A stretch of 24,000 nt of DNA from an uncultured Gammaproteobacteria bacterium (GTDB lineage Bacteria; Pseudomonadota; Gammaproteobacteria; Steroidobacterales; Steroidobacteraceae), in NCBI GenBank assembly GCA_963755965.1, contig CAVWLU010000004.1, positions 395,578 through 419,577 on the forward strand, written 5' to 3'. The position numbers and the translations under genes are program-made. The notes under the pieces were generated by a model. It was not told the DNA's origin, did no database searches, and saw nothing but the letters and a program-made list of their open reading frames with translations. This document shows, one piece after another, positions 1 through 24,000 of this stretch (position 1 is the first letter of the stretch; each line of letters opens with the position of its first letter).

Positions 1-2
1 TC

Positions 3-548
3 GGCGCCGATAGTGCACTTGTAATCGACCTTCGGCTTTCCGTCCGCACGCTTTACGACGGCGACAAGGAAAAGAACGCGGTAAAAAAGAAGTCCGTGGC
101 GGAGCTTCTGCTCGCGGCATCAATGGGCATTGAGGCGGCGTCGCTACGGTCTAAGTACAAGCGCATCCTGACCAATGCTTGCGCGGCTGAGGTACCCCCT
201 GACCGAGAAAGTTTCAAAGTATGGCTTCGGGGCACCGGTGGCATTGTCGACGCCTTGAAGGTGACTGCCGGCGCGTTGAAGCCCAACGACACTAGCGTGC
301 TCAAGAAGCCAAGGGCTGTCGAATCAATTATGAGTGATTTGATCGGTCAGTACGCGCAGATGCCGAAGGAACAGCGCACGTTCGCCGGCAACCATAAGGG
401 TTTCACGGTGGTGCTTTACTATACGAAGCCCGGTACTACCGAGGCCGCGAAGATCGCTGAGCTCGCTGATCCGTCGGTTGTCGAGCGAGCCATCAGCGAC
501 GTCTCCAAAACCGCTGCTGCGCTGACGTCGATCGATATGGCCGCTTAG
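3..548 (+). CDS. Hypothetical protein, 5'-truncated by the window edge
   Basis: The reading frame is open from position 3 to TAG at 546-548. The track ORF only begins at an internal GTG at 96. No family motif recognised. Confidence 0.45.
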   Translation, partial: GADSALVIDLRLSVRTLYDGDKEKNAVKKKSVAELLLAASMGIEAASLRSKYKRILTNACAAEVPPDRESFKVWLRGTGGIVDALKVTAGALKPNDTSVLKKPRAVESIMSDLIGQYAQMPKEQRTFAGNHKGFTVVLYYTKPGTTEAAKIAELADPSVVERAISDVSKTAAALTSIDMAA

Positions 549-566
549 TACAAGAGCACAGAAGAA

Positions 567-594
567 CCCCGATGCCTCGCATCGGGGTCTTCCC
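567..594 (+). terminator. Stem-loop after the first ORF (possible intrinsic terminator)
   Basis: Perfect 9-bp stem CCCCGATGC (567-575) / GCATCGGGG (579-587) with loop CTC, followed by the T/C-rich tail TCTTCCC. The T-run is weak, so the terminator call is tentative. Confidence 0.4.
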
Positions 595-1357
595 AGAGGA
601 CATTGTGAAACTTTCAAAGCAAACGATCGCGATACTTCAATGGTGCTCGGCTATTCAGGAGGACCTTCTGCTTGAGTCCGGAAACCGCATACGCACAATC
701 TCAAGCAACAAAGCCATCCTTTTTGACTCAACGGTGGCGGAGACATTTCCCAAGAGAATCGCATTGCGTCGCATCAGTCGTGCTCTGTCTTATATCGATG
801 AGAGCACAGAGATATCGTTTGAGAATCCGACGCACTTAGAGCTCCAAAACGGTCGCACGCTTACCAGGGTTTCCTTGGTAGACGAAAAGCTAGTTTTTTC
901 ACCGCCATCCAAAAACATTCGCATTACGGACTTTGATGAATCGATATTCCTTCATTCTGACGATGTTTATGAGATACGTCGCCTCAAAGGCGAGGATACC
1001 GTAGTCGAATTTCACTCTTCCGGAAATGGCGAACAAATCCTAATGGATTACTTCGACAAGGAAGAGGGGGCGCCAATTCACACTATGAAAATGGTGAAAC
1101 CGCAAAACGGTAGGCGGGAGTTCCGGGCCCGCCTCAAGGTATCGAACCTGAAGCTTTGGGAAGGATCGTACCAGCTCGATATAGCTTCAGCTGGTGTAGC
1201 GCGGTTCTCTTGGCTCAACGGCAACGTAGTTCTTTGGGTTGCTATTGAAGCAGCACATTCCCACTTCAGCGCTGTCACGCCAACTGTCACCACAGCGGCA
1301 TCGGTCGCGGTAGTCACTAGCTCTACTGCAACAGCCGCCTCGACCAGTCGTTCGTGA
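572..1357 (+). CDS. Hypothetical protein (261 aa as drawn, start uncertain)
   Basis: Long ORF with ordinary-looking amino-acid composition. The ATG at 572 lies inside the upstream hairpin, so the true start may be downstream (for example GTG at 605). The Ser/Thr/Ala/Val-rich C-terminal tail has low complexity. No family recognised. Confidence 0.5.
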   Translation: MPRIGVFPEDIVKLSKQTIAILQWCSAIQEDLLLESGNRIRTISSNKAILFDSTVAETFPKRIALRRISRALSYIDESTEISFENPTHLELQNGRTLTRVSLVDEKLVFSPPSKNIRITDFDESIFLHSDDVYEIRRLKGEDTVVEFHSSGNGEQILMDYFDKEEGAPIHTMKMVKPQNGRREFRARLKVSNLKLWEGSYQLDIASAGVARFSWLNGNVVLWVAIEAAHSHFSAVTPTVTTAASVAVVTSSTATAASTSRS

Positions 1358-1624
1358 CCTCGAAACTGTCGAGTTTAACGACAGTATAAATAAGACCCGT
1401 ATAGCAAGAACGCTGACCGAAAGGCGCTCCTGGCTTGGCGAGGTTGCCTGCCTCGCTCTGCATAAAGATCCGGTCGCCGTCCACCAGCGGTCGCCGGATC
1501 TTTCGCCGTCGGGCTTTCGCGCTGATTCGAGGTTCGAATCACTGGCGCCCAAGCATCGAAGAACACCAATCGCTTTGGACCTAATGCGGAGGTCCTAGTT
1601 GAAACTTTCAAAGGAATCCCACCA

Positions 1625-2290
1625 ATGCAATCACCAGCAATGCCATCACCCGTCCGACACACTATCGAGGAATCGATCCACTTTCGGCCAGATGAAAGAA
1701 CCAGACTTCTCACGCGCACAGGATGGGATGCCTTCATAGCCAATGTTCCACTTCCCGCCCTATGGGTCACCGCCCACGTCGACCTGTCGCCTTCCCGACC
1801 AAGTAACGAGGCTCTTGAGCAATTAAAGATGGATCTCGCCGGCTCCCGATCTAAAGATTCAATAGCCGATTCATATCGGTCATTCTTACAGAAGCTAATT
1901 ACAAAGCTCAATCGTAAGATATTGAAATCAAGGGTTTCCACGAGAACCTTTCGATTCCTTGGATCCTCGGAAAGGAGTCCGTGTGGCCTTAATAGCAAGG
2001 AACTTCATTATCACTTTTTCCTGTGGGATCCGGCCAATCTATTTGTTCACGACCCTATGGCACTGGATCGGACAGCGAAAACCTTGAAGTCCCTTTGGCT
2101 TGAGAAAATCAATTCCAAGGAGACCGCACGGTACAAGCCAATCGATATACAGATCATTCGCGACCGCGAGGATGCCGTCCGCGTGGCGGCCTATACAAAC
2201 AAGTCAAATCCCTTTGTCACCTCCTATGAGCTGTTCGATGATTGGTCAACGTCCAGACAATGGAGCACTTCTATAGACAACTGCCATTAG
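1625..2290 (+). CDS. Putative HUH-superfamily rolling-circle replication initiator / relaxase-like protein
   Basis: Three motifs occur in canonical order and spacing: motif I-like LWVTAHV, motif II HUH LHYHFFLW, and motif III YxxK in AAYTNKS. AAGGA lies 10 nt upstream of the ATG. The overlapping antisense ORF 1375-1998 has junk-like Arg/Ser-rich composition. Confidence 0.5.
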   Translation: MQSPAMPSPVRHTIEESIHFRPDERTRLLTRTGWDAFIANVPLPALWVTAHVDLSPSRPSNEALEQLKMDLAGSRSKDSIADSYRSFLQKLITKLNRKILKSRVSTRTFRFLGSSERSPCGLNSKELHYHFFLWDPANLFVHDPMALDRTAKTLKSLWLEKINSKETARYKPIDIQIIRDREDAVRVAAYTNKSNPFVTSYELFDDWSTSRQWSTSIDNCH

Positions 2291-2410
2291 CTAAATACTC
2301 GCGTATATATCCGGTAAAACGGCTGAGGCCTGAGAACGTGTTAAAAACGCCAATTACGCCCATTGGCACGTCGGTTTGGCTTCGGAAGCATTTCACTAGG
2401 AGACTGACCA

Positions 2411-2614
2411 ATGGATGACCCATTACGATTACACAGCGTCGCCACGCCAGCGCCAATTCGGGCTCAGCAAGTCGCACCGCCAGTTCATATCACCAACCTT
2501 CACAAGCGCATTACAAGCGGTTACAACGCCGATTCATTGGAGACCCGAATCCTCCTACTCGCGCACTTGATTTTCGTTACCTACACCGATCTAAAGGAGA
2601 CCCATACGAAATGA
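2411..2614 (+). CDS. Possible small ORF (67 aa) leading the RHH/OLD operon
   Basis: AGGAG lies 9 nt upstream of ATG 2411. Its stop overlaps the next start as ATGA (2611-2614). Composition is unremarkable and no motif was found, so this may instead be leader or operator DNA. Confidence 0.3.
   Translation: MDDPLRLHSVATPAPIRAQQVAPPVHITNLHKRITSGYNADSLETRILLLAHLIFVTYTDLKETHTK
2501..2530. repeat. Three phased 10-bp direct repeats (cACAAGCGca / ttACAAGCGg / ttACAACGcc)
   Basis: Read directly at 2501-2510, 2511-2520 and 2521-2530. Helical-turn periodicity, about 80-110 bp upstream of the RHH gene start. Confidence 0.5.
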
Positions 2615-2811
2615 ACGAACAACAGGAAAACATTTACAACGCCTTCATCGGTTTCCGAGCGCCAGACGATTTCCTGGCACGCTTCCACCAGTTCAGCCAC
2701 AACGTTGGACGCAGTCGAAGCGCTGTTGCCAGATACTTAATCGCGAAATGTCTGACCAGCTATGAGACTGACAAAGTAGCAATCGCAAAAATCAGGCAGG
2801 AGATTCTATGA
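2611..2811 (+). CDS. Ribbon-helix-helix (CopG/Arc/MetJ-type) DNA-binding protein
   Basis: 66 aa. The N-terminal strand segment FIGFRAPDDF is followed by two helices, with the typical RSRSAVARYLIAKCL second helix. AAGGAG lies 11 nt upstream of the ATG. Confidence 0.7.
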   Translation: MNEQQENIYNAFIGFRAPDDFLARFHQFSHNVGRSRSAVARYLIAKCLTSYETDKVAIAKIRQEIL

Positions 2812-2990
2812 TGATCACCCCCATCAAAACCAAGCAAGACCTGATTAGAGCACTCGGTCAAAGGGAGCTCAGTTTTCTTAGTGAATATGAGGTGGTAAAT
2901 GACGCTGGCCTGAAGGTTGCGACCGACAAAGCGAAGACACTCCTAAGGCAGAACAAAAAGCTACACTTCGTGGTGCTTGAGAGGTCCTGA
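2808..2990 (+). CDS. Small hypothetical protein (60 aa) translationally coupled to the RHH gene
   Basis: ATGA start/stop overlap with the RHH gene (2808-2811). No recognisable motif. Confidence 0.45.
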   Translation: MMITPIKTKQDLIRALGQRELSFLSEYEVVNDAGLKVATDKAKTLLRQNKKLHFVVLERS

Positions 2991-3093
2991 CGGACTTAGA
3001 TGGGTACATCCCGGATATGCCCAATAGAGTCTGCGGCTGTCGTAGTGCTACCATAGGGCAGCGGTGCCGGCGCATAATTTCAGGGAGGGGCGA

Positions 3094-4935
3094 ATGCGAC
3101 TGACGCAATTCCGTGTTCAGAATTACCGAAGTGTGCGGTCAACGGACTGGATCGACGTAGCTTCGATGACAGCATTAGTTGGGCAGAATGAGGCCGGCAA
3201 AAGCAACCTCTGTGAAGCCCTGTACATCATAAACCCGATACTTCCGGCAAAGTATAACGTTGATGAGGATTGGCCGGTCGACGATTGGGGCAACAAAAGC
3301 CCAACCGTACTGGTGTGTGAGGCTCGATTTGAGATCGTCGATCCCAGTGAACAAATCGCATTCCTGAAGGCGGTCGGTCTGCTATGGACGCCACTTGCCC
3401 CGCCAGCAGTTGCGACCTCAGACCCGACCGCCAATGTGCCAGCACAACCTGCCGGAACTTACATTGCGGAGGAGCTACCCACATCGCTACTCATCCGAGT
3501 AACGAAAAACTATAGCAACACACGTGCCTACTATCTGGAAGCGAGTTCAACGAACGAGAATGAAAAGGTGTTACTGGACTTTTCGAAAGCTGACAGTTGG
3601 GCGGCATTGAACCTTCCAAAATGCGTTTATATCAACGAGTATGAGTTTCCTGGTTCTCGCGTCGAACTGAATGACCTCCATACGCGATCCCAAGGGAAAG
3701 ATTGGAGTACCCTTAGTCGGGAAGATCAGACCATCCTCGTGGTGCTCGACCTTGCGAAAATCAAACTCGACGAATTTATATCGCGTGGACAGACGCAAGA
3801 AGGCAGAACCATTCGATCCTTCGATAAACGCCAAGCGTCGGCGTACCTAACCTCTCAGTTTGCCAAGCTCTGGGGACAGAAAAAGATTCGATTTGATATT
3901 GATGTCGATGCGACAACCCTGAACGTTTTCGTGGAGGACGACGGTGTTGGAATGCCAGTTCGCCTCGACAAGAGGTCAACTGGCTTTCGATGGTACGTGG
4001 CATTCGCGTGGAAATTCACTCACGCAACCAAAGGCGCATACAAGAATACAATTTTGATCCTCGAGGAACCCGGCATTCATCTTCACTACGACGGTCACCG
4101 CGACCTACTCGGCGTTTTGGCGAGTCTTTCAGAGACCAATACTGTAATTTACACGACGCACGTGGCGACGATGCTTGATGCTGGGTACCCGGAGCGCGTC
4201 CGAATTATCGAAATCCACGACCATCACACGAGCGTGGTGCCAGGCGTAGTCACCCAGCAGCGGGTGCCAATGCTGCTCATAGAGTCGCGCCTCGGGCTTA
4301 GTCCAAGTATGGGGGGGCTGCTGGGTGCGCGTCAGACGCTGATAGTAGAGGGCGGCGATGATGCGCTTATTCTACAAAAACTGTCCGGTTTATTAGTTAG
4401 GAGTGGCAAAGAGGGACTGTCGGATCGCATCTATCTTTGGCCTGCTCTTGGAGCGGCAAAAACTCCGATGTATGCCGGATTTCTAGTTGGCAATAAGTTT
4501 GATGGCGGCGTGTTACTTGACTCGGACGAGGAAGGGAAAAAGGCGAAGGCAAAGATCAACGAACTTTATCTATCTACGCTGGCTGGTGAACAGAAGTTCA
4601 GAGTGCTGATGCTCAAGGAAGCCGCTGGCTTGGCTAAGAACGAACCGGCGATCGAGGACATTTTTCCTGACGAGTTTTACCTCGACTGTACCAATGCGGC
4701 GTATCATTTTACGATTAAGCCGGAAGACTTGCCGGTTGACGGATCCGATCAAATCACAAAACGGATCGACGCTGTATTGAAGAGTCGCTACGGACGCTCG
4801 GAACTTGATAAACGTATCGTGATGGCAGAAATGCTTAGAAGGTTTGATGGGTGGAAATCGTTGAGCGACCTACCCGGCGACACCGCGAAAAACGCCGCGA
4901 AACTCATTACAAAAATTAACAGCGTATTCGCCTGA
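3094..4935 (+). CDS. OLD-family ATP-dependent nuclease (ABC/AAA_15-type ATPase + C-terminal Toprim), stand-alone architecture
   Basis: Walker A GQNEAGKS sits in the typical N-terminal context FRVQNYRSV...ALVGQNEAGKSNLCEAL. Walker B/D-loop-like ILILEEPGIHLH, H-loop-like IYTTHVA, Toprim glutamate in LIVEGGDD and DxD in LLDSDEEG are all present. I prefer ATG 3094 (GGGAGGGG just upstream) over the track start GTG 3064. Confidence 0.85.
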   Translation: MRLTQFRVQNYRSVRSTDWIDVASMTALVGQNEAGKSNLCEALYIINPILPAKYNVDEDWPVDDWGNKSPTVLVCEARFEIVDPSEQIAFLKAVGLLWTPLAPPAVATSDPTANVPAQPAGTYIAEELPTSLLIRVTKNYSNTRAYYLEASSTNENEKVLLDFSKADSWAALNLPKCVYINEYEFPGSRVELNDLHTRSQGKDWSTLSREDQTILVVLDLAKIKLDEFISRGQTQEGRTIRSFDKRQASAYLTSQFAKLWGQKKIRFDIDVDATTLNVFVEDDGVGMPVRLDKRSTGFRWYVAFAWKFTHATKGAYKNTILILEEPGIHLHYDGHRDLLGVLASLSETNTVIYTTHVATMLDAGYPERVRIIEIHDHHTSVVPGVVTQQRVPMLLIESRLGLSPSMGGLLGARQTLIVEGGDDALILQKLSGLLVRSGKEGLSDRIYLWPALGAAKTPMYAGFLVGNKFDGGVLLDSDEEGKKAKAKINELYLSTLAGEQKFRVLMLKEAAGLAKNEPAIEDIFPDEFYLDCTNAAYHFTIKPEDLPVDGSDQITKRIDAVLKSRYGRSELDKRIVMAEMLRRFDGWKSLSDLPGDTAKNAAKLITKINSVFA

Positions 4936-5095
4936 CAGCTATACGGAAACCCTCCGCGTTTTGTGACTGAAGCGGTCGCTGAAAATCAATGGCTTAGGGC
5001 GTCAGCGACGCTTATACGGCAATGATGTCTTTCTGGTATACCCTCCCGGTTTCGCAGGTTATCGTTTTCGTGAATCGTCATTTACGGAGCACGAA

Positions 5096-5839
5096 ATGAA
5101 ACGAGTTGGAATCTACCTCCGAGTCAGCACCACCGATCAATCCACTGACAATCAACGCCTCGATCTTCAACGTGTCGTCGCGCAGCGGGGATGGCAAGTC
5201 GTCGAAACCTACGTCGATCACGGAATCAGCGGCTCAAAAGGCCGGGATAAGCGACCAGGTTTCGACAAACTCTGCAAGGATGCCACTCAGGGGAAGCTTG
5301 ATTTGGTTGCGGCTTGGTCGATCGACCGCCTCGGGCGCTCATTGCAACACGTTGTTGCTTTCTTAAATGAACTCAATGCTGAAAACGTTGATCTTTACTT
5401 ACATCAGCAATCGGTTGATAGCTCGACTCCAGGCGGAAAGGCGATGCTGTCGATGTGCGCCGTTTTTGCAGAATTTGAGCGGAACATCATCATCGAGCGC
5501 GTCACCGCAGGAATGGCTCGCGCCCGCTCTCAAGGAAAAAAATTCGGACGACCAAAAACGAGCGAGGCAAAAGCTGCAGAAGTAATTCGGCTGCGTAAGA
5601 CCGGCTTCGGAATTCTAAAGACGGCGAAGCTCGCCGGACTAGGCGTGTCTACCGTTCAACGCATTCTTGCAGTCTGCCTGAATCTCTCGACTCGCGAACG
5701 ACGCACGCCGCAGGCGCGCAATTGGACGGACGGGGCCATTGCGCTCGCCCGAACCGACATCAGCGACTACTTTTCCGCCCGTTACCCCAACGGATGCGAT
5801 CGGCTGTGCAGATCATATATCGCGCGGGTTGCTCCCTGA
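5096..5839 (+). CDS. Small serine recombinase (resolvase/invertase family)
   Basis: N-terminal catalytic motif GIYLRVSTTDQ, a conserved resolvase core (DRLGRS, FAEFERNIIIERV) and a C-terminal HTH (LKTAKLAGLGVSTVQRI). About 55 extra residues follow the HTH. Confidence 0.9.
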   Translation: MKRVGIYLRVSTTDQSTDNQRLDLQRVVAQRGWQVVETYVDHGISGSKGRDKRPGFDKLCKDATQGKLDLVAAWSIDRLGRSLQHVVAFLNELNAENVDLYLHQQSVDSSTPGGKAMLSMCAVFAEFERNIIIERVTAGMARARSQGKKFGRPKTSEAKAAEVIRLRKTGFGILKTAKLAGLGVSTVQRILAVCLNLSTRERRTPQARNWTDGAIALARTDISDYFSARYPNGCDRLCRSYIARVAP

Positions 5840-6020
5840 AGGCGGCCGGGGCAGTTCGGTAGACGCCCCCTGACCGGCCAACGCCACGGAATTACCATTT
5901 CTGAACAATTGGTTACGCCTAAAGCGTGAAAAATCAACCGCCATATGTGAAATGTATCTCCATAAACGCATTATTTGGTGCTATAAAGGCATCACATGTT
6001 GCGTATATATGGAGAATGTT

Positions 6021-6263
6021 ATGGATACAGAATCTAAAAATGTTAGAGATAAACGTAAGAAATTTGAAGATATAGCGGTACGTCGGGTTAATAGGGTGAT
6101 CAAAGAGATTCGCCTGATTGGTAACCTGTCGAATCGGTCTTCCTATGAATACAGCGACGAGGACGTTAGAAAGATAATAAAAGCGCTGCAGCGCGAAGTG
6201 GACGCTGTAAAAGCACGCTTCGAAGGGCCAGGTAAGGGCGCGGATTCGGCGTTCTCTCTATAA
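6021..6263 (+). CDS. Small basic helical protein (80 aa), first gene of the GHKL-Vsr-Dcm cassette
   Basis: GGAGA at 6011-6015 lies 5 nt before ATG 6021, so the track start at 5952 is probably too far upstream. The charged sequence looks predominantly helical. It ends 39 nt before the GHKL ATPase gene. No family recognised. Confidence 0.55.
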   Translation: MDTESKNVRDKRKKFEDIAVRRVNRVIKEIRLIGNLSNRSSYEYSDEDVRKIIKALQREVDAVKARFEGPGKGADSAFSL

Positions 6264-6302
6264 CTGTATGAAATTGAACTAGTTTCAAGAAAAGGAAGTC
6301 AA

Positions 6303-8717
6303 GTGGAAGAGAAGTTATCAAAGAAGATTGCCCTCGAGATGCTACAGGCCGAATCTGCGGCCGACGTGAAGACCATATTGGCCGACGAGGACGCTAGCTA
6401 TTATTTTTCAGACTCTGCCAATTGGTCGAATTACGGCAATCGTGAGAAAAACTGGGACACCGTAGGTAACCAACAGACGAATGCAGTTAGCTCTCTGGTT
6501 GAGCTAATCGTAAACGCCGAAGACGCGATTCTGCTACGGAAGGCAGCAGAGCACGGTCTAAAAGATTTCCGGGGTGCGGGCGCGCCCAACTCGATGACTG
6601 ACGCAGTGAAAATGTTTTTCCCTCAGGTTAACGAGGGCAAAATTCAGAAGTTATCGCCTGCTGAACGGACCGAACTCGCGGACCAATGTATTCGAATCGG
6701 TATTCGCCGGTCCGACAGGAAAAACGGCCGGTTTCCCACTTACGTCGTGCTCGATTCGGGCTGCGGCCAGCCGCACGACAAATTTGCAGAAACCTTTCTT
6801 TCCTTGGGTGAGAAAAACAAGGAAGGCATTCAGTTTGTGCAGGGCAAGTTCAATATGGGTAGTACCGGTAGTCTCCGGTTTTGCACCCGCTCTGAAATCA
6901 AATATGGCCACTACAAATTGATAATGTCCAGACCAGCTGGCTCGCTGTATTGGGGCTGGACTCTGGTGCGGATAAGGTCGCCCGAGGGCAGAGAAGTGCT
7001 CCCGGTTACAGAGTATTTTTCGCCAGGTAAATCGATTCCGCGATTTCGTGACAACGAGCTGCAGGGCTTCAACCACACGACGTATGGACTGATCGACTCG
7101 GGCTCCATCGTCAAGCTCTACGAGTACGACATCGGGCGTGGCAACAGTGGGGTTGATTTCGGCTTATATGATGCGTTAACGGTAAGCCTCATCGATTGTG
7201 CACTCCCTATCAGGCTCTACGACTTTGATGCCGTTCCGCTAACTGGCAGGGGAAAATTGCGCGCCGAGGGTATTGCGGCTCGGACATTCAGCGGCCTGAA
7301 CGTAGTCCTCGGTGCGGAAATGACCGAAGAGGTCGATGAAAATGGCGAGTTCAAAGAGAAGGGAGACCCGGATACCGAGTTTGTTTATCAAGTCACGGAA
7401 TACAACGATGACGAACTTGGAAAGATCAAAATTATCGCGACTGGACTGCGCAAGATAAAAGATTTTTTACGGCATCAGCCAGCCCGCATTTTTTACACCA
7501 TCAATGGGCAAGCACACGCTACCGAGCGTGCGAGCTTTTTGAATCAGCGGTGTAATTTGGCCGACTTGGTAGGCCATCTGATCGTTAATGTGGTTTGCGA
7601 TGACTTGAATCGCACTGCTCTCGCGACCATTTTTATGCCAGATCGTGAGCGAAAGACACAGACCGAGTTGGCTCGGCGACTCGAAGATATCGTGATACAC
7701 GAGCTTAAGACCGACGAGAAGCTGCGCCAATACGCTTCTGAGATTCGTATGCGACGGGCCACCGAAAAGGTGGACGATTCCGATGCTACCAAGGAGTTGC
7801 TGAAGGAATTGGTCAAGGCTGATCCGGCCATTCGGGATCTCTTTGGGATGGGCGCATTTATGCCTATGGGCATCGGTGGCTATGAGGATGGAGAAGGCAA
7901 AGGCCAGAAGATGGGCGATGTGAAAGGCTATAAGGGAAAGAAGTTCCCGACCTTCTTAAAGATGCTCAATGTGAGAGAGGAAAACGGCGTTTTCTACAAA
8001 GAAGTGCCTATTAATGCCTTCCGTCGAATCGAATGTGGAACCGATGCGGAGAATGAGTATCTGACGCGCGTGGATAGTCCCGGCAAAGTCTGGACCTCTC
8101 TGCCGCCTGAGCAATTGCCCAGTTCGATCAAGCTCAATAACGGTGTCGCGAGGATCACCATACGTGCCCCAGAAGGTGCCAAGGTGGGCGAGGTGCATAC
8201 GGCCGAATTCGGGTTCGTTGATCACGGGCCGAATGTAGAGCCGCTGAAGGTGAGCGTGCAGGTACGTTTCACCGAGGCCGAAGAACCGCAGAAGGGCGGT
8301 AATGGATCCAAAAAGAAGACCGCGGAGGCGGCGCAACAGGGCGCGGGTCAGCCTGAGTTTGTCTTTGTCCGCCAAGCAGACTGGGGTGAATACGGGTTCG
8401 ATGATGATGCTGGCGCGTATGTGGCTCTGAGCGATAACCCTCGCGTATACGTGAACCAAGACAATCGGTACTTGGTCAGTATGCGAACCAAGGAAAAGGA
8501 CGAGGCGCAAAGGATATTAAATGAGAACACGTTCAAAATGGGTTTGGGCCTGATAGCGCTGGCGGTCCATAAGAAAGCCAGCGCTCCTGGGAAGGGCGAA
8601 GACGCGGGGGAAGCGCCAGCTGAGGAAGTGGACGCGGAACAAGCGACGAGGCAGGCGACCGCTGCAATCGCGCCGTACATCGTTACCATTGTTCGACGGC
8701 TCGGCGGGAGCGCGTGA
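6303..8717 (+). CDS. GHKL-superfamily (Bergerat-fold, MutL/MORC/Hsp90-like) ATPase, 804 aa, C-terminal 600 aa unassigned
   Basis: N-box ELIVNAEDA (E67/N71/D74), G1-box VVLDSGCGQP (D151-G153-G155) and G2-box GKFNMGSTGS are in correct order and spacing. GTG start at 6303 has AAGGAAG 4-5 nt upstream. I could not recognise any nuclease motif in the remainder. Confidence 0.7.
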   Translation: MEEKLSKKIALEMLQAESAADVKTILADEDASYYFSDSANWSNYGNREKNWDTVGNQQTNAVSSLVELIVNAEDAILLRKAAEHGLKDFRGAGAPNSMTDAVKMFFPQVNEGKIQKLSPAERTELADQCIRIGIRRSDRKNGRFPTYVVLDSGCGQPHDKFAETFLSLGEKNKEGIQFVQGKFNMGSTGSLRFCTRSEIKYGHYKLIMSRPAGSLYWGWTLVRIRSPEGREVLPVTEYFSPGKSIPRFRDNELQGFNHTTYGLIDSGSIVKLYEYDIGRGNSGVDFGLYDALTVSLIDCALPIRLYDFDAVPLTGRGKLRAEGIAARTFSGLNVVLGAEMTEEVDENGEFKEKGDPDTEFVYQVTEYNDDELGKIKIIATGLRKIKDFLRHQPARIFYTINGQAHATERASFLNQRCNLADLVGHLIVNVVCDDLNRTALATIFMPDRERKTQTELARRLEDIVIHELKTDEKLRQYASEIRMRRATEKVDDSDATKELLKELVKADPAIRDLFGMGAFMPMGIGGYEDGEGKGQKMGDVKGYKGKKFPTFLKMLNVREENGVFYKEVPINAFRRIECGTDAENEYLTRVDSPGKVWTSLPPEQLPSSIKLNNGVARITIRAPEGAKVGEVHTAEFGFVDHGPNVEPLKVSVQVRFTEAEEPQKGGNGSKKKTAEAAQQGAGQPEFVFVRQADWGEYGFDDDAGAYVALSDNPRVYVNQDNRYLVSMRTKEKDEAQRILNENTFKMGLGLIALAVHKKASAPGKGEDAGEAPAEEVDAEQATRQATAAIAPYIVTIVRRLGGSA

Positions 8718-9151
8718 CCGCGAAGGATCAGAACAAAGCGATAGGCAGGGTGCCAGCATTCGGCACCAAGATCGAGTTGGTTATGGGTTCCGCCCTATGG
8801 GCGGCTGGGGTTCGGTACCGGAAACAGTATCGAAAGATCCCGGGACGCCCTGATTTCGTGGTGCCGAAAGCGAAGCTAGCCATCTTTTGTGACTCGTCTT
8901 TTTGGCACGGTCGGGGCTGGCCAGACTCCGCCGTGCAATTTCGTACTAATCGCGAGTTTTGGTTACCTAAAATTGAGCGTAATATTCGGCGCGATGAGGA
9001 AGTCAATAGACTCCTCGCCGAATTGGGCTGGACGACTCTTCGGTTTTGGGACGACGAGATCCTAAAACGGACGAATGAGTGCGTGGCCCAGGTGCTGGAC
9101 GCTATCTATAAGGGAATCTCTAGTCACGATGACAAGAACTGTAGCGATTGA
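8714..9151 (+). CDS. vsr: Vsr-like (very-short-patch repair type) endonuclease, divergent
   Basis: Contains PGRPDFVV, AIFCDSSFWH, FWLPKIERNIRRD and LGWTTLRFW, which match the Vsr pattern PGxPDxV / FWH / FW..KI..N..RD / GW..l..W. The GTG start overlaps the ATPase stop as GTGA. Confidence 0.8.
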   Translation: MTAKDQNKAIGRVPAFGTKIELVMGSALWAAGVRYRKQYRKIPGRPDFVVPKAKLAIFCDSSFWHGRGWPDSAVQFRTNREFWLPKIERNIRRDEEVNRLLAELGWTTLRFWDDEILKRTNECVAQVLDAIYKGISSHDDKNCSD

Positions 9152-10289
9152 TTTTTTCTGCGGCGCGGGAGGGATGACCAACGGCTTGATCAAAGCCGGG
9201 ATACACGTCATCGCTGGCGTCGACAATGAACCGCTGTGCGAAACAACTTATCGGCAGAACCGGAATGTTGACGGTACGGCTCCCGAGTACATCTGCAAGA
9301 ATGTGTTCCCGAAAAGCTCCTTCTGTCCCGAAGGGCAGAGAAAAGAGATTGTTGCTCAGATTGAGCAGTTGCTCCACGACTACAGGCGGCGCACGGGATT
9401 GCGCAAGCTGAATTTGATCTTGGCGATTTGTGCACCTTGCCAGCCGTTTACAAAAATAACCAAGATCAAGATGTCGAAAGGGCGGCAGTTCAAGAGAACG
9501 AACGACAGGAATTTGCTGCTCACAACAACCAAGTTCATATCGGTATTTCGACCTGATGCCATCCTTTGTGAGAACGTCGAAGGGCTGGCAAACGAATCAA
9601 ACTCACTGTTGGCCTCGTTCAAGCGACGGCTTAAGCGCCTGGATTACGAGTTCGACGCAAAAATCGTCAATGCAGCGAAATTCGGTATCCCTCAGAATCG
9701 CAAGCGCACGATAGGGATTGCGGTGGATCGTACCAAGCACAAGTTCGAATTGACTATCGAAGAGGCCAACTCGCGGGTTAAGGAGCCCCCCACTGTCGAA
9801 TCGGTCATTGGATATCTGCCGCCTATTGCCGCTGGAGAAATCCACCCTACCGTCAGAAATCACCGAGCGCGCGACCTCAATAGCTTGAACTTGAAACGTA
9901 TTTCCTGCGCGGTGCCTGGCGAATCCAACGCCTACCTTTCGAAAACTCCGTATGGCGATTTGAGTTTGGATTGCCATCGTCGATTAACGAAGAAGGCTGG
10001 GGCGCCAAGCTTTACGGATACATACACTCGAATGCGAGGGGATCTTCAAGCCCCAACAATCACTACCAAGAGTATGTCGATAACAAACGGTCGCTTCGGT
10101 CACTATGACGTGAAGCAAAATCGCGGCTTGAGTCCGCGTGAAGCAGCGCTTCTGCAAACATTCCCGAGAGGCTATGTGTTTCATCCGGAAGACAACCTTG
10201 AATTTACTGCGCAACTCATCGGGAATGCGGTGCCACCTCGGTTGGCGAAATTCTTTGGCAATTATCTTCGAGAGCAGATAGAAGGATAG
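9129..10289 (+). CDS. dcm: DNA (cytosine-5)-methyltransferase
   Basis: Motif I FFCGAGGM, motif IV APCQPF, motif VI CENVEG, motif VIII PQNRKR and motif X GNAVPP. I prefer ATG 9129 (MTRTVAIDFFCG) to the track start at 9075. It overlaps the vsr 3' end by 23 nt. Confidence 0.9.
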   Translation: MTRTVAIDFFCGAGGMTNGLIKAGIHVIAGVDNEPLCETTYRQNRNVDGTAPEYICKNVFPKSSFCPEGQRKEIVAQIEQLLHDYRRRTGLRKLNLILAICAPCQPFTKITKIKMSKGRQFKRTNDRNLLLTTTKFISVFRPDAILCENVEGLANESNSLLASFKRRLKRLDYEFDAKIVNAAKFGIPQNRKRTIGIAVDRTKHKFELTIEEANSRVKEPPTVESVIGYLPPIAAGEIHPTVRNHRARDLNSLNLKRISCAVPGESNAYLSKTPYGDLSLDCHRRLTKKAGAPSFTDTYTRMRGDLQAPTITTKSMSITNGRFGHYDVKQNRGLSPREAALLQTFPRGYVFHPEDNLEFTAQLIGNAVPPRLAKFFGNYLREQIEG

Positions 10290-10505
10290 TTCCGCAGTTC
10301 CAGGCCCCGGCGAGCGAAGATTTGCGATGTAACAATGGCCAGTGAATCACCAGCCCCCTCCTTTTGCGGATTAGGCTTTCGTTTCTCTTAAAGATTGGCT
10401 CGCAGCTTTGAAATTTGAAACAAGATTTCCTGATTGCGATGAATTGAGACGCGTAATCTGGCTACAACCGCCGTCGCTTCCTTCAACACCGCCAAATCCG
10501 ATGCC

Positions 10506-10558
10506 ACATCAGCCGGAGACGTCTTCAGATCTGACTTCGTGGTGAGTCTGCCGAGTAA
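10506..10558. repeat. Copy A of an imperfect ~55-bp direct repeat (partner at 11748-11801)
   Basis: By-eye alignment gives 16 identical nt (ACATCAGCCGGAGACG), then CTTCAGA, GACT, TCG, GGT, TGCC and AGT blocks. This is roughly 80 percent identity with one 1-nt indel. Confidence 0.7.
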
Positions 10559-10706
10559 GGCAGGATTGGGGACCGCTTAACTTCGCGTGCGCTCAATCGG
10601 TTTGCTTGCAAAATTGCATAGCACATTCATTCCGCCTCGGCGATTTACTTTCCCTTTGATCACCACGATCTTTCGCTCCCGTCGTAAACAACTGGAGTGA
10701 TCGAAA

Positions 10707-11279
10707 ATGAACCTAGAAGATTCAATGTCCGTTGCTCGTGATCGCGCACGAAAAAACGCCAAGTCAAAATCGAGCAAGAATCGTCGTCGATCTCCTACGA
10801 AGGTCGCGAAACACACAGGCAATCAGATGACGTGCCGGCTTTGTGATAAGCGTGTCGGGCAATCTGAGCGCAGAGGAATGACCACGTCAGACGCGCAAGG
10901 GGCTGCTCAGGAAGAGCATATGCAGGCCCAGCCCACGGCACCGATGTTGCCTCGCGAATCTGTCGGGACTCTTGGTAAGAACTTGGCCGCGAAACGCGCG
11001 AAGGCGGCTTCAACGCCTGCTTCTGTCGAGGGGGCGAGGCGGGTCAAGGTCACTGTGAAGCAGATGGTCCTGGACGCGTTCTACGCGGATCAGAGGAAGG
11101 TACTAAGCACCAAAGATGCCGTGGCCGCGATACAGGCGTCTCATCCCGGGACGAATGAAAGCAGCATCCGCGTTTGGATCAGTGACTTCCGCAAGGACGG
11201 TTCCATCAAATTGGTGAGAAAAGATGGACGCGAGCCATTTTTGAAAGCTGGCAAGCTGGGTAAGTTCGCCCTGCGATAA
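10707..11279 (+). CDS. Hypothetical protein, basic N-terminus, possible winged-helix-like C-terminal domain
   Basis: GGAG lies 9 nt upstream of ATG 10707. The Lys/Arg-rich N-terminal 40 aa are followed by a C-terminal segment (VKQMVLDAFY...STKDAVAAIQ...IRVWISDFRKDGSIKLV) that looks like a small DNA-binding fold. That assignment is inference only. Confidence 0.45.
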   Translation: MNLEDSMSVARDRARKNAKSKSSKNRRRSPTKVAKHTGNQMTCRLCDKRVGQSERRGMTTSDAQGAAQEEHMQAQPTAPMLPRESVGTLGKNLAAKRAKAASTPASVEGARRVKVTVKQMVLDAFYADQRKVLSTKDAVAAIQASHPGTNESSIRVWISDFRKDGSIKLVRKDGREPFLKAGKLGKFALR

Positions 11280-11384
11280 AACTGCGCCGATTCGTTTAGC
11301 AATTCCCCTGTGTTGAGCAACGCAGAACTAAACTCTTAAGGAAACTCCCGGTATCCTTCTAAGGTAGTAACAACTTTCTAAGTT

Positions 11385-11657
11385 ATGGAGATTGAGATGC
11401 CCAAGACCAAAGATGAAATCGCGATGCTAGTGGATAAAGGTACTGCCAGATATTTTGACAAAAACAATATGTGGGAGTGGATTAGGGAGTATGTAACAGA
11501 GTGTCTCGGTGATACTGATGAGATGACTGATGAAGATTGGGAATCTATTGATCAGACGTTCGCTGAAAAGCAGCAAACGTTTTTTTGGGGTTTTGAGACT
11601 ACGAAAGACATCATCGATGAGCCTAATCCAGGAAATGAGGAGGTCACCTCGACCTAA
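11385..11657 (+). CDS. Small highly acidic protein (86-90 aa)
   Basis: 24 Asp/Glu against 8 Lys/Arg, counted in the 90-aa translation. GGAG at 11387-11390 favours the internal ATG 11397 as the start. Locally AT-rich. Confidence 0.5.
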   Translation: MEIEMPKTKDEIAMLVDKGTARYFDKNNMWEWIREYVTECLGDTDEMTDEDWESIDQTFAEKQQTFFWGFETTKDIIDEPNPGNEEVTST

Positions 11658-11747
11658 CCAACAGCGATGGCGGAGCGCCGGGGTCAAAACTGCCGCCTCA
11701 AAGCCTTAAAAAAGCTGCCGATTGCGATCTACCAACGGGGTTAGCCT

Positions 11748-11801
11748 ACATCAGCCGGAGACGCCTTCAGAGCCGACTATCGGGTCGGTTTGCCTAGTGA
11801 T
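11748..11801. repeat. Copy B of the ~55-bp direct repeat, overlapping the integrase stop codon and last 8 codons
   Basis: See copy A. The integrase stop (CTA on plus, 11777-11779) lies inside the repeat. Confidence 0.7.
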
Positions 11802-13246
11802 ATGGGGCTGCGCTTCGGCTTGCGAGCTTTGATTCCTGGCCTTGATCCGAACGTTTTTAAGGTCGGTTCAAGCGTGGGCAATTTGAACTTGCGTTTATAT
11901 GCAATTGGATCAACTTTAACAGCCTTATCGACATCCGGTGTGTTCACGACGGTGAATCCACCTTCATCATCGTACTGGACCTGGCGCTTGCTGAATTGCT
12001 TGGTCGCCATTTCGCCGAGCACGTGCGAATACGTACTTTCGATTTCGGAAACTGAGGTTCCAGCCGCCTTCGCTATCAAATGGATCGGTTCACCTGCGAG
12101 CAAGCGATTAGTAATCCAAAAGTGCCGGCAGTGATAGGTATCGAACCAACCAATACCGCGTTCCTTTAGCTTCATTCGCAATAGCTTGTAATTGTGGTAG
12201 TAAACATCCCGGGCATCCTGTTTTCCGTCATTCATTGTTGAGAAGACATAGTGGCCAGGTTCATTGAACTTCTGATACTCAGTTATCCACCGGATAAGAT
12301 AATTGGTTTGCTCGGTTCGTTTGACGTTGCCACCATATGACGCGTGAAATGAGATTTGGCGTCCCTGCCGAACCTTTGATGTTTCAGGTCGAATATTGAT
12401 GAGGCATTCGTTTGCCTGACTCCGCACAACAACGTCCTTGTTTCGCAGTCCGAACAGCTCGCCAGAACGCATTCCCGAGTTGGAAATAACCAGTACAAAG
12501 TGCCTGAGAAGCAAGCGATTGTAAGTTTCCCGTTCATTTTTGGCTTCTTTGATCCAATGATAGATCGTGGTGAGAAAGTCCAAATAATTCCGTTGAGTCA
12601 TTCGCTGCCGTTTGGGACCTTCTTTTTCGACCTGGAAAGACCATTTTGGAATGACTCTTTCAGTGCACAGCTTTTCCTTGTTTGCATAAAGGAACATTTT
12701 GCGGATGGTGAGCAGTTCATCGCGAACCACATCGCGTCTTATCGTTTTTCCCCGACTTTGAGCTTCCGCAAAGCGCCATTCCAAATATTCGTTCCAAATA
12801 TCGCCATCCAAGCTGGATATCCGAGTTTGTAGATCCTTGCCTTTGTGCTTCAAAAAGCTAACGCAGTGATTCAGGCGAGTGCCGTGATTATCAAGCGTGT
12901 TTTTGGAGAGTTGGCCCTGTTCAACAAGGGCTTGTTGATGAAGGCTGAAGCGCCGCCTCAAATCCGCGAGTGAGACCGCCAAAATCCTTTCGCCGGATTG
13001 AACCTTCGCAAGGACTTGAATCAGCTCTTTGGTCGCTAACTCGCGCGCTATTCGCAAGTCATCAGTCTTTAGGGACTTCCGGAAATGCCGGCGTTCCTCT
13101 TTGAGGTAAATGCGAAAGAACCAGCTGCTTCTCGACAGGTCAGCTCGCCGGTACAGCGTTCCGATGTAGGGTCCGAACGCGAAAGATTCCGTGTCTTTTT
13201 GGTAGGTGTCGGTCATTTTCATACCCGTTTGAAAACCCGTTACCAC
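11777..13246 (-). CDS. int: Tyrosine recombinase / phage-type integrase
   Basis: Catalytic-domain motifs are present: NSGMRSGELFGLR (box I Arg), HCRHFWITN (H-x-x-R) and SEIESTYSHV (catalytic Tyr). The N-terminal arm-type-like segment WFFRIYLKEERRHFRKSL resembles P4-like integrases. The start may be an internal ATG at 13224 or 13218. Confidence 0.9.
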   Translation of the reverse strand: MVTGFQTGMKMTDTYQKDTESFAFGPYIGTLYRRADLSRSSWFFRIYLKEERRHFRKSLKTDDLRIARELATKELIQVLAKVQSGERILAVSLADLRRRFSLHQQALVEQGQLSKNTLDNHGTRLNHCVSFLKHKGKDLQTRISSLDGDIWNEYLEWRFAEAQSRGKTIRRDVVRDELLTIRKMFLYANKEKLCTERVIPKWSFQVEKEGPKRQRMTQRNYLDFLTTIYHWIKEAKNERETYNRLLLRHFVLVISNSGMRSGELFGLRNKDVVVRSQANECLINIRPETSKVRQGRQISFHASYGGNVKRTEQTNYLIRWITEYQKFNEPGHYVFSTMNDGKQDARDVYYHNYKLLRMKLKERGIGWFDTYHCRHFWITNRLLAGEPIHLIAKAAGTSVSEIESTYSHVLGEMATKQFSKRQVQYDDEGGFTVVNTPDVDKAVKVDPIAYKRKFKLPTLEPTLKTFGSRPGIKARKPKRSPISLGKPTR

Positions 13247-13326
13247 GATGTTGACGGGTATATCTACGGGCTAGACGATACGCTAACCGACTGTATTTAC
13301 TATCGACGGGTACGTCGCGGGTACGT
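13221..13326. repeat. Cluster of ACGGGT(A/T) motifs in both orientations between int and guaA (candidate arm-type or RDF binding sites)
   Basis: ACCCGTT at 13223-13229 and 13235-13241 (minus-sense ACGGGT). ACGGGTA at 13254-13260 and 13306-13312. CGGGTACGT at 13307-13315 and 13318-13326, 11 bp apart. Confidence 0.45.
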
Positions 13327-13351
13327 GTCACGCTTTATATAAGTGTCTGAT

Positions 13352-13367
13352 TATAAAACGTTTTATA
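13352..13367. promoter_or_regulatory. Perfect 16-bp AT-rich palindrome TATAAAACGTTTTATA, 10 nt downstream of the guaA stop (candidate att core or weak guaA terminator)
   Basis: Read directly and self-complementary over all 16 positions. It sits at the compositional junction between island and core. Confidence 0.4.
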
Positions 13368-13376
13368 CTTGTACAA

Positions 13377-14951
13377 CTACTCCCACTCGATCGTCGCCGG
13401 CGGCTTTCCCGAAATGTCGTATACCACGCGCGAAATCCCCGGCACTTCGTTGATGATTCGATGCGTGACTTGATCTAGAAACTCGTACGGAAGGCGCGCC
13501 CACCGTGCCGTCATGAAATCGATGGTCTCGACGGCACGCAGCGCGATCACATGATCATAGCGCCGGCCGTCGCCCATCACCCCGACGGACCGCACAGGCA
13601 GGAATACCGCGAATGCCTGACTTACTTTGTCGTAGAGCTCATGGCGCCGCAGCTCTTCGATGAAGATGGCGTCGGCCCTTCGCAATAAATCGGCATGAGC
13701 CTTGTGGACCTCGCCCAGAATCCGCACCCCGAGCCCCGGACCGGGAAAGGGATGGCGATGAACCATGGCGGCCGGCAGGCCCAGGGCCAACCCAAGCTTG
13801 CGCACTTCATCCTTGAACAACTCGCGCAACGGCTCCAATAACTTGAGCTTCATTTCACGAGGCAGACCGCCGACGTTGTGGTGCGATTTAATTACATGCG
13901 CTTTACCGGTCTTGGCGCCTGCTGATTCGATGACGTCAGGATAAATCGTACCCTGCGCCAGCCATTTCACGTCCTTGAGCCTCGCGGCCTCTTCATCGAA
14001 CACTTCGATGAACACGCGTCCGATGATTTTGCGCTTGAGCTCGGGATCTGCCTCGCCCTTGAGCTCGCGCAAGAAGCGTTGCTCCGCATCGACGCGAATC
14101 ACCCGTACTCCCATGTGTTCCGCGAAGGTCGCCATCACTTGATCGCCCTCGCCGAGGCGCAACAATCCATGATCGACGAACACGCAGGTGAGCTGCGGGC
14201 CTATGGCACGATGCAAGAGCGCCGCCAGTACCGAAGAATCCACGCCGCCCGACAATCCCAGCAGTACGTTGTCGAAACCCACCTGGGCGCGGATTCGAGC
14301 CACGCTGTCCTCGATGATATTGCTCGTCGCCCAGGTCGCATCGCATCCGGCGATCTCGCGTATGAAGCGCCGCAGGATTTCACCGCCCTGCAAGGTATGC
14401 GTCACCTCCGGATGGAATTGCAACCCATAGAGGCGGCGCTCCTCATCGGCCATGGCAGCCAGCGGCGCGTTGTCGCTCGCCGCAATCACGCTGAATCCCG
14501 GCGGGACCGCCACGACGCGATCACCATGGCTCATCCAGACATCGAGCACACGCCGGCCCGCGGCATCGCGATTGTCCTCGAGACCGTCGAGGAGGCGCGA
14601 GGCGCCGGTAGCCCTCACCTGGGCTGCGCCGAATTCACGATGAGTGGATGGCTCGACTTGACCGCCAAGTTGGGCAGCCATGGTTTGCATTCCGTAGCAA
14701 ATCCCGAGAACGGGGACGCCGAGATCGAAGACGCTGGGCGGCGCTTCCGGGCCTTTAACCGCGTAAACCGATTCAGGACCGCCGGAGAGAATCACTGCCT
14801 TGGGACGAAAATGCCTAATGTCGGCCTCGGCGGCGTCGCAGGCGTATATCTCCGAGTACACGCCGAGTTCGCGGACGCGGCGAGCGATCAACTGGGTGTA
14901 CTGCGCTCCGAAATCGAGGATTAAAATTCGGTCCGCATGAATGTCCGGCAT
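13377..14951 (-). CDS. guaA: GMP synthase (glutamine-hydrolysing)
   Basis: Full-length 524 aa. N-terminal GATase [23 protein letters not shown]-PPase loop [11 protein letters not shown] and canonical C-terminus KPPATIEWE. Confidence 0.97.
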
Positions 14952-16417
14952 CAGCCTACCCGGTAATTCGGTGCTTCTTTGGTGATCGTCACATCGTGCA
15001 CGTGACTTTCACGAACACCCGCGGTGGTGACCCGAACGAATTGCGGACGGGTACGCATCTCTTCGATATTGCTGCTGCCGGTATAGCCCATGGCTGCGCG
15101 CAACCCCCCTGCCAGCTGATGCAATATCGACACGAGACTGCCTTTGTAGGTCACGCGGCCCTCGATCCCTTCCGGCACGAGTTTCTCGAGCTCGGTCGTC
15201 GTGTCCTGAAAGTAACGATCGCTCGATCCGTGTGCCTGCGCCATGGCGCCCAAGGATCCCATGCCGCGGTACGCCTTGTACGAAGCGCCCTGATACAGCT
15301 CCACTTCACCCGGAGACTCCTCGGTCCCCGCAAACATGCCGCCGATCATCACGCAGTGCGCGCCCGCCGCCAGCGCCTTGGCAATATCGCCGGAATAGCG
15401 GATACCGCCGTCGCCGATCACGGGAACTCCGGTGCCTGCAAGCGCTTTCGAAACGCGGGAGATCGCGCTGATTTGCGGCACACCCACGCCCGCCACGATT
15501 CGGGTCGTGCAAATCGACCCTGGGCCAATCCCTACTTTGACGGCATCGGCCCCGTACTTGACGAGATCCAGTGCCGCCTCGGCTGTGACGATATTGCCGC
15601 CGATTACTTGGATATCCGGAAATTTCTTCTTGATCTTGGCGACCGTCTCCAATACGCCGCGGGAGTGGCCATGAGAGGTATCGACCACCACGACGTCCAC
15701 ACCGGCTTCTCGCAATGCAGCGACGCGATCCAAGGTATCCGGCGCCGTGCCCACCGCGGCGCCGACGCGTAAGCTGCCGACGCTGTCCTTGCAGGCGCTC
15801 GGAAATTCGGTGGCCTTCTGGAAATCCTTCACGGTGATCATGCCCTTCAATTCATGGTCGCCCGCAACCACCAGAACTTTTTCGATGCGATGCCTGTGCA
15901 GCAGCGCCAGCACTTCGTCCTTGGGCGCGTTCTCGCGCACGGTGATCAACCGCTCCTTGGGGGTCATCACCGAGGAGACGGGAGCATCGAGTTTGGTTTC
16001 AAAACGCAGATCGCGATGGGTCACGATGCCGACCACCTTGGTGCCGAGCACCACCGGCACACCCGAGATATTTTTTGCCCGCGTGAGTTCGATTACTTCG
16101 CGAATGGTCATGTCCGGCTTGACGCTGATCGGATCGCTGATGACGCCGCTCTCGAATTTTTTGACGCGGTCGACTTGCCGCGCTTGATTGTCGATCGACA
16201 TATTCTTGTGGATGATGCCGATACCACCCTCTTGAGCGATGGTGATCGCCAACCGAGCTTCGGTAACGGTATCCATGGCGGACGAGACCACCGGTAAGTT
16301 GACGCGAATTTCCCGGGTCAATTGACTGGCTAACGAGACTTCGCCCGGCAGTACTTCGGAGTACGCCGGCACCAGCAGCACGTCATCGAAGGTGAGTGCC
16401 TCTTCAAGAATACGCAT
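14951..16417 (-). CDS. guaB: IMP dehydrogenase
   Basis: 488 aa. [17 protein letters not shown] start, CBS-pair region, catalytic loop [11 protein letters not shown]. The stop overlaps the guaA start (TGATG). Confidence 0.97.
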
Positions 16418-16497
16418 GAGCGTTCACTTAAGGTTCGTCTAAGAGGCGGCGCATTGTACCTCGCGCCTCGGGCGCGGTAAACCGCTATCATTTGGCC

Positions 16498-17994
16498 ATG
16501 GAGACAGCCCAATTATCCGGTGCCACCCTGCGCCCCGACCGCGATATCTACACGGTTTCGCGCCTGAATCGCGAGGTGCGAGTGCTTTTGGAGCGCGGTT
16601 TTGGCAGCCTGTGGCTGGAGGCTGAAATATCCAATTTCGCGAGGCCGAGTTCGGGACACTGGTATTTCTCGCTGAAAGATGCCGCCGCGCAGGTCCGCTG
16701 CGCAATGTTCCGGCAGCGAAATATGTTGTGCTCCTTTACCGCACGCGACGGTCAAAAGGTGTTGGTGCGCGCGCGTATCGGGTTGTACGAACCCCGAGGC
16801 GAATACCAGCTCGTCGTCGATCACATGGAGGATGCGGGCCTCGGCGCCCTGAAGCGGCAATTCGAGGAATTGAGCGCAAAACTAGCCGCCGAGGGCTTGT
16901 TTGCCCCTGAACGCAAGCGTGCGCTGCCCACACTGCCGAAGCGAATCGGCATCATCACGTCGCCCACCGGGGCGGCGGTTCGCGACATTCTGCAGGTGCT
17001 CGCCCGGCGCTTTCCCGCCGTTGCCGTGCTCATCTATCCGGTTGCCGTACAAGGCGCGCAAGCGGCCGCAGAGATCATCGCGGCACTGACCCTTGCCGGG
17101 CGCCGCGCGGAGTGCGATGTCTTGATCCTGGCGCGCGGCGGCGGCTCCTTGGAAGATCTTTGGGCCTTCAATCATGAGGGACTGGCGCGTGCCATCGTGG
17201 CCTCGCAGATTCCGGTGATCAGCGGCATCGGCCACGAAATCGATTTCACAATTGCCGATTTTGCCGCCGACGTGCGCGCTCCCACCCCCTCGGCGGCTGC
17301 GGAACTCGTGGTCCCCGACGTAGAGGACTGGTTGACCGCATTCCTGCGCTTGAGCACGCGATTACAACGCGGCGTGCGGCGTCGGCTAGCCGAGCGGCGC
17401 GAGCGCCTGAGTTGGCTTCGCGGGCGGGCGGCACTGGTGAGCCCGATCGCGCGGTTCGCCCAACAGACACAGCGCCTCGACGAGTTCGAGCAGCGCTTGT
17501 CGCGCGCGACGCGCCGCCGCCTCGATAGTCATCGCGAACGTCTGCGCTGGTTGACGGGACGCGCCGCCCTCGTCAGTCCATCCGCGCGGCTCGTGCAGCA
17601 AGCGCTGCGACTGCAAGATTTCGCGCAACGCATGGGACGTGCGCTGCGCCACATGCAAAATACGCGTCGATCCCAATTCAGCAACTATGAGAGCCGGCTT
17701 TGGAAGGCAAGCCCGCTTGCCCGCGTGCGCGATGCGACGGCGCGCCATGGTGCTCTACTGGTGCGCCTCCAGGCGGCAGGTGTCGAATGCGTGCGCCGCG
17801 CGCGCGAACGCCTCTTGCCGCTGCTGCGCACTTTGAACGCCGTGAGTCCCCTCGCCACGCTCGAGCGAGGTTACGCCATCGTCACCGGTGAAGACGGGAA
17901 AATTCTGCGCGATGCGGCCGAGACCGGTCCCGGCATGATCATCGAGGCGCGCCTCGCGAGAGGTCAGGTTCGAGCGAAGGTTGAGAAATCATGA
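16498..17994 (+). CDS. xseA: Exodeoxyribonuclease VII large subunit
   Basis: N-terminal OB-fold motif YTVSRLNREVRVLLE...LWLEAEISNF...SGHWYFSLKD, catalytic-core GIITSPTGAAVRD...RGGGSLEDLW and a long Arg/Leu-rich helical C-terminus. It is divergent from guaBA as in enterobacterial synteny. The track start TTG 16492 is an alternative. Confidence 0.9.
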   Translation: METAQLSGATLRPDRDIYTVSRLNREVRVLLERGFGSLWLEAEISNFARPSSGHWYFSLKDAAAQVRCAMFRQRNMLCSFTARDGQKVLVRARIGLYEPRGEYQLVVDHMEDAGLGALKRQFEELSAKLAAEGLFAPERKRALPTLPKRIGIITSPTGAAVRDILQVLARRFPAVAVLIYPVAVQGAQAAAEIIAALTLAGRRAECDVLILARGGGSLEDLWAFNHEGLARAIVASQIPVISGIGHEIDFTIADFAADVRAPTPSAAAELVVPDVEDWLTAFLRLSTRLQRGVRRRLAERRERLSWLRGRAALVSPIARFAQQTQRLDEFEQRLSRATRRRLDSHRERLRWLTGRAALVSPSARLVQQALRLQDFAQRMGRALRHMQNTRRSQFSNYESRLWKASPLARVRDATARHGALLVRLQAAGVECVRRARERLLPLLRTLNAVSPLATLERGYAIVTGEDGKILRDAAETGPGMIIEARLARGQVRAKVEKS

Positions 17995-18827
17995 CAAGGG
18001 CTCAGAGTCTCAAGAGTGCGGCGCTGATCACTGCGGTGCTGATGCTCATCGCGGCGGGGTCCGCCGACTGTATGGAGCTGCCCCATGAGAGCGCGGTCCC
18101 AGGCGGGGTAAAGATCATTCGGCTGAACGCTGCCGGCGATGTCCCTCCCTACGTCGAAGCCAACGGACACCGCGCTCTGGTCGTGCAAGACGGCTCGGGG
18201 TGGGTCGCGGTGGTAGGAATTCCCCTGGCGGCAGTACCGGGCACGGAGCAGGTGACGGTGCGCGGTGCCGAGGGCCGCAACGACATTGAATTCATGATCG
18301 GCCAGAAGCTCTATGCCAGCCAATCTCTCAAAGTCGCGCCGCGGCAAGTCAATCTGTCGGCCGCCGATCTCGCTCGGGTTAACCGCGAGCGGGCGAGCCT
18401 CGAGCGCGTACTCAACCATTGGAGCGAAGCGCCGCCGAGTACGCTGCGCTGGTCCCCGCCGGTCCCCGGCGTGCGTTCGAGCTCGTTCGGCATGCGCCGA
18501 ATCTTCAACGGGGAATCACGTAACCCGCACAGCGGCATGGACATCGCCGCGCCCACCGGGACGCCGGTACTGTTGCCGGTAGCCGGCACGGTTGTGGAAA
18601 CGGGTGATTATTTCTTCACCGGTAATACCGTGTTCGTCGATCACGGCCGCGGATTCATCAGCATGTACTGCCATTTGAGCGCCATCGACGTGCAGCCGGG
18701 ACAGCACATCGCGGCCGGAACGCGCATTGGTGCGGTCGGAATGACCGGGCGCGCGACGGGGCCCCACTTGCACTGGGCCTTGAGTCTGAACCACGCCTGG
18801 GTCGATCCTGAACTGTTTCTGCTCTAG
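17991..18827 (+). CDS. M23-family (LytM-type) metallopeptidase with N-terminal signal peptide
   Basis: HSGMDIAAPTGTPV (HxxxD) and GPHLHWAL (HxH). Hydrophobic N-terminus AALITAVLMLIAAGSA. ATGA overlap with the xseA stop. Confidence 0.9.
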   Translation: MTRAQSLKSAALITAVLMLIAAGSADCMELPHESAVPGGVKIIRLNAAGDVPPYVEANGHRALVVQDGSGWVAVVGIPLAAVPGTEQVTVRGAEGRNDIEFMIGQKLYASQSLKVAPRQVNLSAADLARVNRERASLERVLNHWSEAPPSTLRWSPPVPGVRSSSFGMRRIFNGESRNPHSGMDIAAPTGTPVLLPVAGTVVETGDYFFTGNTVFVDHGRGFISMYCHLSAIDVQPGQHIAAGTRIGAVGMTGRATGPHLHWALSLNHAWVDPELFLL

Positions 18828-19459
18828 CTCGCGCTCAACATCTGGTCGACTTGAGGGCCGTCCAACCCAGGGGCGGACAGCGCCGCTTGGCGCAGCCGCG
18901 CACTGTGCTCCTGTACGGCCGCACCGGAAGGCTGCATTTCGACTTGTCCCTGGAAGAAGGCGCCCTCGGTGATTCCGACGCGCGGTGCGAATACGTTGCC
19001 CTTGACCTTGGCGGTCGCGCGAATATTCACCGATTCGGTGGCATACAGATCGCCCTCGACTTTTCCGTCGATGACGATCACGCGCGCGCGAATGTCGCCC
19101 TTCATCGTGCCGTCCGTACCGACGGTGAGGCTCTGGGTGTGGGTGATCGACCCCTCCACGCTACCTTGGATGATCAAGTCTTCCTGTGCGGAGAGTTCGC
19201 CGCGGAATCGCAACGTGGGTCCGAGCACGGAGGTTCGCGGCGCTTCTGGCGCGCGCACTTCTGGCGCACGAACTTCGGGTGCGCGCATTTCCTGTGTTCT
19301 CGGATCGGATGGACGCGATGGCGGCGGCGGCACCGGGGTTCGCGGCTCGAGGCGGGGTTCGGGCCGCGCCATTGCGGGTTCTTGCGCGGTCGTACGGCCG
19401 CCTGAATTGGCATTCATCATATCGTTGTCTCCCTCGTCCGATTTTTTGAACCAGGCCAT
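18824..19459 (-). CDS. Bactofilin-family cytoskeletal protein with Pro-rich N-terminal extension
   Basis: Bactofilin beta-helix repeats (LRFRGELSAQEDLIIQGSVEGSI...GKVEGDLYA...VKGNVFAPRVGITEGAFFQGQV). I start it at ATG 19459 (MAWFKK), 2 nt after the upstream bactofilin stop. The Arg/His-rich 52-aa extension in the track looks non-coding. Confidence 0.8.
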   Translation of the reverse strand: MAWFKKSDEGDNDMMNANSGGRTTAQEPAMARPEPRLEPRTPVPPPPSRPSDPRTQEMRAPEVRAPEVRAPEAPRTSVLGPTLRFRGELSAQEDLIIQGSVEGSITHTQSLTVGTDGTMKGDIRARVIVIDGKVEGDLYATESVNIRATAKVKGNVFAPRVGITEGAFFQGQVEMQPSGAAVQEHSARLRQAALSAPGLDGPQVDQMLSAS

Positions 19460-19461
19460 CG

Positions 19462-19878
19462 TTACGCCGCACTGCCGGAAATTTTGAGACCGCGAGCAGG
19501 CGCGGGCTCCTGCTTGCCGTGGGTTTGGCCGGACTTCTTGCCGTCCATGTCGATGCTGCCGCTGAAATTTGCGCCTTCGATGATGCTGACCGTGGGCGCG
19601 TAGATGTTGCCGCACACCTTTGCCGTTTCTTTGACGAAGACGGATTTCTCCGCCTGCAAATCTCCGTCGACCGTGCCCTCGACAATGATGAGCTGTGCGC
19701 GAATATTCGCTTTGACCGTACCCTGCACTCCTACGGTCAGACGCTGCGTATGGGTAATCGACCCCTCCACGCGACCCTGTATCAACAAGTCCTCTTCGGC
19801 GCTCAAATCACCCTTAAAATACAGGGTCGGACCAAGGACCGAAGCACGCTCAGTGGCGCTGTTATAGGGGTTGCTCAT
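19462..19878 (-). CDS. Bactofilin-family cytoskeletal protein
   Basis: Same repeat pattern (LYFKGDLSAEEDLLIQGRVEGSI...GTVDGDLQA...VCGNIYAPTVSIIEGANFSGSI). GGAGA lies 6 nt upstream of ATG 19878. Confidence 0.85.
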   Translation of the reverse strand: MSNPYNSATERASVLGPTLYFKGDLSAEEDLLIQGRVEGSITHTQRLTVGVQGTVKANIRAQLIIVEGTVDGDLQAEKSVFVKETAKVCGNIYAPTVSIIEGANFSGSIDMDGKKSGQTHGKQEPAPARGLKISGSAA

Positions 19879-20048
19879 GCGGTTTCTCCAGGTGTCGAGG
19901 ACTTCGGACAAGTGGGGCAAAGACTACCTGGCATAATTACGCACGGAGTGCGACTTAGGTCACGAAATCCAGGAATGAGGAATTTCGGAGTTCTGAACTG
20001 TCGCCGTTTGCGGACGCCCGCGCGCTTGCCGTCGCGGCGCCGTCGGCG

Positions 20049-21449
20049 CTACTCGATGCTCTCTCCATGCAGGGAGATATCGAGCCCCTCGCGTTCCTGT
20101 TCTTCCGTGACGCGCAGGCCGATGGTCTTGTCGATGATCTTAAGGATGGCGAAGCTGACGACGAATCCGTAGACCAGGGTCGTCAACACCCCTTTCAGCT
20201 GTGCGAGGAGCGACCCGTCCACCCCGCTGATTTCCTTGCTGACAAATACCCCCGTGAGCAGGGCCCCGACGATACCGCCGATGCAGTGCACACCGAAAGC
20301 GTCGAGCGAGTCGTCGTAGCCGAAGACATGCTTGAGAGAAGTGGCGGCATAGAAACAGACAATCCCCGCCGCGACACCGATGATGACGGCCGCGGTGGGA
20401 CCGACGAATCCGGAGGCTGGAGTAATGGCCACCAAGCCGGCCACCGCACCGGAGGCGATTCCGAGCACGCTGGGCTTACCCTTGCTCACCCACTCGGCGA
20501 ACATCCACCCGAGCGCGGCAGCGCCGGTGGCCATTTGGGTTGCAAGCATTGCCATGCCGGCACGGCCATCGGCCGCCACCGCCGAACCGGCATTGAAGCC
20601 GAACCAGCCCACCCACAGCAATGAGGCGCCGATGAGGGTCAAAGTCAGATTGTGGGGCGGCATGGCTTCCCTGCCGTACCCCAGGCGCTTACCGAGGACC
20701 AAGCAGCTTGCTAAACCCGCGATACCCGCATTGATGTGGACGACGGTTCCGCCCGCGTAATCGAGCACGCCGGCCGCGTTGAGCCAGCCCGTCGGTTCCC
20801 ACACCATGTGCGCGATCGGGGCGTAGACCAATAGCGACCACGCTGACAAGAACACCAGCATGGCCGAGAATTTCATGCGGTCGGCAAAGGCACCCGCAAT
20901 GAGTGCCGGCGTGATGATCGCGAATGTCATCTGAAACATGGCGTACACGGATTCTGGAATGGTGGGCGCCAGGTGGGAGACGGTCAGCTTGCCGGCGGGA
21001 TCACCATGGACGTAGGTCAAACCACTGAACAGCGCCCGGGCCGATCCCCCGATGAAGCCGTTACCCGGAGTAAACGCCCATGAATAACCGATGAGCCACC
21101 AGAGAATCGTGACCACGCACGTGCATGCGAAACTCTGCATGAGCGTCGCCAGTACATTTTTCTTGCGCACCATGCCGCCGTAGAACAGGGCGAGACCGGG
21201 CACGCACATCATCAGCACCAGCGCCGTCGAGGTCAGCATCCACGCGGTGTCGCCCGCGCTTATCTTATCGGCGCCGATCAGCGTGGGCTCGGTGATGGCG
21301 CCGGATGCCGTAGCGGCATTCGCGGCGGGTACCGCCATGCTGGCGGCCGATGCCGCAGCCGGTGCCGCGGCCGGTGCGTCATCTGCCCAGGCAGTGGGCA
21401 TCGACAGTGCCAGCATGCCGAGGAAAAGCCATTGAGACAGCTTGATCAT
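20049..21449 (-). CDS. amtB: Ammonium transporter
   Basis: 466 aa, signal peptide ending TAWA, multi-TM Amt/MEP sequence (DYAGGTVVHINAGIAGL, FGFNAGSA, DDSLDAFGVHCIGGIVG). Immediately downstream of glnK. Confidence 0.95.
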   Translation of the reverse strand: MIKLSQWLFLGMLALSMPTAWADDAPAAAPAAASAASMAVPAANAATASGAITEPTLIGADKISAGDTAWMLTSTALVLMMCVPGLALFYGGMVRKKNVLATLMQSFACTCVVTILWWLIGYSWAFTPGNGFIGGSARALFSGLTYVHGDPAGKLTVSHLAPTIPESVYAMFQMTFAIITPALIAGAFADRMKFSAMLVFLSAWSLLVYAPIAHMVWEPTGWLNAAGVLDYAGGTVVHINAGIAGLASCLVLGKRLGYGREAMPPHNLTLTLIGASLLWVGWFGFNAGSAVAADGRAGMAMLATQMATGAAALGWMFAEWVSKGKPSVLGIASGAVAGLVAITPASGFVGPTAAVIIGVAAGIVCFYAATSLKHVFGYDDSLDAFGVHCIGGIVGALLTGVFVSKEISGVDGSLLAQLKGVLTTLVYGFVVSFAILKIIDKTIGLRVTEEQEREGLDISLHGESIE

Positions 21450-21476
21450 CTATGCGAATCTCCCAGAAAACTAAGA

Positions 21477-21839
<363 letters not shown>

Positions 21840-21861
21840 TCATGCGATCGGGTCGGACTGA

Positions 21862-21877
21862 AGCACCGCTTGTGCCA
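21862..21877 (-). promoter_or_regulatory. Sigma-54 (-24/-12) type promoter candidate for glnK-amtB
   Basis: The minus strand reads TGGCAC-AAGCG-GTGCT against the consensus TGGCAC-N5-TTGCW. GG and GC are at exactly the right spacing, with one mismatch. It lies about 45-60 nt upstream of the glnK ATG. Confidence 0.5.
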
Positions 21878-22059
21878 TCACTGGAGACTTGAACGCGATC
21901 AGGAGGTTAGCGTGTTCACTGAGAGAAACCCCGAGGCACTCTTGCACCGAATCAGGGCGAATCGAAAGCCCTGCATGCATCCTTTTAAGGCGCGGCTCGA
22001 GGTGCGGCGATGCGGCCGGCGCACGTCTCGCGTCGATTCATTCGTCGCACCTCGTCCAT

Positions 22060-24000
22060 TCACTTGAGCGATAGTTCCAAGCGGACCACACCATCCTTGC
22101 TGGTCGCCTTATTGTTGGCGACCAAGAACACTCTCTCGCTCTGTATTTGCGTGTCGGCGAGGATGGCCTGTTCCAAAGCCATCGCACGTTGTTGGCCCAA
22201 CGCACTGAGTTCGGCATCGCCGACAACCAGGTGCTCGTGTATTCCCGTCGTCAGAAACTCGATCTTGGCCGCTACTATGTCGGGCTTTTGCTTGAGGCTG
22301 GTCACCGTCTCGGGATATTGCGGCTGCGCTCCCACGTCTTTCGTGTAGAGCTGCGTCAAGAGTTCCAGCTTGGCGGCGGGATCGAGCTCATCGAAGGGGG
22401 GCGGGCTGGCGCCGGGCGCCGCCTTTTTGCGGTTCCCCTGGGTGGCCTCGAGTTGACCGAGCTGGGTATTGAATTGCGCGGCCGCAAGCGCCGGGCGGTC
22501 GATGTCCGCCACGACGGCTATCGGCAATTCTATTTTGAGCTGCGGGCGAGCCACCAGGGCTTTCGTGACCGCCTTGATTTTATCGGCAGCAGCCGCGTCC
22601 AAGGCGCTGACGCCCGGCTTGAAATCGATGAACTGTATGTCGGGACCTCCTCCGAACAAGGCTCCCAATAAGGCGAATGGCGCGGTGACCGCCTTCTCCA
22701 GAATATTGACGATGATCTTCCAAATGATGGGAGCCAAACGGAATTTCGGATCGTCCAGCGAGCCGGTCACCGGAAGCGTCAGATCGATGACGCCATTTCG
22801 ATCCTTGAGCAGTGCCACCCCGAGTTTGACCGGCAGAGACACGGCGTCCTTACTCGCCGTCTTCTCGCCGAATTCCAGCTGATCGATGACTACGTGGTGT
22901 TGCGCATCGAGCTTGCGGCCTTCCACCTTGTAGTGCAGTTCGGTGGTGAGCTTGCCCTTGGTGATGTTGTATCCGGCGAATTTTCCGGAGTACGGGTTGA
23001 AGACGCTAAGCTCGATATTGCGAAAATTCAGTTCCAAATCGACATACATCGGCGCGCCCAGAACGTTGACTTCTCCGTTGAGCGATACCGGCGAGAACTC
23101 GTCTACATTGCCGTGCAAATCAACTTTTGCGCGCGAATTCAGCTTCGACGATAGGCCTACCACGATGCCGTCCAGTTTTTGGATGCCGGCCGAGAAGTTC
23201 GGAGCGATCGACAAATCCGTGAAATTCGCGCGAGCATCCTGCACCACGATTTTCTTGATCGACATCGGCATGGATGCGCCGGTGGGCGGCGGCGTGGCCG
23301 CGGCTAACTTGGTACCGCTTGACTTAGCCCCGGCAGACTTAGCCCCGGCAGACTTAGCCCCGGCCGATGTGACCTCGGTCGATGGCGGCGCGGGTCCAGA
23401 TCCAGGGGCGGCCAATACCCGTTTCACGTTCAGGCTGCTGTCCGATTCTATGATGACCCGCGCATAGGGCTTGCGCGCCACGACCTGGGCAATATCGAGC
23501 CGATCCGGGTCATGTTGGTAATTCACGCCAAGGACATCCAGCCGTTCCCAATTGATGAAATCATCATGCAAAGCGTTGTCGACGGTGCGCAGCTTGTCCA
23601 CATGGACGTTGCCGGTGAATTGCAGGCCAGGCTTTTGGCCCAGCGCGCCATAGTGCAACTTCGCCTCGGTCGCCAAGCGTCCGCCGCGCAGGGTCATGGA
23701 CGTCTGCCGTGCAATGTAGGGTTGAATCGCCGTCAGATCGAGACCGGCTAGCTTCAGGGTTAAAGAAGCTGCTGTCGGTTGTGGCGTTACATCTCCGTTC
23801 ACCGTCAGCGAACCCGTTTCATTGATGCGCGTCTCGAGAGCCACACTCACCGGCTTCGCCATATCGAGGCTGACTCCGCTGACGCGCAGTGAAAGCGGCG
23901 CCAACACCACTTTGACGGCAGGCTGGATGGTGCGATCCTCGGCGGAGATGCCGGCATCGCGCAGTTCGAACTGGCGCATATCGAACTGCCAGGGAGTCGG
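22060..24000 (-). CDS. DUF748/AsmA-like large repeat protein, C-terminal part (N-terminus outside the window)
   Basis: The frame stays open past the track Met at 23979 to the window edge. The repetitive beta-rich sequence (LSLRVSGVSLD, LKLAGLDLTAIQPYI, IKKIVVQDARANFTDLS) is typical of AsmA-like/DUF748 proteins. Family call is from memory only. Confidence 0.55.
   Translation of the reverse strand, partial: PTPWQFDMRQFELRDAGISAEDRTIQPAVKVVLAPLSLRVSGVSLDMAKPVSVALETRINETGSLTVNGDVTPQPTAASLTLKLAGLDLTAIQPYIARQTSMTLRGGRLATEAKLHYGALGQKPGLQFTGNVHVDKLRTVDNALHDDFINWERLDVLGVNYQHDPDRLDIAQVVARKPYARVIIESDSSLNVKRVLAAPGSGPAPPSTEVTSAGAKSAGAKSAGAKSSGTKLAAATPPPTGASMPMSIKKIVVQDARANFTDLSIAPNFSAGIQKLDGIVVGLSSKLNSRAKVDLHGNVDEFSPVSLNGEVNVLGAPMYVDLELNFRNIELSVFNPYSGKFAGYNITKGKLTTELHYKVEGRKLDAQHHVVIDQLEFGEKTASKDAVSLPVKLGVALLKDRNGVIDLTLPVTGSLDDPKFRLAPIIWKIIVNILEKAVTAPFALLGALFGGGPDIQFIDFKPGVSALDAAAADKIKAVTKALVARPQLKIELPIAVVADIDRPALAAAQFNTQLGQLEATQGNRKKAAPGASPPPFDELDPAAKLELLTQLYTKDVGAQPQYPETVTSLKQKPDIVAAKIEFLTTGIHEHLVVGDAELSALGQQRAMALEQAILADTQIQSERVFLVANNKATSKDGVVRLELSLK
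23321..23365. repeat. 15-bp x 3 near-perfect tandem repeat (GACTTAGCCCCGGCA) inside the DUF748 gene
   Basis: Units at 23321-23335, 23336-23350 and 23351-23365 (last base differs). Encodes SAGAK x3 on the minus strand. Confidence 0.9.

Follow-up and report, generated by a model that had tools for sequence, protein, structure and literature searches.

We characterized a four-gene cassette, carried on an integrative island of an uncultured gammaproteobacterium, in which a small helical protein, an 804-amino-acid (aa) ATPase, a Vsr-family endonuclease, and a Dcm-type cytosine methyltransferase are encoded as one operon. With moderate confidence, we interpret this cassette as a methylation-linked, restriction-modification-like defense module in which the part other than the methylase belongs to a new family of GHKL ATPases that lacks annotation. 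The cassette and the recombination genes around it lie as follows in the window, by which we mean the whole 24,000-nucleotide (nt) stretch of DNA that was analyzed:

5096..5839, + strand: serine recombinase (resolvase); PF00239 at 3.7e-44
6021..6263, + strand: 80-aa helical protein gene; ATG at 6021; ribosome-binding site (GGAGA) 7 nt ahead of it
6303..8717, + strand: 804-aa GHKL-fold ATPase gene; GTG start preceded by AAGGAAG
8714..9151, + strand: Vsr-family T:G mismatch endonuclease gene, 145 aa; PF03852, TIGR00632
9129..10289, + strand: C5 cytosine DNA methyltransferase (Dcm type), 386 aa; ATG at 9129; PF00145, TIGR00675
11777..13246, - strand: tyrosine integrase at the island edge beside guaA; PF00589

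An ORF check of the window confirmed the four plus-strand ORFs (80 aa, 804 aa, Vsr, and Dcm), and the tight same-strand packing described in the initial annotation proved exact throughout: a gap of 39 nt separates the end of the 80-aa gene (6263) from the ATPase start (6303), the ATPase gene ends and vsr begins within a shared GTGA at 8714 to 8717, and vsr and dcm overlap by 23 nt (9129 to 9151). The cassette had also been read as a single unit, and this is borne out by the recurrence of the same gene order in more than 20 independent loci with differing flanks, which places the order beyond chance. Within this clade, the sequence ATPase, (Vsr), Dcm is kept in unrelated genomic contexts in Betaproteobacteria, Gammaproteobacteria, Lentisphaeria, and Natronospirales, and the ATPase gene has a stop-start overlap with whichever gene comes next, Vsr or Dcm.

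The 804-aa protein had no match in Pfam, NCBIfam, PADLOC, PHROGs, or PDB sequences, consistent with the proposal that its family is unannotated. Sequence models of the GHKL superfamily (HATPase_c, HATPase_c_3, and others) returned no match at E ≤ 10 in Pfam or at E ≤ 1 in NCBIfam and PADLOC; the same was true of the MutL models (the Pfam DNA_mis_repair transducer and MutL_C; NCBIfam) and of the Pfam model for the DUF4263 PD-(D/E)xK nuclease, and no PADLOC 2.0.0 signature matched the 804-aa or the 80-aa protein at E ≤ 1. The missing HATPase_c_3 match argues against close membership of the ATPase in the MORC family, at least as judged by such models. We assign the protein to the GHKL fold, in the Hsp90/topoisomerase VI-B/MutL/MORC subgroup with a transducer, because its motifs and its predicted structure match, rather than on sequence models. 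The features on which this assignment and the later argument draw are the following, the domains being those of the predicted structure:

6501..6527, + strand: Bergerat motif I (N box) ELIVNAEDA, residues 67 to 75; N71 and D74 invariant, E67 at least 90% conserved
6750..6773, + strand: motif II (G1 box) LDSGCGQP, residues 150 to 157; D151, G155, and Q156 invariant, G153 at least 90% conserved
6840..6872, + strand: motif III (G2 box, ATP lid) QGKFNMGSTGS, residues 180 to 190; G181 and G186 invariant, Q180 and G189 at least 90% conserved
7491..7652, + strand: transducer loops FYTINGQAH (residues 397 to 405) and FMPDRER (residues 444 to 450); G402 and R448 invariant, N401 and Q403 at least 90% conserved
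7944..8282, + strand: predicted Ig-like beta-sandwich, residues ~548 to 660; C-terminal model with pLDDT 85, Foldseek
8466..8702, + strand: predicted C-terminal hydrophobic helical hairpin, residues ~722 to 800; secondary structure, pLDDT

Residue conservation refers to 77 diverse homologs with 25 to 57% identity to the window protein. The complete set of Bergerat motifs noted at the outset (ELIVNAEDA, LDSGCGQP, and GKFNMGSTGS) is present, with key residues invariant across these homologs, and the general GHKL patterns are found as ExxxNxxD (E67, N71, D74), DxGxG (D151-S-G153-C-G155), and GxxGxG of the ATP lid (G181-KFNM-G186-ST-G189). An AlphaFold2 model of the protein (pLDDT 70, moderate) predicts N-terminal helices and a strap followed by the Bergerat domain, the transducer, a coiled coil, the Ig-like beta-sandwich, and the C-terminal helical hairpin. 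Foldseek matched this model to Hsp90, topoisomerase VI-B, and SMCHD1 (E values of 6e-6 to 5e-4, probability 1.00) in alignments of 350 to 700 columns that include the transducer; MutL was not in the top 50 matches. Both transducer loop stretches (397 to 405 and 444 to 450) have low pLDDT, as expected of mobile loops, and they are candidate gamma-phosphate sensors by analogy with the QTK loop of GyrB and K307 of MutL. The C-terminal hairpin is likewise a candidate constitutive dimerization element, as in Hsp90 and MutL. Foldseek searches with the C-terminal model recovered only Ig-like, Rib, or cadherin-type domains (E value of ~6e-4), and a nuclease fold was absent from both the full-length and the C-terminal models. 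Few residues outside the ATPase and transducer regions are near-invariant (T580, D581, R589, N718, and N721), and a catalytic-type acidic pair is absent among them in the 77 homologs. The motifs and the predicted structure agree with the initial annotation of the large protein as a GHKL-fold ATPase, and its other point, the lack of a recognizable nuclease or helicase, is also supported.

The methyltransferase provides the second element of the proposed module. Dcm matches PF00145 at 8.7e-45 and TIGR00675 at 1.2e-31 (above the cutoff) and has the catalytic PCQ and ENV motifs; when the Vsr and Dcm genes were compared to PADLOC, only the generic MTase_II, DrmMII, DruM, and Vsr models matched. A search seeded with Dcm, in which only contigs with enough flank were scored, found the ATPase gene adjacent in 10 of 10 relatives (about 45 to 85% identity), including one with a divergent gene arrangement, and a fall in Dcm identity from 85% to 46% is accompanied by a fall in ATPase identity from 87% to 30%. 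This Dcm subfamily is co-inherited with the ATPase, in support of the functional tie between the two that had been suggested.

We propose that Dcm methylates target sites in the host as a mark of self and that sequence recognition is probably its task as well. The 804-aa protein would be a dimer joined through the C-terminal helical hairpin, and ATP binding would close its N-terminal domains to form a clamp that acts on DNA without the mark. Since the ATPase has no recognizable nuclease, it would either activate a separate one, be it a host enzyme or, in cassettes that have it, the Vsr nickase of the operon, or block the DNA without cutting it. Vsr would mainly be the usual repair accessory for m5C deamination, and the 80-aa protein may be an optional accessory or regulator common to another GHKL-like candidate system (PDC-M33). 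Of the two components of a type II restriction-modification system, a methyltransferase with catalytic motifs is present as Dcm, and a cognate endonuclease with a recognizable nuclease fold or motif is absent from the 804-aa protein; this leaves "restriction" without a demonstrated effector and counts against our preferred reading.

The adjoining nuclease gene could offer such an effector. The window Vsr matches PF03852 at 2e-20 and TIGR00632 at 8.7e-34 (116.4 bits versus a cutoff of 97.85), and alignment to E. coli Vsr (1CW0) shows that E25, D51, H69, and D97 are kept and that H64 is replaced by aspartate. The residues that we take, from the 1VSR structure, to be the zinc ligands of E. coli Vsr (C66, H71, C73, and C117) are replaced by S, R, W, and D, respectively, so that by alignment this appears to be an atypical Vsr that keeps its full catalytic set but not the zinc site. 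Aspartate at the H64 position also occurs in functional Neisseria Vsr proteins (PMC12907096). The ATPase and Vsr could form a two-part ATP-dependent restriction nuclease from which Dcm protects self, with the GHKL protein bringing the Vsr-fold nickase onto unmethylated DNA or activating it there, much as Vsr and MutH are stimulated by MutL. In favor of this explanation, which we consider unlikely, the GTGA junction, where the ATPase gene ends and vsr begins, recurs in most loci of the clade, the Vsr catalytic residues are intact even with all four zinc ligands replaced, MutL stimulation of Vsr is established in E. coli and Neisseria (PMC2292703), and in Caulobacter the deletion of a cognate m5C methylase leads to an SOS response caused by a Vsr-like protein (PMC12907096). 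The distribution of vsr argues against it, however, and against taking Vsr as an obligate partner of the ATPase: the gene is frameshifted or a remnant in L007 and L015 and absent in L008, L010, L011, and L020, all of which have an intact ATPase and Dcm, and where it is missing, dcm occupies the overlapping position after the ATPase. In L018, L021, and an alphaproteobacterial clade, Vsr lies elsewhere or on the opposite strand, and it was never found in the ATPase clades paired with SPPY-type methylases. Its decay or absence in intact cassettes indicates that Vsr is an accessory of Dcm and not an obligate effector, and Vsr generally tracks m5C methylases, which is its ordinary role.

The ATPase family as a whole extends far beyond this cassette. 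A word search recovered more than 615 homologs, a profile search recovered 2,022 cluster representatives (~2,000 clusters at 50% identity), and 406 loci were found among species-representative genomes of bacteria and archaea. A motif-detectable methylase lies no more than 3.5 kb from the ATPase in 43 of 78 loci; about 45% of the sampled loci have none detectable within that distance, and some copies sit between housekeeping genes, such as those beside relA/spoT in L022 and L023 (41 to 42% identity), indicating that genomes tolerate, and presumably benefit from, the ATPase when no methylase is linked to it. These standalone copies are intact and keep their ATP-site residues. Other loci have unrelated partners, including MazE and PIN directly upstream (8 loci), an unknown ~350-aa protein upstream (6 loci), and an unknown ~950-aa protein downstream (3 loci). 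Together with the location of the cassette on mobile elements that encode a resolvase and an integrase, these observations would fit an autonomous ATPase that does not read methylation, acting as a single-gene defense or abortive-infection factor or in the maintenance of mobile elements, while Dcm-Vsr would be companions for reasons of their own, be it anti-restriction premethylation of the island or addiction. We regard this as rather improbable, because the Dcm subfamily occurs with the ATPase in 10 of 10 informative contigs and has diverged jointly with it (to 46% and 30% identity, respectively), the stop-start overlap ties the ATPase to the next gene, whether Vsr or Dcm, and the ATPase has independently acquired another methylase family unrelated to this one. 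The last point is seen in an independent ATPase clade that adjoins N6_N4_Mtase genes carrying SPPY; such SPPY-type methylases, which lie beside ATPase clades other than that of the window, are probably of the N4-cytosine type. A chance neighborhood in defense islands does not give such a pattern.

It is distinctly unlikely, in our view, that the cassette is instead a classical type II-like system with the 804-aa protein as the endonuclease, its catalytic site being cryptic or novel and missed by sequence and fold searches alike. The ATPase gene does occupy the usual slot of a restriction gene beside M and V, and the protein has conserved polar motifs of unknown role (TDAxNDY at 580 to 586, NxDNRYL at 718 to 724, and RER at 448 to 450); moreover, REBASE-derived "REase_II" models in PADLOC match a second GHKL gene in L005, which means that GHKL proteins are already listed as putative restriction genes. 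Nevertheless, neither ATPase model has a nuclease fold, D581 is the only near-invariant acidic residue outside the ATPase core, and a self-active sequence-specific nuclease would be lethal in the genomes that carry intact orphan ATPases without a nearby methylase. Very improbable is the initial suggestion of a self-contained mobile very-short-patch repair module, in which Vsr would repair T:G mismatches from deamination at Dcm sites and the GHKL protein would be its MutL surrogate: although the ATPase fold is in the MutL superfamily, its gene adjoins and is translationally coupled to vsr, and MutL-Vsr cooperation is established in E. coli, members of the family also pair with SPPY-type, non-m5C methylases minus Vsr or with no methylase at all, several otherwise intact cassettes have lost Vsr, the MutL transducer and C-terminal Pfam models do not match, the VsrA effect in Caulobacter is MutL independent (PMC12907096), and an 804-aa ATPase is a large outlay for a repair step that Vsr can do alone.

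Returning to the methylation-linked defense module, its smallest member is an optional accessory of the ATPase. The 80-aa protein, in which a C-terminal F-x-L is conserved, has no match in Pfam, NCBIfam, or PADLOC, no significant match in PDB, and a single marginal match in PHROGs (E value of 0.0059). It has 292 homologs, and in 26 of 83 ATPase loci, some with ATPases only 27 to 30% identical, its gene is the immediate same-strand neighbor upstream; it is missing from many close ATPase relatives. The PADLOC candidate PDC-M33 also starts with a homolog of the 80-aa protein, followed by a large protein with GHKL-type motifs (ExxxNxxDA and GGSFGIGK), and in L090 and L091 a C5 methylase lies just upstream. 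BLASTP and hhalign detected no similarity between the large protein of PDC-M33 (610 to 638 aa) and the 804-aa family, however, and PDC-M33 has two extra genes of ~250 aa (M33B and M33C/DUF6339) that are absent from the window cassette.

The defense and mobile-element setting that had been proposed for the cassette was corroborated in the window and at several homologous loci. In the window, the neighboring gene at 3064 to 4935, initially taken as a second nuclease module, encodes an OLD/GajA/AriA-like AAA_15 ATPase, guaA lies at 13377 to 14951, and GC content changes from ~50% to ~60% near 13.3 kb. One homologous locus (L112) keeps the order resolvase, small gene, ATPase (79% identical), Vsr, Dcm between different flanks, and the resolvase possibly travels with the cassette. 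Integrases and transposases occur near ATPase loci, and the defense neighbors of homologous loci include AbiE, HigB, PIN, and Fic, elsewhere ScoMcrA_N/NOV_C, and at further loci McrB_N, DndB, and SIR2_2; DndB, NERD, Mrr_N, and NYN; and SIR2, DUF262, and PAPS reductase.

The cassette arrangement was at first thought to be undescribed, but a computational study of 2008 (PMC2292703, Iyer, Abhiman and Aravind) had already assigned GHKL (MORC/paraMORC) ATPases to predicted restriction-modification operons alongside DCM and Vsr genes, and the GHKL/paraMORC association with restriction-modification was again reported computationally in 2021 (PMC8011034). The general theme of a GHKL ATPase in such an operon is already predicted; the ATPase family itself is unannotated. 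Like MORC/paraMORC1-5, the cassette combines a GHKL and transducer (S5-like) ATPase with cytosine methylase and Vsr-superfamily genes, occurs on laterally mobile islands sporadically in bacteria and archaea, has a family-specific C-terminal extension past the transducer, and can be viewed as a proposed ATP-driven engine working with restriction-modification components (PMC2292703). The differences are that the 804-aa protein goes unmatched by HATPase_c_3 and all further GHKL models of Pfam up to an E value of 10, that its C terminus is predicted to consist of an Ig-like sandwich and a helical hairpin, that it has a dedicated 80-aa partner, and that the cassette lacks an SF-II helicase, RE-fold, HNH, or TIR partner or fusion. 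The 804-aa family may even so coincide with one of paraMORC1, 2, 4, and 5. The GHKL-nuclease fusion paraMORC3/VcSduA (Shedu type I-D), for which phage protection has been shown and the ATPase is required, resembles the 804-aa protein in its N-terminal GHKL domain, clamp-like middle, C-terminal module, similar size, and defense-island location (PMC12137116). VcSduA has a DUF4263 PD-(D/E)xK nuclease and functions with no methylase (PMC12137116), whereas the 804-aa protein has no DUF4263 match or nuclease fold and is co-inherited with a methylase.

Other known systems share parts of this organization. E. coli Dcm-Vsr, where MutL enhances Vsr, has the same overlapping dcm/vsr pair, Vsr catalytic residues, and involvement of a GHKL ATPase, but in the cassette vsr precedes dcm, the GHKL protein is operon encoded and is not a MutL homolog at the sequence level, and Vsr appears to lack the zinc site and is not needed for the ATPase-Dcm pair to persist. 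The HEF_HK/Response_reg_2 elements (PMC8011034) similarly combine close linkage between a GHKL-superfamily gene and a C5 methylase with a neighboring Vsr, but they consist of an HK-like and RR-like pair with Pfam models of its own, neither of which matches any cassette gene. In BREX and DISARM, a methylase marks self and a large ATPase without an obvious endonuclease acts on unmarked DNA, as we propose for the cassette; unlike these systems, the cassette has only one large protein and no PglZ, BrxC, DrmA, or DrmB, and its Dcm matches DrmMII and DruM of PADLOC as a generic C5 methylase only.

In this study, we describe a very large ATPase family that has no domain model, name, or PADLOC 2.0.0 entry and that merits both a Pfam/NCBIfam model and a defense-finder rule; its linkage to a dedicated cytosine methylase subfamily is among the tightest possible. 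GHKL engines in restriction-modification were predicted in 2008 and have hardly been tested apart from nuclease-fused Shedu, and a cassette of two to four genes is easy to clone and represents a compact and direct test of that prediction. If defense proceeds without cutting, the system could demonstrate methylation-based discrimination of self from non-self coupled to a non-cutting ATPase, with a bearing on how BREX-like defense works and on the bacterial ancestry of MORC/SMCHD1 silencing. A doubtful but specific version of this would make the 804-aa family a DNA clamp that has no nuclease and is gated by methylation, with the cytosine methylase both reading and writing "self"; the clamp would load on unmethylated incoming DNA, and ATP-dependent entrapment or compaction would halt replication or expression. 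If true, this would make the cassette a minimal BREX-like system of one ATPase and one methylase and the functional equivalent, in prokaryotes, of MORC/SMCHD1 silencing in eukaryotes.

The four genes of the cassette were recovered at their annotated places, all on one strand, and the spacing that had been read as translational coupling was confirmed throughout, with a gap of 39 nt between the 80-aa gene and the ATPase gene, a GTGA stop/start overlap between the ATPase gene and vsr, and a 23-nt overlap of vsr and dcm:

6021-6263, forward strand: gene for the 80-aa protein, called as an open reading frame, with a GGAGA ribosome-binding site 7 nt ahead of the ATG
6303-8717, forward strand: gene for the 804-aa ATPase, called as an open reading frame, with a GTG start and AAGGAAG ahead of it
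8714-9151, forward strand: vsr, matching PF03852 at 2e-20 and TIGR00632 at 116 bits (cut-off 97.85)
9129-10289, forward strand: dcm, matching PF00145 at 8.7e-45 and TIGR00675 above its cut-off

The family assignments of Vsr and Dcm are secure; homology of Dcm to the solved methylases HaeIII and HhaI is too distant for its target to be inferred. Around the cassette, scans for consensus promoters and terminators scored no better than on shuffled sequence.

The 804-aa protein has no match in Pfam (to E = 10), NCBIfam, PADLOC 2.0.0, or PHROGs, and none among PDB sequences when queried either as a single sequence or as a 31-sequence profile. A Foldseek search with its AlphaFold2 model (pLDDT 70) recovered Hsp90, topoisomerase VI-B, and the SMCHD1 ATPase module, with E values of 6e-6 to 5e-4 over 350 to 700 aligned columns that span the Bergerat domain and the transducer. 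Across 77 homologues (25 to 57% identical to the 804-aa protein), the ATP-site residues N71, D74, D151, G155, Q156, G181, and G186 are invariant, as are W41 in the N-terminal strap and G402 (NGQ) and R448 in two transducer loops. Because the fold matches these proteins and the invariant residues are essentially those of the ATP site, the GHKL call of the initial annotation is right. Beyond the transducer lie a coiled coil, an Ig-like beta-sandwich (approximately residues 548 to 660), a small alpha/beta unit, and a hydrophobic helical hairpin.

Homologues of this protein are numerous: a word-indexed search returned at least 615 full-length members, every one unnamed or "hypothetical," and an exhaustive profile search returned 2,022 cluster representatives at E values up to 1e-3, nearly all of 750 to 850 aa, with 406 loci among one-per-species genomes. 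Bacterial hosts include Betaproteobacteria, Alphaproteobacteria, Bacillaceae, Bacteroidota, Chloroflexota, Acidobacteriota, and candidate phyla, and archaeal hosts include methanogens and halophiles. Eight matches were found on RefSeq plasmids, all labelled "hypothetical protein," and none in the phage records searched.

At 83 ATPase loci we called open reading frames and looked among them for relatives of the four window proteins; neighbours left unassigned were grouped into clusters, and all results were mapped on an ATPase tree built by neighbour joining. In the window's clade (ATPase 41 to 100% identical) the same-strand order is ATPase, then C5 methylase with or without an intervening Vsr, the stop and start codons usually overlapping or abutting; the hosts are Rhodocyclaceae, Comamonadaceae, Sulfuricella, Gammaproteobacteria, Lentisphaeria, and Natronospirales, and the flanks are quite different. 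An alphaproteobacterial clade (ATPase approximately 30% identical) carries the small gene and the ATPase with a divergently transcribed MerR/C5-methylase/Vsr block, and in a third clade the ATPase adjoins N6_N4_Mtase genes with an SPPY motif, which points to N4-cytosine methylation. The methylase clusters that recur next to the ATPase are of these C5 and SPPY types, and a motif-detectable methylase lies within 3.5 kb in 43 of 78 nonredundant loci. In approximately 45% of the loci sampled, no methylase could be detected within that distance, and some of these methylase-less ATPases sit among housekeeping genes (e.g., beside relA/spoT at loci L022 and L023). The strongest result came from a reciprocal test, in which a metagenome scan seeded with the window's Dcm recovered 15 loci at 45 to 85% identity: the ATPase adjoins the Dcm relative in all 10 loci with enough flanking DNA (Dcm 46 to 85% identical), in either gene arrangement, and the two proteins lose identity in step, Dcm from 85 to 46% and the ATPase from 87 to 30%. 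Judged from these sequences, the ATPase and Dcm have diverged together as a unit, and the adjacency of the ATPase to dcm, with or without vsr, is recurrent over both the 83 loci and the Dcm-seeded scan, being kept down to 46% identity in Dcm and 30% in the ATPase.

The reading that best fits these data, and in which we place moderate confidence, is that the cassette is a methylation-linked, restriction-modification-like module. The GHKL clamp would be its ATP-dependent nonmethylase component, and the methylase would provide the self mark and probably also sequence recognition; in Type III systems, Mod supplies sequence recognition for Res in this way. Recognition by the methylase would explain both the tolerated orphan ATPase genes and the codivergence of ATPase and Dcm. 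As for its effect on DNA, the clamp may activate a separately supplied nuclease or may block DNA without cutting it.

Vsr is an accessory of the cassette. Most loci of the window's clade have an intact vsr next to the ATPase gene, but in L007 a short remnant is left, in L015 the gene is frameshifted, and L008, L010, L011, and L020 lack it, with Dcm, intact like the ATPase, occupying the overlapping position; at L110 and L111, tblastn recovered an intact vsr that the gene caller had missed. Among the ATPase loci sampled, Vsr was never seen with SPPY-type methylases. Vsr is ordinarily a companion of an m5C methylase, and these remnants, frameshifts, and absences in intact cassettes, together with the lack of any Vsr beside SPPY-type methylases, show that it tracks the m5C methylase here as well; we therefore rejected it as an obligate effector. 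An effector pair of ATPase and Vsr, the first option of the initial annotation, is possible for the window's own clade, but the Vsr losses weaken it and we consider it unlikely. In the window's enzyme the zinc-binding residues of E. coli Vsr (C66, H71, C73, and C117) give way to S, R, W, and D; with all four zinc ligands lost, it is a predicted zinc-less Vsr variant. It retains E25, D51, H69, and D97 of the E. coli enzyme, and H64 is replaced by D, a substitution also found in functional Neisseria Vsr enzymes (PMC12907096).

Other explanations fare no better than the effector pair. That the ATPase acts autonomously with Dcm as a hitch-hiker is improbable, being contradicted by the reciprocal coinheritance of the two genes. 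A cryptic nuclease inside the 804-aa protein seems more doubtful still, as it fits poorly with the orphan ATPase copies; residues 540 to 804, modelled separately (pLDDT 85) and compared with the PDB by Foldseek, matched only Ig-like, Rib, or cadherin-type domains and no nuclease fold, and the 77-sequence alignment holds no invariant acidic/histidine clusters outside the ATP site. The second option of the initial annotation, a self-contained VSP-repair module with its own MutL surrogate, was not borne out and is very improbable, since it cannot account for the clades without Vsr and those linked to SPPY-type methylases.

The 80-aa protein, with 292 homologues, has no family assignment, and no model supports a role as a helix-turn-helix controller. 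An iterated HMM search placed its gene immediately before the ATPase gene in 26 of the 83 loci; these loci are scattered across distant clades, close relatives of the window lack the gene, and on this distribution a universal core partner was rejected; given that the protein is strongly conserved wherever present, including a C-terminal F-x-L, we regard it as an optional module. Its homologues also open another operon, in which a 610- to 638-aa protein with GHKL-type motifs (ExxxNxxDA and GGSFGIGK) is followed by two genes of approximately 250 aa, one of them DUF6339, and these genes match A, B, and C of the PADLOC candidate system PDC-M33. Three such operons have the 80-aa homologue as first gene:

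L090, 6001-9717: PDC-M33-like operon
L091, 6001-9576: PDC-M33-like operon
L093, 6001-9672: PDC-M33-like operon

In L090 and L091 the operon is closely preceded by a gene for a C5 methylase of 517 to 531 aa. The M33A-like protein was compared with the 804-aa protein as a possible split form of it, and BLASTP and hhalign found no similarity between them. The small protein has the look of an adaptor or regulator that two unrelated GHKL-like systems share.

The cassette lies in a segment of approximately 50% GC, which gives way to approximately 60% at an edge formed by two genes:

11777-13246, reverse strand: tyrosine integrase at the island edge, adjoining guaA
13377-14951, reverse strand: guaA (GMP synthase), at whose 3' end the island stops (approximately 13250-13400)

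This composition and boundary make the cassette cargo of an integrative island, the left end of which is outside the window; the window contains no tRNA gene. A 51-nt direct repeat (78% identity) occurs at 10506-10556, approximately 220 nt past dcm, and at 11748-11798, overlapping the 3' end of the integrase gene; the copies bracket two small unannotated open reading frames (10707-11279 and 11385-11657) and could be the trace of an earlier integrase junction or of a nested insertion. Just upstream of the cassette is a serine recombinase (resolvase; 5096-5839, forward strand), and L112 shows the same succession of resolvase, small gene, ATPase, Vsr, and Dcm (resolvase at 6718-7377), with an ATPase 79% identical and different flanks (IS66 and a Mu-like transposase), so the cassette may move as a resolvase-associated unit. 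Farther left, a 261-aa open reading frame (572-1357, forward strand) without a Pfam match hits phrog_223, "DNA polymerase processivity factor," at 6.9e-32, which suggests phage- or element-derived replication genes, and a 623-aa AAA_15/AAA_21 ATPase (3064-4935, forward strand), with best PADLOC matches to AriA (PARIS), Old, HEC-01A, and GajA, probably represents a separate defence gene of the OLD family within this island.

Elsewhere, the genes flanking the ATPase are of the kinds usual in defence islands and mobile elements: AbiEi/AbiEii, HigB, PIN, and Fic; ScoMcrA_N/NOV_C; restriction-modification genes of the XhoI and Eco57I kinds; SIR2, DUF262, and PAPS reductase; McrB_N, DndB, and SIR2_2; DndB, NERD, Mrr_N, and NYN; and integrases, resolvases, and transposases. 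At eight loci from several phyla (L017, L030, L033, L036, L038, L041, L055, and L079), a same-strand PIN-domain gene directly upstream of the ATPase fills the slot held elsewhere by the 80-aa gene, preceded in five of the eight by a MazE/AbrB-type antitoxin gene; this may be either a functional partner or a hitch-hiking toxin-antitoxin pair. Among distant ATPase homologues, a protein of approximately 340 to 350 aa is encoded upstream of the ATPase in six loci (L042, L045, L049, L052, L056, and L061), and one of approximately 940 to 970 aa downstream, overlapping the ATPase stop codon, in three (L031, L051, and L066). Partners of approximately 350, 400, and 950 aa and a 233-aa protein of L070 had no match in Pfam (representatives of neighbour clusters c5 and c14), NCBIfam, or PADLOC; those of approximately 350 and 950 aa may serve as alternative effectors or sensors in versions that have no methylase. 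In L005 (10118-11821), L008, L014, and L017, a second GHKL protein (HATPase_c_3 plus Hypoth_Ymh, 540 to 567 aa), absent from the window, directly follows Dcm, placing Vsr-Dcm between two GHKL genes. This protein matches the PADLOC "REase_II" models, so that catalogues of putative Type II restriction genes already include GHKL proteins.

The cassette type, initially called a candidate undescribed system, belongs to a theme anticipated computationally: in 2008, MORC and paraMORC1 to -5 GHKL ATPases were described as members of predicted restriction-modification operons that also hold DCM and Vsr genes (PMC2292703), and a GHKL/RR-like pair was linked to C5 methylases in 2021 (PMC8011034). One member, paraMORC3, is VcSduA, which carries a fused DUF4263 nuclease and whose defence function has been verified by experiment (PMC12137116). 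The 804-aa family shares the GHKL/restriction-modification theme with all of these, but it matches none of the models, lacks a nuclease or helicase partner, and has a C-terminal Ig-like domain, a helical hairpin, and a small partner of its own. A literature search on DUF6339, PDC-M33, and GHKL with anti-phage terms returned nothing on the family. We consider it a variant of the known GHKL/methylase theme, which may be one of paraMORC1, -2, -4, and -5 or a sixth family. Its category was anticipated; the 804-aa family itself is large and unannotated, has a tight link to methylation, and lends itself to direct testing of its predicted role in defence.
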